A stretch of DNA of 64,000 bases from Promethearchaeota archaeon. Lineage in GTDB: Archaea; Asgardarchaeota; Lokiarchaeia; Sigyniarchaeales; SOKP01. Positions within the stretch are counted from its first letter, which is position 1. Each line of letters starts with the position of its first letter. Shown here piece after piece: positions 1-64,000 of the stretch. The notes beneath the pieces are model-generated. The model did not search any database. It saw only the letters and a program-made list of their open reading frames with translations, and was not told where the DNA came from. The stretch spans positions 64,001 through 128,000 of the forward strand of contig JALGVJ010000003.1 of the NCBI GenBank assembly GCA_029838195.1. Direction: 5' to 3'. Made by a program: the position numbers and the translations under genes.

Positions 1-361
1 CTATTTCTAGAATAGTTCCCGCCCACTGATTACTTTTTGGATGAGTGGCTTTCTTAATGGTGTATGATGGAACTAAGGTAATATTTATACCTTTGATTTC
101 CTTTTTTTCTCCAAGTTTTAATCCCATGCCGTTAAATTTTTTTAAATCTCTCGAAATGCTTTCAGGCCCTATAACAACCGTGTCATCCTTCATTAATTTC
201 TTAATATCGTTTTTAGAAAAGTGGTCAAAATGATTATGAGAGGTAATGATGATGTCTGCTTTTTCTTCTCCATCTTTAATTTGATAGGGATCTAAATATA
301 GAAGGAGACCTGAATTAGTAACGATTTTAAAAGCAGCATGTCCCAACCAACTAATTTCCAC
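1..361 (-). CDS. MBL-fold metallo-hydrolase (5' part; runs off the window start)
   Basis: Not in the ORF track; manual translation gives VEISWLGHAAFKIVTNSGLLLYLDPY...ADIIITSHNHFDHF, with the HxHxDH motif. GTG start at 361 with a GGTGA SD-like site upstream. Confidence 0.85.
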   Translation of the reverse strand, partial: MEISWLGHAAFKIVTNSGLLLYLDPYQIKDGEEKADIIITSHNHFDHFSKNDIKKLMKDDTVVIGPESISRDLKKFNGMGLKLGEKKEIKGINITLVPSYTIKKATHPKSNQWAGTILEI

Positions 362-465
362 TATTTTTTCACCTTTTTTTATTATTTTAAAGGAATTTTC
401 ATGAGAATTAAATCAAGAACTAATTAATACATTTTCTTATAAATAAATTTTGATACATTTCCGAA

Positions 466-2241
466 TCATTCTGATTGCTTATCTATCAGTTTTCGTCGCA
501 AATTAATAGCTTCATCATATTCCGGATCCAATTCTAAAGCTCGATTGATGATTTCCAACGCATTAGATAAGCGCCCCATATCAAAAAACAACAATGAGAG
601 GTCATGCCACGTTCGGGGATTTTTAGGGTTAAACTCTATAGATTTTTTCAAGTATTCTTTTGCTTTTTCAAGTTCTCCTTTCCCGTGATGCGCGCGTCCA
701 AAAATATTCCACGTTTCATCATCTTTTGGATTAAGTTTAAGTGAATTTTTACAAGCCTCAATTGCTTTATCAAATAATTTTTTATCGATATAGAGATTGC
801 TAAGGGATTTCCAAGCTTCCAATAATGTGTCATCTAGTTCTAAAGCCTTTTGGAAAGAGGCAAGTGCCTCATCAAGATGCCCCAATTTTTTACTTGCTTT
901 TCCTAAATACATCCAGGCTTCCACGTTCTCGGGCATTAGTTTAACGGCTTCTCGAAAAGCCTTCAATGCATCCTCGATCTTACCTTGCTTAAAGCATAAC
1001 ATTCCTAATTTATGCCACGCTGGAGCTGCATCCGGATTCAAGACTAAAAATTTGTTATAAATTTCTATTGCCTGATCAACTTCATTTAATTCCTCATGAA
1101 TCGATGCAATCGCCTCCAAACCTTCTAAAAATTCCGGATTGATTTCTAAAGCTCTTTGATAAGCGTTTAATGCTTGTTCCAATTCTTGTTTTTCCCGATA
1201 TATCCTAGCTATATTGGTCCATCCTTCAAAATATTCCGGATCCAATTTAACCGCAATCATGCTTGCCTCAAGTGCTTTTTCGAATTGATTTATTTTTATA
1301 TATAATTTTGCTAAATGTTTCCATGACTCAACCAAGGTTTTCTCTATTTTCGTTGCTTCAAGAAATGCTTTAATCGCTTTATCTACATCTCCTAACTTTT
1401 CTTGTAGCCTGCCTATTCGCACCCACCCTTCAGTAAAATAAGGGTTAAGTTGTACGGTTTTTTCATATATTTCTAAAGCTTTCTTGAGGTCGCCGCCCTT
1501 TTCATATAATTTTGCAAGCTCTTCAAGTGCTTTCACGTGCCCCTCGTCTATTTCCAAAATTTGATGAAATACCTTGATCGCTTTTTCTTGCTCGTTTAGT
1601 TCTTCGCAAACTAGGCCTAAATTAAACCAAGCATCTAAATAATAATGGTCAATTTTAATTGCTTTTTTTAGAGCCACTTTTGCTTGTTCATGATTGTTCA
1701 TGCTCCGGTAAGCTAAACCAAGATTATACCACGCATCCACTGAGTTTTCATTGGTGCTCACGGCTTCTTTAAAAGCTTCAATTGCTTTAGAAAAATCTTC
1801 CATTTTTTGATAGGTCTGACCAATTTTAATCCAAATCCACGTGGAGGAAGGTTCTAATTCAAGGATTTTAAGATAAGTATCTAATGCGTCCTTGAAGCGA
1901 GATGTTTTTAAAAACGCATCTCCCATCTTTTCTAAAGCTTCCATGGAATTGGGTTTTATTTTTAAAGCTTCCTTATAACTCTCAATTGCGTGTTCATAAT
2001 CTTCTTTATTAAATAAATAATTAGCTTTATCATAAATCAATTTGAAGCGGAGATAATTCGCCCGATTTCGGTATTCTTTCACTTTTTCTTTCGCTTTTTC
2101 AAGCAAAGAAGGATCTTGAGAATTATTAATCACTTTTAAAATTTTATCAACCGCACTCATGTATTTTGCAATAGCGAGTTTATATTCTCCCTTGGTATCA
2201 TGGGAGAGGGCTTGTTTAGCCTCTTCTAAAGCAATTTTCAT
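466..2241 (-). CDS. N-terminal MIT domain fused to about 15 TPR repeats
   Basis: aa1-68 (AKQALSHDTKGEYKLAIAKYMSAV...VKEYRNRANYLR) align by eye to the Vps4 MIT domain in this window. The rest is 34-aa TPR repeats (AWYNLG...A...ALELDP). Confidence 0.85.
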   Translation of the reverse strand: MKIALEEAKQALSHDTKGEYKLAIAKYMSAVDKILKVINNSQDPSLLEKAKEKVKEYRNRANYLRFKLIYDKANYLFNKEDYEHAIESYKEALKIKPNSMEALEKMGDAFLKTSRFKDALDTYLKILELEPSSTWIWIKIGQTYQKMEDFSKAIEAFKEAVSTNENSVDAWYNLGLAYRSMNNHEQAKVALKKAIKIDHYYLDAWFNLGLVCEELNEQEKAIKVFHQILEIDEGHVKALEELAKLYEKGGDLKKALEIYEKTVQLNPYFTEGWVRIGRLQEKLGDVDKAIKAFLEATKIEKTLVESWKHLAKLYIKINQFEKALEASMIAVKLDPEYFEGWTNIARIYREKQELEQALNAYQRALEINPEFLEGLEAIASIHEELNEVDQAIEIYNKFLVLNPDAAPAWHKLGMLCFKQGKIEDALKAFREAVKLMPENVEAWMYLGKASKKLGHLDEALASFQKALELDDTLLEAWKSLSNLYIDKKLFDKAIEACKNSLKLNPKDDETWNIFGRAHHGKGELEKAKEYLKKSIEFNPKNPRTWHDLSLLFFDMGRLSNALEIINRALELDPEYDEAINLRRKLIDKQSE

Positions 2242-2496
2242 GAGATTTAAGAGACCACTCGTGATATCTTCCCCTTTATGATTTTTAACTATTTTCTTTA
2301 TACTCTATTAATTTACCCAAAACCAATTAAAGATATAAATGCATTTAATTCTTTCACGCTTTTATAAAAAACATGAAAAATGGTATTTAACTTTAAATTA
2401 GTCCAATTTTTTCAAAAATCGTTATTTCTTGGCATTCTACTACAAGTTTTAAGATAAAAGAAAATAATAAAATACAAAAGTTTTGTAAATAAAACT

Positions 2497-3831
2497 TCAT
2501 ATTTTATATTGATCTTTAAGGAAATTGAGAATGTATTTTTTTACTTTTTGTCGATTTGGCAAGCTGGCAATCATGCCATACATGGCAGCTTCACCTTTAT
2601 CAACCTTCTCGGGATTCTCTTTCACCTCTCTGACAGCATCTTTTAAATCTTTCAGAAATTTGTCAGCAATTTTAGAATGATGCGGATTCACGATCATGTG
2701 AAGAGCTGGGGGATATTGCAATCTATCGAGATGCCATCCTTTTGAATCCAAGAAATCGCCTAATTGAAAAATATTAAACTCATCAGAAGTAAACGAAAAA
2801 ACGCTCATTACAGGTTCTCCTAAGATATAGAGAGAATCCATGGCATTAATCTCGTTGATTATTTTTTTTGATGTATTCATGACTTCCTCTGCTAATTTTA
2901 AATATTTCTCTTTTCCAAGAGCTTTAATGCCTGCCCAAGCAGCGGCAATGGGCCCTCCCGCTCTCGTCCCTCGCATGGTTGGAGCAATATACACGCCTCC
3001 AGACCAGTCTGCATACACGTATAATTGGTGTTTCCAAATTTTTTCAGTGCGATAAATGATAGTAGAAGTCCCTTTCGGTCCATAACCATATTTATGAATA
3101 TCAGCAGAAATGGACGTCACGCCTGGTACAGAAAAATCAAACTCGGGAACGGGATATCCTAATTCTTTAACAAAAGGAAGCATGAAGCCTCCAAGACAAG
3201 CATCAACGTGCATGCCAATTCCACGCTCTTGTGCAAGAGCAGCTATTTCTGAAATGGGATCTACGACTCCTCGGGGATAATCGCACGCAGATGCTATCAA
3301 GAGAATCGTATTTTCTGAGATCGCTTTTTTCATGGCTTTTACATCAGCACGATGAGTTTTTTCGTCAACGGGAACTCTTATCGATTTGACTTTGAAATAT
3401 TCTGCACTTTTTTCAAAAGCAGGATGAGCGGAGCTAGGCATTACCATTTCTGGATTCTTAATGTGAGGGAATTTCTTTTCCGCCCATTCACGATATGTTA
3501 AAACTGCCGTCATGATTGATTCAGTCCCGCCAGAAGTCATGCTTCCACAACATTTTTTATCGCCATTAAGAAGATCTGCAACCATGGAAACTACTTCCGT
3601 TTCGAATTTCCTTAAACTCGGAAATGCTAACGGACTAAGTGCATTCTTAGAGAAAAACTTATCATGAGCTTTTTTCAAAAATGTGGCATGCTCCTCCGTA
3701 GCGTGATATACCAAACTCCAGAGTTTGCCTTCTTCCCATTTTACATCTTCACTTGCGATGGAATCCATCTCTTCCAAGATTTTTTCATGAGGAAGCCCTT
3801 TTTCAGGCATTTGAATTGTGGGTCTTACCAT
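2497..3831 (-). CDS. PLP-dependent lyase/decarboxylase, sphingosine-1-phosphate lyase-like
   Basis: Motifs TSGGTES, HVDACLGGF, SISADIHKYG (PLP lysine) and WSGGVYIAPTMRGTRAGG. Confidence 0.85.
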   Translation of the reverse strand: MVRPTIQMPEKGLPHEKILEEMDSIASEDVKWEEGKLWSLVYHATEEHATFLKKAHDKFFSKNALSPLAFPSLRKFETEVVSMVADLLNGDKKCCGSMTSGGTESIMTAVLTYREWAEKKFPHIKNPEMVMPSSAHPAFEKSAEYFKVKSIRVPVDEKTHRADVKAMKKAISENTILLIASACDYPRGVVDPISEIAALAQERGIGMHVDACLGGFMLPFVKELGYPVPEFDFSVPGVTSISADIHKYGYGPKGTSTIIYRTEKIWKHQLYVYADWSGGVYIAPTMRGTRAGGPIAAAWAGIKALGKEKYLKLAEEVMNTSKKIINEINAMDSLYILGEPVMSVFSFTSDEFNIFQLGDFLDSKGWHLDRLQYPPALHMIVNPHHSKIADKFLKDLKDAVREVKENPEKVDKGEAAMYGMIASLPNRQKVKKYILNFLKDQYKI

Positions 3832-4215
3832 TTTTTTTCTATCCCCTTCTAAAAATATTTATCTCATGAACATTCATATTATTAAATGAATAAATGATCG
3901 AGCCCTAGTAATATTTATTGCATGTCCCAGCAATTACTAAGCTTTTAAATCATGAAAATAAAAATTGGGAGAAAATACCCTTCATGTCAATTTGGTTTCG
4001 TTTTTCTTCTTTTCTCTTTTCGAGAATTACTTTATTGGGTTTTACAATTCAAAATATTAGCGTGATCTGACCCATTATAAGAATTAGTTTTTAGAAAAAC
4101 TTTTTCTATTTAGATCAATGTCTATCTAAGTGCGCGCAGATAAGGTTATAAAAGATATTTCAGACTATCCCTATATTAATCTTTATTTCCATCGATTTAA
4201 CAAGAAAAAAAAGCA

Positions 4216-4596
4216 TTAATTCTTTCTTTCTTCCTCCTCATCAAGATGAAGTTCCGGCTTGAGAAGCGTGATCTTATTTAACATGCCGTGGATATCCGAT
4301 TTAGAAATATCAATTTCAGATAACCGTTCTTCAAACATTTTATTTCGATATTGTGGTATCTTTATTAGTAAATTTGGGGTATTTAAAAGATCAAAAGGAA
4401 AAGGGTTTAGATTCTGAACACGTAATGAAATCCCGTTGTTAAACGAGTTTCTTTTTTTAGGGGTTCTTATAATGAGAGGAAGATTTAATTCTAAATCCTT
4501 ATATAATCTTTCCTTCGCCTGTTTTGGAAAAGAATGGGTTAATATTCTGCACGTGGGGCAATCTTCCTCAAATCCATGAATGCACGGCATGAGCAT
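4216..4596 (-). CDS. hypothetical protein with N-terminal CxH-x5-CxxC motif
   Basis: 126-aa ORF in an otherwise AT-rich gap; begins MPCIHGFEEDCPTC. Confidence 0.6.
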   Translation of the reverse strand: MLMPCIHGFEEDCPTCRILTHSFPKQAKERLYKDLELNLPLIIRTPKKRNSFNNGISLRVQNLNPFPFDLLNTPNLLIKIPQYRNKMFEERLSEIDISKSDIHGMLNKITLLKPELHLDEEEERKN

Positions 4597-4885
4597 TAAT
4601 AAATTTTGATATTTATTTGATTATCTTGAATTAATGCTGTTATATATTCTTTTTTATTATCATTCATTAAAGATTCTTGAAAACACATGTCAAACGGCAT
4701 AGTAAAATGATCATTGAATGAGAATCATTTTTTACTAAACTATCATTTAATAAAAGTATTGTGAGGCTTCTCATTTTGCATCCAAGAGTTTCACGAAAAA
4801 TCTTGATGAAATTTGATCTTTTTCTTCATTTATTCTTATTAAAACCAGCAATCATGAATTAAAAAATAAATTATACTCCGATAAA

Positions 4886-6028
4886 ATGACAAGAGCAATC
4901 ATTCTCTCTGGAGGTTGGGGCACGCGATTGCGGCCCTTAACGTGTACGATTCCCAAAACCATGATTCCCGTTGTAAATCGGCCCGTAATAGAACGACAAA
5001 TGTTATTGTTAAAAAAAGCGGGAATTAAGGAGATCGTGCTAGCCGTCAGTGTAATGGCAGATGCCCTAAAACAATACTTTAAAGATGGAGCTTCCTTGGG
5101 ATTAAACATTCTTTATACGGAAGAAACACGACCAATGGGCACGGCGGGCGCCATAAAATTAGCAGAAGAACTGTTAGAAGGAGAAAACTTTTTCATGCTT
5201 AATGGTGATGTCATTCTCAATTTTGATTTTAAAGAAATGCTAAAAAATCACGAAGATCATGGAGGAATCGGAACTATTGCCAGTAAATCAGTAGACGACC
5301 CCTCTAGATATGGAGTTTTAATAATTAATGAACAAACAATGCAGATTGAGAAATTTCTTGAAAAAGATGAGTATTCACCTCCGGAAGGTGAACCTATCCC
5401 CATGCCCATTAACGCCGGCGTATACGTGCTGGAACCAGAAGTATTCAAGTACATTCCGACAAAGAAAAAAGTTTCTATTGAACGAGAAGTATTTCCCATC
5501 TTAGCTGAGGAAAAACGCTTATATCATTATCCCATAACGGGTATCTGGAAAGATATAGGGAAACCTACGGAACTATTAGACGGAAATATCTTATTACTAC
5601 ATGATATATTAAAAAATCATGTTATTAAAAGAGATAATCTCATTGATAATAGTTTAAACGTGGAAGGAAAGGTCATTATTTATCCTCCGTGTGCCATTGG
5701 CGAAAATGTTATAATCCGTAAAAATTGCATTATTGGTCCTAATGTAATTATCGGCGATAATGTGTATATCGATTCAGGAACGGAAATTAAAGATACACTC
5801 ATTTATAATGAAACATTTATCTCAAAAAACGTGAAAATTGAAAGATCCATCATCTCGAATGATTGTCATGTCAAAAATGGCGTCATTTTAAAAGGAAATA
5901 AAAAGGGCTTGGTAATCTTAGCATCTAATGTTGAAATCAAGGAAAACCTTCGCCTTATCAATAAATCACGTGATGACATCACGGTTTGTCATCACGAAGT
6001 AATTAAAGAGAATATTGAATATTATTAA
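4886..6028 (+). CDS. NDP-sugar pyrophosphorylase (mannose-1-phosphate guanylyltransferase-like)
   Basis: GGWGTRLRPLT..PK motif, GTAGA, NGDV, WKDIG, and C-terminal hexapeptide repeats. Confidence 0.92.
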   Translation: MTRAIILSGGWGTRLRPLTCTIPKTMIPVVNRPVIERQMLLLKKAGIKEIVLAVSVMADALKQYFKDGASLGLNILYTEETRPMGTAGAIKLAEELLEGENFFMLNGDVILNFDFKEMLKNHEDHGGIGTIASKSVDDPSRYGVLIINEQTMQIEKFLEKDEYSPPEGEPIPMPINAGVYVLEPEVFKYIPTKKKVSIEREVFPILAEEKRLYHYPITGIWKDIGKPTELLDGNILLLHDILKNHVIKRDNLIDNSLNVEGKVIIYPPCAIGENVIIRKNCIIGPNVIIGDNVYIDSGTEIKDTLIYNETFISKNVKIERSIISNDCHVKNGVILKGNKKGLVILASNVEIKENLRLINKSRDDITVCHHEVIKENIEYY

Positions 6029-6301
6029 CTTAAGTTTTGTAAATTTATAATTTATCATTATTTCCACTTTTTTAGAATATTATCGATTAATGGGCTGTTT
6101 TGGACGCCATTTTGGCAAGTACACGCTTCTGAATACCAAGGGAAAAGAAGTGCGTGCGTACCAGCCTCTCCTGTTTGAACGCTTTACCATCTGGGTCTAC
6201 GAGTAATGTTCAAGAGGGCGGGAAATTCAAGACCTCTCGTGGTAATTCTGTGTAAGAAATTCCTAAAATCATGAGCTCATTCCATTTACGTGTTAGGGCA
6301 C

Positions 6302-6428
6302 GCAATTATTGTTGATGTCCGAATCCGCATGATGTTTAAGGCCCTCTTATTCATGAAATAGAGAAGCATTAAAAGGAGGAAATAGAAGATCCAACAAACA
6401 AGCAATAAAAAAATACAAGACTTAAGTT
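6302..6428. repeat. direct repeat copy 1 (127 bp, about 89% identical to 11404-11530)
   Basis: Ungapped manual alignment at offset 5102, with 14 mismatches counted. Confidence 0.9.
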
Positions 6429-6477
6429 ATTAAATTAATAGTTTGCTTATTTGAATTTGGTAAAATAAGAAATGATG

Positions 6478-8028
6478 TTAATTTTCAAGTAAAGTTGATT
6501 CATCCATGTGCTCCCTTGCAAATCTCAATCTATCCTGAATTATTTCCTTTCTAGTGATAATATCATTACATTTCTGACGCCATTCCACTAAACGACGTTT
6601 TAAATCATTCAATATCATTTCATAATGATTATTTCCAATAAGATTATTCATTTCAAAAGGATCTTCCTTTAAATCATATAACTCGTCCTTGTCCTTATCA
6701 TTAAAAATGTATTTATATCGTTCTGTAACGAGCATCCTCCCAATATTAATCGTAAAATGTCCATTCGATTCACACATTAAATCTTCTCTCCAAGTATTCA
6801 TATCATCAGTGAACATGGATAATAGGCTCTGCCCATGAACATTATGTGGAAATGAAGAACCCGTTGCATCTAAAATAGTTAGAGGAATATCTAAGTTACT
6901 CACGAGAAGATCTGATTTTTTTCCTGCCGGAATGACGCCTGGAAACCGTAATCCCAGTGGAATGCGCACCATCTCCTCGGGCATGTAAGCATCCTTATCA
7001 AAATGACCTCCATGACATCCTACTGCATCTCCATGATCTGCCGCTAAAATAATTAACGTGTTTTTTTCAAAACCCAGCTTATCCAAGGTATCTATTATTA
7101 ATCCCGCTGCTTCATCTATCAATGTTTGTTGGGCATAATTTAATGCTAAAATTTTTTGCCATTCTGACCAAGGTAAAGGATTTGGAAATATTATTTTACC
7201 ATTCTTGTTCAATGGATAATTTCTCTCAAATTTATAAAGTCTAGGTTTATTTTTTAAGTCATCTCTAAAACTTGGATGCTCAGGTATTTTTTCTGGGGGA
7301 TAAAGGTTTAAATATTCCTGGGTTGCATAATAAGGTTGGTGAGGTCCCCAAAAATCTACCCGCAAGTGAAAGGGTTCTTGGTTGCCTCGTTCTGCAATCT
7401 CTATCAATTTCTCACATGCTAAATGTGCTAAAAAAAAGGCTTCATGCGTTTCTTTAGGACTTGTCATTATTCCGATTGTGTCTTCATTACTAGCAGCACG
7501 ATTAAGGAAATGAGGCTCACCCTTTAATATTTTAGCTTGTAATTCTTTTCCTAATTTCGAGGAGGGCGGTACGAAACTTCTCTGAAGTTTCAATTGAAAA
7601 TCGGGCAAATTGTTCTTTTTTAAATAGTCCTTATATTCGGGTTTCGTATATGGATTATTATAATCAGGATAACTAAAGCCTTCACAATGGTGATCGTGAG
7701 CCGTGCCATCGCCCGCATGCCATTTACCATAATAATAATTATGATATCCTTCCTCTGCTAATATATCTAAATACGTCTTAAATTTAAAAGGAACAAAGGA
7801 AAAATTAGAAAGAACACCGTGCGTGTGAGGAAAAACTCCCGTCAACATGGAACGCCGAGCGGGAGCACATAGTGGGCAACAAGTATATGCTCGAAGAAAT
7901 TCAACGCCTTGTGATACCAGTTTTTCGAACGTAGGTCTCTGAATTTTCGGACCACCCACGCTTTCTCCATGACCATAAAATGCTTGATGATCATTTAATA
8001 AAAACACGATATTAGGTTTTTCTGTCAT
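6478..8028 (-). CDS. formylglycine-dependent sulfatase (Cys-type)
   Basis: PNIVFLLNDH, CAPARRSMLTG (CxPxR), GKWH, GPHQPY, ADHGD and ELYDLKEDPFEMNNL. Confidence 0.93.
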   Translation of the reverse strand: MTEKPNIVFLLNDHQAFYGHGESVGGPKIQRPTFEKLVSQGVEFLRAYTCCPLCAPARRSMLTGVFPHTHGVLSNFSFVPFKFKTYLDILAEEGYHNYYYGKWHAGDGTAHDHHCEGFSYPDYNNPYTKPEYKDYLKKNNLPDFQLKLQRSFVPPSSKLGKELQAKILKGEPHFLNRAASNEDTIGIMTSPKETHEAFFLAHLACEKLIEIAERGNQEPFHLRVDFWGPHQPYYATQEYLNLYPPEKIPEHPSFRDDLKNKPRLYKFERNYPLNKNGKIIFPNPLPWSEWQKILALNYAQQTLIDEAAGLIIDTLDKLGFEKNTLIILAADHGDAVGCHGGHFDKDAYMPEEMVRIPLGLRFPGVIPAGKKSDLLVSNLDIPLTILDATGSSFPHNVHGQSLLSMFTDDMNTWREDLMCESNGHFTINIGRMLVTERYKYIFNDKDKDELYDLKEDPFEMNNLIGNNHYEMILNDLKRRLVEWRQKCNDIITRKEIIQDRLRFAREHMDESTLLEN

Positions 8029-8192
8029 AATTTCTTAAACCCATTAAACATAAAATATCTTTTGAAACCGTTAAGGGAAATTAATTTATTTTTATAAGTA
8101 AGGTAAGGTAAAAAAAAAAGTAAAGTAAGAATAATTTAATAGTTTACTTTATTGTTCTCCAAGATTTTCTCTAAAGATAAACATTAACATTT

Positions 8193-9476
8193 CTACTTAG
8201 ATTCAACGGTTTCCTTATACTTGAAATCTTTCGCTATTATAACGGGTATTAAAGCCAATAGAATAAAGATCGCCCCAACAAAATATATTAAGGGAGGTGG
8301 AACAGTTCCCTCTACTCCTTCTATCACGATGGGCTTCCCATATTGCATGGAAATTATTCCTCCTATAAGAGGGCCAAAAATCATTCCAATTAGAACCTCA
8401 AAGATCAAACAATATCCGCTAAATTGACCATACTTTTCGGGAGGATATAAATCCTTGATCCACGTTTGAACGGAAATGCGCCATGAAGTCATGAAAAGTA
8501 CCCATAGAACGCCCGTAATTATCAAGAAAATAAGATCCCTTGCTAAAGCATATAAACATAAGAATATGGCTTGGCAAATAAGAGAAAGAATGGCTATTTT
8601 TTTCCTTCCAAATTTATCGGTTAAGATGCCTATAGGAACACCCAAAATGATTGAAACCAATATGGCAATAGAAACCACTAATGCAGCTATTTCAAGAGGT
8701 AATCCCACGTGATGCTGGAGATAAATCAACACGAAAGGAAAATATACGTTAAAACCCACTGCGAATACTCCCATTCCAATTAGAAGTATGAAATAATTCT
8801 TGTTATTTCTCAGCATCTCTTTATTGAACGAGCTCTTAATATGTTGAAATACGCTAACTTGTAATGGTTTGAGATCTTCAGAATCTGTAGCTAAATAGAC
8901 ACCGGGCAGCCCCAACACTCCCGTGACAATTCCGGCGAGAATGAAAAAGAGGTAATATCCAACAGCTGACACGATAAATCCAGTAATAGCGTAAATAATC
9001 ATAAAAGATATGAGAGTCGTGACTTCCATAATACTTACGGCTTTTCCCCGATTTTCTAACGTGGTAACATCCGTGACGTAAGCAGTAAAGGCAGCATCAT
9101 ATGCAGTTGCCCCAAAATATGTCATGATACAATCAAAAATAATTGCCATGGCCACTGCAAGAATCACAGGTTTAAAAAAAGCAGCAAACGGAAATATGGC
9201 TGTGGTGAAGATCCAACCAATATATCCAAATATCATGAAAGCTCTTCTCTTTCCTCGCACATCGGAGATCGCACCCATTACGATAGCAGTAATCGTGGAC
9301 ATTACGGCTGAAATAGAGACCATTAGTGAAACATAAATGGGCACGGGAGCAATTTCATTATATAAAAAGACATTAAAAAATTGATTTTCTATGGCCCAAG
9401 CGATATTTCCTCCTAATGAAATTAAAAGAATGATGATAGCAGTTCTCTTTTCTAATTTAATTTTATTAGTACTCAT
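8193..9476 (-). CDS. MFS transporter
   Basis: About 12 hydrophobic segments; motif A copies GAISDVRGKRR and GILTDKFGRKK. Confidence 0.9.
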   Translation of the reverse strand: MSTNKIKLEKRTAIIILLISLGGNIAWAIENQFFNVFLYNEIAPVPIYVSLMVSISAVMSTITAIVMGAISDVRGKRRAFMIFGYIGWIFTTAIFPFAAFFKPVILAVAMAIIFDCIMTYFGATAYDAAFTAYVTDVTTLENRGKAVSIMEVTTLISFMIIYAITGFIVSAVGYYLFFILAGIVTGVLGLPGVYLATDSEDLKPLQVSVFQHIKSSFNKEMLRNNKNYFILLIGMGVFAVGFNVYFPFVLIYLQHHVGLPLEIAALVVSIAILVSIILGVPIGILTDKFGRKKIAILSLICQAIFLCLYALARDLIFLIITGVLWVLFMTSWRISVQTWIKDLYPPEKYGQFSGYCLIFEVLIGMIFGPLIGGIISMQYGKPIVIEGVEGTVPPPLIYFVGAIFILLALIPVIIAKDFKYKETVESK

Positions 9477-9739
9477 GCTATATCCACCTTATTGTTAAAG
9501 TTAAATTTCTAAATCTTTAATTTAATTAATAGTTGCATTTTTAAATTATTAAAAAGACTTGAATCAAAGACTATTTGTTTATCTTTCCCATGAACATTTT
9601 TTTTAAAATGTTTAAAATATATAATTAATTACACAATATACATTTTTTAATTGGAAGATTTTTCTCATGGCTCATTTTTGAATGGAATCAAGTAGAAATG
9701 AGTCAATATTTACAATTAACATCATAAAGGGGAAAAAGA

Positions 9740-11149
9740 TTGGAAAATGATAACTTGAAAATTGATAATTTCGAGATTACTCATTCAAAATTACACATGG
9801 TATCATATGGATTTGGAGCTACCATCAATCAATTTTTTCAAATGGCCTTCTCTGCTCTGGGATTTTATTTTTATGAAGTAGAAATAGGATTAAATGTTTG
9901 GCTTACCAGTTTGGGGTATATAATCTTTGCAATATGGAATGCCATCAATGATCCTCTTAGTGGGTACCTAACAGACCGTCCATTTAAATTTACTCAAAAA
10001 TGGGGTCGCAGATTTCCTTGGATGCTCATCGGAGGCATTCCTTGGCTCTTTAGCTATATTTTAATTTTTTTCCCTCCTGATGTGGATCCTGATTCTGGAG
10101 CATTAATTCTTTTCATTTGGCTAGTTTTTACTACTTGCCTATTTGACACGTTCAATTCTTTATGGTGGGTAAATTTTTATTCATTATATCCCGACAAATT
10201 TCGCAGTGCGAGAGAAAGAAGAATTGCTGCGGGTATCATCACTCCCGTTGGCATTTTAGGCGTCGCTTTAGGAGGCATTATCCCTCCCTTGCTGATATCA
10301 TATGGTTCTAAGCAAACTTTTTTATATCAAGCGTTTGTTGTTGTAATGTTTAATGTAGTTTTTTTTTGTTTAGCCATTCCCGGCTGGAGAGATGATAAAG
10401 TAAATGTTGAGCGTTATTTAAAAAAATATAGAGAAAGTCAAAAAAATCAATCATTCGTGGAAGCCATAAAACTGTCCTTGAAACATAAAAACTTTAGAGT
10501 CTATATTATATTGAATATATTTTTTAGTGCCATGGGATTTTGTATACAAGCTTCAATTCCCTATGTCGTACGCTACGTGCTAGGCGCCAGTTCTAGTTCT
10601 CAAATAATTCTTCAAATAGCATTTCTCACTGGTTCTTTGGTATCAACTCCCCTTTGGATAAAATTTGCGAATAAAGTGAATAATAATCGAAAGGTTTTGA
10701 TTTTTTCGACTGTAATGATGATTATTTTTACCTTTCCCCTTTCATTTTTTACTGGTTTAATTTCTCTTTTCATTACCTTATTTTTATGGGGGTTTGCCTA
10801 TGGAGGGATGTGGAGTCTCATGCGCGCGTGCATTGCAGATGTTATTAATGAATCTATCGTGATTTCTGGAAAACGACAAGAAGGAGTCTATAATGGGATA
10901 ATGCAATTTTTTAGTCGTTTTGCTTTAATTCTTCAAGCTCTTACTTTTGCGATTATACATGGTCTTACGAATTTTGATGAAGAGGCGCCTATTCAATCCT
11001 CTGAGGCAATATGGGGTATCCAGCTTCATTTTGGCATCATTCCCATGATTTACATGATTATTGGAATTGCAGTATTTTGGAAATGGTATACACTTACTCC
11101 TTCTAAATTAAATTATTGTGAAATTAAAATAAGGGAAATGGGGCTCTAA
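9740..11149 (+). CDS. MFS transporter, glycoside-pentoside-hexuronide (MelB-like) family
   Basis: WNAINDPLSGYLTDR...KWGRRFPW and ADVINE...GKRQEGVY motifs; TTG start. Confidence 0.9.
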   Translation: MENDNLKIDNFEITHSKLHMVSYGFGATINQFFQMAFSALGFYFYEVEIGLNVWLTSLGYIIFAIWNAINDPLSGYLTDRPFKFTQKWGRRFPWMLIGGIPWLFSYILIFFPPDVDPDSGALILFIWLVFTTCLFDTFNSLWWVNFYSLYPDKFRSARERRIAAGIITPVGILGVALGGIIPPLLISYGSKQTFLYQAFVVVMFNVVFFCLAIPGWRDDKVNVERYLKKYRESQKNQSFVEAIKLSLKHKNFRVYIILNIFFSAMGFCIQASIPYVVRYVLGASSSSQIILQIAFLTGSLVSTPLWIKFANKVNNNRKVLIFSTVMMIIFTFPLSFFTGLISLFITLFLWGFAYGGMWSLMRACIADVINESIVISGKRQEGVYNGIMQFFSRFALILQALTFAIIHGLTNFDEEAPIQSSEAIWGIQLHFGIIPMIYMIIGIAVFWKWYTLTPSKLNYCEIKIREMGL

Positions 11150-11243
11150 TTAAAGAACCAAGCTTCTTGTTTACATTATAAAGAGGCATGGATTTTTTTT
11201 CAAGTAAGAGACCATGTATTTTTAATATTTTTTTGTTCTTAGC

Positions 11244-11507
11244 TTAATTTTTGGGAGTTAAATCATGAAATAATAGTATAGCAAGAAAAGCAGAAAAATA
11301 AAGAATTAGAGGGATTGAAGCCATTAAAATTAGTATTTCAAAGAGTGCGAAGGGTGCTTGAGTAGGGGTTCCGGATTGATAATGCGTCAGCTCATGAATG
11401 AAGGCAATTATTGTTGATGTTCGAATCCGCATGATGCTCACGTCCCTCTTTTTTATGAAATAGAAAAGCATTAAAAGAAGGAAATAAAAGATCAAACAAA
11501 CAAACAA
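11244..11507 (-). pseudogene. short hydrophobic ORF with HExxH; probable remnant of a membrane zinc peptidase
   Basis: 87 aa with FIHELTHY between hydrophobic segments. Its 5' half is the duplicated 127-bp repeat. Confidence 0.35.
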
Positions 11508-11530
11508 TAAAAAAACACAAAACTTAAGTT
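11404..11530. repeat. direct repeat copy 2 (partner of 6302-6428)
   Basis: gcaattattgttgatgt...cttaagtt is shared, in the same orientation. Confidence 0.9.
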
Positions 11531-11582
11531 GTTTAATTTAAAAAGGGTTCTTTAATGTAGATAGTGAATTTCACGTTTCAGT

Positions 11583-12185
11583 TTAACGCTTCTTTAATCT
11601 TTCAGCAATCAATTCGAGATATGATTTTCGAATGGATTGGTGTTCTTTAATCCCAAATTGAGCTAAGAAATTAAAAAGCATGGTACGTGCTTTTTCTAAT
11701 TCTTGTTCGTTTTCCACTAACATTTCAACTTCAATAAAATGTTCCTTTAAAATTGGAATATAATCAATTAAAACCTCAATTTTTTCTCCGTTAAAAATGA
11801 ATTCATAGAATTCTCGTTCTTTTTTTACCGTGAAAATCTCTCGAAAACCTAATGATTTAAGAATGGTTTTCATGATTTCTCCATCTTGTACTTGGGTTTC
11901 CCATTCATTTCTTGTTTTGGTCGTAGAGTCTATTTTTCTTCCTTTGTAAGTAATGAAAAAATTAATTTTTGGGGTGCTTTTACCCTCATTAGAGGGATCA
12001 AATTCCATTGACTTGCGAATTCTTAGAGCCTCATCGGTTTTTCTAAAATCCCTTAGCTTTAAAGGCATGTTAAAATAAGTATCTTCATGATAAAGCGTGA
12101 GAACATGTTTGCCATGGAAATTCCGAAATTTATTTTTCATTTCTTCTGGATCTGAGATTTTCACTTTTATCTCTGCTTCAATCAA
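11583..12185 (-). CDS. cyaB: CYTH-family protein (class IV adenylate cyclase CyaB-like)
   Basis: N-terminal ExExK (IEAEIKVK), DTYF, EALRIR, ITYKG, VKKERE and FIEVE. Confidence 0.88.
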   Translation of the reverse strand: MIEAEIKVKISDPEEMKNKFRNFHGKHVLTLYHEDTYFNMPLKLRDFRKTDEALRIRKSMEFDPSNEGKSTPKINFFITYKGRKIDSTTKTRNEWETQVQDGEIMKTILKSLGFREIFTVKKEREFYEFIFNGEKIEVLIDYIPILKEHFIEVEMLVENEQELEKARTMLFNFLAQFGIKEHQSIRKSYLELIAERLKKR

Positions 12186-12303
12186 GGGGCATGTACTCTT
12201 ATTTTAATTTTTTATAATAAGTATGTAAGATTAATAAATATAAAAAATACTTTAGTTTCAAAAAACATTAGGATAAAGGGAAATTATCATTAATCTACGA
12301 GAG

Positions 12304-13239
12304 TTGGTTAAGAAATATGGGTATTTAGAGTATATGATTAAAAGATACATCGATTTTTTAGGGGAGCATGATACTTTAAAATTACTTGAAGCTAATGAAA
12401 CGCCTCTCACGCCATCCATCCGTGTAAATACCTTAAAAATAACACCAGAGCAATTAAAAACAAGACTGGAAAAAAAAGGGTTTCAATTGGAAAGGGTTGA
12501 ATGGATATCCCATGCATTTAAAGTAAAAAAAGAAACCCTTAATTTAGGCTCTACTCATGAATATTTAAAGGGTTATTATTACATTCAAAATGTAACATCG
12601 ATGCTTCCATCCTTAATTTTAAATCCACGACCCAATCAACTCGTGATTGATATGGCGGCAGCGCCAGGAGGAAAAGGAACTCACCTTGCTCAATTAATGA
12701 ATAATCAAGGAACTTTAATTTTGATAGATCGTAATAGAAAGAGAATTCTTTCCCTTGAAATGAATATTAGACGATTGGGAGTCACCAATGCCATGATTCT
12801 TCATCAAGATTCCATCCTATTATCAAAATTAAATGTTATGGCTGATAAGATCTTACTGGATGCACCTTGTACGGGAGAAGGGTTAATTAGAATTGACAAA
12901 ACTCGAAAAAAGAGTAAAAAAATGAGTCATCTTAAAAAAATGAACACTATTCAGAAAACATTATTAAAAGAAGGGCTATCCTGCTTAAAGAAGGGAGGGC
13001 ACTTAATATATAGCACGTGTTCCATTGCTCCCGAAGAAAATGAACTTGTCATTAATGCGATATTAAAAAATCAACCAAATTTTAAAATTGAAAAAATTTC
13101 CAAGCAATACGGGGTAGAAGGATTGACAAGCGTCTATGGAGAAACACTTTTACCGGATTTAAAACATGCTCAACGTTTTTATCCCCATGTTCATGATACG
13201 ATTGGTTTTTTTATTTGCTTAATTAGGAGGAGGTCATGA
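12304..13239 (+). CDS. NOL1/NOP2/Sun family RNA m5C methyltransferase
   Basis: DMAAAPGGKGT, LLDAPCTGEG, YSTCSIAPEENE and GFFI. Confidence 0.93.
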   Translation: MVKKYGYLEYMIKRYIDFLGEHDTLKLLEANETPLTPSIRVNTLKITPEQLKTRLEKKGFQLERVEWISHAFKVKKETLNLGSTHEYLKGYYYIQNVTSMLPSLILNPRPNQLVIDMAAAPGGKGTHLAQLMNNQGTLILIDRNRKRILSLEMNIRRLGVTNAMILHQDSILLSKLNVMADKILLDAPCTGEGLIRIDKTRKKSKKMSHLKKMNTIQKTLLKEGLSCLKKGGHLIYSTCSIAPEENELVINAILKNQPNFKIEKISKQYGVEGLTSVYGETLLPDLKHAQRFYPHVHDTIGFFICLIRRRS

Positions 13240-13267
13240 ACGAAAAATATTAAATTAAGGTCGCATT

Positions 13268-13855
13268 CTACTTTTCTCGTCGAATATAATAGCCTTTATC
13301 AATTAGATTTAAAGCCACGATTTCATCTTTATTCGCAACCATGAAAGATGCGTGATCTTTCTTTAAGCGTGCCATTGCTAACAATTCATCGTTTTCATTT
13401 AAGACCAAGGCTATTTTAGTTTTCATTTTGGAATATTGAAGTTCCAGAATCATGCCTTTTTTAATGGGATTCCCATATAAAATCGATTTTTCTCCGTTTT
13501 CGGTAACTATTATCTTGTTTAAATGTCCGAATAGCTGACGCTGATACAAGAATTCCATTCCCTCTAAGCTCATGAAAAATTTACCCTTATTAATAAATCC
13601 AAAATAAATTCCGGAAGAAATTATTTCGCTTTTTTTACGAAAATCTTCTACTTTGGCTACTAAATCATGCGGAACTAAATAAACTCGAGGGGAATTTTTC
13701 TCGGTTCTAAGAGGAGATAGAGAAAAATATATCTTATACCCAAGATTTGAAATCGTTGATACAATATCATCAATGATATTGGAACTGGAGGTATTTAGTA
13801 TTTCTGCCTCAATTTTATTAAGAGGTCGAAAGGTGCTAGTCAAATACTCCACCAT
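13268..13855 (-). CDS. NIP7-like ribosome biogenesis protein (PUA domain)
   Basis: FRPL at the N-terminus, SSGIYFG, GEKSILYG and C-terminal DKGYYIRRE; adjacent to the NOP2 homolog. Confidence 0.75.
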   Translation of the reverse strand: MVEYLTSTFRPLNKIEAEILNTSSSNIIDDIVSTISNLGYKIYFSLSPLRTEKNSPRVYLVPHDLVAKVEDFRKKSEIISSGIYFGFINKGKFFMSLEGMEFLYQRQLFGHLNKIIVTENGEKSILYGNPIKKGMILELQYSKMKTKIALVLNENDELLAMARLKKDHASFMVANKDEIVALNLIDKGYYIRREK

Positions 13856-13927
13856 GATTTAAAATTAAATACATGAATTTTTATATTAATACTACATGAA
13901 ATAATAAAAAAATTTGAGATATGAACC

Positions 13928-14644
13928 ATGGGCTTAAAAAAAATTGATGATGAAATTGATTTCAAAGAAGCCATGCGAAAAAAAGCTGCTGAGTTAAAAA
14001 TAAAAGAGATTCAATCCAAAGCTAGAGTGGAAAATTTAACAAAAGAGCGGCTGGCTGAACTTGCTAAAAAGCATGGAGTCCTTCTTGCTCTTACCCCAGA
14101 ATTGAAGGAGGAGGTTAAATATCTACAAGAAAAATATAATATTCCTTCTTCAAGAATTATTACGGAACAACTTAAAGAAGAAGATGTCATTGGACGGTTT
14201 TCTCGCATTGATCATGAAAAATTAGGAATGCTGGCCTATCAGAGAGTTTTATTGCGGAAAGAAGAAATAGGAGTTGGCCTCATTCCCATATCAGAAGTTT
14301 ATGATTTGGTGAATACTGGCCCTCTAAAAGGGATCTTAGACATCAAGGATGTGATTAAAGCAATGAATACCTTAAAAAAGAATAAAGTAATCGAAGACGT
14401 GAAAAAATTGGAATCAGGAGTAATCATGGTGCAATTCTTTCCAATTCAATACACGAGCGATGAAGTCAAGGTAATAGAATTAGCAAGAGAAAAAGGTTAT
14501 TTATCTTTAGAAGAGGTATGTTCAACTTTAAACTGGTCGCAAGATAGGGCTTTACGGACGCTTCAATCATTGGAAAATAGTGGACTTGCGAAATTCAGAG
14601 ACCACATTATAAAAGGAAAACAATGGTATTTTCCCTCTATTTAG
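13928..14644 (+). CDS. ESCRT-II Vps22/Vps36-like (EAP30) protein
   Basis: The C-terminal winged helix VIELAREKGYLSLEEVCSTLNWSQDRALRTLQSLENSGLA...WYFP matches the Vps22/SNF8 pattern; lies in the ESCRT cluster. Confidence 0.88.
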   Translation: MGLKKIDDEIDFKEAMRKKAAELKIKEIQSKARVENLTKERLAELAKKHGVLLALTPELKEEVKYLQEKYNIPSSRIITEQLKEEDVIGRFSRIDHEKLGMLAYQRVLLRKEEIGVGLIPISEVYDLVNTGPLKGILDIKDVIKAMNTLKKNKVIEDVKKLESGVIMVQFFPIQYTSDEVKVIELAREKGYLSLEEVCSTLNWSQDRALRTLQSLENSGLAKFRDHIIKGKQWYFPSI

Positions 14645-14665
14645 TTTTTGAAAAGAGTCTTTTTC

Positions 14666-15553
14666 TTAATCAATTTCTATTTTTAAAGCTTGACGGCCAC
14701 TCGCAAGCTTGATAATTACTGCTTTCTTGTTTTTTGCCAGCATTTTAAAGATTTCATTGATATCTTCTTGGGGAAGCGTGCTAAACTCCTTATTGGCTTC
14801 TCGAATTTCATGAATTAAAATGGGTTCTAGCTTTCCAAGTTCCAGCGCCCAATCGTAGATCTCCTCTGCCCAAGAATCGAGACTCTTCCAATATATTCGA
14901 ACTTTATCTCTCTTTTTAGAAAGCCATTTTGCAAGATCCTGGTCAATTAACTCTTCAATAATCTCATCAATCGCTTGCTTTCTATTTTGAAATTTGGAAA
15001 ATGGTTTTTCAGCATAAAGCTGTTTCAAATATAAAATATGAAGAACTGCGTATCTTGAATAATCAAATAATACCTTTGCCCATTCTTCTCGCCATGACTG
15101 ATAATCATTGGGATTTTTCTTCTTGTTTGGAATGGAGTACATGAATTCATATCTCGGCTCTTCCAACCACGGATAATCTCTTTTTAAAAACTCATAGGGT
15201 TCTAATTCTTTTTCTATTAACCCGGTCTCTCCAATAATTTCTTTTTCTAATGCATTTAACTCAGATTCCACGAAATCCGTATGCGGTTCATAAGTCTTTT
15301 GATCCTCCAGAACTAACTGCCCGCTTAACACGTTTTCAATTTTCTTTAAACGCCCCTCAATTTCTTCATAGCCCCCTGAGCTGCTCTCTTTCGGAGAAAT
15401 TTCATCTCGAGACTCCTGTTGCTTTAATAATTCTTTTTGCCTTTTAAGGGCTTTCAAGCGAGCAAGTTCTTCCCGCAATCGAGCAATTTCATTCTCAGTT
15501 TTTTCCCTTAAATCTTTAGAAATTACCTTAATTTGTTTTTTTTGCCTTTCCAT
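14666..15553 (-). CDS. ESCRT-II Vps25-like protein with N-terminal coiled coil
   Basis: WREEWAKVLFDYSR and IYWKSLDSWAEEIYDWA match the Vps25 WH1/WH2 pattern; directly downstream of vps4. Confidence 0.88.
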   Translation of the reverse strand: MERQKKQIKVISKDLREKTENEIARLREELARLKALKRQKELLKQQESRDEISPKESSSGGYEEIEGRLKKIENVLSGQLVLEDQKTYEPHTDFVESELNALEKEIIGETGLIEKELEPYEFLKRDYPWLEEPRYEFMYSIPNKKKNPNDYQSWREEWAKVLFDYSRYAVLHILYLKQLYAEKPFSKFQNRKQAIDEIIEELIDQDLAKWLSKKRDKVRIYWKSLDSWAEEIYDWALELGKLEPILIHEIREANKEFSTLPQEDINEIFKMLAKNKKAVIIKLASGRQALKIEID

Positions 15554-15593
15554 TTTTCATTCCTTTTTTTAACATGATTTCTTTCAAATTCAG

Positions 15594-16811
15594 TTATTGC
15601 TCGCCAAACTCTTCAGCCCATTTTTCATATTCTTCTAAATCCTTCTTGGTGGTCATGGGCTTTACTTTTTTCATGGTGTTCAAGAAATCTTCTAAAACTA
15701 AATCCCTTACCTTAATTTCCTTACTCGAATCTTCTAAAAGCCCTTTCATGTCTAATTCTCGAATGGGAATCATTATTACTTCTCTACACACGTTTGAAAT
15801 ATCTCGTCCGCTGTATCCCTCTGATCTGACGGCTAATTCTATAAAATCATCGTCAGTTAACGCCATGTTAACGCCAGCCGTATGAATTCTAAAAATAGCG
15901 GCTCTGGCTTCTAAATCAGGAAGAGGAACGTATACTTTTTTCTGAAATCTACTTAGCATGGCATTATCTATATCCCATGGACGATTAGTGGCCCCTAATG
16001 TCAACAACACTTTCTCCGCAGTCGATTTTACTCCTTGAATTTCACTAAGTAATTGGGTTTTTACCCTCCTCTCTCCCCCACTTTCGGATCCCGTACCTCT
16101 CTTGGTCGCAATAGAGTCAATCTCATCAATAAAAATCAAGCTAGGGGCTTTGATTTTCGCCACTCTAAATAGGGCACTTATTAATTTCTCACTCTCTCCT
16201 AACCACTTGCTTAATAAATCTGCAGATGACACGCTGAAAAAGGTCGCTTTACATTCCGTTGCTGCGGCTTTTGCTAACAGTGTTTTTCCACAACCGGGAG
16301 GACCAAATAATAAAATACCGGACCATGGCTTTCTTGCACCGATAAATAATTCTGGTCGGATGATGGGCAATACGATGGCTTCTCGCAAATTTTGCTTCAC
16401 GTTTTCTAACCCCGCAATATCATTCCATCGGACGTTGGGTGATTCAGTGAGAATCGTACCAGAAATCATGTTAATGATTTCTTGCTGTTCCTCTGAATAC
16501 ATGCCCTCATCCGTAGCTAATTTATCATCTTCCGCCTTACCGGAAGCCGCCGCCGTACCGGAATGCCTGGCTTTCGGACCACTCAGTTTCATTTTAATCT
16601 GCTTGGCACGTTCCAAGTATTCTTGTATAGTAGCCTCACAACGCTTTCTCATGATGGGATTCTTATTATATTTGGTGAATTCTATGAGGATCTCGGCAGC
16701 ACGGAAATATTTATTCATTGCTTCCCTATACTGTCCTTTTGCATCCAAAGCCACCGCTGCATTTGCCTCCTGCTTGGCATATAACAACAATCTAGAGTCA
16801 GAACTGCTCAT
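15594..16811 (-). CDS. vps4: Vps4 AAA+ ATPase
   Basis: MIT domain, PNVRWNDIAG, GPPGCGKT, SKWLGESEK pore loop, FIDEID, GATNRPWDID and C-terminal YEKWAEEFG. Confidence 0.96.
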   Translation of the reverse strand: MSSSDSRLLLYAKQEANAAVALDAKGQYREAMNKYFRAAEILIEFTKYNKNPIMRKRCEATIQEYLERAKQIKMKLSGPKARHSGTAAASGKAEDDKLATDEGMYSEEQQEIINMISGTILTESPNVRWNDIAGLENVKQNLREAIVLPIIRPELFIGARKPWSGILLFGPPGCGKTLLAKAAATECKATFFSVSSADLLSKWLGESEKLISALFRVAKIKAPSLIFIDEIDSIATKRGTGSESGGERRVKTQLLSEIQGVKSTAEKVLLTLGATNRPWDIDNAMLSRFQKKVYVPLPDLEARAAIFRIHTAGVNMALTDDDFIELAVRSEGYSGRDISNVCREVIMIPIRELDMKGLLEDSSKEIKVRDLVLEDFLNTMKKVKPMTTKKDLEEYEKWAEEFGEQ

Positions 16812-17117
16812 TTTTAACCCTCAATTTGATTTTTTCCATTCCATACTTCTACTTATTTTAAATAAGAAAATCTTGATATTTATACCTATTTTTTGAAATA
16901 TTCATGTCAAGAAAGTTATACTTTACTAAGATCAAACTCTATTTCAAATTTATCTCCCCAAAACCCTCCTTTCTCACATGAAAATCGGACTCATTAAAAT
17001 TAAATATCTTAAATTTCTTCTTTTCTATAAATATATTTTAATAAAATACTTTATATTTTTAATAGAGTCATGAAATATTTTTTACACGTGCATATTAAAA
17101 ATAACCTTTACAATAAT

Positions 17118-17123
17118 GGTGAT
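17118..17123 (+). promoter_or_regulatory. Shine-Dalgarno-like GGTGAT upstream of the proposed ATA start
   Basis: GGTGAT ends 5 nt before ATA 17129. Confidence 0.6.
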
Positions 17124-17128
17124 GAGAT

Positions 17129-17758
17129 ATAGGATTTTTAAAAGATTTAAGCAATTGGCTCTCTGGAGGTAGAGGAAAAACCGATTCCGTCCGTTCCGCC
17201 GCCATCAAGTTAAAAGTGTTCAACAAGCGATTGGCTCGGCAAGCAAAAAAACTCGAAATGAGCGCAAAACTTGCAAGAGATAAAGCCGTCCGATTACGGC
17301 GAGAAGGAGATCTAGAAGGCTCTAAATTCCATGCCCGTAATTACCTGCAAGTCAAAAAACAGGCCAGAGCCATTGAAGTATTTAGAACTAACCTCGAAGG
17401 ACTTCAATTCAAGCTAGAACAAGCAAACGCCATTAGTGATGTCTCCCAAATCATGGGGGGTATCGCCCAATCCTTAGCTCGATTAAAAGCAAGCTTATCT
17501 CTCCCTCAACTCACGGAAATCATGAAAAATGTCCAGGTGGACATGGAAGATTTTGCGATCACTACTGATATCGCTAGTGAAGGCATGGACGAGATTACTT
17601 TGGACACGGCAGTTACGGATAGTGATGTGGACGAGGTTTTGGGTGAAATTGATGCGGAAATCGGCGTGGAAATGGGAACTGCCCTTCCAACAGTAAAAGG
17701 CGATGAAAAGATAGCTGATTTGGAAAAAGAATTAAACCGCTTGAAGTCAAGAGATTAG
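17129..17758 (+). CDS. ESCRT-III (Vps2/24/46-like); probable ATA start at 17129 (ORF track starts at GTG 17216)
   Basis: Snf7-fold charge pattern (basic N-half, acidic C-half) and a MIM1-like end (ADLEKELNRLK). The frame is open back to ATA 17129, which follows GGTGAT. Confidence 0.9.
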   Translation: MGFLKDLSNWLSGGRGKTDSVRSAAIKLKVFNKRLARQAKKLEMSAKLARDKAVRLRREGDLEGSKFHARNYLQVKKQARAIEVFRTNLEGLQFKLEQANAISDVSQIMGGIAQSLARLKASLSLPQLTEIMKNVQVDMEDFAITTDIASEGMDEITLDTAVTDSDVDEVLGEIDAEIGVEMGTALPTVKGDEKIADLEKELNRLKSRD

Positions 17759-17893
17759 AAACTTATTATGTTTTTGCTTACAATAAAGATACCATGCGCA
17801 ACTGGGTTAAAGACCAGAATTTTTTTAAATTAATTATTATTTGTTTTAATGCCCCGTATTCACTCATTTAATAGATAAATTGGAGAAAAAGGC

Positions 17894-18907
17894 ATGACAT
17901 TCGAGGTTGTCGCCATAGGAAGCTGCACGCTTGATTGCATCATTAAAGTGAGCGATATCTTGCGCTTTGAATTATTCGAGAAAAATATCACCAAAAAATA
18001 CACGGCAATAGAATATAGCCAAAAACTTAACTTGGAAAAAATTACTTTCATACCGGGAGGGTCGGGCGCAAATATCGCTTGTAATTGTGCCATGCTCGGA
18101 TTAAAAAGTGCATATATCGGCGTGCTTGGTAAGGATTTTTCCGCTCAAATCTGCCTTGAAGACATGAAAAAAAGAAGGGTCGATCTCTCACAAGTCAAAC
18201 AAGTAGAGAATGAAAAAACTGCTTTTTCTGTCATTTTAAAATCAGAATGGGGGAAAGATCGCAGCATTTTAGCCTATAAAGGGGCAAATAATTTACTCCA
18301 ACCCTCCGATATCAAGGACGAATTGTTTGCCGATATAAAAGCTTTTGCCTGGACCTCTCTCACGTCAGAAAATGGGTGTAAAGCAATTGATAAAGCCATC
18401 TCTCTTACTAAAAAATATGGTAGCAAAGTCTATGCGGCTCCCAGCATATCCATCATTAAAAATAATCCAAAATGGGCCCGCACGCTAATTTCTAAATCCG
18501 ATGTAGTATCATTTAATCTAGAAGAAGCCCGTGAATTTACCGGGGAAAAAGAATATCATGATATTATAAATCACGTGTTAAACCTGGGATCTCAATTAGT
18601 TTCAATTACCGATGGTTCGAATGGATCTTATCTTTCCAATGGAGAGGAAACCATCCGAAGCGGCGTGTATGAAGTGGAAGTGCAAGATACCACAGGAGCG
18701 GGGGATGCTTTTATGAGCGGCATCATTATCTCCACGCTAAATGGCTACCCCCTTAAAAAAATAGCTCAATTTGCCTCTGCAATGTCGGCTATGGAATGCC
18801 AAGAATTAGGTGTGAGAGAAGGAATTCCAAGCACCTTCGAGGAGTTAAAAAAATTCACGGAAACCCATGAATTAAAACAATACTCCCATCTAATCCATGA
18901 AGAATAG
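17894..18907 (+). CDS. PfkB/ribokinase family carbohydrate kinase
   Basis: PGGSGANIA and DTTGAGDAF signatures. Confidence 0.92.
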   Translation: MTFEVVAIGSCTLDCIIKVSDILRFELFEKNITKKYTAIEYSQKLNLEKITFIPGGSGANIACNCAMLGLKSAYIGVLGKDFSAQICLEDMKKRRVDLSQVKQVENEKTAFSVILKSEWGKDRSILAYKGANNLLQPSDIKDELFADIKAFAWTSLTSENGCKAIDKAISLTKKYGSKVYAAPSISIIKNNPKWARTLISKSDVVSFNLEEAREFTGEKEYHDIINHVLNLGSQLVSITDGSNGSYLSNGEETIRSGVYEVEVQDTTGAGDAFMSGIIISTLNGYPLKKIAQFASAMSAMECQELGVREGIPSTFEELKKFTETHELKQYSHLIHEE

Positions 18908-19109
18908 TTTTCATGAAAAATCATTCTCACCTTTTCATCAAGTTTTACCATTAATAAGTACTCATGAAAAACTCTTCCTTAAATTATAATTCCATTTTAT
19001 TATACACCTTATTTGAAATGGGTTCTATTTTTCTCGCTATTCTTCTCGCCTTCCAAGAGGATAAATTTTATCTTTTTTCCTTCGTTTAATGATCATGTTG
19101 TAAAAAAAT

Positions 19110-19242
19110 GCGCTCTTAGTATAGTGATTAGCGAGCTCCTCGCTGATCATGGAATGGTTAGTATGCCAGGTTGCCAACCTGGCGACCCGGGTTCAATTCC
19201 GGAGGCTTTTTTCAAACATCGGTGAAAACCCCGGAGGGCGCA
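19110..19242 (+). tRNA. tRNA-Gly(GCC) with two introns (19125-19154 at 15/16; 19198-19228 at 59/60)
   Basis: Acceptor stem GCGCTCT/AGGGCGC, anticodon arm CCAGG-TTGCCAA-CCTGG and T stem CCGGG/CCCGG. Removing both inserts gives a 72-nt cloverleaf. Confidence 0.92.
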
Positions 19243-19426
19243 TTTTTTTCGTTTTTCTTACTAATTTTTCCTGAACTTCCCAAAGTAAAGGAAGGTTCCC
19301 TTATGAAGGTATTTTTAATCTTTAGAGCTCATTTATTCAAATGATTGGGAAAAGAGCGTAAAATTCAGGCGCAAATAACATGTAAATCTGATAAAGAGAA
19401 AAAAATAATAAGAATAGGCCTGCCCA

Positions 19427-20275
19427 TTAGAGAAAGCCAAGGAAATTTGACACTCTCGATTTTTTAGGAATTTCTTTTTCAAAATAATTTTCAATTATAT
19501 CGAGTAAAAATTCTAAAAAGGAGACCGAAATCTTTTCTTTGAAAGTTGCGTTCAAGTAATCGATCATCTTCTTCGAATTGAGAGTATCTTTATTCTTGGT
19601 GTTGTCAATGAAATCGATCAAGCTTTTAGTAAGTTCATGGATTTTCTTGATTTCATTTTTAAGGATGATGAGACACGTGTCCGGATCGGTTTCTTCATAG
19701 AATTTTTGAACCATTCGACGTTCCATGCTCCATTTATTTGTATCAATTAACTCTCCCTTATCATTAAAAACATCCTTTCCTTTCAAGATATATCTTCCCT
19801 TGAATTCATCTTTTTTTTGCCGATAGTCGTTCTCGCTAACATAGGTAAAATTGAATTCGAAATTATCTTCCGTTATAAACTCATGAAACGCTTGGAGATG
19901 TTTTTTAATGAATAAGTCCTCTAAAACAATCACTAGATTTTTTTTCATGAAGATCATGCGGATCAAAGGTAAAAGGAAGGAAGGAGTCATGTTCATTTTA
20001 ATGAGATCCACGTCCAACTGATCTTTCGGTGGAATTTTGCGCTTGACCTCTTCAGCAATAGGCTCGATTGAAGGAAGTTCAATTTGAAAGTCAGCAATAA
20101 AATAATCCCGTACCTGCATGTTTTTATCAATATAAGCAACGAATGAATGCTCGCACACGATCCCTTTAGCTATATTAACAGCGAGCAAACCCCGGGATAC
20201 GTTTTTAAGACTTTCTTCCGATACGTCAATTTTCCCTTGCTTTGAACAAGAAGGACAACGAATTTGTACGCGCAT
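19427..20275 (-). CDS. hypothetical protein with N-terminal zinc ribbon
   Basis: 282-aa ORF with CPSC...CEH motif. Confidence 0.75.
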   Translation of the reverse strand: MRVQIRCPSCSKQGKIDVSEESLKNVSRGLLAVNIAKGIVCEHSFVAYIDKNMQVRDYFIADFQIELPSIEPIAEEVKRKIPPKDQLDVDLIKMNMTPSFLLPLIRMIFMKKNLVIVLEDLFIKKHLQAFHEFITEDNFEFNFTYVSENDYRQKKDEFKGRYILKGKDVFNDKGELIDTNKWSMERRMVQKFYEETDPDTCLIILKNEIKKIHELTKSLIDFIDNTKNKDTLNSKKMIDYLNATFKEKISVSFLEFLLDIIENYFEKEIPKKSRVSNFLGFL

Positions 20276-20436
20276 TTTTAATAATCTCTACTAACTATTC
20301 TCAATTGTTATGCAATATAATTAAATAATTAAAAATCATTTTAATATTTAAATCTACACGATTTAATGAAATCTTTTTGGTTCAAATATAAACATGCTCA
20401 AATACCTTACCATCTCGTAGGAAAAGTTTCTCTGCC

Positions 20437-20925
20437 TCACACTCTTTTCACCTTGGCATATGATTTTTCCAATAAATTCGCAAGAAGCAAGCATGTAATA
20501 GCCGAAAGATTCTCTGCAATCACGAATGAAAAGACATTATCTAAAAAAAGAATACAAATGGCATGCGTTATGAAAAAAGTAGGCAAGAATATAGAAAGAA
20601 GTACCAACAAGGGACGGGTAATGGGATAAAATAAAAGTTTCATGGCAAAAGTCCCGGATCTCCTCTCCGTGCGGTATCGGTCTTTTAATTTCTTTCTTCT
20701 TTCCACCTGTGCAAAACTTTCAAAAATAATCAAGGAAGAATAAAAGAGAGCGACGGATACTCCAATCGGTACTAAAATAACCACGAGATAATTCCCTATG
20801 CTCAAAAAATATTGGGCAATGAAGATAATGAATACTTGAATGAGTCCACAGAGCCCCAATAACATCAATGCAATTCCCAAGTATTCTCTTGACTCCTTGG
20901 ATGTCCAAGGTATTCGGATGGGCAT
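20437..20925 (-). CDS. hypothetical 4-TM membrane protein
   Basis: Two hydrophobic hairpins separated by a basic loop. Confidence 0.75.
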   Translation of the reverse strand: MPIRIPWTSKESREYLGIALMLLGLCGLIQVFIIFIAQYFLSIGNYLVVILVPIGVSVALFYSSLIIFESFAQVERRKKLKDRYRTERRSGTFAMKLLFYPITRPLLVLLSIFLPTFFITHAICILFLDNVFSFVIAENLSAITCLLLANLLEKSYAKVKRV

Positions 20926-20960
20926 GATTACTTGTTCGAATTTTTTTTAATTTTGAGAAA

Positions 20961-21076
20961 TGGGCCGAGGGAGATTCGAACTCCCGACCTTCCGCATTTT
21001 GAGCCGCCTCAACGGATTAGAGCCAAGATCTTCCGACACGTCAAGCGGACGTCATACCAAACTAGACCATCGGCCC
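20961..21076 (-). tRNA. tRNA-Val(GAC) with a 42-nt canonical intron (20997-21038, position 37/38)
   Basis: Reverse complement reads GGGCCGATGGTCTAGTTTGGTATGACGTCCGCTTGACG[intron]TGCGGAAGGTCGGGAGTTCGAATCTCCCTCGGCCCA; the BHB central helix is TTGA/TCAA. Confidence 0.93.
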
Positions 21077-21230
21077 TTTTAAAATCCAATGAAATTCTTA
21101 GGGCGCTAGTATGTAATGAATATCTTGAAAAGATAAATATTTTATGATTAAAAAATCATTCAACTCTTAACTTAAGAGGTCATTACATTAATTTAAAGAA
21201 AAAAATAAAATTATTTAATGGTAGATTGAT

Positions 21231-22460
21231 TTAGGGTCGTTTTTCTCTTAATGCTTTTACGAGCGGCACTTCATTTCCCGAGAGGATTTCTAGCATTGCA
21301 CCTCCTCCCGTAGAGATGAAAGAAACTTTATCGGCATCGCCTGACATTTCTGCAGCGGTACCCATTTCGCCACCTCCTATTACCGTGAGAGCTCCTTTTT
21401 CTTGAGTGGCCCTTGCCATGACTTTTGCCATTTTAAACGTGCCTTCTCTGAACACCTCTTTTTCAAAGATGCCGGGGGGGCCATTAGCGATAATGGTTTT
21501 GGAATTCATGATGTATTCTTCGAAAGTTTTTATAGTTTCAGGGCCGATATCGCCGGTAACAGCGTTATATTTTTCGAGCTCATCAAGTCCAATTACTTTT
21601 CTATTTCCATTTTCTTCAATGACTAAATCTTTGGGTAATATGATTTTATCCTTGAATTTTTCGTAGGTGGCTTTAATATCGTCGCGAGCTTTTTCCAAAT
21701 CTTTAGCAATTGATTTTCTATTGGGTTCTCCTGTTTTGATTCCAATGGCTTCCATGATTAAAATGGCCGTGAGGCCAGAGCATAAGGCGTGGTCTAATTT
21801 TCCGTTTTCGAAATTATATTTCATGGCCTTATACTTGTCGATGGCTTTTGCTCCTCCAATGAGCATGGTCATGGGACGTTCAGGATTTTCTAAAATTTTG
21901 GACATGACTTCAAATTCTTTTATTATGGTGGGTCCAGCCAGCATTTTTGGCCATCCAATAATGGAAGGTTGCGCTCGATGGGCGGCACCAAAAGCATCCG
22001 CAATGATATAATCAAAAAGAGGGGCTAATGTTTGTATCATTTCCGTTTTTTCTGCTTCTGAGAAATCTTTAAATGATTTATTTTCCGTTTCCCATTTACG
22101 GACGTTATCGAGAACTAATACTTCTCCCACTTTTAATTCTTTAATGGCATTAACGGCTTTTTCTCCGAAAATATCATCCACGTATTTGACGGGGCGATCA
22201 AGTAATTTTCTTATTTCTTCGGCGTGGAGTTCGAATGAGGTAAAATCTTTTTTGCCTGGTCTTGATTGATGTCCCATGACAACGACCGCGCAATCTTTTA
22301 GTTCATTTAAAGCGGGAATTAAGGCATGAATGCGGGGAGATTCTCTTATCCTATTATTCTCGACATCGATATTTGAATTTATATCGGGACGAATCAATAC
22401 TTTTTTTCCTTTTAAATCGACATCTTTATAAGACGTATATTCAAACATGATTTTCCTCAC
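21231..22460 (-). CDS. pgk: phosphoglycerate kinase
   Basis: RPDINS, HQSRPG, DNVR, DAFGAAHRAQPS, GGAK, NGPPGIFE and ISTGGGA. Confidence 0.96.
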   Translation of the reverse strand: MRKIMFEYTSYKDVDLKGKKVLIRPDINSNIDVENNRIRESPRIHALIPALNELKDCAVVVMGHQSRPGKKDFTSFELHAEEIRKLLDRPVKYVDDIFGEKAVNAIKELKVGEVLVLDNVRKWETENKSFKDFSEAEKTEMIQTLAPLFDYIIADAFGAAHRAQPSIIGWPKMLAGPTIIKEFEVMSKILENPERPMTMLIGGAKAIDKYKAMKYNFENGKLDHALCSGLTAILIMEAIGIKTGEPNRKSIAKDLEKARDDIKATYEKFKDKIILPKDLVIEENGNRKVIGLDELEKYNAVTGDIGPETIKTFEEYIMNSKTIIANGPPGIFEKEVFREGTFKMAKVMARATQEKGALTVIGGGEMGTAAEMSGDADKVSFISTGGGAMLEILSGNEVPLVKALREKRP

Positions 22461-22703
22461 GTTAATTTATGATTATTGATTCTAATTTAATTAGATTCAA
22501 ATTAAAAGAATTTAGACTTCTTATTATTTTTTTTTAAAAGTGATTTTTTCATGGGATTGCTGTCCCTTTTGCATTTCTCTCGCTTTAATCTCTTGAATTG
22601 GGTAAATTCTTAAAATAATGGTGAATTCCTTGTTATATTACAAAAAGAATTAATAAAGATTATAATTTTAAATTCATGAAACCATGGAGCGGTTATTTTA
22701 AAA

Positions 22704-25349
22704 ATGAAAACCATGATCATATCCAATCTTACTCATGTCGAACAATCTCTCGGTCATGAGTTAGTATTACTTCCTAGGCCAAAAAGAATGGAGTATTCAA
22801 GAGATAATAAAAACAATTTTCTCCTCACGGCGAATTCTTTCTTTCATGATCTTAATTTGGAGAATCCAGGACTCTTTTTAAACGAATTAAATGATTTTTT
22901 AATGGAAATGAAAGAATTTAAGATAAATGCAGCTAAATTACCGGAGGAACTAAATACTCGTATTGAGGGAATAAAAGAGTCTGAATTTTTAGATCCCCAC
23001 GATGAAGAGTGCTATAATCTTGAAGTAAAAAACCACCTGGTACTAATTGAGGGAACCTCCGAAAAAGCGGTATTTCATGGACTTCAAACATTCATTCAAA
23101 TATTAAAAAATTCAATCATCCAAACCCACGGTAAAGATGAATTCAGAAGTAATTTCAAGAGAAATGAGATCATCATTCCCCAAATTTCAATTAAAGATGT
23201 TCCGGACCTTAAAATACGAGGAATAGCACAAGATATTGCCCGAGGACAAGTTTTCACCTTAGAAAATGCCAAGAGATATTTGAAAATTATGAGTCATTAT
23301 AAAATGAATTTCTATTGTCTCTACATGGAAGATATGTTCACTCATCAAAAACATCCTGAAATTGGAAAAAATCGAGGCGCCTTGACTCATGAAGAAATTA
23401 AAGAGCTGGATGCTTTTGCCAAGGAACGATTCATTGAACTCGTCCCCATTTTCGAATGTTTAGGACACGTGGACAATATTTTACAACACGAGACTTATCA
23501 AGATTTAGGAGAATTTCCAGGTGCCCATTCCTTTGATATTTCCAATCCTCGCGTGTTAGATTTTGTAGAGGATTATATCTCTGAAATGAGCAAATGTTTT
23601 TCCACAAAATATTTTCATATGGGCTGTGATGAGAGCTTTGATGTGGGAAAATATCGTTCAAAAGATTTAATAGAAAAAATAGGGAAGAACAAGGCTTTAA
23701 TAGAGTATTATGAAAAGCTACATGCCATTGCGAAAAAGCATGGAAACGAATACGTTATCATGTATGATGATTTTGTTCGAAAAAATGAAGAAATCTTACA
23801 AGGATTAAGAAAAGACATTATCCTCATGTATTGGGATTATTCTCCCAAAAAGAGTTTCCCTGATTTAAAAAAATTATTAGATGCGGGCTATAAAGTTATT
23901 GTAAGTCCTTCCATGTTAAATTGGCAACGACATTTTCCCGACAATAAAAATGCAAGTAAAAATATCATTAATTTCATTAAAAATGCTTTTCGATATCGCA
24001 ACGAAGGGTGTTTAGGTGTTATAAATTCTACTTGGGGGGATATGCGATATTATTCTTTAAGAGAAAATGAAATTTTTGGAGGCATTTTATCAAATTCTAT
24101 AGCGTGGAACGTGAACGAGTTTAATTATGATCAATTTATCAAGGATCATGGGTTTCTTTTCCATGGCTTTTTGAAGGAGGATATAGAATTATACCATGAG
24201 ATGTTCAAGAAACTAAGCAATAGCGTTCATCTATATTATAGACTTTCCATTTCGTTTCCCCCTCTTTTTTTTACTTATTTTTTCAAGCATCCATTTCCAG
24301 TAAAAAAAATTGCGCCCTTATTCGAGAATTATAAAAAGCTCGGGCAAGTAGCAAGAGAATGTTTGGAAATACAAAAAAAACTTCAACCACGACTCTTATT
24401 AGAAAAAAATCATTTTGAATACCTTCAATTTAGTGCTAGATTAGCGCTTTTTTTAGAAAAGAAGATAGATCTTTCGGTAAAAACTTCCGAACTGTTGAAT
24501 GAATTATATATTCAAGAAGAAGAACTCGATATTTTAATTTTCAATTTAAATAAAATAAAAGAAGAACTCATTCAAATAAGGCACGATTATGAGAGGTTAT
24601 GGCTGAGAGCAGCTAAACGTCCATGCTTGGATAATATCCTAGATCTATTTGATTTTCTAATTAGGACATATGAGGAAAAAGTCACGCAAATCAAGAACGG
24701 CATCTATTTTGTAAATCCATACTTGGAATCAGAATGGATTTGGACAACGGAAAAACAGCACCCCTTGCATCCTCGGTATTTCCGGAAAAAATTCTCTACG
24801 GATAAACCAATTAAAAAAGCCATGATTCAATGCATCGCTCATAATTATATGAAAGTTCACGTGAATGGACATTTTATAGGGCAAGTTTTATCAAGATATT
24901 CGATGTCTATTTTGCCTATAATAAATCGCGTTAAAGTTTTTGATATAACCCCATATCTTAAAAAGGGTGAGAACATTCTTTCCGTAGAAGCGTATAATTT
25001 TGATGGATACAAAGGCGCAATAAACGTGTTTGGCCAAATTCAATTTGAAGATAATGAAGTCATGGAAATCCATTCTGATCCTTCTTGGAAATGTCATACT
25101 GGGATTGTTTTAAAGGAAAAAGACTGGACTACTTTAAAATTTAATGATGAGCAATGGAAATCCTCCTTCTCTCATGGCCCTCCTCCTAATTTAAATGGCG
25201 ATATTTTCAAACCAAATCTATTAAAAGGAGAAAAATCTTTCACTCAAGATTATTTTGGAATTGAAAGCTACCTTTCGAATTTTACAGGAGAAACGGATGA
25301 GAGAAAATTAGAAGAAATGATAAAACAATTCAATCCTTATGGAAATTGA
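22704..25349 (+). CDS. GH20-like beta-N-acetylhexosaminidase with C-terminal beta-sandwich domain
   Basis: DVPDLKIRG..DIARG, LGH, FHMGCDE (catalytic DE), YWDY and TWGD. The C-terminal WIW...YFRKKF...DITPYLKKGEN resembles the rhamnosidase N-terminal domain. Confidence 0.85.
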   Translation: MKTMIISNLTHVEQSLGHELVLLPRPKRMEYSRDNKNNFLLTANSFFHDLNLENPGLFLNELNDFLMEMKEFKINAAKLPEELNTRIEGIKESEFLDPHDEECYNLEVKNHLVLIEGTSEKAVFHGLQTFIQILKNSIIQTHGKDEFRSNFKRNEIIIPQISIKDVPDLKIRGIAQDIARGQVFTLENAKRYLKIMSHYKMNFYCLYMEDMFTHQKHPEIGKNRGALTHEEIKELDAFAKERFIELVPIFECLGHVDNILQHETYQDLGEFPGAHSFDISNPRVLDFVEDYISEMSKCFSTKYFHMGCDESFDVGKYRSKDLIEKIGKNKALIEYYEKLHAIAKKHGNEYVIMYDDFVRKNEEILQGLRKDIILMYWDYSPKKSFPDLKKLLDAGYKVIVSPSMLNWQRHFPDNKNASKNIINFIKNAFRYRNEGCLGVINSTWGDMRYYSLRENEIFGGILSNSIAWNVNEFNYDQFIKDHGFLFHGFLKEDIELYHEMFKKLSNSVHLYYRLSISFPPLFFTYFFKHPFPVKKIAPLFENYKKLGQVARECLEIQKKLQPRLLLEKNHFEYLQFSARLALFLEKKIDLSVKTSELLNELYIQEEELDILIFNLNKIKEELIQIRHDYERLWLRAAKRPCLDNILDLFDFLIRTYEEKVTQIKNGIYFVNPYLESEWIWTTEKQHPLHPRYFRKKFSTDKPIKKAMIQCIAHNYMKVHVNGHFIGQVLSRYSMSILPIINRVKVFDITPYLKKGENILSVEAYNFDGYKGAINVFGQIQFEDNEVMEIHSDPSWKCHTGIVLKEKDWTTLKFNDEQWKSSFSHGPPPNLNGDIFKPNLLKGEKSFTQDYFGIESYLSNFTGETDERKLEEMIKQFNPYGN

Positions 25350-25352
25350 TCG

Positions 25353-26135
25353 ATGATGAATGGTATAAAAGAAACTTTAGAATTATTGAAAAACCAAAAA
25401 ATTTCGGTTGAAGAGGCTGAAAAATTATTAAAAGCGAATTTCATCGAAGAAGTGGGCGATCTTGCTAAATTGGATGTTAATCGGCACGTGAGAACGGGTA
25501 TTCCCGAAGTTATATATGCTAAGAATAAAGAAAAGAACATTTTAATAAATATCGTAAAATCTTTCCTCGAAAAAAAACAATTTGCCGTGATTTCCCGTTA
25601 TAATGAAGAACAAAAACAATATCTCATGGAAACCTTTTCCGGAAAAACTGATTTGGAAATGGAAATCAATGATCTTGCCAAGACCATGGTTATTAAAACT
25701 AAAACTTTTTCATTTCCGGAAAAAAAGGGGATAATTGGAATCATTACGGCGGGAAGTTCAGATATCCCGGTTGCAGAAGAGGCAAAAACCATCGCTAAAA
25801 TCATGGGTTGCAGGGTATTAACCAGCTATGATATCGGAATAGCCGGAATCCATCGTTTATTTAAACCTTTAAGCACTATGATTAAAAAAGGAGTCCATGT
25901 CATTATCGTGTGTGCTGGAATGGAGGGTACCTTGCCAGGCGTGGTTTCTGCATTGGTTGATGTTCCCGTCATTGGAGTACCCATATCCAGTGGCTATGGG
26001 ATTGGCGCTGATGGGAAAGGAGCATTAATCACGATGCTACAATCTTGCTCGCCCGGACTCTTGGTTGTAAATATCGATAATGGATTCGGAGCGGGAGCTT
26101 CAGCAGCTTTAATCGCAAATAAAATAGGAAAATAG
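25353..26135 (+). CDS. larB: nickel-pincer cofactor biosynthesis protein LarB
   Basis: RTGIPEVIY, AGSSDIPVAEEA, DIGIAGIHRL, AGMEGTLP and SCSPGLLVVNIDNGFGA. Confidence 0.93.
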   Translation: MMNGIKETLELLKNQKISVEEAEKLLKANFIEEVGDLAKLDVNRHVRTGIPEVIYAKNKEKNILINIVKSFLEKKQFAVISRYNEEQKQYLMETFSGKTDLEMEINDLAKTMVIKTKTFSFPEKKGIIGIITAGSSDIPVAEEAKTIAKIMGCRVLTSYDIGIAGIHRLFKPLSTMIKKGVHVIIVCAGMEGTLPGVVSALVDVPVIGVPISSGYGIGADGKGALITMLQSCSPGLLVVNIDNGFGAGASAALIANKIGK

Positions 26136-26152
26136 GAAAATAGGAAAATAGG
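26121..26152. repeat. 8-bp tandem repeat (AAAATAGG)x4 spanning the larB stop codon
   Basis: Read directly from the sequence. Confidence 0.85.
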
Positions 26153-26452
26153 AAAAATAATCGTATTTTTTCCTCGGAATGGAGGAGAGAGTTTCTCCCT
26201 TTATATTGAATTCTTAATTAACTTCCTGCATGTTTTTAAAGAAAAATTTTACATTTTCAAAACATTCAAAATTTTTTCCTTCTTCATTTGATTTTTTTTT
26301 TCGTGTTATCGGTGGTAATTTTTTTTAAAATGCATAATTTTAAATATAACTTGTTTTTTCTTAAAGTAGAATGCATGATCGAGTAAATTCTTAAAAACAT
26401 TTTAATACTTTATTTAAAATCTTATAGTTAATAGAAGAGGGGAGACCAACTA

Positions 26453-27505
26453 ATGAAAATTCTTGATGAAAAAGATCTACGTAGTGATGTTTATTTTGAC
26501 TTGCTAAAAATTATCAATCAAAAAGTAATAATCACTCGAAAAGATATCATGAAAAAGTTATCTCATTATCCTCCCGTTGAATTGAAAAATAGATTAAAAG
26601 AACTTGAGAAAGAAGAAATAATTAAGAAAGAAAGATTATTTGAAAATTCCTTGTATTCTCTAACGCTAAAAGGAAAAGAGATATGGAATCAATATCAACA
26701 AAAAGACACAAATACTAATAAGTATATTCAATATAGGGAGGATATTCATGGCAACCCAGGAATCATTGAGGAATCGCATCAAATCCGGCACGCTCAACCA
26801 GAAGATCTCACGGATAACACTAAGATTCCTTCCTTTATTGGATGTTTCGTTGCAGATAAAGCGGGGAAATCTTTATTGGTGTTTGAAATATATGATGGTG
26901 CAATTGAAGATTTTTTAAAAATCCAAAACCTGGGAAAATTTGACAAGGATTTAATTCCCATGATGGTAAGTGCATTAGAACATTTTTCACGGGAAATCAA
27001 TATTGAAAATTTAACAAGCTTAACTTTAGATGGGGCTAATATTAAATTACAGACCTATAAATATGAAAAATTAACTGTAACATTCTTAATGAATCATAGA
27101 ATAAACATTCAAGCTATGAAAAAAATCATGAATGAATATTTTAACACGCTCTTCTCATCCTATAAAAAAGAGTTAGAATACAGCATGGAAACGGGATTGA
27201 TTGATAATATCTATCATTTAAACGAATTAGGAAGAGAAATGCTAAAAGAAATGAATAAATTTGTTTATTTAGCAGAATTTAAAAATATCATTAATAACTT
27301 AAAATATTTTGATATGTCATATGCGAAAACGTTATATAATAAATTGGACCAACTCCAAAACAAATTAACGTTTAAGTTTACAAAAACAATTGAAAAACTC
27401 AAACAATTAAAAATATATCTTTTAAAATCCATGTTGGATGAAAATTTAGATGAATTAAAATTTATTATCAATATCGCCCAAGAAATTGAAGCTGAATTCA
27501 ATTAA
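26453..27505 (+). CDS. winged-HTH protein with central longin/roadblock-like domain
   Basis: N-terminal LKNRLKELEKEEII...YSLTLKG (HxlR/MarR-like wHTH). The central FVADKAGKSLL...LIPMMVSALEHFSREI follows a longin-like beta-beta-alpha pattern. Confidence 0.65.
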   Translation: MKILDEKDLRSDVYFDLLKIINQKVIITRKDIMKKLSHYPPVELKNRLKELEKEEIIKKERLFENSLYSLTLKGKEIWNQYQQKDTNTNKYIQYREDIHGNPGIIEESHQIRHAQPEDLTDNTKIPSFIGCFVADKAGKSLLVFEIYDGAIEDFLKIQNLGKFDKDLIPMMVSALEHFSREINIENLTSLTLDGANIKLQTYKYEKLTVTFLMNHRINIQAMKKIMNEYFNTLFSSYKKELEYSMETGLIDNIYHLNELGREMLKEMNKFVYLAEFKNIINNLKYFDMSYAKTLYNKLDQLQNKLTFKFTKTIEKLKQLKIYLLKSMLDENLDELKFIINIAQEIEAEFN

Positions 27506-27722
27506 TTATTAGCGATTGCCATTCACAGGAAAAATGTAGTTGATAAATTTCTTATATCTTTCTTTTACCGTGGATAGAAAAAAATCTGGTACAATTTGAT
27601 TTTAATTTTAAAAAATCCACTTTATTTTTGCTCAATTCTAAAGCTTTAATAGGAATTTATTAGATATTTACTTAATAATTATATTTCAAATATCTATATA
27701 TTCATAAAAGGTGTGAAATTAA

Positions 27723-28385
27723 ATGTTATTAATTACAGAAGCTTCAAGTCAAGCTCTCCAAGGCTTAAGAGACCTCTCCACTCTAGAATGGTATGTTATC
27801 CCCTTTCTTGCCATCGTGCTTTATATCTATAATGTTGAGGCTACAAAAGCTAAAAAATCAGGAAATTGGGATCCCATTTTTGCCGGCTTGACAATTTTCG
27901 GTATGGACTTTATTAATGAAACATGGAATGGAATCGTATTTGCTGCGACACAACATTCAGCGTTCTGGACTACTCCAGGTCCTACTGCTTTCAGGGTCAT
28001 GGTAGGCTGGAATATAGAAATCATCTTTTGGTTTCTCATTGCGGGTATCATTTACTATTACATGCTCCCTATTAATAAAGATGAGAAGATTCTTGGCTTA
28101 CCAAATCGATGGTTTATGGCCATTCTCTTTGCGGCTTTATGCGTGGTCGTTGAATGCATATTAAATATCGCAGGAATTTTAGTGTGGGAATATCCTTGGT
28201 GGAATTTGAGCATATCTGGGGTATGGCTCATTTTTTTAATAGGATACTTTATCTTTACCGCAGTAGCAAATATTGTAATGAGTTTAGAAACCATTCGTAA
28301 AAAATTGACGGCAGTTGGATTAATCTATTCCGTTGCCATAATCCTGAATATCATTTTTGGGGGAATTTTAGGCTGGGTATATTAA
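27723..28385 (+). CDS. conserved hypothetical multi-pass membrane protein
   Basis: About 6 TM segments; MDFINETWNG, FWTTPG and GWNIEI motifs; AGGTG SD. Confidence 0.8.
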   Translation: MLLITEASSQALQGLRDLSTLEWYVIPFLAIVLYIYNVEATKAKKSGNWDPIFAGLTIFGMDFINETWNGIVFAATQHSAFWTTPGPTAFRVMVGWNIEIIFWFLIAGIIYYYMLPINKDEKILGLPNRWFMAILFAALCVVVECILNIAGILVWEYPWWNLSISGVWLIFLIGYFIFTAVANIVMSLETIRKKLTAVGLIYSVAIILNIIFGGILGWVY

Positions 28386-28758
28386 AAATTTTCCAAGGAG
28401 CCCTTGAAAAATCAAGCGATCATAATTAATCTTAATTTAATTTTTTTTTAAATAGTCTTGGTTCTAATTATATAGTAAAAATCGGTTCCATGAAGAACGT
28501 GAATTAATTTTCGAAATAATAAAAGTTTAAAATTATCATGCATTATATGAACAAAATCATGGTATCCCCTGAAATACTAATAATAAGTTTTTTTTTAAAA
28601 GAAATTTTATAAACAATTTTTAGTTTGTTAAATTTGATTAAATATATTTTTAATTAAATAAGCAAAATTTTATAAATAAGAGAGATCATATTTAGATTAG
28701 ATCCCGAAAACTTTTTTACTAATTTTTTGAATGAAATAAAAAGAAAGAGGTCACATAA

Positions 28759-29298
28759 TTGGTCGCAATTATGAAAAACGATCTTTTTGAGCAATCAAAA
28801 TCCTTTTTCAAGGATAAAAAAATTTCAGATGCACTTGATGCATTTGAAAAAGCGATAAGTGCAGTTAATCGGTCTAATGAAAACGACAAAACTAAATATA
28901 TTGAATACTTGAACAAACTTCTACGCTACTGCCAGGAAAATGGATTATACGAGCAAGAAGCACTCGTATTGAGGAATTTAGGACGCATCCATTCCATTTT
29001 TAAGAATTATGCGGAAAGCATGAAATATCATTATAAGGCATTAAAGATTCAGCACAAATATGGGAAAAAACTAGATGTAGCGGAGGGTCTGGTGTTTTTA
29101 GCTGAAGATTTAGAAATCTCCGGAAACTATAGCGAATGTATACGGGCGTATACTGATGCAGAGAAGCTTTTTAAGGAAATAGGTAAATTGAGGAAAGCTA
29201 AAGAAATTGCTAAAGAAATCAAGCGTTTAAAATCGTTCTCCAAGGAAATCATCGAAGATGAGTATTATTTGAGTAAATTTAATATTAAGGATTTCTAA
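28759..29298 (+). CDS. TPR-repeat protein
   Basis: EALVLRNLGRIH...ALKI type TPR repeats; the start may be ATG 28771. Confidence 0.78.
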   Translation: MVAIMKNDLFEQSKSFFKDKKISDALDAFEKAISAVNRSNENDKTKYIEYLNKLLRYCQENGLYEQEALVLRNLGRIHSIFKNYAESMKYHYKALKIQHKYGKKLDVAEGLVFLAEDLEISGNYSECIRAYTDAEKLFKEIGKLRKAKEIAKEIKRLKSFSKEIIEDEYYLSKFNIKDF

Positions 29299-29533
29299 AT
29301 TACCTTACTTCTTTTCCATTTTACTCATCTCATTTCCTTGCTTTTATTTTAAAATTTTCTTAATTAATAATTTTTTAATGTTATCCAATTATTTACCTCA
29401 TTTAATGGGGTAGGGAAGTATTTCATTTATATATCATTTTAAATGATTTTTTAAGGGAATAATTAAAACTTAGCATGGTGGTATAATAAAAATAAAAGAA
29501 ATTTCTTAAAAAATGAGTTTTTTTATTCCCCGT

Positions 29534-30835
29534 TTATGGCTCGTTTAAAAAATCTTCATCAGATACTTGTCTACTCAACAATCGTTGGAGTTTTTTAATT
29601 GGTATTTTTGTCGTGTTGCTTATCTTTTTTAAATCTTCATATTCAGGCTTCATGTTAATGGTTTTCTTTCCATTCTTGGTTTCTACAAATGAAATTTTAT
29701 GCCTAACTTGAAACTGAGTTTCATTAATCAGGATATTGTAGGGTCTTATTGTTCTATCAATGCAAACTCTCTCAATTATGTGAAACCTAACTCCTAGTGT
29801 ACCTAATTCTTCTATCATTTTTTCTATTATATCGAAGACATTATCGGGCTTGCATAATATTTTTATCACGTGAGAAGGTCTATTTTTTTTAGTCAAGGCA
29901 GGAATTACTTGAATATCCAGAATGTTTTCTTTTTCCATTATCTTGATGAAATTTCCAAGAATTTCACCGGTTATATCATCAACATCGGTTTCTAATTCAG
30001 CGATTTCTTCAATGTAATTTTTCAATCGTGCGAATTCGGGGTGTTCTAAGTTAGATTTTTCCATGATCCCGTGATATAAACGTAGAACGTTTAAAAATTC
30101 TTGAAATTTCTTTTGACCACACCCTTGACCTATTTTTTCAATTCTCATGCGGGGAAGGTGGTCTTTAAATTTTGGTTTTAAATTTGCAAGCAAGGCCGCT
30201 CCTGTAGGAGTCACGAGTTCTGAATCAATGGGGCCTCCTTCAACCCTTAATCCCGAATTTTCTATAATTTTAACCGTGGCTGGTGCCGGAACGGGTAGCA
30301 TGCCATGAGCTGTTTTTACAATTCCTCCTCCTAAGGGAAGGGTACTACAATAAATTTGAACCTCATTTTCAAATAGGTTCAAATCATCTAATGTTAAAGC
30401 CACGCCGGTAATATCTAATAATGTATCGATGGAACTTAATTCATGTAAATGAAGAGCCTCAATATTTTTTCCATGAACACTTGCCTCCGCATTAATTAAA
30501 CTAAGTAAAACTTTTTTAGCATAATGTTTTGCTTCTGCAGAAATTGGAACACTATTTAAGAACGCTTCTAAACTCTCTCGTAAAACATGAGCAGAGCGAT
30601 GATTTTTTTTTTCTTTAATTTTAACATCAAGTCGATTTACTATTAAACCCATGCGCTCCGTTTTTAATAAGTTAATCTCAAATTTAGACACGCCCGATAA
30701 AAATTGGGGCAATGTTCTCAACTGATTTAGAATCTTTTCTGAATTTGGTGTCAGCTCTAATAAGGAGGCTAAAAAAATGTCTCCCGAGATACCAGAATTT
30801 CTAGCATCGATATATAAACAATGGGTTTCCTTCAT
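29534..30835 (-). CDS. larC: nickel-pincer cofactor nickel insertase LarC (single ORF)
   Basis: SGISGD, AEASVHG, HLHELSSIDT, AHGMLPVPAPAT, ELVTPTGAA, LETDVDD, KKNRP, TLGVR and KPEYED. Confidence 0.93.
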   Translation of the reverse strand: MKETHCLYIDARNSGISGDIFLASLLELTPNSEKILNQLRTLPQFLSGVSKFEINLLKTERMGLIVNRLDVKIKEKKNHRSAHVLRESLEAFLNSVPISAEAKHYAKKVLLSLINAEASVHGKNIEALHLHELSSIDTLLDITGVALTLDDLNLFENEVQIYCSTLPLGGGIVKTAHGMLPVPAPATVKIIENSGLRVEGGPIDSELVTPTGAALLANLKPKFKDHLPRMRIEKIGQGCGQKKFQEFLNVLRLYHGIMEKSNLEHPEFARLKNYIEEIAELETDVDDITGEILGNFIKIMEKENILDIQVIPALTKKNRPSHVIKILCKPDNVFDIIEKMIEELGTLGVRFHIIERVCIDRTIRPYNILINETQFQVRHKISFVETKNGKKTINMKPEYEDLKKISNTTKIPIKKLQRLLSRQVSDEDFLNEP

Positions 30836-30985
30836 GGTTCATTAAATTGGTGGTAATGAGTTATATTATGAGTACATGTTTCCAATTCAAGATGACATGT
30901 ATAAAAATATTGTAAACTACTATAATATTATTAGCATGAATTATTATTTTTAATACATTAAAAAAATAAAAAAATTAAAAATCTC

Positions 30986-31720
30986 ATGTCTGAACTCCAA
31001 ACAATTAAGTGCTATTTGAATCAATTGCCCGCCACATTCCTAAAATTGCTTAACATCGAGCCTCCATTAGATATTATCCCAGCTCCCGTTAAGGATCTTT
31101 TAGATATATATCAAGGAATTAATAGAATTACCATTAACATGATTGATAATTTTGGCTTGTTTGAAATAACCTATCTCAAACCAGAATTTATGATCACCAA
31201 GTCTCAAGTCATGTTATTACTTTCTACCAAAAATCCATACACGCTTGGTGTTTTTCATCAGCTCATGTTTGGAGGGTTTGAAACGGAACCGAAGGGATTT
31301 CATTTTTTAAAATATCTTAATAAGAAAGGCAAGAAATCTTGCCTTATCATGAGAAAAAAGGATTTAGAGCGATATGATGGAGGAACTCTTTCGATTGCTA
31401 AAAATTCTGATATGGAAACGTGGGTAGAATCCGCAAAAATCATTAATAATTATGATCTCTCATGGATGCATTATTTAGATTTCGAAAATCTTCACAAAAC
31501 CCAACAAAAATTAATGCAAAGGACGCCTGAAGAATTAATACAAAAATTATTGATCCGAACAGATAAATGGATCTTGGGAAATTTCAAACAATTAAGAAAC
31601 AATTCCCTCATGGTAATCATTGGAACCCATGGAAGAGCTAAGATGGATTTTAAATATTCCGGAAAAATAGCTCAGTGGCGAGAAGCTAGCGTTCCAATTG
31701 CCATTTTCATTAAAAAATAA
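30986..31720 (+). CDS. divergent alkaline-phosphatase-superfamily protein
   Basis: IDNFG, STKNPYT, HYLDFENLH and IIGTHG occur in AP/NPP core motif order but are degenerate. Confidence 0.55.
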   Translation: MSELQTIKCYLNQLPATFLKLLNIEPPLDIIPAPVKDLLDIYQGINRITINMIDNFGLFEITYLKPEFMITKSQVMLLLSTKNPYTLGVFHQLMFGGFETEPKGFHFLKYLNKKGKKSCLIMRKKDLERYDGGTLSIAKNSDMETWVESAKIINNYDLSWMHYLDFENLHKTQQKLMQRTPEELIQKLLIRTDKWILGNFKQLRNNSLMVIIGTHGRAKMDFKYSGKIAQWREASVPIAIFIKK

Positions 31721-31768
31721 ATTTTGATAATATTTTTCATAATACGATTCCTATTTATTTTGAATAAG

Positions 31769-32329
31769 ATGGGAGAAAAAGAATACGAGCGGTTTACAGT
31801 CTCTCTTCCCAAAAAACTTTTCAAAGAATTTGAAACCTTTAGAAAAAAAATCAAACTTTCTCGCTCAGAAAGCATCCGAAAAGCAATGGGTATCTATATG
31901 GCAAATGAAGAGAAATATTTTAAATTCTCTGGAAATGTCGTAGGATGCATTACCCTGATATATCGTCATGAACATTTTCTCTTACGGGATGAGCACGAGC
32001 ATGACCATTTAAAAAACGATTCCTTGCCCGGTGATAATTCCGAATCTGAAAATATTCCCCAAAATAATGATCTTCATGAACATGATTATTCTATAGGAAG
32101 TATTTATGCAGATGTTTTTCAAACGGATTTGATAAAGAAAAATGACATTGCTCACCATTTTATAGACATCATTATCTCCACCATGCACGTGCATCTATCG
32201 TTTGATAAATGCTTGGAAATTATAGCCGTGCGAGGATCAATAGAACGAATAAAAAAGTATAAATACGCTTTAGAACAATTAAAGAGTGCAATTTCCGTAC
32301 AACTCCAAATTGTTGAACAACAAATCTGA
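31769..32329 (+). CDS. nikR: NikR-family nickel-responsive regulator with His-rich insertion
   Basis: RHH domain RFTVSLP...SRSESIRKAM and metal-binding STMHVHLSFDKCLEII. ATG 31769 is preferred over the upstream TTG 31724. Confidence 0.88.
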   Translation: MGEKEYERFTVSLPKKLFKEFETFRKKIKLSRSESIRKAMGIYMANEEKYFKFSGNVVGCITLIYRHEHFLLRDEHEHDHLKNDSLPGDNSESENIPQNNDLHEHDYSIGSIYADVFQTDLIKKNDIAHHFIDIIISTMHVHLSFDKCLEIIAVRGSIERIKKYKYALEQLKSAISVQLQIVEQQI

Positions 32330-32630
32330 AAAATCTTAAGACGTGCTTATTGAATCCTTCCATGATTGAGAAAGAAGATCAAAAAAAAGAAGGAAGAGAG
32401 GGGGATGTGCGAATAAAAATTTCTTACAAGTTAAAAATAAGAAAAAATTAAGGCGATTGGAAAGAAATTTTTATTCTTTACATGTGGTCGTGTTTGAAAA
32501 TATTATCTTATAATAGTTAATAAATGGTTGGATCCCGCTGATTTTCTGATTTATGATAAAAGGATAATAATAATTGAAAAAATAAAGATTAAAAAAAATA
32601 AGAATTAATTTATCTGTTAATTTTAAGTTT

Positions 32631-32840
32631 TTATAAATCTTTTTCTTGTACTGTTTTTCGGCCGTTCGCTTTTGCCCTTGCTATTGCTCTATCCAAGATA
32701 TCCATGATGACTTTATTTAAGGAATCGCCATCAATCAAATCTCCACTCGTGTTGCAGCCTTTTGATTTGATATATTCACGGATTTTGCTTTTAACAAAAA
32801 GGGTGTCCGAACCGGCTTTTGCAGCAGCTTTTTTAGCCAT
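32631..32840 (-). CDS. histone-fold protein (alpha3-truncated type) with short Lys/Ala N-terminal tail
   Basis: VKSKIREYIK...AIARAKANGRKTVQEKDL; strong AGGAGG SD. Confidence 0.88.
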   Translation of the reverse strand: MAKKAAAKAGSDTLFVKSKIREYIKSKGCNTSGDLIDGDSLNKVIMDILDRAIARAKANGRKTVQEKDL

Positions 32841-33263
32841 TTTTATTCCTCCTTTATTTTTTATTAAATAAATATTGTTTTTTAAATAATAATGTGAAAA
32901 ACTTATTTAAAAAGTTTTAGTTAAATTCTTCATAAATGATGAATAAATCCTCTTATGAGAACGTCTAGATCTAAAATTTTACGAATAATTTTTCTCCAAA
33001 AAATACGGCTTCCAAGGCTTTTTCATTGAATCATAAATTTATAATTTGAAATTGAGCTTTTTTTTTCGCTATTTTCATAATAAACTTTTTCATTTTAACT
33101 AAAATCAAGTCTCACGGCTGTTTTTCATCATCAATAATTATTTATTAAAACACTCCCTTTAAACATCATTGTCCTAATAGAACATATAAAGTGAGATTCA
33201 TTATTCATGATAAATTCTTTTTAAAATATTTAATAATCAAACGAGTATCTTCAAGCAAAAAAA

Positions 33264-34262
33264 ATGTCCCGAATCATTTTTTCAAGAGCTCCCGTACGTA
33301 TTAATGATATAGGGGGCTGGACAGATACGTGGTTTTATCCTAATGGAGCTGTTTTTAATTTTGCAATAAATCTTTATAGTCACGTGCGCCTACAAGAATC
33401 TTCAGATGAGAAAATAAAAATTTATAGTGAAAATCTGGATTTAAATACAGAAATAGCCAATTATCGAAAAATAGAATATGATGGAATTTTAGATCTTCTA
33501 AAAGCCGCAGTAAAACGGATGGAGGTGAGAACAGGATTAGATATCCACGTCAGAGCCGATGCACCACCCGGCAGTGGAATTGGGACAAGTGCAAGTGTAG
33601 CAGTGGCTTTAATAGCCGCTTTAACAAAATTCAAGGGAGAAATGATGGTGCCCCATGAAATAGCGGAATTAGCTCATAAACTCGAAACCGAAGAATTAAA
33701 ATTAGAGAGTGGTGTTCAAGACCAATACGCATCGGCCTATGGGGGAATAAATTTCATGGAATTTGATTATCCTCGTGTTAAATTATCCCCCGTGCGAATT
33801 AGTGAACAAAAAATATGTCAAATCGAATCTCAAATGATACTCGTATATTTGAGTTCAAGAAGCTCAAGTGAAATGCATAAAAACGTGATTAAGAAATATT
33901 TAGAGGGTGATAAAAACATTCAACAAGCATTTGATATTTTAAAAAATTGTGCTTACAAGATGAAAAATGCGATTAAGGCGAACGATTTAAATGAGATTGG
34001 CGCTGTAATGAATGAGAATTGGGAAGCCCAGAAAATGCTCCACCCTTTAATGGTTAATGACGATATTTTAAAATTAGAAAAAATCGCATTTTCTAATGGA
34101 GCTATTGGTTTTAAAAACAACGGGGCAGGGGGAGGTGGTTCGATTACAATATTAGCGGATATTGGGAAAGAACATGAAATAAAGAAAAATTTAATTAATG
34201 CTGGGTTCACTTTATTTCCCATTAATTTAAATTTCAATGGCGTGCAAACATGGGAACTGTGA
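33264..34262 (+). CDS. GHMP-family sugar kinase (HddA/heptose-7-phosphate kinase-like)
   Basis: SRAPVRI..GGWTD, PPGSGIGTSAS, GVQDQYA and GAGGGG. Confidence 0.9.
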   Translation: MSRIIFSRAPVRINDIGGWTDTWFYPNGAVFNFAINLYSHVRLQESSDEKIKIYSENLDLNTEIANYRKIEYDGILDLLKAAVKRMEVRTGLDIHVRADAPPGSGIGTSASVAVALIAALTKFKGEMMVPHEIAELAHKLETEELKLESGVQDQYASAYGGINFMEFDYPRVKLSPVRISEQKICQIESQMILVYLSSRSSSEMHKNVIKKYLEGDKNIQQAFDILKNCAYKMKNAIKANDLNEIGAVMNENWEAQKMLHPLMVNDDILKLEKIAFSNGAIGFKNNGAGGGGSITILADIGKEHEIKKNLINAGFTLFPINLNFNGVQTWEL

Positions 34263-34594
34263 TGCATTTTTTTTTTAAATGATTAATTTTAAGAAATTCG
34301 AACTTTAACGAAAAATCCATGTAAAAATTAACTTTGTTTCCAATAACTTATTTTTAATTTAAGAATTTTTGATTGGTATTTCATGATTGTTCTCTAACGT
34401 GAAATCCATCACCCTCTTCCTTGTTAATATAATAAAATGCTAGGTTTTAAAAACAATATTAAAAATTTATAAATATATGAATATAATATTTTACATGAGA
34501 GATAAAAAGAAGATTGATGAAGTAATGAAATAAATGAGAAAGTGAATCCTTCTTTGATTTCTTCTAAAAACAAGGCAATAAAACGTGAAATGCC

Positions 34595-35287
34595 ATGAAG
34601 ATCAATAAAAATGATGGTATAACGGAGATCAAGCTTCTATATTGGGGAATGGCAGGGTCCGGTAAAACTACCATCATCGATACCTTATATAAAATTACTA
34701 AATCTCAGAAAAAAGAAATGGGACAGCTCATTTCAATCGAACCGAAAGGCGAACTGAAAAAAATAGGGGCAAAAAGCGGTGCTACTTTATATTTTGATAG
34801 AGGATTTTTTCAATCGAAATTTCATAAAACCGTCAATTATCACGTATTTACGGTTGCTGGACAAAATAGTTTTTCTCCCCTTCGATTAAGAATATTTGAG
34901 GGTACGGATGGCGTGATTTTTGTCGTGGATTCGCAAACGCATTTTTTTGAAGATAATATTGAATCTTTAAAAGAATTGAAAAATGTAGCACGAGGAAAAC
35001 TCATTACAGAAATTCCTCTCATTGTCATGTTAAATAAACAAGACCTTGAAAACGTGATTCACGTAGAAGATTTCATTCAAGTTCTAAAAAATGAGAAACT
35101 TTGGAACGAACCAAATGATGAATTATATATGTGGAATCCCATTATATATGAAACATGTGCTCTTTTTGATAAAAAGAAAAATATTTATCAAAGTTTTTCT
35201 GAACTAGCAAGACGGACTCAAATTTACAAGACTTATGGAAAAGGGAAAGCTCCCTTGAAAGAAATCATGTCTGACGTCCCAATTTAA
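34595..35287 (+). CDS. small GTPase, MglA-like
   Basis: G1 GMAGSGKTT, TLYFD, TVAGQ, DGVIFVVDS, NKQD and TCA. Confidence 0.88.
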   Translation: MKINKNDGITEIKLLYWGMAGSGKTTIIDTLYKITKSQKKEMGQLISIEPKGELKKIGAKSGATLYFDRGFFQSKFHKTVNYHVFTVAGQNSFSPLRLRIFEGTDGVIFVVDSQTHFFEDNIESLKELKNVARGKLITEIPLIVMLNKQDLENVIHVEDFIQVLKNEKLWNEPNDELYMWNPIIYETCALFDKKKNIYQSFSELARRTQIYKTYGKGKAPLKEIMSDVPI

Positions 35288-35614
35288 AGGTTCAATAAAA
35301 CTTAAAAGCACGAAAATTTTTGTTATTGGTTTTCTTAGATTTCATGAAAAATTTGAGTTCATGGAAAAAAAGCAAAACCAATTCTTTCCATTTAAGATGT
35401 GATTGATACAAATATCACTGAGAACATTTCATGGTATGTTCATTTATACCTTAAAATCTCGTCTTTTTAAACTAGCTACTCGTGAAAAAAAATAAATTAG
35501 AACTTATCTCTTTATTAAACAAATGATTCAATGATAATTTATTTTTTATAAAGACTACGTTAAAATAGTTTTTAAAGTTAAATTCAAATAAATAAAGAAA
35601 ATAGGGTATCAAGC

Positions 35615-36118
35615 ATGACAAAATCAGAAGAAAATTTAAAAACTGCTTTTGCGGGTGAAAGCCAAGCTAATCGCAAATATTTAGCTTTTGCCGGGCAAGC
35701 AGAGAAAGAGGGCTTTCCCCAAGTAGCAAAATTGTTTCGAGCAGCAGCCACCGCTGAAACTATTCACGCTCATAATCACCTTAGAACTTTAGGAGGTATA
35801 AAAAGCACTCGTGAGAACTTGAAGGAAGCCATAGGAGGAGAGTATTACGAATTTAATGAAATGTATCCTAAATTTTTAGAGGATGCAAAAAATGAAGGAA
35901 ATAAGGATGCAGAACGGACCTTTTATTTTGCTAATGAAGTCGAAAAAATTCATTATGGATTGTATGAAAAAGCTTTAAAAGCGGTAGAAGCAGGTAAGGA
36001 CTTAGAAAAAAAAGAGGTGCGTGTATGTCCCGTCTGTGGGTATACCGTAGAGGGAGATGTTCCCGATAAATGTCCGGTATGTGGAACCCCAGGTTCCAAG
36101 TTCCAATTCATTCAATAA
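35615..36118 (+). CDS. rbr: rubrerythrin
   Basis: AFAGESQANRKY, ETIHA, EVEKIH and C-terminal CPVCGY...CPVCG. Confidence 0.95.
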   Translation: MTKSEENLKTAFAGESQANRKYLAFAGQAEKEGFPQVAKLFRAAATAETIHAHNHLRTLGGIKSTRENLKEAIGGEYYEFNEMYPKFLEDAKNEGNKDAERTFYFANEVEKIHYGLYEKALKAVEAGKDLEKKEVRVCPVCGYTVEGDVPDKCPVCGTPGSKFQFIQ

Positions 36119-36152
36119 ACAATTTCGCTTTTTTTATTTTATCTTATTTTTT

Positions 36153-37742
36153 TCAAGAATAAAGTTTCCACGGTTGGTGTCCTTTTTTTATTTTTAGAAA
36201 ATAAGAATCCATGGAAAAGCCCAACAATTTTTCAGCTCTTCTTAAAGCACCAAAATTAGCTCCTTGTTGGTAATAACATTCTAATAACTCTCCCATTTTT
36301 TCATCTCCTAATGAAATAAATGCCTGAAGTCTGGCCTTATTTAATATATTTTTTGCGTTCTTAAAATTTATCTTAATGGATTTTACCTTTTTCAATCCTT
36401 TTTCTAATTTTTGATAAGATTGGAGTAAATATTGAATATTTTCTTTTAATAAATGGGTTATTTCAAATTGAAACGGCGTATTAAATTTTGGAATGAAGGG
36501 GTTTACGTTTATTCTTAACGCATGCTTTTCAAATCCTAAGGCATTAATTTGTAATACTAATGAAATGATATTTTCAATATCTTCCTCAGTTTCATTCGGA
36601 AGACCAATTAAAAAATAAAACTTGATATTCCTTATCTGCGATTCTCTGAGGCGTTTAATCGTATTGAGAATCATGACATCCGAAATATTCTTTCCGATGG
36701 ACCTCCTTAATGCTTCTGATCCCGTTTCCGGAGCAATCGTGATGGTCTTGATACCTACTTGTTCCATGAGAGAAATGTTTTCTTTGGTGAGATGTTCTAT
36801 TCGAATGGAAGGAAGCGTAAAACTTAAGCCACTGTTCAATACCTTCTTACAAATATCTGTAAATCGAGGATGAGCTGAAACGCATGACCCAATAAAAGCT
36901 ATAACATCAAAAACGCCCATTTTTTTACATGCTTCAATTTCTTCAAAAATTTTCTCAATACTCTTATTTCGAAAAGGATAATTATGAAAAGACGATAAGC
37001 AAAATTTGCATTGAAATGGACATCCCCTATTCACTTCAATGAAATAATGATGTTGAAAGGTCCCCTTGCGTTCTATTTTTGGAAAACTTGATTGAGGGAT
37101 GGGAGAAGGAGAATCATCTAAATTTTCTAATATTGCTCTTTTTACCGGATTTTTTAATCTCGGAATATATACTCCCGGTAATTGTTTTATTTTATTTAAG
37201 AATTCCCTGTTCGTAATTATTTCTTGGTTCCATTCTAAATAATGGTTAAGAAATGTTAATAAACTTGGCTCCGCATCTCCGATAAAGAACACATCAAAAA
37301 ATTTAGTAAAAGGCAAGGGATTTGAGGTAATGACGGGCCCTCCTCCAATAATGAGAGGAAGCCTTTCATTTCGATTTTTTTGCTCCCAGAAAGGAGCGTT
37401 CTTCTTGCTTAAACATGAAGCATTTTCTAAAATCCACAATACATTACGATAATCATTTTCAAATTGAATGCTAAATCCTAAAATGTCTAAATCTTTTAAT
37501 AAAAGTTGATGTTCAAGAGTCCTTACGGGCTCGTGATAATACTTATGACGTGAATGAGGATACCTGATATGGTCGGGTAAAAAAACACGTTCACATGCCA
37601 TGTTTTCTTGCGAGTTGATCATGAAATAAAGAAGACGAATGGCATGAGAGGACATTCCAATCTCTTGAATGTTAGGATAAGTCAATCCAAAAATGAGATC
37701 CACTCGATTTAGATCCTTTTTCACGGAAAACTTGGAAAACAT
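36153..37742 (-). CDS. radical SAM protein (B12-binding-domain-like family)
   Basis: EVNRGCPFQCKFC (CxxxCxxC), GGP...NP, IGDAE, TIAPETGSE and FLIGLPNET. Confidence 0.9.
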   Translation of the reverse strand: MFSKFSVKKDLNRVDLIFGLTYPNIQEIGMSSHAIRLLYFMINSQENMACERVFLPDHIRYPHSRHKYYHEPVRTLEHQLLLKDLDILGFSIQFENDYRNVLWILENASCLSKKNAPFWEQKNRNERLPLIIGGGPVITSNPLPFTKFFDVFFIGDAEPSLLTFLNHYLEWNQEIITNREFLNKIKQLPGVYIPRLKNPVKRAILENLDDSPSPIPQSSFPKIERKGTFQHHYFIEVNRGCPFQCKFCLSSFHNYPFRNKSIEKIFEEIEACKKMGVFDVIAFIGSCVSAHPRFTDICKKVLNSGLSFTLPSIRIEHLTKENISLMEQVGIKTITIAPETGSEALRRSIGKNISDVMILNTIKRLRESQIRNIKFYFLIGLPNETEEDIENIISLVLQINALGFEKHALRINVNPFIPKFNTPFQFEITHLLKENIQYLLQSYQKLEKGLKKVKSIKINFKNAKNILNKARLQAFISLGDEKMGELLECYYQQGANFGALRRAEKLLGFSMDSYFLKIKKGHQPWKLYS

Positions 37743-37768
37743 GGGTTTTCATAAAAGAAATAAAATAT

Positions 37769-38575
37769 TTACGATGTTGACTCAGATTCCGATTCGGATT
37801 TCATTCTCTTTATTTCTTCTACTATGAGGGGTAATATTTTCCCTGTTTTATGGTGAATGACAACTTCTGCTCTCTCATCAAGATACGTGGGTTCATCATT
37901 TACAATGATCAATTTTCCCCGTTCTTGCAATGTATATAGGGGGAGATTGCAAACAGGTGCCACCGAAAGCGAAGAACCCGCAATTAACATGACATCTGCC
38001 TTCTGGGCTAACGCTTGAGATTGATATATCTCAAAAGTAGGTAAACTTTCTCCAAATAACACTACGGAGGGTTTTAATGGGGCTGCGCAAATATCGCATA
38101 ACGGCGGATATTGTTTCTCTTTCTTCAATTTTCTCATTACTTGATCTTTAGTATAAGAAGCACGACAACCAAAGCAGTTAAACCTATTTATGTTACCATG
38201 AACCTCATAGACCATGACAGAACCCGCTTTTTGATGCAATTCATCCACATTTTGCGTGATAATAGCCTTTATAATATTCATTTTTTCTAATTCTGATAAT
38301 GCAATATGTCCCGCATTCGGTTTTGCTTTAAACAAAGTAGGTGCTATTTTTTCTGCTAACTTCCAAAATTTCGTGGGATCCTTGATATAAGATCTAATGT
38401 TGCTATAAATATCAGGATCATATTTTTTCCACAATCCACTTTCTGATCGGAAATCGGGAATGCCACTTTCCGTCGAAATGCCCGCTCCGGTTAATGCTAT
38501 GGCATTTTTTGAATTATATAGCAACTCTGCCGCTCTAATGATCTTCTTCCGTTCGGCTAATTTAATGATTTTCAT
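37769..38575 (-). CDS. cobB: Sir2-family NAD-dependent deacylase
   Basis: GAGISTESGIPDFR, TQNVDELHQKAG, HG, CxxC...CxxC and GSSL. Confidence 0.94.
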   Translation of the reverse strand: MKIIKLAERKKIIRAAELLYNSKNAIALTGAGISTESGIPDFRSESGLWKKYDPDIYSNIRSYIKDPTKFWKLAEKIAPTLFKAKPNAGHIALSELEKMNIIKAIITQNVDELHQKAGSVMVYEVHGNINRFNCFGCRASYTKDQVMRKLKKEKQYPPLCDICAAPLKPSVVLFGESLPTFEIYQSQALAQKADVMLIAGSSLSVAPVCNLPLYTLQERGKLIIVNDEPTYLDERAEVVIHHKTGKILPLIVEEIKRMKSESESESTS

Positions 38576-39226
38576 GATAGTTAAATTTAATTTAAACTAT
38601 AGTATTAAAAAATAATATTATATTAAACTTCTTTTCTTTAATTTATAAACTTTCCTCTAATTTCTCTCTTACTTTTTAAATGAATCCCATTCCATTATTG
38701 TGTAAGTTTTTTTTTTTTCCTATATTTCATTAGCCCCATATTTTATTCTTTTCTAATTCAAACTTACTTTCTAAGAAATATCCGGATGAAATGATCGATT
38801 GATACATGAGAAGAATATAAAAGAATAAGAATTAAGTAAAAAATATAGTTATAAATATTCTATTTTCTACCTTTCGCCTTATTACCCTTGCTCAGTGTTA
38901 GTTCAATTAATTTTTTCGTGTTTATTCTCTCTTGACAAAGAATACAAGATAAAGAATTCAATAAATTTTAAATGTAATTCTTATCCTTCTTGATAATAAA
39001 AAAGGATAATTACATTTCTCTTCAATTAGCTACGGCGTAAAAAATTTTTTCAAATGTCCATTACATTTGAAAGTATCTTGAATGCATTGGAACTCTGTTA
39101 TAGGCTATTTTAAAACCCATCACCAGCCTATTTTTGCCACGCCTCCAGTATTCTTTTCCCAATTGCTCTGATTTTTCAAGAATAAAAATCTAAACCTTTT
39201 TATATGTTTCTCATGTTTAGGTTCTT

Positions 39227-40591
39227 ATGGATTCTGAAATAAAAACGCATAAAAAACACGTTAAAATCTTCTCATTTTACTACTTTATCGAAGGCTATTC
39301 TCAAGGCATTCCCATACTCGTTTTCCCTCCTTATTTAGCCAAAGTCTTAGGAGGATCTTTCAATCTCGCTCTCTGGACGTTGGTTGCATTCATCGGCTCG
39401 CTTCCTTGGGCAATTAAAGCCATTGTAGGACCATTAAGCGATAAATGGGGCTCTAAGAAACTCGGGTATCGCTTTCCTTGGATCTTCGGTTTCGGAAGTG
39501 TAGGGGGTTTCTTTTGGCTTATGATGGCGATTTATCTGCCCATTAACGAGACCATTTATCTTTTTTTTGCAATTTACTACTTTGCAACGCAAGTAGGCAC
39601 CGCATTCTCGGATACAGCCTTAGACTCGCTCATTCTTGATGTGACTCCAAAAAAAAGATTGGGGAAAATTCAGGGATCAACTTGGACGTGCATGATTTTA
39701 GGGCAAGGAGCAGGAGGGATGCTCTTGGGGCTGATATTTCTTGCCCTGGATATCATACCATGGTTGTTCGTTCTCACGGGGTTTTTAATGATTCTTGCCA
39801 GTTTTTTGCCCTATTTAATTCACGAAGAACCGTTTATAAAAATACCAACAAAAGACATGTTGCTAGATATCAAGTCAGTGTTTAGCAAGAAAAGGAATTA
39901 TACAGTATTTTTTTACACGTTTACTGGAGGAATTATTGCGAACGTACTTTCACAATTCTTTAATTATGTAATTTTAGTTGCCATGGGCATCATAGACGTC
40001 GTGCAGACGATTCTTTCCATTACGAGCGGTAATCCTGTAGAATTATTAGGCTGGTCTTCAGTATTTTTATTCTGTTACGGGTTAGGAATAGTAATAGGCT
40101 CCATGATTTCAGGTAGATTTTTAGATAGGAATCGGAAGATGACGGTAATAAAGACATATTTATTGTATATTCCGGTGGCGCTGATAAGCGTGGTTCCATT
40201 TTTTCTATTTAATGGTATGTTCTTGGTGGCTTTACTTTTTGGAATTTTACTACAAATCATTATTGGTGCACTGCAAGGGTCCTTAACTGTATCCAATCAA
40301 ACCATACGAGGAGATCTCACGAAAAAATATTATCCTAAGCTCAAATCGACTTATTTTGCTTTACTAGTAGCGCTAAACAACTTCGGGCAATCCTTTGGCG
40401 TATATTTAGGGTTTTTGATATTCAATACATTTGCTGGGCTTGTAATGAATTTCTATTTAATCTATTTCATTTTGATGTGTGCGTGTTCGAGCAGTTTAGG
40501 CATCAGCATGCTATTATTTAGAACCATTGATCCGAAAGATTATGAATTAGGTGAAGTAGAGGGAGGAGAGAAGGACATTCAATTTACATGA
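39227..40591 (+). CDS. MFS transporter (AmpG/BT1-like)
   Basis: About 12 TM segments; LPWAIKAIVGPLSD, FSDTALDSL and STYFALLVALNNFG. Confidence 0.85.
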   Translation: MDSEIKTHKKHVKIFSFYYFIEGYSQGIPILVFPPYLAKVLGGSFNLALWTLVAFIGSLPWAIKAIVGPLSDKWGSKKLGYRFPWIFGFGSVGGFFWLMMAIYLPINETIYLFFAIYYFATQVGTAFSDTALDSLILDVTPKKRLGKIQGSTWTCMILGQGAGGMLLGLIFLALDIIPWLFVLTGFLMILASFLPYLIHEEPFIKIPTKDMLLDIKSVFSKKRNYTVFFYTFTGGIIANVLSQFFNYVILVAMGIIDVVQTILSITSGNPVELLGWSSVFLFCYGLGIVIGSMISGRFLDRNRKMTVIKTYLLYIPVALISVVPFFLFNGMFLVALLFGILLQIIIGALQGSLTVSNQTIRGDLTKKYYPKLKSTYFALLVALNNFGQSFGVYLGFLIFNTFAGLVMNFYLIYFILMCACSSSLGISMLLFRTIDPKDYELGEVEGGEKDIQFT

Positions 40592-40846
40592 ACTTTTAAA
40601 TTATTTGAACAAATTGCTAAAATAATTATCCTTGAAGCATATAATCCTAAAAAAAGAAAAAAACAAGAATTCTAAAAAAACAAAAAAATGGAGAAACTTT
40701 TGGCCAAACTTTTGGGCATTAAAAATTCTTATTTTTTTTTCTTATTTAATAAATTTAACCTAAATGGAGTTTTTTTAAATCTTGATGAAATGGTGGATGA
40801 TAGTTAATTTCGAGAATCATGAAAGGGGTTATAAAATGTGTAAAGA

Positions 40847-42526
40847 ATGGAAGAGGCGAGAAAGAAATTGGAAAAAAGCTTATTAATTAAAAATGGACGC
40901 ATCATCGATGGAACGGGTACGGCTTCTTATCAAGGCGATCTCCTCATTAAAGACGATAAGATACATGAAATTGGCAAGGATCTTAAACATGAAGGCGTAG
41001 AGGCGATAATCGATGCTAAAGGATTAGTCGTTGCGCCAGGCTTCATTGATATTCACTCACATTTAGGATTCATTCACGCTTCTCGGCGTCATTATGAGAT
41101 CTTAAAAGGCTGGATCTATCAAGGCGTGACCACATTAATTTCAGGGAATTGTGGCATGAGTCCAGCTCCCATGAATCACCACATGAAAAAGGATCTTGAT
41201 AGTTATTGGAATGCGCTATTACCGAGAGAAGGTATAAAGCATGAATGGAATACGATGGCTGAATATTTTAAATATTTAGAGAAGATAGGGCAAGTATATA
41301 ATGTTGGCATGCTAACGGGGCATAACACGTTGCGCACGCATGTCATGGATTTTGCCATGCGATTGCCTAATGAAGAAGAAATGGCCCAAATGAAGCAATT
41401 GTTAAGAGAATCCTTACAAGCGGGTGCTTTAGGATTATCTTTCGGATTAGCCTACATTCCCGGCATTTTTTCAAATACCGAAGAATTAATTCAACTTGCT
41501 TCCGTCTTGAAAGAATTTAATCCTCCCCTTCCTTTAGTAGGACACGTGAGAGGCATGTTTACTAAATTTTACCATGAAGCCGTGAAAGAAGCTATAATGA
41601 TTGCAGAAAAAAATCAAGTTTCGCTTCAGGTCTCGCATCATGCGGGAGGAGGGCTCTCGAGAACTCGAAAATTGGCCTTAAAAGCCATCAACGAGGCCAT
41701 GAAGAGAGGAGCAAGAATTGGCCATGATAATATTCCTGTCCCAGCCCGGCGTACCACAGTCTTAAAAATCTTCCCTGCGTGGTTGTTCGATGGTGGTCAT
41801 GAAAAATTTTTCGAAAATCTCAAAAATCCTACCATTCAAGAGCGCGCTATTGAAGAAATCCTCTCTTTTCAGCCTAAGTGGCCTCCATGGGAAAATAATT
41901 ACTGGTTAGAAAAAGATTTTAATGAAAGTATCATTCTCACCGGTTTTAAGAAATCACAAAATAAACCATTCAACAACAAGAAACTCGGAGAAATTGCTGA
42001 GATAATGAAGAAAGAGCCCATTCGAGCCTTAATCCAATTAGTTTTAGAAGAGCATGGTGAAATTTTTTTCTTTTCTGGAAAACCCGACGATCCCATGGCC
42101 GAAATGTATATCATGAATTTATTTCGAGATCCGAATTGTTCCGTAGGAACGGATATCGTTGGTATTGATTTAGAAGAAACGCCTGTCCCAGGAGCCTATG
42201 GAGGATTTACTAAAATTTTGGGGGATTTTGTAAGGGAAAAAAACCTCATATCCCTTGAAGAGGCTATACGTAAAATGACTTCGCTTCCCGCAAGTCAGAT
42301 GCAGTTGGAAAAAAGGGGAAAATTAGAAAAAGGCTTTCATGCTGATATCGTGATTTTCGATCCGGAAAAAGTGAAATGCCTTGCAACTTTTGAAAATTCA
42401 CGGCAATTATCTGTTGGGATAGAATATGTTATAATTAACGGAATTACTGTCTTAGAAAATGGTGAATATAATTCAGAACGCCGGCCAGGAAAAATATTGA
42501 AGAATTCTTCGATGTATATCGGGTAA
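40847..42526 (+). CDS. N-acyl-D-amino-acid deacylase (amidohydrolase)
   Basis: IIDGTG, APGFIDIHSH, GVTT..GNCGMS and EAIRKMTSLPA. Confidence 0.9.
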   Translation: MEEARKKLEKSLLIKNGRIIDGTGTASYQGDLLIKDDKIHEIGKDLKHEGVEAIIDAKGLVVAPGFIDIHSHLGFIHASRRHYEILKGWIYQGVTTLISGNCGMSPAPMNHHMKKDLDSYWNALLPREGIKHEWNTMAEYFKYLEKIGQVYNVGMLTGHNTLRTHVMDFAMRLPNEEEMAQMKQLLRESLQAGALGLSFGLAYIPGIFSNTEELIQLASVLKEFNPPLPLVGHVRGMFTKFYHEAVKEAIMIAEKNQVSLQVSHHAGGGLSRTRKLALKAINEAMKRGARIGHDNIPVPARRTTVLKIFPAWLFDGGHEKFFENLKNPTIQERAIEEILSFQPKWPPWENNYWLEKDFNESIILTGFKKSQNKPFNNKKLGEIAEIMKKEPIRALIQLVLEEHGEIFFFSGKPDDPMAEMYIMNLFRDPNCSVGTDIVGIDLEETPVPGAYGGFTKILGDFVREKNLISLEEAIRKMTSLPASQMQLEKRGKLEKGFHADIVIFDPEKVKCLATFENSRQLSVGIEYVIINGITVLENGEYNSERRPGKILKNSSMYIG

Positions 42527-42687
42527 TGAACACGAGCTAGGTTGCATTAATTTCTTGATTTTTCTTCTCAGTAGTTCTCTAATTTCAAAATATAAATAGC
42601 GTTTTTTTTTGTCTTGTTAAGTTTTAATCTCTTAAAGCTTTTTGAAATTGTAAAACGAAAGATAATAGAAGAGTAAAAACATGTTTT

Positions 42688-44442
42688 TTAAACATGAGAT
42701 ACTTCTTTTTGCAAGGTCTCTGGACCTTGTTTCATTCTCTTTTTAAATTTTCGCAATAACGAGGAGAATTTAAGAGGTTTTCCTTTAAAATTAAGTTCTG
42801 CTAATGCTTGATCTTGATAGGCATGAAATAGATCACTAGAGAGGCGTTCCCAAGCTCTACAAATTTCAAGAGTCTCCTCATCATTCCTCAATAAACTATC
42901 ATGAGCCATGATCCGGGAGAATTCTGCTGCTAAAGGCTCAATTACATCGGGACTAGCACCCTCAAGTAGATCCCGGCAAAAATCTCCTGCAGAATACCAC
43001 TCTTTTACTCTTTGAAAGTCTCTATGAATTTGTGTCAGTAGTACATTTTTAGGACCTTCCCAAAGTTCCATGATTAAAGAATCACGATGAAAGCGTGGAA
43101 AAGATAAGAAATCTTCCATGATTCCATGACCGCCAAAAAATGATATTGCTTTTCTAATCATCGCAGGAGCATCATCCGCCACCACGATTTTTTGTAACAT
43201 GACTAATTCGCGCAATCGGAACCTTCTCTTCCGTTCCTCTAAATTTTCAATCTTTAGAAGGTCACGAATTCCAGCGATTAATTCCTCACCAAAATGAATA
43301 TATTCAGAGTAAACTTTAAATGCACCTGCTGCTGCTCTCATGGCTTGATGGTTTAAATCATTAATGTGATTAATCATCATGGGAAAATTTGCGATGGGTA
43401 CACCAAAAGCGGTGCGAAATTGCGCATATAAATTAGCTTCTCTTGCTATCCTCATACCAGCAGAAGCCATGCCTAAAGCGACGTGTAATCGTGAGAGAGA
43501 TAGCACTATCCCTACGATATTTGCCAATCCTTTTTCGAGAGGGCCGATGGGATAAGCTACAGCACCATTATAAGTTATTTCTGCCGTGGGTAGTTCAGAA
43601 GTGCCTAATTTAACCTTTAACCTATCAATCGTGTAAGAATTTCTTATCTCTTTTTCTTTATTTCCCGGCAACCAAGAGGGAACAAGAAAAGCTGCGACTC
43701 TGGTAGATGAGGTCGTGTTTTTGGGTTTTGCCGTGACAATGGCATGATCGGCGTGCGTTGCCGAACAGAAGAACTTTTTTCCATAGATACGCCAACAATT
43801 AGAATATCTATCTTCTTTTGGTTCTTTTTCAAAGACGGCTTCGACTAAATTAGCAGGAACATCACTTCCTCCTTGGATCTCGCTCACGAACTGGGCTCCT
43901 ATCTTATATTCTCCTCCCCTTCCATCTCTTATTTCTTCTAAGATCTTGAGGGCTTCAGGTTCTAATTCCTTTTCATATTTCTCTAATAATTTCCACATGC
44001 CATGAGTACACGCTATCGGGCACATGACACCTGCTTCTGAGTTTTGGTATAACAAAAATAATTTACAAAACCGGCTCCAAGGGGTATTTCGAGCCGGATC
44101 AAAGAGCCCGAGACTAAAAATTTCTTTTTCAAGAATTTCTGTTTCATGACATCTTTCAATTTTATCAATTCGATGGTTATGAGCGTCAAAATGTTTAACT
44201 CGTGTAACCTTAATTCGGTTTTCTAAAGAATTTGCAGCGTCCGCTAGATCTCTAAAACGATACGATACATAGTCAGAAAGTGCCATTAGATCTCGATTAA
44301 TTGTTTCGAATTCATCGCCCGTATAATGTTTTATCAGAGCTTGAAAGAACTTGTCATCTTTATAATAATTTAATGAATCACGAACCAATAAATAATCATC
44401 AAATGAGTATGGATTATCCCGATTTCCTTCTAAATTGCTCAT
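42688..44442 (-). CDS. acyl-CoA dehydrogenase family protein (AidB-like)
   Basis: CPIACTHG, SEIQGGSD, GKKFFCS, RLKVKLGTSELPTAEI, RTAFG, GGHG and LWEGPKNV. Confidence 0.88.
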   Translation of the reverse strand: MSNLEGNRDNPYSFDDYLLVRDSLNYYKDDKFFQALIKHYTGDEFETINRDLMALSDYVSYRFRDLADAANSLENRIKVTRVKHFDAHNHRIDKIERCHETEILEKEIFSLGLFDPARNTPWSRFCKLFLLYQNSEAGVMCPIACTHGMWKLLEKYEKELEPEALKILEEIRDGRGGEYKIGAQFVSEIQGGSDVPANLVEAVFEKEPKEDRYSNCWRIYGKKFFCSATHADHAIVTAKPKNTTSSTRVAAFLVPSWLPGNKEKEIRNSYTIDRLKVKLGTSELPTAEITYNGAVAYPIGPLEKGLANIVGIVLSLSRLHVALGMASAGMRIAREANLYAQFRTAFGVPIANFPMMINHINDLNHQAMRAAAGAFKVYSEYIHFGEELIAGIRDLLKIENLEERKRRFRLRELVMLQKIVVADDAPAMIRKAISFFGGHGIMEDFLSFPRFHRDSLIMELWEGPKNVLLTQIHRDFQRVKEWYSAGDFCRDLLEGASPDVIEPLAAEFSRIMAHDSLLRNDEETLEICRAWERLSSDLFHAYQDQALAELNFKGKPLKFSSLLRKFKKRMKQGPETLQKEVSHV

Positions 44443-44656
44443 TTTTTATACCTTCCCGTGCTTCAATGAATATATGATTTAATTAAAAAAAAAATTGAAA
44501 CATGATCTATAATGCGTTGGCTTCTTTTAAAAATTTTGACTCATGTTCCAGAAAATAGAAATGATTTACAAGAGAGATGTTAATGATTATTAGCTCATGG
44601 TAATAAAAGAAGGTGAGATACGTTTTTCAAATCATGCCAATAATGTACTTACTTAT

Positions 44657-45526
44657 TTATTCTTCGACTTCTTCCTCGACTTCTTCCTCGACTTCTTCCT
44701 CGACTTCTTCCTCGACTTCTTCCTCGATTTCTTCTTCCAATTCTTCTTCAAGTACCTCTTCTTTTATTTCTTCTTCTTTTTCGGTTTTTGATGTCGCCTC
44801 AGCGATTTTTTTTACATTTATTCTTTCGGTTCTGCGGATTTCAGATTTTCTTGATCTCTTTACTTCTATTTCTACAATATCGTATTCGTTATCGGGTACT
44901 TCTTTATCTTCGCCCCCTTCCGGAATAGCGATAAGCTTGCTTTTTATAACTGTACAGCTTGATACAGGATAAATAGTTTTCACGACACGGGTGATTTGGT
45001 TTTCAAATTCTCCCTTTATCATTCCATTAATAAATTTTTCATGGTTAAGGGATTTAGCAAATTCTTTCATTATCTCCGACATGATTTTTCTAATCAAAAT
45101 TTGTTGAGAGGAGCGAGCCCGTCTAATGGTAACACATACTACCGTTATTCGAAACACGTATCCATCTTTAGTAGTCAAGTTCAAAATAGTAGAGATTTTA
45201 GATACGCCTCGTCCTACGATGCTTCGGACATAATCTGTGGTGTAGGAATGTCCAATGAAGATAGAATTGCATTTTTTAGCTTCTACATTTACGTCAACGA
45301 TTTTAAACTTTAATTTCAAGTTAATATCATTAAAATCGTTAGTAAAATCGTATAATAAGACTTCTATCGTTCTTCCTACCACGTTTTTTTCGTTTCCAAT
45401 GATATCACCTAATTCTTGGTAATTAAAGTTTTTAGGAGCTATGACCGTATACCAATTTTTATCTTTATAAGATACTTTTTTAGCCTTCGGCTTCTTTTTC
45501 TTACCTTTTTTTAATTTTTGACTCAT
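44657..45526 (-). CDS. rps3ae: 30S ribosomal protein eS1 (S3ae) with long acidic C-terminal tail
   Basis: KNWYTVIAP, GRTIEVLLYD, KLKFKI, TDYVRSIV and KTIYP. Confidence 0.93.
   Translation of the reverse strand: MSQKLKKGKKKKPKAKKVSYKDKNWYTVIAPKNFNYQELGDIIGNEKNVVGRTIEVLLYDFTNDFNDINLKLKFKIVDVNVEAKKCNSIFIGHSYTTDYVRSIVGRGVSKISTILNLTTKDGYVFRITVVCVTIRRARSSQQILIRKIMSEIMKEFAKSLNHEKFINGMIKGEFENQITRVVKTIYPVSSCTVIKSKLIAIPEGGEDKEVPDNEYDIVEIEVKRSRKSEIRRTERINVKKIAEATSKTEKEEEIKEEVLEEELEEEIEEEVEEEVEEEVEEEVEEEVEE
44664..44735. repeat. 12-bp coding tandem repeat (TCGACTTCTTCC)x5 plus one degenerate copy, encoding (EEEV)n
   Basis: Read directly from the sequence. Confidence 0.92.
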
Positions 45527-45575
45527 GATAGTGTTTTCCTTTCATGTTTTCAATTAAGAAGCTTAAATTAATCAT

Positions 45576-46034
45576 TTATTTAGCTACGAGAGTTCTTACT
45601 TTCTCCACATCATACTTGAAACTGGGATCTAAGACCTTTTTCTTCTTGTAATATTTTAGCAATCGATAAATTTTTGATTCCGTTCGATTTAATCCTTTTT
45701 TAGCTTCTAGATCTTTTTTGTTTTCTTCTAGATGTTTTCGAATATTCAACGCTTTTCGAATTAAATTGGCTAAATCTTCCGGCAAACTGCTAGAAACTCC
45801 GTGCTCTTCTAAAATTTGTTGGATTTTTTTCCCGGTCACCACTTTAGTAAGGGGAATTCCATAGGAATCTCTCAAGATAATACCAATCATGGATTGAGAA
45901 TATCCCTTTCTTGCTAATTTAATAACGAGCTCTTCTACCTCTTCTGATGAATGCTCGATCCAAACGGGTTTTTCAAGTCTTGAAGGTCGAGTGGAGCCAC
46001 TTTTTCCCTTTTTTCGTGAATGTAAGCGTGCCAT
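45576..46034 (-). CDS. rps15: 30S ribosomal protein uS15 (S13e/S15p)
   Basis: MARLHSRKKGKSGSTRP, IGIILRDSYGIP, LPEDLANL and ESKIYRLLKYYK. Confidence 0.97.
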   Translation of the reverse strand: MARLHSRKKGKSGSTRPSRLEKPVWIEHSSEEVEELVIKLARKGYSQSMIGIILRDSYGIPLTKVVTGKKIQQILEEHGVSSSLPEDLANLIRKALNIRKHLEENKKDLEAKKGLNRTESKIYRLLKYYKKKKVLDPSFKYDVEKVRTLVAK

Positions 46035-46257
46035 AATACATCTATTGATAAATACATAAACTCTTCTTACAAGATTACAAGTTATATAATGAATAATAAA
46101 GGAAAATAAATAAAATTTTTGAATTTAGAAAGAAACAACCGATAAATGAAGATTAGATTAAAATACATGGTTTTATATGAATGATTTTTGAGAGAAACAA
46201 ATAAAAATTTTCACTCATTTTTGTTATTTCTTTATTAATTTTAGTTCATTATTATCC

Positions 46258-46863
46258 ATGAGATATGATATGGGAAATAACGCACATGAAAAAAAAATAT
46301 ATTTAATAACCGGAAATCCTCATAAATTCGAAGAAATTAATGCACTTTTCAAGAACCATTTCCTTAATTATAAATTAGAATTAAAAAATGCTCATCCCAT
46401 AGAAATTCAAGCAGATGACCTCGTAGAGGTTGCTCTTTTTAAATTAAATTCGATTAAAGATAAAATTAATGATTCTTGTTTCGTAGAAGATGCTGGATTT
46501 TTTATCGATCATCCTCTCCAAGGGTTTCCGGGAGTATATTCATCCCACGTCTTTAAAAAAATAGGAAATCAAGGCATTCTAAAATTAATTGATGACCCTT
46601 CTCGAAGCCGAGCACGATTTAAAGCAGTAATTGCTCTCTACTTCAAACCTCACGATAAAGTTTATGTGTTTGAAGGGGAAGTACTGGGAAAGGTTGCAGC
46701 AAAAATTAGGGGCTCTCAGGGATTTGGATATGATCCCATTTTCATTCCAAATGCCATGCCTCATAAAACTTTTGGGGAATTAACTAAAGAAGAAAAAAAT
46801 AATCTTTCTCATAGGGCCATGGCAATAAAAAAATTAATAGATTTTTTAAAAAAAAATCCGTGA
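46258..46863 (+). CDS. rdgB: RdgB/HAM1 non-canonical purine NTP pyrophosphatase
   Basis: TGNPHKFEE, EDAG, GFPGVYS, GFGYDPIF and KNNLSHR. Confidence 0.94.
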   Translation: MRYDMGNNAHEKKIYLITGNPHKFEEINALFKNHFLNYKLELKNAHPIEIQADDLVEVALFKLNSIKDKINDSCFVEDAGFFIDHPLQGFPGVYSSHVFKKIGNQGILKLIDDPSRSRARFKAVIALYFKPHDKVYVFEGEVLGKVAAKIRGSQGFGYDPIFIPNAMPHKTFGELTKEEKNNLSHRAMAIKKLIDFLKKNP

Positions 46864-46873
46864 AAAAAAAAAA

Positions 46874-49861
46874 TTAAAATGTCTGTCGGAAGATCTCCAT
46901 GATAGACACGCGGGAAATCCGAAAGAGGATGATATACATGAAAATAATTCCCACGGAAATCGAAATTAAAAACACCCGTAATAAAGTCCCCCAATTAAGC
47001 GTGAATACAACGGGCATTTCAGTGAGAATGCTAATATTTGTCTCCATGAGGTAAGCGCTGTAGCTTCCAATAATTGTTCCCATTATTCCGGAAGAGATCA
47101 TCAATAGCATGCTTTCTATCAAAAACATATTTCTTACTTGTCCTGTCTTCATTCCCATGGATCTCAAGATTCCAATTTCAAATTTTCTCTCCAAAAATAC
47201 GGCATACATTGAACTAACTAAGCCAAAAATACAAATAACGATGGTAAACATCAAGATAAATTCAAATAGAATGCTCCTTTTTTCATACATTTCACTCACG
47301 AACTTCACCTTGGAAATCACGTCATCCAAGATGAATTTTTTGTTATTGAACCGCACTCGAATATCGTTAATGGTTTCATCTATATTCTTTTCAGAAGTAT
47401 CTCGCAAGTTAATGTAAATTTTATCAATGACCATGTTAGGCTCTCCGGCACTTTCAACATCCATGAACTCAATATACGTTTCTTGAGAAACCATTACACC
47501 CCCTCCATTAGCAGAAAATTGACTGCTCCTAAAATTGAAAAAGCCCGGAATTCCTCCCGCAATGCCTACTACGGTGAAAAGCGTGACATTACCCGGATCG
47601 TTTTCCACTTGAGGGTTGTAAAACGTCAGTCGTACTTGTTCTCCCACATCTCGAATTCCTAACACGTCGGCAATGGATTTCGCGATGATGCATGTTCTAT
47701 TTCCCTTAAATAATTGAGTAAAGGAATAATTAAATCCACTATTCGGACTACTCCAAATGATCAAATCGCGATCTATTAATTGGGGAAAATTCTCATCAAT
47801 GCCGATGAATCCGGCATCCAACGTGTCATGACCGGCAATATCTGAAATTTCCGTTTCATATTTAATTTGTCGTTCTTGCGAATAAAATGAGATCAAGGAG
47901 GTGATCTGATTCTCACTTTCGCTATCTTCCTCAAATCCTATCCCTTCTTCTCCTGCTGAAAAGAGAACGGAAATTGCAGCTGTAATATCAATGGTATTAG
48001 ATATGGAGGTGGCTGTTTTATCAATTCCCACGAATTCTTGTTTCAATTGTTCATACATGGCTAAATCTACGTGAGAATTATCGTTCACACTTCCTTGATT
48101 AATGAGCACCAAATCTGAAGCATATTGAAATTCTAAATTCATGGCTAAATGTTCGGAGGACATTTGAGAATAGGTGGTAATGAAGAATATAAAACTAAAG
48201 CTGATGGCAAACATCACCGTAGTACTTGTATTGCGGCGTCTATTGCGTTTCAAGGAAATATTAATGATGTTCGCATATTTTTTTATAAAAGGTGAGATCA
48301 ATTTTAAAAAGAATTGCTGGATCAATGGTATTATTGCTACGGAAGCAAACACCATGCCAATGAGAATTGCTGAAAGGAGTCCAATGAATAACCCGGAAAT
48401 CACCATCATGTCTCCCGTCATGAACACGTTCGGCAGCATGACAAAAATAACCATTCCAATAGTTGCAACGGATACACCCACCAAAAAACTCTTAATATTC
48501 GCGCTACCCTCTTTTTTGACTTCCCATCCTTCATCCTTGGTCCTAAATGGGGTAATCGATTTAATAATATCAATGCGAGCTGTCTTTACAGCAGGCAATA
48601 AAGCAATGACCAATGAAACAAGGCTGCCAATGGAAAAAGATAATATTATTGTTGCGGGTTTAATGATAAAAACAATTTCTGAAAATTCGAATTCAAATAA
48701 AGAAAAGAACACGCTTGCAATTGGGGGTGTAATGAAAAAGCTCACGATTATTCCTATCAATGATCCAAGGACGCCTATTAGAAAACCTTCAAATAGAACG
48801 ATTTTAATGGGGAATCCCTTTTTGCCCCCTACGGTTCTAAGGATTCCAAACTCCCGCACGCGTTCTTCCGAAGAAGTGGATAAAATCGCATGAATTAAAA
48901 TTCCGGTGATCAACATGGATAGAATGGTGACAAACCAAAATAGAATCGTGGAACTCATTAAAGTGAAATTACTACTTTCTAATTCCTCTAATTTTGGCAT
49001 GGATACCGTATATTCATTAATATCCAATCTTTCTTGAATATCTTCGCTAATGGCACGAAGTTTTCTCGTAGTTTCATCAAGATTGCTCGAATCGTAGATC
49101 AATTCGGGATTTTCTAAAGTACCGTAGATAAAATTAATTTGTCCTTCTTTATCTAAAAATTTTTGAGCCTGTTCAACGGTAATTAAAATTAATGCGGTTT
49201 GAAATTCCATGAATTTTCTATCTTGCTCGCATATTTCGACTACAGTTAAATTTAATTCTTTCCGCCCATACTCCACATGGATGACATCTCCTCTTGAAAC
49301 GTTAAGTAATTTAGCCACATTTCTCAAAATCACGCATTCTCCATCTGCAGGCTCTCCCATATATATTTCTTCTTTCTCTTCTGACGTTTCGTTGTAAACG
49401 ATTAAATTTCCCATATGACCGTTCGCTGCTTCTTTTTTGAAATCTATCCCATACAACTGCAAAGAACCACTCGCATTCGTGTTTTCCGAAGAAGTCTGCA
49501 CTAATTGAAGAATGCGTGGAAACCATTCCTCCACGCCCTCGATATTACCAAGCTTCTGTTCTATTATGCTCTGGTCAAAATAGGGGTCAAACGTTAGATC
49601 TGTTGTTACTTGTTTGGATATCATTATATCTCCCTCTCCCGTTGTGTTAGTTACTATTTGCATGTAGTTGTAATTAAGGGTGTCGTTGACCATACCTATT
49701 GAGGTCATGAGGCAAATGGAAATGGCGATTCCAAAGATTCCGAATAAAGCCTTTGCCTTATCCCGTTTCATATCGAGGTAGGAATGTTTTATAAACTGCA
49801 GATTTATCCGTTTCCTTAACCAATATATAAAGCTCCTGATATTCCAAGTTCTGCTTTTCAT
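46874..49861 (-). CDS. large FtsX/MacB-family ABC permease (internally duplicated), paralog 2
   Basis: EERVREFGILRTVGG and ERKFEIGILRSMG FtsX motifs; two large extracytoplasmic domains. Confidence 0.9.
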   Translation of the reverse strand: MKSRTWNIRSFIYWLRKRINLQFIKHSYLDMKRDKAKALFGIFGIAISICLMTSIGMVNDTLNYNYMQIVTNTTGEGDIMISKQVTTDLTFDPYFDQSIIEQKLGNIEGVEEWFPRILQLVQTSSENTNASGSLQLYGIDFKKEAANGHMGNLIVYNETSEEKEEIYMGEPADGECVILRNVAKLLNVSRGDVIHVEYGRKELNLTVVEICEQDRKFMEFQTALILITVEQAQKFLDKEGQINFIYGTLENPELIYDSSNLDETTRKLRAISEDIQERLDINEYTVSMPKLEELESSNFTLMSSTILFWFVTILSMLITGILIHAILSTSSEERVREFGILRTVGGKKGFPIKIVLFEGFLIGVLGSLIGIIVSFFITPPIASVFFSLFEFEFSEIVFIIKPATIILSFSIGSLVSLVIALLPAVKTARIDIIKSITPFRTKDEGWEVKKEGSANIKSFLVGVSVATIGMVIFVMLPNVFMTGDMMVISGLFIGLLSAILIGMVFASVAIIPLIQQFFLKLISPFIKKYANIINISLKRNRRRNTSTTVMFAISFSFIFFITTYSQMSSEHLAMNLEFQYASDLVLINQGSVNDNSHVDLAMYEQLKQEFVGIDKTATSISNTIDITAAISVLFSAGEEGIGFEEDSESENQITSLISFYSQERQIKYETEISDIAGHDTLDAGFIGIDENFPQLIDRDLIIWSSPNSGFNYSFTQLFKGNRTCIIAKSIADVLGIRDVGEQVRLTFYNPQVENDPGNVTLFTVVGIAGGIPGFFNFRSSQFSANGGGVMVSQETYIEFMDVESAGEPNMVIDKIYINLRDTSEKNIDETINDIRVRFNNKKFILDDVISKVKFVSEMYEKRSILFEFILMFTIVICIFGLVSSMYAVFLERKFEIGILRSMGMKTGQVRNMFLIESMLLMISSGIMGTIIGSYSAYLMETNISILTEMPVVFTLNWGTLLRVFLISISVGIIFMYIILFRISRVSIMEIFRQTF

Positions 49862-49924
49862 TTTCTTGTATTTTTTTCTATAAATTTTAATTTCTAAATT
49901 ATTAAATAATTATTTTTAATGAAA

Positions 49925-52900
49925 TCATAAATCTAGTATGCTAAACTTTTTCTCAATGGATTTAAATTCTCGTAAAACTTTACCCTCTTTTTCTAATATT
50001 TGTTGAACCTCCGTTGGTTCTAATCGAATTAATCTCACATCTTGGCATTTTGGACAGAAATAATCTTCTCTAGGCTCTTCTTCATGATACCAACGTTCGC
50101 AATTAAGACAGTAATAAGAAGCATGAATTTGATCATGTCCACATTCCGGGCAAATGAGATCAAAACGATCTGAAACATACCATGTTTTACATAACTTGCA
50201 ATGTAAGGTTAAAGGCCTTTTTAACTCCTCTTCGAGGGATAAATCTTTAATTTTTTTAAGAATGCTCTCTTTATCTCTTTTTGTAGTTCTTAGTTTTCCG
50301 GTTTTGATGAGTTTAAGTTTTTGGTACAAGAGTCCATTACGCTTCCTTGATATTAGAATCGTGCTAATGGAAATGATACCCGCTGCACCACCTAAGATTA
50401 CCCAGGGACTCCATTGCATCAAATTTATTAATAAATTATTGACTCGTGCCGTGACAGAAGCTTCTGCTCGATTATTTCCCTCATCAAATGCCACGATCAG
50501 GATGGTGTAATCGCCATCAGAAACCTCAGTAGTGTCCCATTGATAAATAAGAATGCCCGTACTTTTATTATAGATTAATAATTCACTATCAATTCGCTCT
50601 TTATTAATATAAATATCGATTCTTTCTTCATCTATTTCTTTATCATCTGTAATGGTGGCGTTAATCGTGACATTTAAATTCACGATATCGTCCGTTTTTG
50701 GATTGTTGATAAAAATTTCAGGGGCATTAAAATCCGTGTCCCTATCATATCCAATATAAATATTTGAAAGGATCCAACCATATCCATAAGAAGTAACAAC
50801 GTCATTTGATTTTAAAGTAAACATTATCATGATAACGTCATTGACGTATTTAGAAAGCTCAATTCTTTCGCTTCCTTCTAAATCTTCTGATTGATAGGTA
50901 TATTCTTTTAAAACTTCCCAAGTCTCTCCATAATCCGTGGAAATGGAAACCATACATCTATCTAAGTCGTCATCATTAAGATTTGTCTCTTGTTGTAAGG
51001 AGATTTCGTAATCATATTCTAAATACACATCGTGTTCATTTTGTAATTGGAGAGGCGGAATAATTAATTTCGCGTTCCAATTCGTACCATAAGCTCTATA
51101 CGTTTCTCCAAATATCAGTCCTATTCCACCATAAATAACGCTTTCTCCGCTATAATTCCCAACATGCCAAGTATTATCGCCCGCTAACCATGCAGTGGCT
51201 TGGTCTGGTTTGGGAGTTCCTGCCACGTAAAAATCGCTGATATCATCATTAGAATATTCTCGTCCCACGATGTTGCCTTGAATGGCAAGATTAAATTCTT
51301 GAGGGTTCGGATCGATGAATCCAATAAACTCATCTTCTCTGTTATACCATTCGGTTTTCACGTGATATTTTCCATCAAATGCATGAATTCTAAAGGATTT
51401 ATTGGAGATATCATCAAGTGTTAAAGATCTTTTAAATAATATTCCTTTGTCATTAATCAGGTTAGAATCTCCTTCCCAATCACCATAAACATTGAACATC
51501 GTATAATTTTTTCCATTCATTTCTAAATAGACGTATTCCGGATACGAATTATCCTCATCATAATAATTAATCATGAAATCATAATTTTGAAATTCACTTC
51601 CACGGGAGGGCGATACTTCCACGTCTGATAAGGACGGAGGATGAACATTTGTAAAGTTTTCAATTGCCGCGAAATCGAGCATGAATCCTCTATAGTTTAT
51701 AGCATCATCATCATCATCTAAATTGGTAACGAATCTGAACTGAACATAATAATCTTTATATTCCGTGAGGTTAAATTCAATAACGTGCCACTCAGTTTCT
51801 TCATTTGTAAAGGTTTTTAATAGGATCCAACCACTCCAATTTGCACTCATTTGTAATTGAATGCTATCTCCTTCACTAATGCTGGTTCTAATTCCAAATC
51901 GTATGAACGGTTGTACGTTATTGCCTAATTTTGTTAAATTAAAAATAGGACTAGTCAAATCTCCATCAGGATAGGGAATGGAGGGATGAACTACTTGATA
52001 CGTGTATGATTCGGGTTTATCATGATACTTGCCAAAATAAAGGGTTTTCCAATCCCCGTCATGTATTCGGGATCTATCATCATTTTCGTTGGTTTGAGTT
52101 AAGATACCCCAGCCGGTTCCATCATGAGTCCATCCATTCAACCCATTATTAAATGAATGGAAATAAGGAAAGGATTTAGCGTTACTTGGAGGCGCAATCG
52201 TGATGTTAAGATATCCTTGAAGAGGATATCGAATTTTGAACCTTCCATCACTTGCATAAAAGAAATAACTATAGTTACCCGGCACTTCGAAGCGAATCGG
52301 TAATGTCGCATGAGTCACGCCCTTAGTATAATTGAATTGTAAAGGATTACCCTGAGGATAGAGCGTATAATTTCCTTTCCCCGCGATACTAACGTAGATA
52401 TCTTGAGGGGCTACATTAGAAGTATCAAGATCAGTATAATTGATGAAAAAGAGATATCTATCAATCGTATAATTATTATCTTGCGGATTCCCTAAATATT
52501 CTTGATAACTAATAACCGTTGCATTTTTTACCTGGTCATCACCATATTCAATCTCCGTGATATTGAAATAGGGAGCGTGTAAATTTGCAACTTTGGAGAC
52601 CGTCAGATTAAATCCACTAGCTCCTGTTAAAGCTTTTATCGTGATGATACATTCGGTTTCATTTGGTCGCGGAATGAAATAAAAATAATCAAAATCCCCA
52701 TAATATTTTTGAGAGGAGGCTAAAAGAATGGGCTCCCCGTTAGCGTCCGTTTCATTAGAAAATAAAAACATGTCAAAATCAGTCGGTTGAAAGAGACTTG
52801 CCGGCGTAATTTCCGTTAGATTAAACAGATATTGATTATTTGCGGCTAAACTGATACGGCGTGCAAAAACGTGTGCACCAAGAGGATCTTCTTGAGAACT

Positions 52901-54790
52901 TGTTAAATTCCCCGTGATAGATTCATTTACGTTAATTTTCTTTGTTAAAGCATCAATAGCTGCTTGAATATTAAGCCTACCATACCCTTCATGAACATCT
53001 TTAAAACTCGAGCTCAGACCTAAATAGGTGCTGGGAGAATAATTGCTTTCATCGATGGAGGTTTTGGGATCATCTTCTCTGGCTAAGTTAGTTTCTGAAG
53101 CGGTCATGAGGAGAATTCCCTTAATCACCTTTACCCATTTTGACAAATCAGGCGTATCATTCCATTCTGACCAATTTCCCCATCGGGCTTCTATTAGAAG
53201 ATTAATGGCTGCACTCACAATTGCAGTAGCGATAGAGGTGCCATGGCCCGCTAGGGTTTCGTTTGTTATAGAATCAGCTCCGATAATCAAGCGGGATCCA
53301 TCAATTACGCTTCCTCCTGGTGCCACGATATCCGGTTTTACAACGCCCTGTCCTATAGAAGTTCCCATGCTGCTATAAGAAGTAACCTGATCCTTATCAT
53401 TTATAGCTCCGACGACGATTGCCTTTTTGTTCATAGCTAATTGATTTAAAGAATCGATGTCCGTTCCTTGTATTCCATAATTTCCAGCCGCAATCACCAC
53501 CAATGTTCCATTTTCAATAACATCATTGATTACTCGTTCCACAGAAATCAAATGCTCTCCTAAATTTCCAACTGAAAGACACACGCTAATAACATGTAAT
53601 TTCGTCCGGTTTAACAAGACATGTTTTAAAGCTTCAATCAAATCCGAGGCACGACCAACACCCGTGCCATTAATGATTTTATAGGATATTAATTTAGTGC
53701 CATTAGCTATTCCTGTAAAATAGGAATAGTTCTTAACGTAACATTCGGAATAATAACTAATGCTAACATTGAAGGAAAATGATGGATTGGTGAACATATC
53801 TTTATGATATTTTACATGTATATCATAGATGCCGGTATCATCTTTTCCAACGGAATGGTTAATGAGATAATATTTATTCTCTTGAGAATTATATGAATAA
53901 TTTACTCGTTCTTGATCCTTGTATAATTCTATCCAAAATTTATCAATCCCGGGTTCTTGTAAATCCCATGAAGAATTAATGAAAATATAACTATTTTCCC
54001 TCGATGCATTGAATGTAAAAATTTTAATGGAAAAGTTTCCCGGTATAGAATATCCTTCTTGAAATACCTCTGAATGCGAATAATTTCCTCGTACATGTAC
54101 TCTTACAGTATTGCTGGTATTATAAGGTTCTGTTCCGGTACCGGCAATCACGGAGCTAATAAAGGTACCATGGCCATTCTCATCAGATGCAATCTCAGGC
54201 GTGTCATCAATAAAGTCATGTTGTTCTATGATATTTCCAGAAAAATTCGTAGGGTTATATCCATTAGGAAAAAATGGATGGGCCGCAGAAATGCCGCTAT
54301 CTAATACGGCTATGGAACAATTTGTATCTCCTTTGAATCCGTTAACGTGCCAAGTGGAATTTACAGCTTGCACTTGTAATGTTGCGTAATTCATTTGAAC
54401 TTCCATTGTTTCATCGTCTTCAATGCCTGCACTCGTGACATTCCCTTCAAAATGAGTTATGTTATTTGCTGGAATTTTTCCTGAAAATCCTGAAACGGTT
54501 AAAAATGTATCGTTCCATCGGTTAATAATCGTTCCGCCTTGAAATTGAAATTCTGTTTCAGCGGATTCATGATACCAAGATTTGTTAAAATAAACAATTA
54601 CATCTTGTAATGCATTTCCATTTCCAGAAAATTTAAGATTTTTCTCTTGATCTTGATTTGTATCATATTTATTCGGGGTAGGCGAAAGCATGATGTTTTG
54701 GTTGGTAAAAATCGGCATCAAAACAATGAATAGGAATAGTGAAATGCCAATGAAAACCACGTGCGCTCTCTTAAATAGCCCTTTAATCAT
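49925..54790 (-). CDS. membrane-anchored S8 subtilisin-like protease with multi-domain ectodomain and cytoplasmic double zinc ribbon
   Basis: Triad VLDSG / HGT / GTS, oxyanion AAGN and KPDIVAPG. N-terminal signal/TM segment, C-terminal TM segment, and four CxxC motifs after it. Confidence 0.9.
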   Translation of the reverse strand: MIKGLFKRAHVVFIGISLFLFIVLMPIFTNQNIMLSPTPNKYDTNQDQEKNLKFSGNGNALQDVIVYFNKSWYHESAETEFQFQGGTIINRWNDTFLTVSGFSGKIPANNITHFEGNVTSAGIEDDETMEVQMNYATLQVQAVNSTWHVNGFKGDTNCSIAVLDSGISAAHPFFPNGYNPTNFSGNIIEQHDFIDDTPEIASDENGHGTFISSVIAGTGTEPYNTSNTVRVHVRGNYSHSEVFQEGYSIPGNFSIKIFTFNASRENSYIFINSSWDLQEPGIDKFWIELYKDQERVNYSYNSQENKYYLINHSVGKDDTGIYDIHVKYHKDMFTNPSFSFNVSISYYSECYVKNYSYFTGIANGTKLISYKIINGTGVGRASDLIEALKHVLLNRTKLHVISVCLSVGNLGEHLISVERVINDVIENGTLVVIAAGNYGIQGTDIDSLNQLAMNKKAIVVGAINDKDQVTSYSSMGTSIGQGVVKPDIVAPGGSVIDGSRLIIGADSITNETLAGHGTSIATAIVSAAINLLIEARWGNWSEWNDTPDLSKWVKVIKGILLMTASETNLAREDDPKTSIDESNYSPSTYLGLSSSFKDVHEGYGRLNIQAAIDALTKKINVNESITGNLTSSQEDPLGAHVFARRISLAANNQYLFNLTEITPASLFQPTDFDMFLFSNETDANGEPILLASSQKYYGDFDYFYFIPRPNETECIITIKALTGASGFNLTVSKVANLHAPYFNITEIEYGDDQVKNATVISYQEYLGNPQDNNYTIDRYLFFINYTDLDTSNVAPQDIYVSIAGKGNYTLYPQGNPLQFNYTKGVTHATLPIRFEVPGNYSYFFYASDGRFKIRYPLQGYLNITIAPPSNAKSFPYFHSFNNGLNGWTHDGTGWGILTQTNENDDRSRIHDGDWKTLYFGKYHDKPESYTYQVVHPSIPYPDGDLTSPIFNLTKLGNNVQPFIRFGIRTSISEGDSIQLQMSANWSGWILLKTFTNEETEWHVIEFNLTEYKDYYVQFRFVTNLDDDDDAINYRGFMLDFAAIENFTNVHPPSLSDVEVSPSRGSEFQNYDFMINYYDEDNSYPEYVYLEMNGKNYTMFNVYGDWEGDSNLINDKGILFKRSLTLDDISNKSFRIHAFDGKYHVKTEWYNREDEFIGFIDPNPQEFNLAIQGNIVGREYSNDDISDFYVAGTPKPDQATAWLAGDNTWHVGNYSGESVIYGGIGLIFGETYRAYGTNWNAKLIIPPLQLQNEHDVYLEYDYEISLQQETNLNDDDLDRCMVSISTDYGETWEVLKEYTYQSEDLEGSERIELSKYVNDVIMIMFTLKSNDVVTSYGYGWILSNIYIGYDRDTDFNAPEIFINNPKTDDIVNLNVTINATITDDKEIDEERIDIYINKERIDSELLIYNKSTGILIYQWDTTEVSDGDYTILIVAFDEGNNRAEASVTARVNNLLINLMQWSPWVILGGAAGIISISTILISRKRNGLLYQKLKLIKTGKLRTTKRDKESILKKIKDLSLEEELKRPLTLHCKLCKTWYVSDRFDLICPECGHDQIHASYYCLNCERWYHEEEPREDYFCPKCQDVRLIRLEPTEVQQILEKEGKVLREFKSIEKKFSILDL

Positions 54791-57700
54791 TTTCTGCCTC
54801 CTCCTCCATTCTTTCTTTTAAAACATCTAATCGTTCTTTTAACGTATGCTCTATTTTCAAAATGGTGTCTTGAGAACTCAATTTAAATAAGGTCTCTTCC
54901 GCTCGTTTGATTTCATATTTTTCCATGGCATATTTAAGCGAATGTCGGAAATAAAAGGCAAGAATACCAATAGCTATAAAAGATGGTAATAAAACATAGA
55001 GCCATAAAAACTGTCGGGAATTCACGACTTTTATACTCACTTCATTTGAAATCGTTTCTTCTTGGAATAAATAATAATAGCTGATTCTTGCTCCCGATAA
55101 ATTCATGGTAATTTGAGTTTTAGCTCGAAATTTATAAGAAAAGCTAAGCTCTTCTCCCGGATCGAAACTCAGATTATAATTATTAACCAATCTTCCTTCC
55201 GTTAAAGTAAAAAGATCTTCTCGAAAACCAAATGCATCACTGAGAGAGAATTGTTCTATGGTGATGGTACCCGTATTTTTAATTTTTATAATTACTGTGA
55301 TGATATCATTAATTCGAGCTTGTTCTTTATCCACGCTCTTATTAAGGGAAAATTGAATTTTCCCGAGAATAATGGGTTCTGAAAAATATATTTGAATCGT
55401 CCTGCTTTCATTTCCCGTTAGGAAGTTAATGGGCGGATAATAATATCCCTTCCATCTATTTTTAGCAAGGGTAATCTTAGCAGATTTTATCTTATTATAG
55501 TTGATATCCTCAATGGTGATTAAAGGATTAGAGGTGGTATATAGTCCTTCAAATTTATCACCCACTCTCATGCTAAGTGCAGGTATGTTGGTTCCTTTTT
55601 GGCCTACATTTTTTACATTTATTCTTAACACGAATCTATCATTAATCGCAGGAGAACTGGTCGTTGTATTATAAAAAATTTCAGCAATGCGTATATAGGG
55701 AAATTTTTTAATATAATCTACCGGTGCGTTGAAAAAAACTTCATTTGAATAGACCTCTAAGGAAGTTTTATTAATATTTTTTATGAGCTCGTCATTATAA
55801 AAAGTAATTTTTGCTTTTTTAATTGAAGCCGTGTTGGGAGTATAAAAGGTGAAGTTAATTATCTTTTCCTCTGAGGGTGCGAGAGAAGTGATATTATAAT
55901 ATAAATAATTACCTTGCACGGTGAAATTTTTTGAGTCGGCGATTATTCCGGGGATTAAAATCGAAACAGAAACATTTTTAGCCTCTTTTGACCCGATATT
56001 CTTTAATGTTAAGCAATATTCATTAATTTGTTTTAAACCGGGAGTATAAGAACTTAAATTCGTGATCGCAATTATCGAGGGCATGTCATAATTACTTAAT
56101 CGTAAAGAATTCGAATATCGGGTAAAATAAGTATAACCCCTATTATCACTAAATAATACTCTCGTACGAGATACATTATAAGCATTTACATCACTCGTTA
56201 AAAATAACACGTCGATATCATCGATGGAGAGATTAAATTCAACGTCGTCCGTCCGAGTGATCTTTAAGATAATGGTATTATTTTGAGGCGTGTCTTTATT
56301 CATTACATGTTTCAAATGCTCTCTGTGTTTTAGAAACGTGATGATTAAGGATTTATTATCTTCCAATGAAGTGATTCCTGAAGGGATGGATTCGAATTGC
56401 TCTTCTGAAAAATTAAATACTTCAAAAGATAAATCAAGATCCGTTAAATTCACGTTATTTGTAAAATTAATGACTATCTGAATCCCATCAAGCGCATTAT
56501 TCTTTAAATCTACCTCTGTTGTATTTTCAAACACGAAAATAGCTTCTAATTGCTGATTTCCATAATATTTTTCGCTTGAGATATTCCATCCCATGCCATC
56601 GGTATATAGTGCCATGGACGAATTAGTTCCTTGAATGGAGGTTCCCAAAACCAGTTCAGGTGAAGGATAAGGGGCATCGTGAAGAAGAAAATTCATTTCA
56701 AAGAAACTTGAGTATGTATCATAATCACTATCGGCTAAAGAGATATTAGATGGAGTAAATGTTATATTTTCTCCGGGTTTTATTACCCAATTATCATCAT
56801 TCCAAATACTATTGTTGTTATTAAAGGTATCGCTTAACGGTAATAATAGGGCATAAAGAGCGGGATTATCTTCTTGAATGTAATCAATTAATTCGTCCAT
56901 ATCTTCACTGTAAGGATAAATATTAGCCGGTGTTAAAGCGGGATAATAGTTATCAATTATTCCTGTACCCCAAGTGTCAATATAAAATAGTCTAGGGGGC
57001 TCATCCAAGTTCATAAACTCTTCTAAGGAATCATATTCATCAAAATATTTTTGAACCGACTCCCATAAATCATCATAAAGCGTGTCGCCTAATAATTCCT
57101 TCAAGTCAATCAAATCCAATAAATAAGGGGTTGGAATTCCCCAAGCATCTTTATCTCCAATATTCTTTATAGAAATATTGAAGGAAAACTCTCGATTGAT
57201 TCCGTAGGAAGCATTCATTTCGGGTAGAATTTTTTCCACTACAAGGTTTGGTTCTGAACCTGCAGTTTTATATTTTACTTTTAAATTTTCAATGGGGTTC
57301 AAGATACCCGTGGGAATACTTGTAAAGGGCATTATGCCCGTTAACTGGATTGCATTGATGATATCCGTGGGGTCTTCTTGATTTACAGGTAATAGAAAGT
57401 TAGTACACATGCCGTTTTCGCTGTTCCACATTAATTTTAAACTATAATTTTTTATTACATCCACATCAAAATCTTCGACGCCCATGAGGGAGGTTAATTC
57501 TTGCATTTTATCTATCAAGTAATCAGAAAATTCAAAATATTTAGGGGTCATGTCAATTATTTCGGGAGATAATACATGGATATTAATTTGGCTCATGAAG
57601 GCGCCCATCAATGCAATATAAATTTTTTCACTTGGTTCTATGACGTCTCCTTGATAACCCAAGGCATCTCGCAAGTTGAATTCGTATTGGTTATTTTCAA

Positions 57701-58637
57701 TTTTAGTGATTCCATCATCTAATCCTTCATATTGTATTTGAATTAAAGTGTAATGTGAATCTTCCGATAAAGATAATTGTTGCTGAGAGGTATCAGAAGC
57801 ATTATCCCCTGTAAATAATTCCATAAATTGCGATAAATTAACACTTTCCAACATGGAAATTCCAAAATTTTCTAAGTTAAAATTCAATTGGTCCGTGGAT
57901 AAGTCTTTTTTTTCCTCTAAGAAATCCAGAGAATTAATCATGAGAAAATGAGACGATAAGTGATAATTCTTATAATAAGTTTGATTTTTTAAGCGATCCA
58001 AGTCTAATGCCTTCCAATATCCATCCATCGGAAAATTATCCGTGATTCCTTCTAAATAACTTTCCCAATCAGGATAATACCCGATGAATGGATAAAAATT
58101 TTTATTATTTGTCTCCACTAAAGTTAAATCAATTTGAAATTTGTTTTTAATAATATTCAAGGCACGTTGAGCCCGCCATTCTATATCATCCTTTTTCAAA
58201 CTGTCATCATAATACAAGAATCCCGTAAACCCGTTTAGATTCGGTGTAGAAGGTAAGATAAGGTCATTTTCGGTTAATACTTGAGGAAACATGCGAGGCT
58301 GAATTCCATTGGACACGCTTATCAGAAAGGTGCATTTATAAAATGCAGGCTCATTCGTATCAAATTGTGATATGATGTTTGTATCATTCGTGAATAATGA
58401 TTGTTGAATAATGGATTTATTTCCGGCAACATACGCATTTATTTGTTCGGCGTAAAGATCAGACCCGGCCACATCTGAGCTTCTTGGAAGTTTCTTGTCA
58501 TCCTTATTTTCCTCATCATTAGTTAAATTTTCTAATAGTATTTGTCCACTCAAAGGTAGAAAATGCAAGAAAGAACTAAGTCCAATTAAAATGATTAGAC
58601 TCGATAAAATAATGATATGAAATTTTATTTTATACAT
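54783..58637 (-). CDS. large membrane-anchored cell-surface protein with DUF11/CARDB-like Ig repeats
   Basis: N-terminal hydrophobic segment, repeated (I/L/V)KN(I/V/T)G beta-sandwich motifs, many N-x-S/T sequons, a C-terminal TM segment and a charged tail. Confidence 0.8.
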   Translation of the reverse strand: MYKIKFHIIILSSLIILIGLSSFLHFLPLSGQILLENLTNDEENKDDKKLPRSSDVAGSDLYAEQINAYVAGNKSIIQQSLFTNDTNIISQFDTNEPAFYKCTFLISVSNGIQPRMFPQVLTENDLILPSTPNLNGFTGFLYYDDSLKKDDIEWRAQRALNIIKNKFQIDLTLVETNNKNFYPFIGYYPDWESYLEGITDNFPMDGYWKALDLDRLKNQTYYKNYHLSSHFLMINSLDFLEEKKDLSTDQLNFNLENFGISMLESVNLSQFMELFTGDNASDTSQQQLSLSEDSHYTLIQIQYEGLDDGITKIENNQYEFNLRDALGYQGDVIEPSEKIYIALMGAFMSQINIHVLSPEIIDMTPKYFEFSDYLIDKMQELTSLMGVEDFDVDVIKNYSLKLMWNSENGMCTNFLLPVNQEDPTDIINAIQLTGIMPFTSIPTGILNPIENLKVKYKTAGSEPNLVVEKILPEMNASYGINREFSFNISIKNIGDKDAWGIPTPYLLDLIDLKELLGDTLYDDLWESVQKYFDEYDSLEEFMNLDEPPRLFYIDTWGTGIIDNYYPALTPANIYPYSEDMDELIDYIQEDNPALYALLLPLSDTFNNNNSIWNDDNWVIKPGENITFTPSNISLADSDYDTYSSFFEMNFLLHDAPYPSPELVLGTSIQGTNSSMALYTDGMGWNISSEKYYGNQQLEAIFVFENTTEVDLKNNALDGIQIVINFTNNVNLTDLDLSFEVFNFSEEQFESIPSGITSLEDNKSLIITFLKHREHLKHVMNKDTPQNNTIILKITRTDDVEFNLSIDDIDVLFLTSDVNAYNVSRTRVLFSDNRGYTYFTRYSNSLRLSNYDMPSIIAITNLSSYTPGLKQINEYCLTLKNIGSKEAKNVSVSILIPGIIADSKNFTVQGNYLYYNITSLAPSEEKIINFTFYTPNTASIKKAKITFYNDELIKNINKTSLEVYSNEVFFNAPVDYIKKFPYIRIAEIFYNTTTSSPAINDRFVLRINVKNVGQKGTNIPALSMRVGDKFEGLYTTSNPLITIEDINYNKIKSAKITLAKNRWKGYYYPPINFLTGNESRTIQIYFSEPIILGKIQFSLNKSVDKEQARINDIITVIIKIKNTGTITIEQFSLSDAFGFREDLFTLTEGRLVNNYNLSFDPGEELSFSYKFRAKTQITMNLSGARISYYYLFQEETISNEVSIKVVNSRQFLWLYVLLPSFIAIGILAFYFRHSLKYAMEKYEIKRAEETLFKLSSQDTILKIEHTLKERLDVLKERMEEEAEND

Positions 58638-58652
58638 GCATATCTCCCTTTT

Positions 58653-61600
58653 TTATAAAGATTCCCTATAAATATCAATAATTTTATCCGTTCTAGCTCG
58701 CCTTAAAAGGACTTTCATCCCAATGAGCACAGAAAGCATAGAAAGTATATATACGATGATCACGTTCATGTAAGGAAAGACGATATCGGTAGGTGTATCA
58801 GATAATAAATTTAGATTGGAAGCTAATAACCATGCCGTGAGCCAACCCGTTATCAAGCCAATGATCGCACTACTGGTCATGATGATTAATGCTTCTAATA
58901 TGAATAACCGATTCACATCGCTTCCTCTTAGCCCTAATGTTCTAACGATTCCAATCTCTTTTTTCCTCTCAATTATTGAAGAATAGGAAGATGATAATAA
59001 CCCAAAAAGGCAAATTACAACAGTTGCATACAATACGATGGAAAAGATGGAGTCTAAGGTGGAAAATGTTTGTTCATTCATTCGAATTTGACGATCTAAA
59101 TTTATAACTCTAAAATCATAATAATACTTGTAAGTATCTTCAATAAATACTTCAATCTGACGTGAATTTTTAGCAGCGTTTTCATTAAGCTTGATGAAAA
59201 ACTTCTCAACATGAACATTTGCCGGAATATCCAATAATTTTAAATATAAATCTTGTGAAATTAACACGCCACCATTGCGTGCCGCATTGGAAGAACCAGA
59301 GAAGCGTCCGGAAAATCCTGGCATGGAAGATGCCATTCCTACAATAATGAAAGGATAATTTTCTGTTTCATCTCCTCGTTCTACAATCAAGCGTACTTTA
59401 TCGCCTAAATTTAAATTTAAACTTTGCCCAATTGCCTCTGATATGATGCAAGCATGCGTTTCTTGCTCAATGAAGAGTTGCTGGAATGCCTCATCTCGAT
59501 TTCCCCTAGTAAACTTAATGTATTGGGTATCAATCGCCGTAAGATATTCTTCGTCAATTCCATAAAGACTAATGCTCTGCGTGGTCAAACCGGCATAATC
59601 TCCAAACTCAACGCTAAATTCTTTTCCCACTTGAGAATAAATTTGGCTCAAATGGAACGGGGTTGCTGGCACGCTCGATACTATTTCTACCCCTTCAATT
59701 TGTAACAAGGTCGTTTTAAAATCCACAGTCATTATTCGACTTGGGTCTATGGAATAAGTTTCTTCCTCTGCTAAAGGATTAATTTCAGAATTTCCAAGAA
59801 ATTCTTTTTCTCCACTTTCCTGAAAGGGATCTTGCGTGCTAAAAAACCCAAATCCTCCTTGTCCCGAGCGCTGGGCAGTTTCCCATCCCGTTGTTTCAAT
59901 CACTAAATCAGACCCATACCGCAAGCGGACGTTAAGGGTAAATTGAGCGGATAAAGTCTGTAGGACTGTGGCTGTAAATATCACGAAGGAAAAGGACATG
60001 GCAAAAATGATCACCGTGCTTGTATTCCTTCGATGATACCGGAATACGAAAATTCTTATAACACTATGTAATTTCTTTGATATTGGTTGAAAAATTAATA
60101 ATACCAGTCTTAAAATTACCGGTACAAGCCCCATTCCTGCTAATGTCATTCCAATATTAAAGATGAGTAAAATTGTTAATAATGTTCCCGCTAATAAAGA
60201 AGCATCTCCCGTAATAATTAATCGAGGGATGATAAAATAAACAAACCCACCATTTCCGGCTAAAATGAGCCCTACTAAAATTAATTTATAATTAATCGTG
60301 GATTTTTTTTGTAAATGATATAATGTATCTTCATGACGATACGGATGAATGGATTCTATTAATTGAAGTCTTCTAACTTTCATGGCAGGGGCAATGCTCA
60401 CGGCTAATCCGACCCCAATTCCAAGGCAATAAGCAATTAAAACTGAAACAATGTTAAAAGCGAATTCGACTCCCGCATTTCCCAATCCAAATCCAGAGGA
60501 TAAAACATTTTCAGCAAAGGGTAATAAGAAGATGTCGGTAATGAAATATGCCTCAATCATTCCTAATATAGTCCCGATATTACACATGAGAAAACCTTGA
60601 ATAATTACAATGGCTAAATTATAGTTTTTATACGCCCCCAACACCCTGAAGATTCCAAATTCTCTTATTTTTTCTTCCACGGATGTATTTAAAATTCCGT
60701 TTATTAGTATACCGGAAATTAACATGCCAATAATAGACACGAATACAAAAATAATTGTAATTCCAACACTAAACATCTCAGAATATCCTAACATTCGCAA
60801 CTTCGGTAATTCTATATTATATTCCTCAATTCCTAATGCAAGTTGAATCTCCGAAGCAAATTCTTTTACTTTTATTTCCGATCCTTTAACGTCTCTCACA
60901 TCATAAAAATCAGACGCATGTTTGAACGTCATGATTAATTTACTGCAGCGATCTTTGAACACGTCATATCCGAATATCCGATAGAGCGTTTCGATGTTTA
61001 CCACAATGAGATTCTTACTTCGGTAATCGGAGGGCCATTTTAAGTTATAATCAAAAATGTAATCAATTATTAATCGCTTGGTCTTAGTAATTGTCTTATC
61101 TCCATGAATTATCTGCATTTCGATTTTGATGCCATCTCCTTTCTTGTACTTGATGATATCATTAAATTCATGATAAATCGCACAGTGATAGACGGGGAGA
61201 TTAATTGCTCCTAATGAATTTCCGGTATCTGGATCTAAGAACTCTCCAAATCCTAAGGAATTTTCTAGCGAAAAATCAATTCCTGAAATCGTCACGGATT
61301 GCGTGAATTCGGTAAGTTTCGTGCTTTCAAAACTTTCAGAGATATAAACAGTTCCCGTTGCCTCCATTCGTGGAATATAAGATTCTATCTCATCAGTAGT
61401 AGATTCGATTTTTTGAATGACTTCTTGAAATTTAAAATATGAAGATCTATCCTCAGGCTCTCCATTATAATGCCTTATGGAGACCACCATGTCTTGATCT
61501 CCCGCATCTGTCGCGAGATAATCAACGAAGGAAACGGTAATAGAATCTGAGAGAAATAGAATGATAGAAAGCAAGCTGACACTTATCATTACCCCTATTA

Positions 61601-61676
61601 TACCTATTGTTGATCTTACTTTTTGATTTCTTAGATCCTTAAAAGCGTAAATAAATGCCAGCTTGATATTAAACAT
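58653..61676 (-). CDS. large FtsX/MacB-family ABC permease (internally duplicated), paralog 1
   Basis: EEKIREFGIFRVLGA and ERKKEIGIVRTLGL motifs; same architecture as 46874-49861. Confidence 0.9.
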   Translation of the reverse strand: MFNIKLAFIYAFKDLRNQKVRSTIGIIGVMISVSLLSIILFLSDSITVSFVDYLATDAGDQDMVVSIRHYNGEPEDRSSYFKFQEVIQKIESTTDEIESYIPRMEATGTVYISESFESTKLTEFTQSVTISGIDFSLENSLGFGEFLDPDTGNSLGAINLPVYHCAIYHEFNDIIKYKKGDGIKIEMQIIHGDKTITKTKRLIIDYIFDYNLKWPSDYRSKNLIVVNIETLYRIFGYDVFKDRCSKLIMTFKHASDFYDVRDVKGSEIKVKEFASEIQLALGIEEYNIELPKLRMLGYSEMFSVGITIIFVFVSIIGMLISGILINGILNTSVEEKIREFGIFRVLGAYKNYNLAIVIIQGFLMCNIGTILGMIEAYFITDIFLLPFAENVLSSGFGLGNAGVEFAFNIVSVLIAYCLGIGVGLAVSIAPAMKVRRLQLIESIHPYRHEDTLYHLQKKSTINYKLILVGLILAGNGGFVYFIIPRLIITGDASLLAGTLLTILLIFNIGMTLAGMGLVPVILRLVLLIFQPISKKLHSVIRIFVFRYHRRNTSTVIIFAMSFSFVIFTATVLQTLSAQFTLNVRLRYGSDLVIETTGWETAQRSGQGGFGFFSTQDPFQESGEKEFLGNSEINPLAEEETYSIDPSRIMTVDFKTTLLQIEGVEIVSSVPATPFHLSQIYSQVGKEFSVEFGDYAGLTTQSISLYGIDEEYLTAIDTQYIKFTRGNRDEAFQQLFIEQETHACIISEAIGQSLNLNLGDKVRLIVERGDETENYPFIIVGMASSMPGFSGRFSGSSNAARNGGVLISQDLYLKLLDIPANVHVEKFFIKLNENAAKNSRQIEVFIEDTYKYYYDFRVINLDRQIRMNEQTFSTLDSIFSIVLYATVVICLFGLLSSSYSSIIERKKEIGIVRTLGLRGSDVNRLFILEALIIMTSSAIIGLITGWLTAWLLASNLNLLSDTPTDIVFPYMNVIIVYILSMLSVLIGMKVLLRRARTDKIIDIYRESL

Positions 61677-61725
61677 TCCGTTTCAAACGTAAATTTTTCT
61701 TGATTTTATTATGAGTGTGAGGAAA

Positions 61726-62901
61726 TTATTGTAAGATTAATAATTCACCTTGAATTTTGGCTTTTAAATTATTATCTTCGATTATTTCTTCCAAAATATC
61801 ATTAAAATGTTCGGGCAAGTTAAGAATAATGTCTCTAGGAATATGACTCCTAATATCACTAATTTTTATCTCGTTTTTTCCTTGCGAGGTAAATAAATAT
61901 TTATAAATGTGAGTCTTACATTTTTCCTTATTAAGTTCCATCTCTTTTTTACGGGTTAATTCCATGATTTCTGTTTCTTTCAACCCGCTGATTTTTCCTT
62001 CATGAGTTAATTTTCCATCTCTCATGTGAAAAACCCTCGTGGCAAATTCTGATACAGCAGCATCGTGAGAAACGGCAATGAATGTGGCCCCTTTTTTATT
62101 TAAATCTCTCAATAAATTGAGGATCATGACCCCTGTCTTGCTGTCTAAATCTCCCGTCGGCTCGTCTAGGACGCAGATTGCTGGGTCATTAGCAAATGCT
62201 CGAGCAATTGCTACACGTTGTTGTTCTCCTCCAGAGAGTTCCGAAGGCGTGTGGTGCGCTCTTTCATCCAAACCCACTAACCGTAATAGATCCATGGCTT
62301 TTTTCCGCTTCCCGCGGCGACTTAATTTACCAGAAAAATGTAACGGGACCATGACGTTTTCTAAGGCAGTCATCTGGGGCAGTAGATTGTAAAATTGAAA
62401 AACAAATCCAATTCTTTCTCTTCTTATATCTGCCAATTCATTATCGGATAACATGGAGATGTTTCTACCCTCTAAAAATATTTTTCCGCGTGTTGGTGTA
62501 TCTAATCCTCCAATTAGATTAAGAAGTGTCGTCTTTCCGCTTCCTGAGGGGCCCATTATATCAACAAAATCCCCTTTATCGATGGTCAAATCTACACCTC
62601 TAAGCGCAGCAACCGCAGTAGTCCCTAGCAAGTATGTTTTGTGAAGATTCTCAACCACAATTAAATGTTCATAATCTTTTCCTACTTCTTTATCTTCTTC
62701 AATTTCTCTTTTCTTGCGTTCTTTTTCTACTTTCGATTCTAAAAGTTTTTCCTTTTTTAATTCCTTGCGTTGTTGTTTTTCTTTCTTCTTTTTCCATTTT
62801 TGAAAATCTTTTGTTATCTGTCCCTTCCAAATAGCAAGTCTCCCAGTTTCCTCTTCATATTCTTCCATCAGAGGCGTTTTCATGGAAAATTTTTCACTCA
62901 T
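61726..62901 (-). CDS. ABC ATP-binding protein, LolD/MacB type, with N- and C-terminal extensions
   Basis: [41 protein letters not shown] and SHD. Confidence 0.94.
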
Positions 62902-63064
62902 TTTTTTCCCCTATATAATATTAATAACTTAATTAAGTGATTAACAAAATTTCTCACGTGTTAGCGTGAATAATATTCCAGATTTATTAATTTTTTTTAT
63001 AATTTTTAATAAACCCCGCATGATGTTCCCATTTTTTCTTGTCATTAAATTCATTAATTCCTAT

Positions 63065-63280
63065 TCATTTTTCAACTTTCTTCTCCCCTTTTATCGTGTC
63101 CCATTTAATCGTCTCAACTTTTGTATTAAAATTCGTCTGCGTAAACGCTATGAGCTTACCATATAATTCTTGAAATTCCTTTAAATTGATACATTTATCT
63201 CTTTCTTCATCTGACTTGAAAGAGAGTATAATTGAATAGGAATGCATCGGAAGGCGCTTTAATCTCGTTTTTTGAGACAT
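63065..63280 (-). CDS. small hypothetical protein
   Basis: 71-aa ATG-initiated ORF with protein-like composition, upstream of the ABC operon on the same strand. Confidence 0.45.
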   Translation of the reverse strand: MSQKTRLKRLPMHSYSIILSFKSDEERDKCINLKEFQELYGKLIAFTQTNFNTKVETIKWDTIKGEKKVEK

Positions 63281-63733
63281 GACAAGTCAATAAATAGCAC
63301 TTTGATAATTAAAAAAAATCAATCCATATTAAATTATCGAAAAATGTAAACAAATGTTAACAAAATTCTTGTACCTTTAAATTCGTGTAAGTTCTCATTT
63401 CTCAAGAAATTAGTTCATTTCATTATTTAAAATTGATGGAAATACATTTTTTACGATAGAATGAATAGTTCCTTTATTGATTTTGTTTTTTCAATAAAAA
63501 AATAAATTTCCATGAGAAATCATGATGGATAAAAATTATTTTAATAACATTAAATAATAAAATACTCTACGAAAAGGAAATCAAAAAGTTAAACAATTAA
63601 TTACTTGTTTTCAGATCCCCGATATTTTAAAATTTTTTCAGGCATTGAAAAAAATTCTTTTCCCTATTTAATATTATAAACAAGGAAATTAACTAAATTT
63701 TATAAATGATAGAATTAAAAAAAGCTATATTAA

Positions 63734-64000
63734 TTATATCCCAAGTTCTTTTAATTTAGCTTTATTTTCAAGTACGATTTCTTTAGTCAAAGGGAAAAAT
63801 TTCCAAAAAATCAGAACTCCTGTTAATAATACAATTGCTGGAATCACTCCGGCAAGTAAGCGAATTCCGAAAAGCACTAAATTAATATCACCCCCAGCAG
63901 CCGTAACTGCTACTACCATGTCCTCATAAGTAGCTTGACCCGGTATAAAACCAGTGAGATTATGAACAAGGGCAATAAGTCCTTCATCGATTGTCGTAAA
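63734..64000 (-). CDS. GPH-family MFS transporter, 3' end only
   Basis: The frame is open to the window edge. LVHNLTGF...GIRLLAGVIP...FWKFFPLT...LKELGI parallels the C-terminus of 9740-11149. Confidence 0.8.
   Translation of the reverse strand, partial: FTTIDEGLIALVHNLTGFIPGQATYEDMVVAVTAAGGDINLVLFGIRLLAGVIPAIVLLTGVLIFWKFFPLTKEIVLENKAKLKELGI

Follow-up and report, generated by a model that had tools for sequence, protein, structure and literature searches.

The window, a stretch of 64,000 nucleotides, carries at its beginning a reverse-strand gene, MIT-TPR, whose product joins an N-terminal MIT domain to a long array of TPRs, and further on a cluster of ESCRT-II, Vps4 and ESCRT-III genes (Table 1). 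The reading frame upstream of the first ATG remains open in the sequence, and the true start is probably an ATC eight codons 5' of that ATG, because the same-genus orthologue has an ATG at the aligned position and a GGGG lies 6-9 nt upstream. The ESCRT-III gene of the cluster (ESCRT-IIIA) probably starts at an ATA; the resulting N-terminal extension is conserved and orthologues begin M-G-F-L. The best solved relatives of ESCRT-IIIA are CHMP1B (5e-10) and CHMP2A, placing it in the Vps2/24/46 class, while the second ESCRT-III of the genome (ESCRT-IIIB) matches PDB 9fn1_U at 4e-88, versus 2e-7 for the Heimdall AB_125 protein.

Table 1. Genes and features of the MIT-TPR and ESCRT region (window positions; aa, amino acids).
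Feature	Position	Strand	Details and basis
MBL-fold hydrolase, downstream neighbour of MIT-TPR	2..361	-	
MIT-TPR gene	466..2265	-	591 aa from ATG 2241 (ORF 466-2241); probably 599 aa from ATC 2265
Some 15 TPRs in tandem, with a conserved helix at the C-terminal end	487..2040	-	TPR_1/TPR_2/TPR_8 matches; orthologue conservation
Continuous helix, MIT helix 3 and helix A of TPR 1	2008..2112	-	DSSP on both models
MIT domain, three helices (model residues 2-24, 28-48, 52 to about 75)	2041..2265	-	Pfam MIT and AF2 model
Candidate non-AUG start (ATC) with purine-rich GGGG box upstream	2263..2274	-	Read directly in the sequence
Small 126-aa protein with N-terminal Cys cluster, without Pfam family	4216..4596	-	Neighbour upstream of MIT-TPR
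EAP30/Vps22-36-like (ESCRT-II)	13928-14644	+	Pfam
Vps25-like (ESCRT-II)	14666-15553	-	Pfam
Vps4 (MIT-AAA-Vps4_C)	15594-16811	-	Pfam; the genome's one further MIT gene
ESCRT-IIIA, Snf7-family, CHMP1B/CHMP2A-like	17129..17758 (Snf7 ORF 17216-17758)	+	Pfam Snf7; probable start ATA 17129
Putative MIM1-like C-terminal helix of ESCRT-IIIA, DEKIADLEKELNRLKSRD	17702..17755	+	K, I, L, E, L, R, L, K invariant in six orthologues

Most of the MIT-TPR protein consists of repeats. From about residue 68 on, each of the Pfam families TPR_1, TPR_2 and TPR_8 finds 15 repeats, which are canonical tandem 34-residue helix-turn-helix units, as in the TPR domain of O-GlcNAc transferase, APC/C subunits and CTPR arrays; unlike ordinary long TPR scaffolds, however, the N-terminal 70 residues are MIT. 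A single MIT stretch lies above threshold and is followed by TPR families only, an arrangement distinct from the tandem MIT and VSL of Vta1/LIP5. The Pfam scan of the 591-residue protein found neither an enzyme domain nor a PLD domain, and none of the AAA, AAA_lid and Vps4_C families that are all present in the local Vps4. An earlier, sequence-only reading of this DNA, which had counted about 15 TPRs without an enzyme domain, is borne out by these results. The C-terminal end is also conserved among orthologues.

That reading had further likened the N-terminus to the MIT domain of the local Vps4, to be checked with the Pfam MIT profile, and had set against itself the outcome of an ordinary TPR cap with no MIT match. 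When residues 1-75 were scanned alone, Pfam MIT (PF04212, curated cut-off 30 bits) paired residues 4-65 with positions 4-65 of its 66-position profile at 51.8 bits (E = 8.5e-14), more than the local Vps4 itself reaches (40-44 bits), and TPR models gave no match to the same residues even at E<=10. Across the whole 4.5-Mb genome, a six-frame scan with PF04212 returned only MIT-TPR (50.9 bits) and Vps4 (43.6 bits) above the cut-off, the remaining matches lying inside TPR-rich frames at 19-26 bits. The MIT-TPR N-terminus used as a query retrieved the local Vps4 MIT (E = 2.4e-6, 29% identity), and its identity to the Vps4 MITs of the same family is 29-40%. In a MAFFT alignment with 20 Vps4 MIT domains, both sequence pairings cited by the earlier reading are in register, and the helix-3 residues K, E and R of the MIT signature are kept. 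The likeness to Vps4 MIT is thereby confirmed, and a plain TPR cap does not describe this segment: the MIT profile and the predicted fold both match it and no TPR model does.

The fold comes from an AF2 model of the N-terminal part of the protein from the ATC start (pLDDT 95.5), in which an asymmetric three-helix bundle is predicted to superpose on solved MITs. Model residues 1-75 superpose on eight MIT domains of solved structure, including those of calpain-7, CdvC, MITD1, Vps4, spastin and spartin, with VIA-align Z of 11.3-13.8 and rmsd of 0.9-2.4 Å, bearing in mind that helical repeats readily yield high Z. The fits include calpain-7 (8uc6_B; Z 13.8, 0.9 Å over 75 residues), Sulfolobus CdvC (2w2u_B; Z 13.5, 1.2 Å over 74 residues), MITD1 (4a5x_B; Z 11.9, 1.3 Å over 73 residues) and yeast Vps4 (2v6x_A; Z 11.9, 2.4 Å over 80 residues). 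With the Vps4/CdvC group as a whole (yeast 2v6x, human VPS4A 2jq9, Sulfolobus 2w2u; Z 11.3-13.5), MIT-TPR thus shares the Pfam family and the predicted bundle, and calpain-7 MIT2 and MITD1 are among the best structural fits. TPR fits with low rmsd are restricted to model residues 71-150 (idealised TPR 1na3_B: Z 13.9, 1.4 Å), and fits of the whole model to TPR arrays have an rmsd of 6-9 Å; in a shape search of the ESM Atlas, some bacterial TPR proteins fit 132 model residues at 3.2 Å. Foldseek against the PDB with the 150-residue model returned TPR arrays only, at rmsd 7-12 Å, and no MIT, the MIT fits emerging with VIA-align, and the ESM Atlas, searched by features and by shape, gave TPR clusters plus one eukaryotic Vps4 cluster, with no cluster of at least 50 members combining MIT and TPR. 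Profile score and predicted fold together mark the N-terminus of MIT-TPR as a genuine MIT domain.

This model replaces a first one (ATG start, 5 sequences) in which helix 1, at a pLDDT of 48-61, ran on into helix 2 without a bend; the two differ in start and in depth of alignment, so the gain is not attributable to the ATC alone. Across the junction with the TPRs, DSSP assigns a single helix in both (H44-78 in the first, H52-86 in the second, whose numbering is shifted by +8), and in Pfam terms MIT ends at residue 65 and the first TPR match begins at residue 68. In the models MIT helix 3 continues straight into the first TPR helix without a flexible linker, which makes the predicted junction rigid.

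The earlier reading placed the gene 12 kb from the ESCRT locus, and the gap to the first ESCRT gene is indeed about 11.7 kb. The intervening genes encode an NTP-transferase, a sulfatase, MFS transporters, a CYTH protein, RsmB and NIP7. In four genomes from two genera, MIT-TPR shares a contig with ESCRT-II, Vps4 and ESCRT-III and lies 6-12 kb from them; this synteny is absent in two other genomes (G064 and G005), and most of the family has the same synteny block without MIT-TPR. The closeness is inherited block synteny through unrelated housekeeping genes, not an operon. The small Cys-cluster protein is encoded directly upstream of MIT-TPR in five of six relatives, with one ORF between them in the sixth (G013), and in relatives without MIT-TPR the MBL-fold hydrolase gene comes directly after it. 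As a specific partner this protein was rejected: it is family-wide, present also where MIT-TPR is missing, and serves as a site marker.

The range of the gene is narrow. Within one Asgard family, which probably belongs to Lokiarchaeia, about 9 of some 135 genomes, from few genera, yielded an orthologue, and the 265 other Asgard genomes yielded none; to speak of an "Asgard scaffold", as had been done from the sequence, is therefore too broad. Most genomes of the family lack MIT-TPR, which is therefore dispensable for ESCRT function. Where present, it tends to keep its MIT domain: eight orthologues from five genera score above the cut-off (39.5-53.6 bits for seven isolated N-termini, 67.3 bits for the whole protein of G005), and the syntenic orthologue in genus g3 has a decayed MIT of 19.6 bits. 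Mean column identity across genera is 63% in the MIT part and 61% in the TPR part, and the MIT part is conserved at least as well as the TPRs. An exhaustive profile search with the family's MIT through 1.84 billion representatives gave 255 matches and no full-length MIT-TPR; only three short metagenomic fragments (156, 88 and 84 aa) are clear family members, the rest being eukaryotic tandem-MIT proteins, Vps4 fragments and many TPR proteins that match helix 2 only. A word-indexed protein search with residues 1-110 found two TPR proteins, through the TPR part, and no MIT relatives, and a scan of genome contigs found two MIT-TPR family members and otherwise plain TPR proteins.

Two groove positions bear on how the MIT domain might bind ESCRT-III. 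In yeast Vps4, Leu64 lies in the H2/H3 groove and L64D disrupts both MIM1 binding and Vps4 function, while Ile18 is a hydrophobic residue of the H1/H3 groove used in the MIM2 mode (PMC3987140). In the alignment the Leu64-equivalent of MIT-TPR is Arg58 and not the hydrophobic residue of Type 1 (MIM1) binders; across 11 members of the MIT-TPR family the position reads R, K, R, T, R, R, I, V, L, L and L, compared with L/I/V/M in 19 of 20 Vps4 MITs of the same phylum. The Ile18-equivalent is Leu12, hydrophobic as in Type 2 (MIM2) binding, and is L/I/F in 10 of the 11 members (Thr in G005). Because the Leu64-equivalent is Arg, a mode other than the classical Type 1 appears as likely as Type 1 for the candidate interaction. 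On the partner's side, the C-terminal helix of ESCRT-IIIA is amphipathic, with the pattern K-I-x-[DE]-L-E-x-E-L-[ND]-R-L-K, and reads like a MIM1 when judged against the consensus discussed in PMC7240154; a profile of the tail had no significant match among PDB sequences. Complex prediction with MIT-TPR residues 1-210 (5-row alignment) and the C-terminal 60 residues of ESCRT-IIIA (6-row alignment) scored 0.00 in both runs, the partner's fold being uncertain, so that this score speaks neither for binding nor against it. More generally, ESCRT-III tails are the ligands of most human MIT domains, which recognise them in at least seven modes and recruit cofactors, although those of ULK1/2 apparently do not, so that not all MITs bind (PMC9477494).

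Taken together, we lean with modest confidence towards MIT-TPR being an ATPase-free ESCRT-III cofactor, which would dock on ESCRT-III tails through its MIT domain and hold a TPR scaffold on the filament. The three-helix bundle would dock on the C-terminal tail that ESCRT-III exposes when polymerised, most likely that of the CHMP1B/Vps2-like ESCRT-IIIA encoded 15 kb away. Because one continuous helix would weld the MIT domain to the TPR solenoid of about 520 residues, the solenoid would sit on the filament in a fixed orientation, where it could bind or organise other proteins. We infer ESCRT-III binding by the MIT domain, the tail and groove it would use and the cargo of the TPRs alike; the proximity to ESCRT genes in four genomes lends weak support. 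MIT-TPR differs from Vps4/CdvC, with which it shares the helix-3 K/E/R and the Ile18-equivalent, in lacking an AAA ATPase and a flexible linker, in its Arg at the Leu64-equivalent and in the TPRs that follow. It resembles eukaryotic proteins that carry MIT on a non-Vps4 body, such as MITD1 (MIT and PLD-like), Vta1/LIP5 (tandem MIT and VSL), calpain-7, spartin, AMSH and USP8 (PMC9477494), although its junction is rigid in the model and there is no sign of common descent of the fusion. More than 20 eukaryotic MIT proteins read ESCRT-III tails, bringing enzymes and adaptors to sites of abscission, to endosomes and to sites of repair (PMC9477494).

Alternatively, MIT-TPR might be a general TPR scaffold unrelated to ESCRT, in which a captured Vps4-type MIT now acts as a structural cap or binds a non-ESCRT helix, its nearness to ESCRT being inherited. 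We find this rather unlikely, but several observations speak for it: one helix spans MIT and TPR 1 without a linker, the Leu64-equivalent is not conserved, the g3 orthologue has a decayed MIT, and the synteny runs through unrelated genes, persists without MIT-TPR and fails in G005 and G064. The MIT and TPR folds are also alike, so that the MIT domain could be nothing more than the solenoid's N-terminal end, and with no linker one of its faces may be occupied by the TPR array. However, a plain cap need not remain recognisable as MIT, while here a MIT of 39-67 bits, above many true Vps4 MITs, is kept in eight genomes of five genera; its conservation equals that of the TPRs, and both the helix-3 K/E/R and a hydrophobic residue at the Ile18-equivalent are retained. 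Another possibility, which we judge improbable, is that MIT-TPR is a brake on Vps4: its MIT would occupy ESCRT-IIIA tails while the rigid TPR bulk shields filaments from disassembly, stabilising them rather than recruiting other proteins. A MIT of the same domain class as that of Vps4 would compete for the same tails, the modelled junction is rigid and the body large, and the genome has just two MIT genes; yet the altered Leu64-equivalent speaks against competition at the classical MIM1 site, and fifteen well-kept TPRs suggest bound ligands. Finally, that a TPR-like helix pair matches the MIT profile by chance or through its composition, as might be thought from the many TPR proteins that match positions 15-49 of the family's MIT profile, is extremely improbable and, at the level of sequence and model, refuted by full-profile coverage at 51.8 bits without any TPR model match, a same-genome background of at most 26 bits, eight orthologues above the cut-off and a model that superposes on solved MITs at 0.9-1.3 Å.

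Returning to the cofactor reading, MIT-TPR is not the only MIT fusion in Asgards. Other lineages have MIT-PLD (PLDc_2; L077), MIT-NucS_C nuclease (L080), MIT-MIT-SHOCT-zinc ribbon (L074) and MIT-Pro-rich-unknown (L078) proteins, none of which were found in the family of MIT-TPR. Like MIT-TPR they have an N-terminal MIT above the Pfam cut-off, lack AAA and occur in genomes that also have a normal Vps4; unlike it, they have other partner domains and a linker between domains. Such fusions would be the pattern expected of a portable targeting module, and because a conserved MIT-TPR stands beside MIT-PLD, MIT-nuclease and MIT-zinc-ribbon proteins, the comparison suggests that MIT as a portable ESCRT-III address label may be older than eukaryotes. 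To our knowledge the archaeal MIT domain has been discussed solely as part of Vps4/CdvC, and none of MITD1, Vta1/LIP5, calpain-7, spartin, AMSH and USP8 joins MIT to a TPR array. Our literature search found no paper describing MIT-TPR or such Asgard MIT fusions, and a 2024 ESCRT survey, in the portion of its text available, does not report any accessory ESCRT-domain family for some Asgard classes, nor any MIT fusion (PMC10936438).

The architecture of MIT-TPR is genuine and new, and the protein would belong to a familiar class of ESCRT-III cofactors, within the limits set by a small family (few genera of one family), its dispensability and an inferred function. A wider proposal, possible but in our view doubtful, is that Asgards already ran a combinatorial MIT-MIM cofactor code, with MIT joined to TPR, PLD, PD-(D/E)xK nuclease or zinc ribbon depending on lineage. 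MIT-TPR would be its rigid-scaffold member, using a non-classical groove on ESCRT-IIIA to place clients at membrane-remodelling sites; if true, Asgards had a code of a kind thought to be a eukaryotic elaboration. The TPR body would in any case offer a handle for identifying what Asgard ESCRT-III filaments recruit. As to where this genome occurs, with no RNA run among those listed, the sequencing runs that contain its DNA are hydrothermal-vent metagenomes from three studies.

MIT-TPR begins with a true MIT domain, and the fusion is more than a chance match. The Pfam MIT model covers residues 4-65 (profile positions 4-65/66) and, from about residue 68 on, TPR_1, TPR_2 and TPR_8 match 15 stretches each, with no catalytic family in the scan of the whole protein; the sequence-only reading, which had counted about 15 TPRs and no enzyme domain, was right. 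The helix-hairpin fold common to MIT and TPR makes cross-hits between them a real risk. Scanned in isolation, the first 75 residues score 51.8 bits for MIT (E 8.5e-14; curated cut-off 30) and return no TPR model even at E<=10; the local Vps4 scores 40.0 bits with the same MIT model. In a six-frame PF04212 scan of the whole 4.5-Mb assembly, MIT-TPR (50.9 bits) and Vps4 (43.6 bits) alone rise above the cut-off, and 11 other places, in TPR-rich frames, lie at 19-26 bits. Orthologue N-termini in isolation (n=7) score 39.5-53.6 bits, an eighth (genome G005) 67.3 bits as a whole protein. When aligned by MAFFT with 20 Vps4 MIT domains, MIT-TPR keeps the register of both hand alignments to the local Vps4 MIT, on which the domain was originally proposed.

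The protein probably starts upstream of the annotated ATG codon of the 591-codon reading. The frame is open there, with an ATC 8 codons up (2265-2263) preceded at 6-9 nt by GGGG; a same-genus orthologue has ATG at the aligned position, and all orthologues have N-termini 6-8 residues longer than the ATG-start reading. A first AlphaFold2 model (aa 1-210, ATG start, 5 sequences) gave confident TPRs and a helix 1 at pLDDT 48-61, and a second, built from the longer, ATC-start form (150 residues, 12 sequences), reached pLDDT 95.5, with helices at 2-24, 28-48 and 52-86 and regular TPR hairpins after them. Compared with 48,161 PDB representatives by VIA-align, the second model divides into two modules, residues 1-75 (MIT) and 71-150 (TPR). 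The former fits the MITs of calpain-7 (MIT2, 8uc6_B; Z 13.8, 0.9 Å over 75), Sulfolobus CdvC (2w2u_B; Z 13.5, 1.2 Å over 74) and MITD1 (4a5x_B; Z 11.9, 1.3 Å over 73), as well as those of VPS4A, VPS4B, spastin and spartin, and yeast Vps4 fits the N-terminal module (2v6x_A; Z 11.9, 2.4 Å over 80). The latter fits an idealised TPR (1na3_B; Z 13.9, 1.4 Å over 80), and forcing the whole model onto TPR arrays gives rmsd of 6-9 Å. The N-terminus is thus no ordinary TPR cap devoid of an MIT hit. High Z is nevertheless common among helical repeats, and some bacterial TPR proteins in the ESM Atlas fit 132 residues of the model at 3.2 Å, so that the fold alone is not decisive for MIT and the profile score decides.

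The junction, on which the sequence-only reading had not remarked, sets MIT-TPR apart from Vps4. In Vps4 the MIT is followed by a flexible linker of about 40 residues, and the local Vps4 has a Gly/Ser/Ala-rich stretch there, whereas MIT-TPR has none: the Pfam MIT runs to residue 65, the first TPR match starts at 68, and both AlphaFold2 models run MIT helix 3 on into helix A of TPR 1 as a single continuous 35-residue helix. If the models are right, the MIT would sit rigidly at the end of a solenoid of about 520 residues. The best-supported reading, which we hold to be modestly probable, is that MIT-TPR is a putative ATPase-free ESCRT-III cofactor, in which the MIT would act as an address label to ESCRT-III, rigidly joined to a TPR solenoid that would serve as the working body. 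The main rival, in which a scaffold captured the MIT as an end-piece with no ESCRT role, is possible but rather unlikely; that MIT-TPR is a brake on Vps4 seems very doubtful.

The groove residues bear on both the cofactor and the end-piece readings. In yeast Vps4, I18D impairs MIM2 binding, while L64D impairs MIM1 binding and blocks function (PMC3987140). By phmmer alignment to the yeast Vps4 MIT and by the family alignment, Leu12 of MIT-TPR takes the Ile18 position, where 10 of 11 family members have a hydrophobic residue, and Arg58 the Leu64 position, which is L, I, V or M in 19 of 20 Vps4 MITs of the phylum and R, K, R, T, R, R, I, V, L, L, L across the MIT-TPR family; it follows that the branch with the window's protein has not kept the classical Type 1 pocket. 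MIT domains have at least seven tail-binding modes, and a few show no ESCRT-III binding at all (PMC9477494); with so many modes, an altered Leu64-equivalent weakens one of them, not the general idea of ESCRT-III binding. A candidate ligand is at hand. The closest solved chains to the window's Snf7-family gene are CHMP1B (5e-10), CHMP2A and CHMP1A, which places it in the Vps2/24/46 class as ESCRT-IIIA. The C-terminal 18 residues of its product make up a helix almost unchanged over 6 orthologues (K, I, L, E, L, R, L, K fixed), which we read as MIM1-like; such Leu/Ile-rich C-terminal motifs have been reported for Asgard Vps2/24/46 proteins (PMC7240154). The genome's second ESCRT-III, on another contig, aligns along its entire length with 9fn1_U, a 'Vps20/32/60-like protein (ESCRT-III)', at 4.3e-88 and is therefore ESCRT-IIIB; a very close relative of it has a solved structure.

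ESCRT synteny gives weak support to an ESCRT role. In three relatives (G001, G017 and G053) the order is MIT-TPR, small Cys-cluster protein, NTP-transferase, CYTH, RsmB, NIP7, Vps22/36, Vps25, Vps4, ESCRT-IIIA and PfkB kinase (the G001 contig stops at Vps4), as in the window bar its insertions (a PLP-dependent decarboxylase, a sulfatase and two MFS transporters), and MIT-TPR comes as close as 6 kb to ESCRT-II. The ESCRT-linked block is not tied to MIT-TPR. The small Cys-cluster protein is found in 19 of 24 family genomes and, in genera without MIT-TPR, lies 7-17 kb from Vps4 and is directly followed by the MBL-fold hydrolase that in the window comes after MIT-TPR; MIT-TPR thus occupies a place at the margin of a conserved block, flanked by two neighbours older than itself. 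G064 and G005 have MIT-TPR away from ESCRT genes. Besides the main-block pair on contig C42, G053 has a further Vps4 and ESCRT-IIIA pair on a short contig; either the pair is duplicated or the bin (5.0 Mb, 5% contamination) contains a second strain.

The family is narrow. A 216-column MIT+TPR profile, run on 121 genomes of the window's family, has full-length matches of 231-344 bits in the window's genome (G000), G001 (genus g1), G013 (g13), four of ten g6 genomes (G006, G017, G053, G064) and one of five g9 genomes (G055, a contig-end fragment). G005 (g5) has a more distant 425-aa MIT-TPR at another site (MIT 67.3 bits). The two large genera g2 and g11, sampled here with 41 genomes each, had no MIT-TPR match, and neither did 265 genomes from other Asgard families at E<=1e-45. 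The window's genome is treated here as that of a Lokiarchaeia-type Asgard and not of a close sister of eukaryotes; Ca. Heimdallarchaeum aukensis PM71 shares only its phylum and belongs to another class. In G015 (g3) the MIT-TPR site, flanked by the small Cys-cluster protein and the MBL hydrolase, holds a 459-aa TPR protein that aligns end to end with MIT-TPR; its N-terminus, at only 19.6 bits for MIT, is a decaying MIT. Clear members among 1.84 billion representative proteins amount to three short fragments, and near-identical DNA is present in hydrothermal-vent metagenomes from three studies. A 1191-codon frame of G007 (genus g7) matches MIT at 37 bits, limited to profile positions 2-56; this could mean a further large MIT-bearing protein or a strong TPR cross-hit.

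Other Asgard genomes have MIT fusions of their own. A PF04212 scan of 400 genomes across the phylum found mostly one MIT per genome (Vps4), with a second or third in several lineages; five genomes with extra MIT genes were read for domain make-up and yielded, besides extra Vps4 paralogues, five further architectures (table). The genome with the tandem-MIT protein and that of the window share a class. The MIT-PLDc_2 protein, from a closed 3.6-Mb genome of another family, has the domain order of human MITD1, and the MIT-nuclease would, if its MIT is functional, be an ESCRT-III-addressed nuclease. We found no paper linking MITD1 with Asgard or joining MIT domain, Lokiarchaeota and tetratricopeptide, and the text and parts of the supplement of a 2024 ESCRT survey describe no MIT fusions (PMC10936438). 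MIT-TPR is a new architecture among known MIT-domain cofactors, with a putative function and narrow reach; as far as found, such cofactors are so far undescribed in its domain of life.

Positions of MIT-TPR, its relatives and the associated genes (window coordinates unless a locus or contig is named)
Feature	Position	Strand	Remarks
MIT-TPR	466-2241	minus	open frame, 591 codons counted from ATG
PLP-dependent decarboxylase	2497-3831	minus	insertion between small Cys-cluster protein and MIT-TPR
Sulfatase and two MFS transporters	6478-11149		insertion further along the block
Vps4	15594-16811	minus	
Snf7-family gene (ESCRT-IIIA)	17216-17758	+	
Second ESCRT-III, 216 aa	L009:1429-2079 (G000, contig C22)	+	away from main ESCRT locus
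TPR protein at MIT-TPR site	L088:1937-3316 (G015)	minus	
Second Vps4 and ESCRT-IIIA pair	G053:C13:145-2108		
MIT match in 1191-codon frame	G007:C76:6385-6558	minus	
MIT-MIT-SHOCT-zinc ribbon, 253 aa	L074:1465-2226 (G264)	+	tandem MITs 90.4 bits total; SHOCT-like helix; C-terminal zinc ribbon
MIT-PLDc_2, 275 aa	L077:1453-2280 (G253)	+	MIT 35.9 bits, PLDc_2 72.7 bits; H-S-K-x4-D motif
MIT-NucS_C/PD-(D/E)xK nuclease, 228 aa	L080:1036-1722 (G307)	minus	MIT 37.6 bits, nuclease domain 35 bits
MIT, long Pro-rich linker, unassigned C-terminal domain, 264 aa	L078:931-1725	minus	
MIT and unassigned 250-residue tail, 367 aa	L075:1339-2442	+	MIT at residues 55-118

Within 17123-17218, ESCRT-IIIA very likely starts at ATA 17129 and not at GTG 17216: the 29 codons upstream of the GTG are conserved, a TGA stands just before the ATA, at 17123, and five orthologues begin M-G-F-L-x-D-L-S-x-W-L at the ATA position. 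Two ESCRT-related genes of this genome would then have AUH starts, ESCRT-IIIA (ATA, very likely) and MIT-TPR (ATC, a candidate).

Follow-up and report, generated by a model that had tools for sequence, protein, structure and literature searches.

FtsEX works together with EnvC or PcsB, and YbbAP works together with TesA. The Escherichia coli YbbAP-TesA assembly is a type VII ABC transporter-hydrolase complex (PDB 9GE6/9GE7; PMC12646458). Asgard homologs of the TCDB family Eukaryotic ABC3 (E-ABC3, 3.A.1.207) have already been recorded (Russum et al. 2021; PMC7997004), and a literature search on FtsX in Dictyostelium, Tetrahymena and Asgard, and on DUF214, returned nothing relevant. The likeness between Asgard permeases and E-ABC3 is thus already known; what is added here is a placement in rooted trees, a check of the shared motifs and the operon context.

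The window, a stretch of 64,000 nucleotides from contig JALGVJ010000003.1 of a Promethearchaeota archaeon, contains an operon of five genes in the order LolD-like ATPase, permease 1, anchored surface protein, S8 subtilase and permease 2 (Table 1). The ATPase gene lies upstream of permease 1 with 49 bp between them, and the start of the subtilase gene runs 8 bp into the stop of the gene preceding it. P0003 has a LolD/MacB/FtsE-type core at approximately residues 80-300, preceded by an N-terminal extension rich in Lys and Glu and followed by a C-terminal one of ~80 aa; its top NCBIfam match was LolD (243 bits, under the 308-bit cut-off), followed by DarD, MacB, FtsE, DevA and YbbA. P0004 combines a signal or anchor at its N-terminus with Ig-like domains (CARDB/DUF11/TRAP_beta type) and a TM helix at its C-terminus, and P0005 has additional Pfam matches to Big_7 and the Reelin subrepeat, with a TM helix at ~1461-1482.

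Table 1. Features of the operon, with positions in the window
Feature	Position	Strand	Evidence
ABC ATPase P0003, 391 aa	61726..62901	-	Pfam ABC_tran, E 3.7e-36
Permease 1 P0001, 1007 aa, intact ORF	58653..61676	-	Two FtsX domains and MacB_PCD
P0001 N-terminal FtsX unit, residues 1-445: TM1, first outer domain, TM2-4; ILNTSVEEKIREFG motif	60342..61676	-	
P0001 linking helices between FtsX units, residues ~460-535	60072..60299	-	Hydropathy, AF2
P0001 C-terminal FtsX unit, residues 536-1007: HRRNTST... helix, MacB_PCD-type outer domain with PGF motif, TM8-10	58656..60071	-	
Surface protein P0004, 1284 aa	54783..58637	-	Ig-like domains, anchors
S8 subtilase P0005, 1621 aa, membrane-anchored	49925..54790	-	Pfam Peptidase_S8, E 2.8e-34
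Permease 2 P0002, 995 aa, permease 1 paralog	46874..49861	-	Two FtsX domains

The preliminary description of this DNA had called the two permeases clear paralogs, and this was borne out: P0001 and P0002 are intact ORFs of 1007 and 995 aa that align end to end by BLASTP with 29% identity and 53% positives (E 4e-115), and every string it listed as shared is present (ILNTSVEEKIREFG/ILSTSSEERVREFG, HRRNTSTVIIFAMSFSFVIF/RRRNTSTTVMFAISFSFIFF and MPGF...GGVLISQDLY/IPGF...GGVMVSQETY). Pfam analysis showed two FtsX domains (PF02687) in each protein, over the gathering score with E ~1e-27. In P0001, residues 555-835 matched MacB_PCD (E 1.6e-9) and residues 880-996 matched FtsX; P0002 gave no Pfam MacB_PCD match, yet is colinear with P0001. 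Hydropathy and AF2 gave a layout of TM1, an outer domain of ~240 aa, TM2-4, linkers, a TM helix, an outer domain of ~290 aa and three further TM helices. In the AF2 model of P0001 (pLDDT 78.5) the linking region holds helices at 463-487, 492-516 and 518-528, and the outer domain is mixed alpha/beta in both units. The best PDB match by full-length Foldseek was E. coli YbbAP (9ge7_A/9ge6_A), followed by LolCDE, BceAB and MacB, with the outer domains of MacB, LolC, LolE and YknZ also matched; the full-length structural alignment of P0001 with YbbP (9ge7_A) had a TM-score of 0.57 by target. The FtsX domains, the MacB_PCD-type outer domain and the adjacent gene for a LolD/MacB/FtsE-type ATPase place P0001 and P0002 in the type VII ABC class (MacB/LolCDE/FtsEX/YbbAP), as a paralogous pair of FtsX permeases with an internal duplication. 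The chain forms a fused pseudo-dimer with the layout of YbbP, in which two 4-helix FtsX units, each carrying a large outer domain, are joined by extra linking helices (~10 TM). Sequence orthology to E. coli YbbP or to the ADOP family was not found, with ADOP TIGR03434 scoring 55-70 bits against a 622-bit cut-off and ordinary bacterial duplicated permeases of ~830 aa branching as the outgroup, and the NCBIfam equivalog cut-offs for MacB (58-61 bits, cut-off 966), lolCE (49-66, cut-off 362) and FtsX_Gpos (25, cut-off 225) were likewise missed by far.

In YbbP, as in the Asgard permeases, linking helices join two FtsX units within one polypeptide, there are two outer domains, and the LolD-like ATPase is a separate protein. 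In the structural alignment YbbP (804 aa) shows ~11% identity, and the Asgard permeases are ~200 aa longer with larger outer domains. Unlike YbbAP, the Asgard operon encodes two paralogous permeases per ATPase gene, and its host is single-membraned, unlike that of E. coli YbbAP. YbbAP has an extracytoplasmic hydrolase partner, and gene order suggests an Asgard counterpart; in place of the thioesterase/lipase of YbbAP, the operon offers an S8 protease and a giant anchored surface protein as candidates. MacB, LolC/LolE, FtsX and BceB share with the Asgard permeases the FtsX fold, a MacB_PCD-type outer domain and a LolD/MacB/FtsE-like ATPase, and mechanotransmission is presumed to be common to the Asgard and the classical type VII permeases. 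However, MacB, LolC/E and FtsX are single dimerising 4-helix units whereas the Asgard units are fused, BceB has 10 helices and one outer domain whereas the Asgard permeases have two, and the Asgard system, unlike the classical systems, is without a MacA, TolC or LolA-type partner.

All five genes are found in identical order in two related Asgard loci, L007 and L008 (the latter named Hermodarchaeota). In both, an ATPase ortholog of 391-392 aa occupies the identical slot, a surface-protein ortholog lies in the matching slot, the subtilase is kept, and the last slot holds a ~990-aa FtsX gene, as with permease 2. In a third locus, L006, from a complete genome, the ATPase and permease 1 are accompanied only by a 924-aa uncharacterised protein; neither a subtilase nor a second permease lies in the vicinity. 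Orthologs of permease 1 (49-57% identity) were present in 52 of the 68 sampled genomes of its own GTDB family. A wider distribution of permease 1, in all Asgard phyla, had been read from submitter names and was dropped, as close orthologs among 301 sampled genomes occur only in that GTDB family. Remoter members of the protein family likewise adjoin uncharacterised, probably secreted proteins.

The preliminary description pointed to long duplicated FtsX-domain proteins in amoebozoans, ciliates and metamonads. Such a eukaryotic family does exist and includes Amoebozoa (Entamoeba, Pelomyxa, Physarum and Thecamoeba), together with Discoba (Naegleria, Euglena, Diplonema and Trypanosoma) and the blastoclad fungus Paraphysoderma; ciliate and metamonad members were not seen. 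These named members sit on scaffolds of 0.1-1 Mb, and on one metagenomic contig the family member has a Skp1 neighbour. An example of E-ABC3 is Entamoeba C4LT38, which carries the UniProt label 'ABC3 transporter permease C-terminal domain-containing protein'. The eukaryotic clade comprises at least 37 clusters at 50% identity, on a stem of ~1.1 changes per site. E-ABC3 proteins resemble the Asgard permeases in their duplicated layout of ~10 helices, common motifs and matching hydropathy layout. They differ in that their first outer domain is longer (~330 aa) and contains conserved cysteines, in frequent N-terminal extensions, in their own motif variants (IYSLLMINVExRTFE and AHRxRNRKT) and in having no operon.

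Asgard permeases and eukaryotic members gave colinear BLASTP alignments with 21-24% identity over ~750-800 aa (E 1e-22 to 1e-32), and P0001 is closer by BLASTP to GC-rich prokaryotes (E 1e-63 to 1e-70) than to eukaryotes. With an E-ABC3 profile, P0001 and P0002 scored 242 and 233 bits and Asgard proteins 200-305 bits, compared with a median of 139 bits for the GC-rich prokaryotes and at most 86 bits for ordinary bacterial duplicated permeases of ~830 aa. A word-filtered search with this profile listed no Asgard proteins despite these scores and so cannot show that bacterial relatives are absent. The eukaryotic motifs named in the preliminary description are real (consensus AHRxRNRKTxxMYALSLGFIIF and APxF/PGF), but they do not tie Asgard proteins specifically to eukaryotes, being common to the whole family, the non-Asgard prokaryotic group included. 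When 185,579 prokaryotic species genomes were scanned for motif patterns specific to the eukaryotic proteins, the sole matches were two bacterial proteins with a single FtsX domain (24-30% identity).

Rooted trees were made with an outgroup of ordinary bacterial duplicated permeases and a distant paralog from the same genome. The family comprises at least three Asgard clades (A, B1 and B3), some GC-rich prokaryotes, and E-ABC3 as one long-stemmed clade. Clade A holds both window permeases, with permease 2 in its own orthologous subclade, and genomes of the GTDB phylum to which the window belongs contributed sequences to all three Asgard clades. In the GC-rich group, here called non-Asgard, only a single cluster was named as bacterial (Verrucomicrobiae), and one contig, with a gene for HMG-CoA reductase, may come from an archaeon. 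A careful LG+C20 PMSF tree (57 rows x 901 columns) joined the eukaryotes to clade A with bootstrap 90 and SH-aLRT 89, and to A and B1 together with 95/89; a quick PMSF search gave 92 and 93 for the same two groupings. Across 1000 bootstrap trees the eukaryotes grouped with A in 90.3%, with B1 in 8.7%, and outside or with non-Asgard prokaryotes in 0%. AU tests run on PMSF site frequencies, which can be overconfident, rejected the eukaryotes outside (p 1e-4) and the eukaryotes with the non-Asgard group (p 0.016), and a further AU test also rejected the latter (p 0.004). The maximum-likelihood check proposed in the preliminary description, a tree including other prokaryotic relatives, thus recovered an Asgard plus eukaryote clade, and the result named there as contrary to it, eukaryotes with non-Asgard prokaryotes, was rejected. 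The suggestion that these permeases are the Asgard sisters of a eukaryotic transporter stands in so far as this clade is present; the exact sister varies by model, and the 90/89 for the permeases with the eukaryotic members is itself model-dependent and comes from a tree without TCDB's own reference entries.

Other analyses separated the arrangements less well. With LG+F+G4 and fast searches, the eukaryotes outside were not rejected (AU p 0.18). The IQ-TREE -fast searches ended in local optima, a constrained tree having beaten the 'free' tree, and their support values were set aside. After SR4 recoding the eukaryotes moved beside one long-branched Hodarchaeota protein, and the Asgard grouping fell to 58/69. 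In unrooted four-group tests at full length, LG+F+G4 rejected no arrangement, and under C10 the worst was eukaryotes with B2 (p-AU 0.087), where B2 consisted of GC-rich prokaryotes and two sequences later shown to be Asgard. Rooting of the N-half against the C-half, with only 210 columns, placed the eukaryotes outside an Asgard-plus-prokaryote clade (SH-aLRT 89/93), and an Asgard-eukaryote sister pair was not rejected (AU p 0.41); with so few columns this rooting was set aside. Taken as a whole, the rooted trees give moderate support for protist E-ABC3 permeases branching inside an Asgard-rich family, where the eukaryotic clade adjoins clade A or at least lies within A and B1.

This grouping could be an artefact of biased sampling, a low GC content shared by Asgard and eukaryotes, and a long eukaryotic stem, with E-ABC3 actually stemming from a bacterial lineage, either unsampled or within the GC-rich group. 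The sampling was centred on an Asgard query: the prokaryotic set consists of its 150 best matches, and bacterial families nearer to the eukaryotes but farther from P0001 could be absent from it. Composition is heterogeneous, with many rows of the careful tree failing the composition test, and the GC-richness of both the outgroup and the non-Asgard group means that compositional attraction may help to split them from Asgard and eukaryotes. The greater BLASTP likeness of P0001 to GC-rich prokaryotes, the change of sister under SR4 recoding, and the failure of the homogeneous-model and half-by-half rooting tests to separate the alternatives also fit an artefact. However, the low-GC Asgard clade B3 still lies at the base beside the GC-rich outgroup, contrary to simple compositional attraction, and long-branch attraction would draw the eukaryotes to the outgroup, yet they nest away from it, which supports their placement. 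Eukaryotes with the non-Asgard group were rejected in both AU tests and appeared in none of the 1000 bootstrap trees, Asgard proteins are the top scorers with the E-ABC3 profile, and the eukaryote-pattern scan found nothing among prokaryotes beyond the two single-FtsX proteins, so that an artefact is considered somewhat unlikely. It is also conceivable that an Asgard-type gene reached one protist lineage by later horizontal transfer and then spread, in which case the family would be silent on eukaryogenesis. The patchy distribution (Discoba, Amoebozoa, one blastoclad fungus and transcriptomes, with no animal, plant or yeast in the lists) and the poorly resolved branching within the eukaryotic clade agree with such a transfer, but members occur in both Discoba and Amorphea, between which most proposed roots of the eukaryotes fall, and the long stem and the depth and diversity of the clade fit an old origin. 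A late transfer is judged improbable. The most likely ancestor of the eukaryotic family is an Asgard-type permease, inherited vertically at eukaryogenesis or acquired by early transfer.

A separate alternative concerns function, namely that the permeases simply export peptides, lipids or drugs in the ordinary MacB manner and that their gene neighbours have no mechanistic meaning. Relatives are indeed annotated 'ABC-type antimicrobial peptide transport system permease', and L006 retains the ATPase and permease 1 with neither a subtilase nor a second permease nearby. Against this, L007 and L008 preserve the gene order, gaps between genes are short and one stop overlaps the next start, remoter relatives also stand beside probably secreted proteins, and the curated equivalog cut-offs for MacB, LolC/E and ADOP were not reached. 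The nearest solved system, YbbAP, moreover works with a hydrolase partner (PMC12646458), and ordinary export is regarded as an unlikely account of the locus.

By analogy with the YbbAP and BceAB complexes, each permease would bind two copies of the single LolD-like ATPase. The long stalk helices would then transmit ATP binding and hydrolysis to the outer domains by mechanotransmission, with the work being done outside or within the membrane and not by passage of a solute through a pore. Because the permeases bracket the anchored surface protein and the subtilase in a conserved operon, handling of these partners appears the most likely function, and gene order suggests that the job would be to extract, present, release or switch them, much as YbbAP acts with TesA and FtsEX with EnvC or PcsB. 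The explanation as a whole, that YbbP-type permeases handle their operon partners by mechanotransmission and that E-ABC3 is of Asgard-type descent, is considered fairly probable. The stronger claim, that E-ABC3 is a true Asgard inheritance and that LECA retained from its archaeal parent a YbbP-like machine for mechanotransmission, one that in Asgard archaea would act together with an anchored surface protein and a subtilase, is put forward tentatively, as possible but short of probable.

Links between Asgard archaea and eukaryotes mostly concern the cytoskeleton, trafficking and ubiquitin, and membrane machines are rare among them. Were the Asgard inheritance true, E-ABC3 would be among the few eukaryotic signature proteins that are membrane machines, and the Asgard operon would point to a role for E-ABC3 in the handling of surface proteins. 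E-ABC3 is widespread in protists, with Entamoeba, Naegleria and trypanosomatids among its hosts. Given descent from the Asgard family, the operon would provide a concrete hypothesis for E-ABC3 function and a guide to finding the missing eukaryotic ATPase, and E-ABC3 would be a further gene family for tests of eukaryogenesis.

The two permeases (P0001, permease 1; P0002, permease 2) are genuine paralogs of a known permease class. They align end to end, with 29% of positions identical and 53% positive (E 4e-115), and all three motif pairs quoted for them in the preliminary description were found, bearing out the paralogy that it had claimed. Pfam detects a pair of FtsX domains in each protein, and in P0001 a MacB_PCD domain as well. 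Hydropathy and the AlphaFold2 model of P0001 (pLDDT 78.5, pTM 0.69) give a layout in which the first half consists of TM1, an outer domain of ~240 aa, TM2-4 and then linking helices, and the second half of one TM helix, an outer domain of ~290 aa and three TM helices. A Foldseek search with this model ranked E. coli YbbAP first (9ge7_A and 9ge6_A, whole chain aligned), followed by LolCDE, BceAB, MacB, YtrEF and HrtBA; sequence searches of the PDB reached nothing beyond MacB, YtrF and LolC/F. The curated NCBIfam cut-offs for MacB, LolC/E, ADOP and FtsX were all missed by a wide shortfall. Due to YbbAP ranking first and every NCBIfam cut-off being missed, the permeases are assigned as YbbP-like fused type VII ABC permeases that are orthologous to no named system.

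The gene for the LolD-like ATPase (P0003, 391 aa; a LolD/MacB/FtsE-type core extended at its N- and C-terminal ends) lies 49 bp upstream of permease 1, and the two genes between the permeases encode an anchored 1284-aa surface protein with Ig-like domains and a membrane-anchored 1621-aa S8 subtilase. The order of this five-gene set is unchanged in two further Asgard contigs (L007 and L008), and in one complete genome the set is reduced to the ATPase, permease 1 and an uncharacterised 924-aa protein. By analogy with the solved structures of YbbAP and BceAB, two ATPase copies would bind to each fused permease, and ATP-driven movements would reach the permease outer domains. YbbAP has the hydrolase TesA as its working partner (PMC12646458). 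Gene order suggests that the Asgard system would handle the co-encoded surface protein and protease, its candidate partners.

Conserved synteny extends beyond the operon, with RNase III, RPB9-type zinc-ribbon, GDPD and CoA-binding (succinyl-CoA-ligase-like) genes upstream of the ATPase in the Asgard contigs L006, L007 and L008. The surface protein has a Pfam match, under cut-off (E 6e-4), to TRAP_beta, the eukaryotic translocon-associated protein beta, and its orthologs in L007 and L008 match at E <=1e-5; this may be just general Ig/CARDB-fold likeness. At two loci of GC-rich prokaryotes (L048, with P0213, and L049, with P0310), ATPase and permease stand apart or are flanked by uncharacterised proteins of 390-680 aa without a Pfam match, and a giant P_proprotein/VWA/Big protein is encoded near the permease genes, which hints at co-encoded secreted partners throughout the family.

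Coordinates of the permeases and associated genes
Feature	Location	Strand	Remarks
Permease 1 (P0001)	58653-61676	minus	intact ORF, 1007 aa
Permease 2 (P0002)	46874-49861	minus	ORF, 995 aa
Surface protein	54783-58637	minus	1284 aa
Surface protein ortholog	L007:13085-17782		
Surface protein ortholog	L008:7035-11003		
Own-genome duplicated FtsX permease	G000 C76, L027:2121-6323	minus	1400 aa
Own-genome duplicated FtsX permease	G000 C76, L028:4546-6945	minus	799 aa
Own-genome duplicated FtsX permease	G000 C37, L029:2549-4450	plus	633 aa
ORF upstream of P0271	L003:666-1265	plus	199 aa, no Pfam match

Relatives bear names of Promethearchaeota and of further Asgard groups. The window lies on contig 87 of the source assembly (4.5 Mb, 96.6% complete, 7.9% contamination). 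Of 68 genomes sampled from the GTDB family to which this assembly belongs, 52 contained a close ortholog of permease 1 (49-57% identity), against 0 of 233 genomes sampled across 29 other families of the phylum. Submitters assigned MAGs encoding proteins 52-57% identical to permease 1 to five Asgard 'phyla' (Loki, Thor, Hermod, Hod, Odin), whereas among 301 GTDB-classified genomes such orthologs are confined to this one family; the mismatch reflects either unreliable MAG names or other lineages that the sample missed. Elsewhere in the same genome, the 1400-aa paralog is colinear with the family (23% identity over ~850 aa) and branches immediately outside it, and the likeness of the 799- and 633-aa permeases to the family is limited to the FtsX domain. 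Two divergent relatives from another Promethearchaeota MAG, P0141 and P0142 (MHA1730450.1 and MHA1730449.1), fall in the same clade as the twin permeases (clade A) and share a 23.9-kb contig; their genes may be directly adjacent, with none between, since the accession numbers are consecutive.

An exhaustive search with P0001 returned 6083 matches, 98 of them with E <1e-30, and a first tree of the best 150 of the 6083 separated a eukaryotic clade of 1000-1344-aa proteins (X) from the remainder. Its members include Discoba (Naegleria lovaniensis, N. gruberi, Euglena, Diplonema, Trypanosoma conorhini and T. rangeli), Entamoeba histolytica, Pelomyxa, Physarum, Thecamoeba, the fungus Paraphysoderma, and proteins from MMETSP and EukProt transcriptomes. 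Many X genes are located on 0.1-1 Mb scaffolds, and on one contig a Skp1 gene adjoins the permease gene. The X proteins have the hydropathy layout of the Asgard permeases, and their alignments to P0001 and P0002 are colinear, with 21-24% identity (E 1e-22 to 1e-32). Of the protist family of long FtsX proteins named in the preliminary description, members from Amoebozoa were found, but ciliates and metamonads were absent among the matches listed. An early-branching member, P0271, is encoded on a 5.3-kb contig 19 bp downstream of a 199-aa ORF, a spacing unusual in eukaryotes that puts the origin of the contig in doubt.

The likeness of Asgard and eukaryotic permeases is real and was on record before. 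X corresponds to TCDB's Eukaryotic ABC3 family (E-ABC3, TC 3.A.1.207). Homologs of this family were reported in a Heimdall MAG and in MK-D1 by Russum et al. 2021 (PMC7997004), where Entamoeba C4LT38 was matched with Heimdall OLS24198 (E 6e-12, 19.9% identity) and the Heimdall pair OLS18414/OLS18415 was classed as 3.A.1.207.5; in the literature searched, no other paper cites 3.A.1.207.

Trees were rooted with ordinary ~830-aa bacterial duplicated permeases (e.g. Micromonospora), retrieved by searching with a profile built from the eukaryotic alignment, together with the 1400-aa distant paralog. Against the eukaryotic profile, these bacterial permeases scored <=86 bits and the Asgard proteins 200-305 bits. 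Seventeen sequences taken from genomes of the window's phylum were placed in A, whose named members are Promethearchaeota, in B1, and in a basal clade, B3, which also contains P0204 and P0216; of the B1 members, P0179 bears a Hodarchaeota name, and P0161 is 100% identical to a sequence in a genome of the phylum. A quick PMSF tree gave the topology Out, (paralog, (prokaryote grades, (B1, (A, X)))), with SH-aLRT values of 92 for A+X and 93 for A+X+B1, and a careful PMSF tree (57 rows by 901 columns) kept this order, with B3 basal and bootstrap/SH-aLRT support of 90/89 for X+A and 95/89 for X+A+B1. The Asgard plus eukaryote clade that the preliminary description would take as support for the link was obtained.

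Among 1000 bootstrap trees, X joined A in 90.3% and B1 in 8.7%, and fell outside the ingroup in 0%. Under PMSF frequencies, the AU test rejected X outside the ingroup (delta lnL 42.8, p 1e-4), whereas with LG+F+G4 and fast searches this position was not rejected (p 0.18). A grouping with non-Asgard prokaryotes, the outcome named beforehand as speaking against the link, was seen in 0 of the 1000 bootstrap trees and was rejected under PMSF frequencies (delta lnL 23.2, p 0.016); under LG+F+G4, X with B2, comprising the GC-rich prokaryotes and two sequences later shown to be Asgard, was rejected (p 0.004). By plain similarity, P0001 is nearer to the GC-rich group than to the eukaryotes, and the RRRN...T..MF.S..F helix, the PGF motif and the E.R.RE.G..R..G loop are common to Asgard, eukaryotic and non-Asgard prokaryotic members, so such motifs lose the special Asgard-eukaryote significance first given to them. 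Among the eight sequences remaining in the GC-rich group, the one named cluster is Verrucomicrobiae, and one sequence, which adjoins HMG-CoA reductase, may be archaeal. An insensitive scan for eukaryote-specific motifs, covering 185,579 prokaryotic species genomes, found two single-FtsX bacterial proteins and nothing more.

Half-by-half rooting and unrooted four-group tests left the rival arrangements unseparated, many rows failed the composition test, and the prokaryotic sample was centred on the Asgard query. SR4 recoding placed the eukaryotes weakly among the A and B1 sequences (58/69; against the non-Asgard group, 79/75), with P0179, which is near-identical to a second sequence (G259:C1, L043), as their sister (100/100). 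Hodarchaeales have been proposed as the lineage nearest to eukaryotes; both branches are long, and this pairing may be long-branch attraction.

What the rooted trees add to the earlier record is moderate, model-dependent support for the eukaryotic family branching inside Asgard diversity. On balance, we favour a position of this family within Asgard diversity, adjoining the clade that contains P0001 and P0002; its vertical inheritance at eukaryogenesis is a tentative reading, to which we give somewhat less than even weight.
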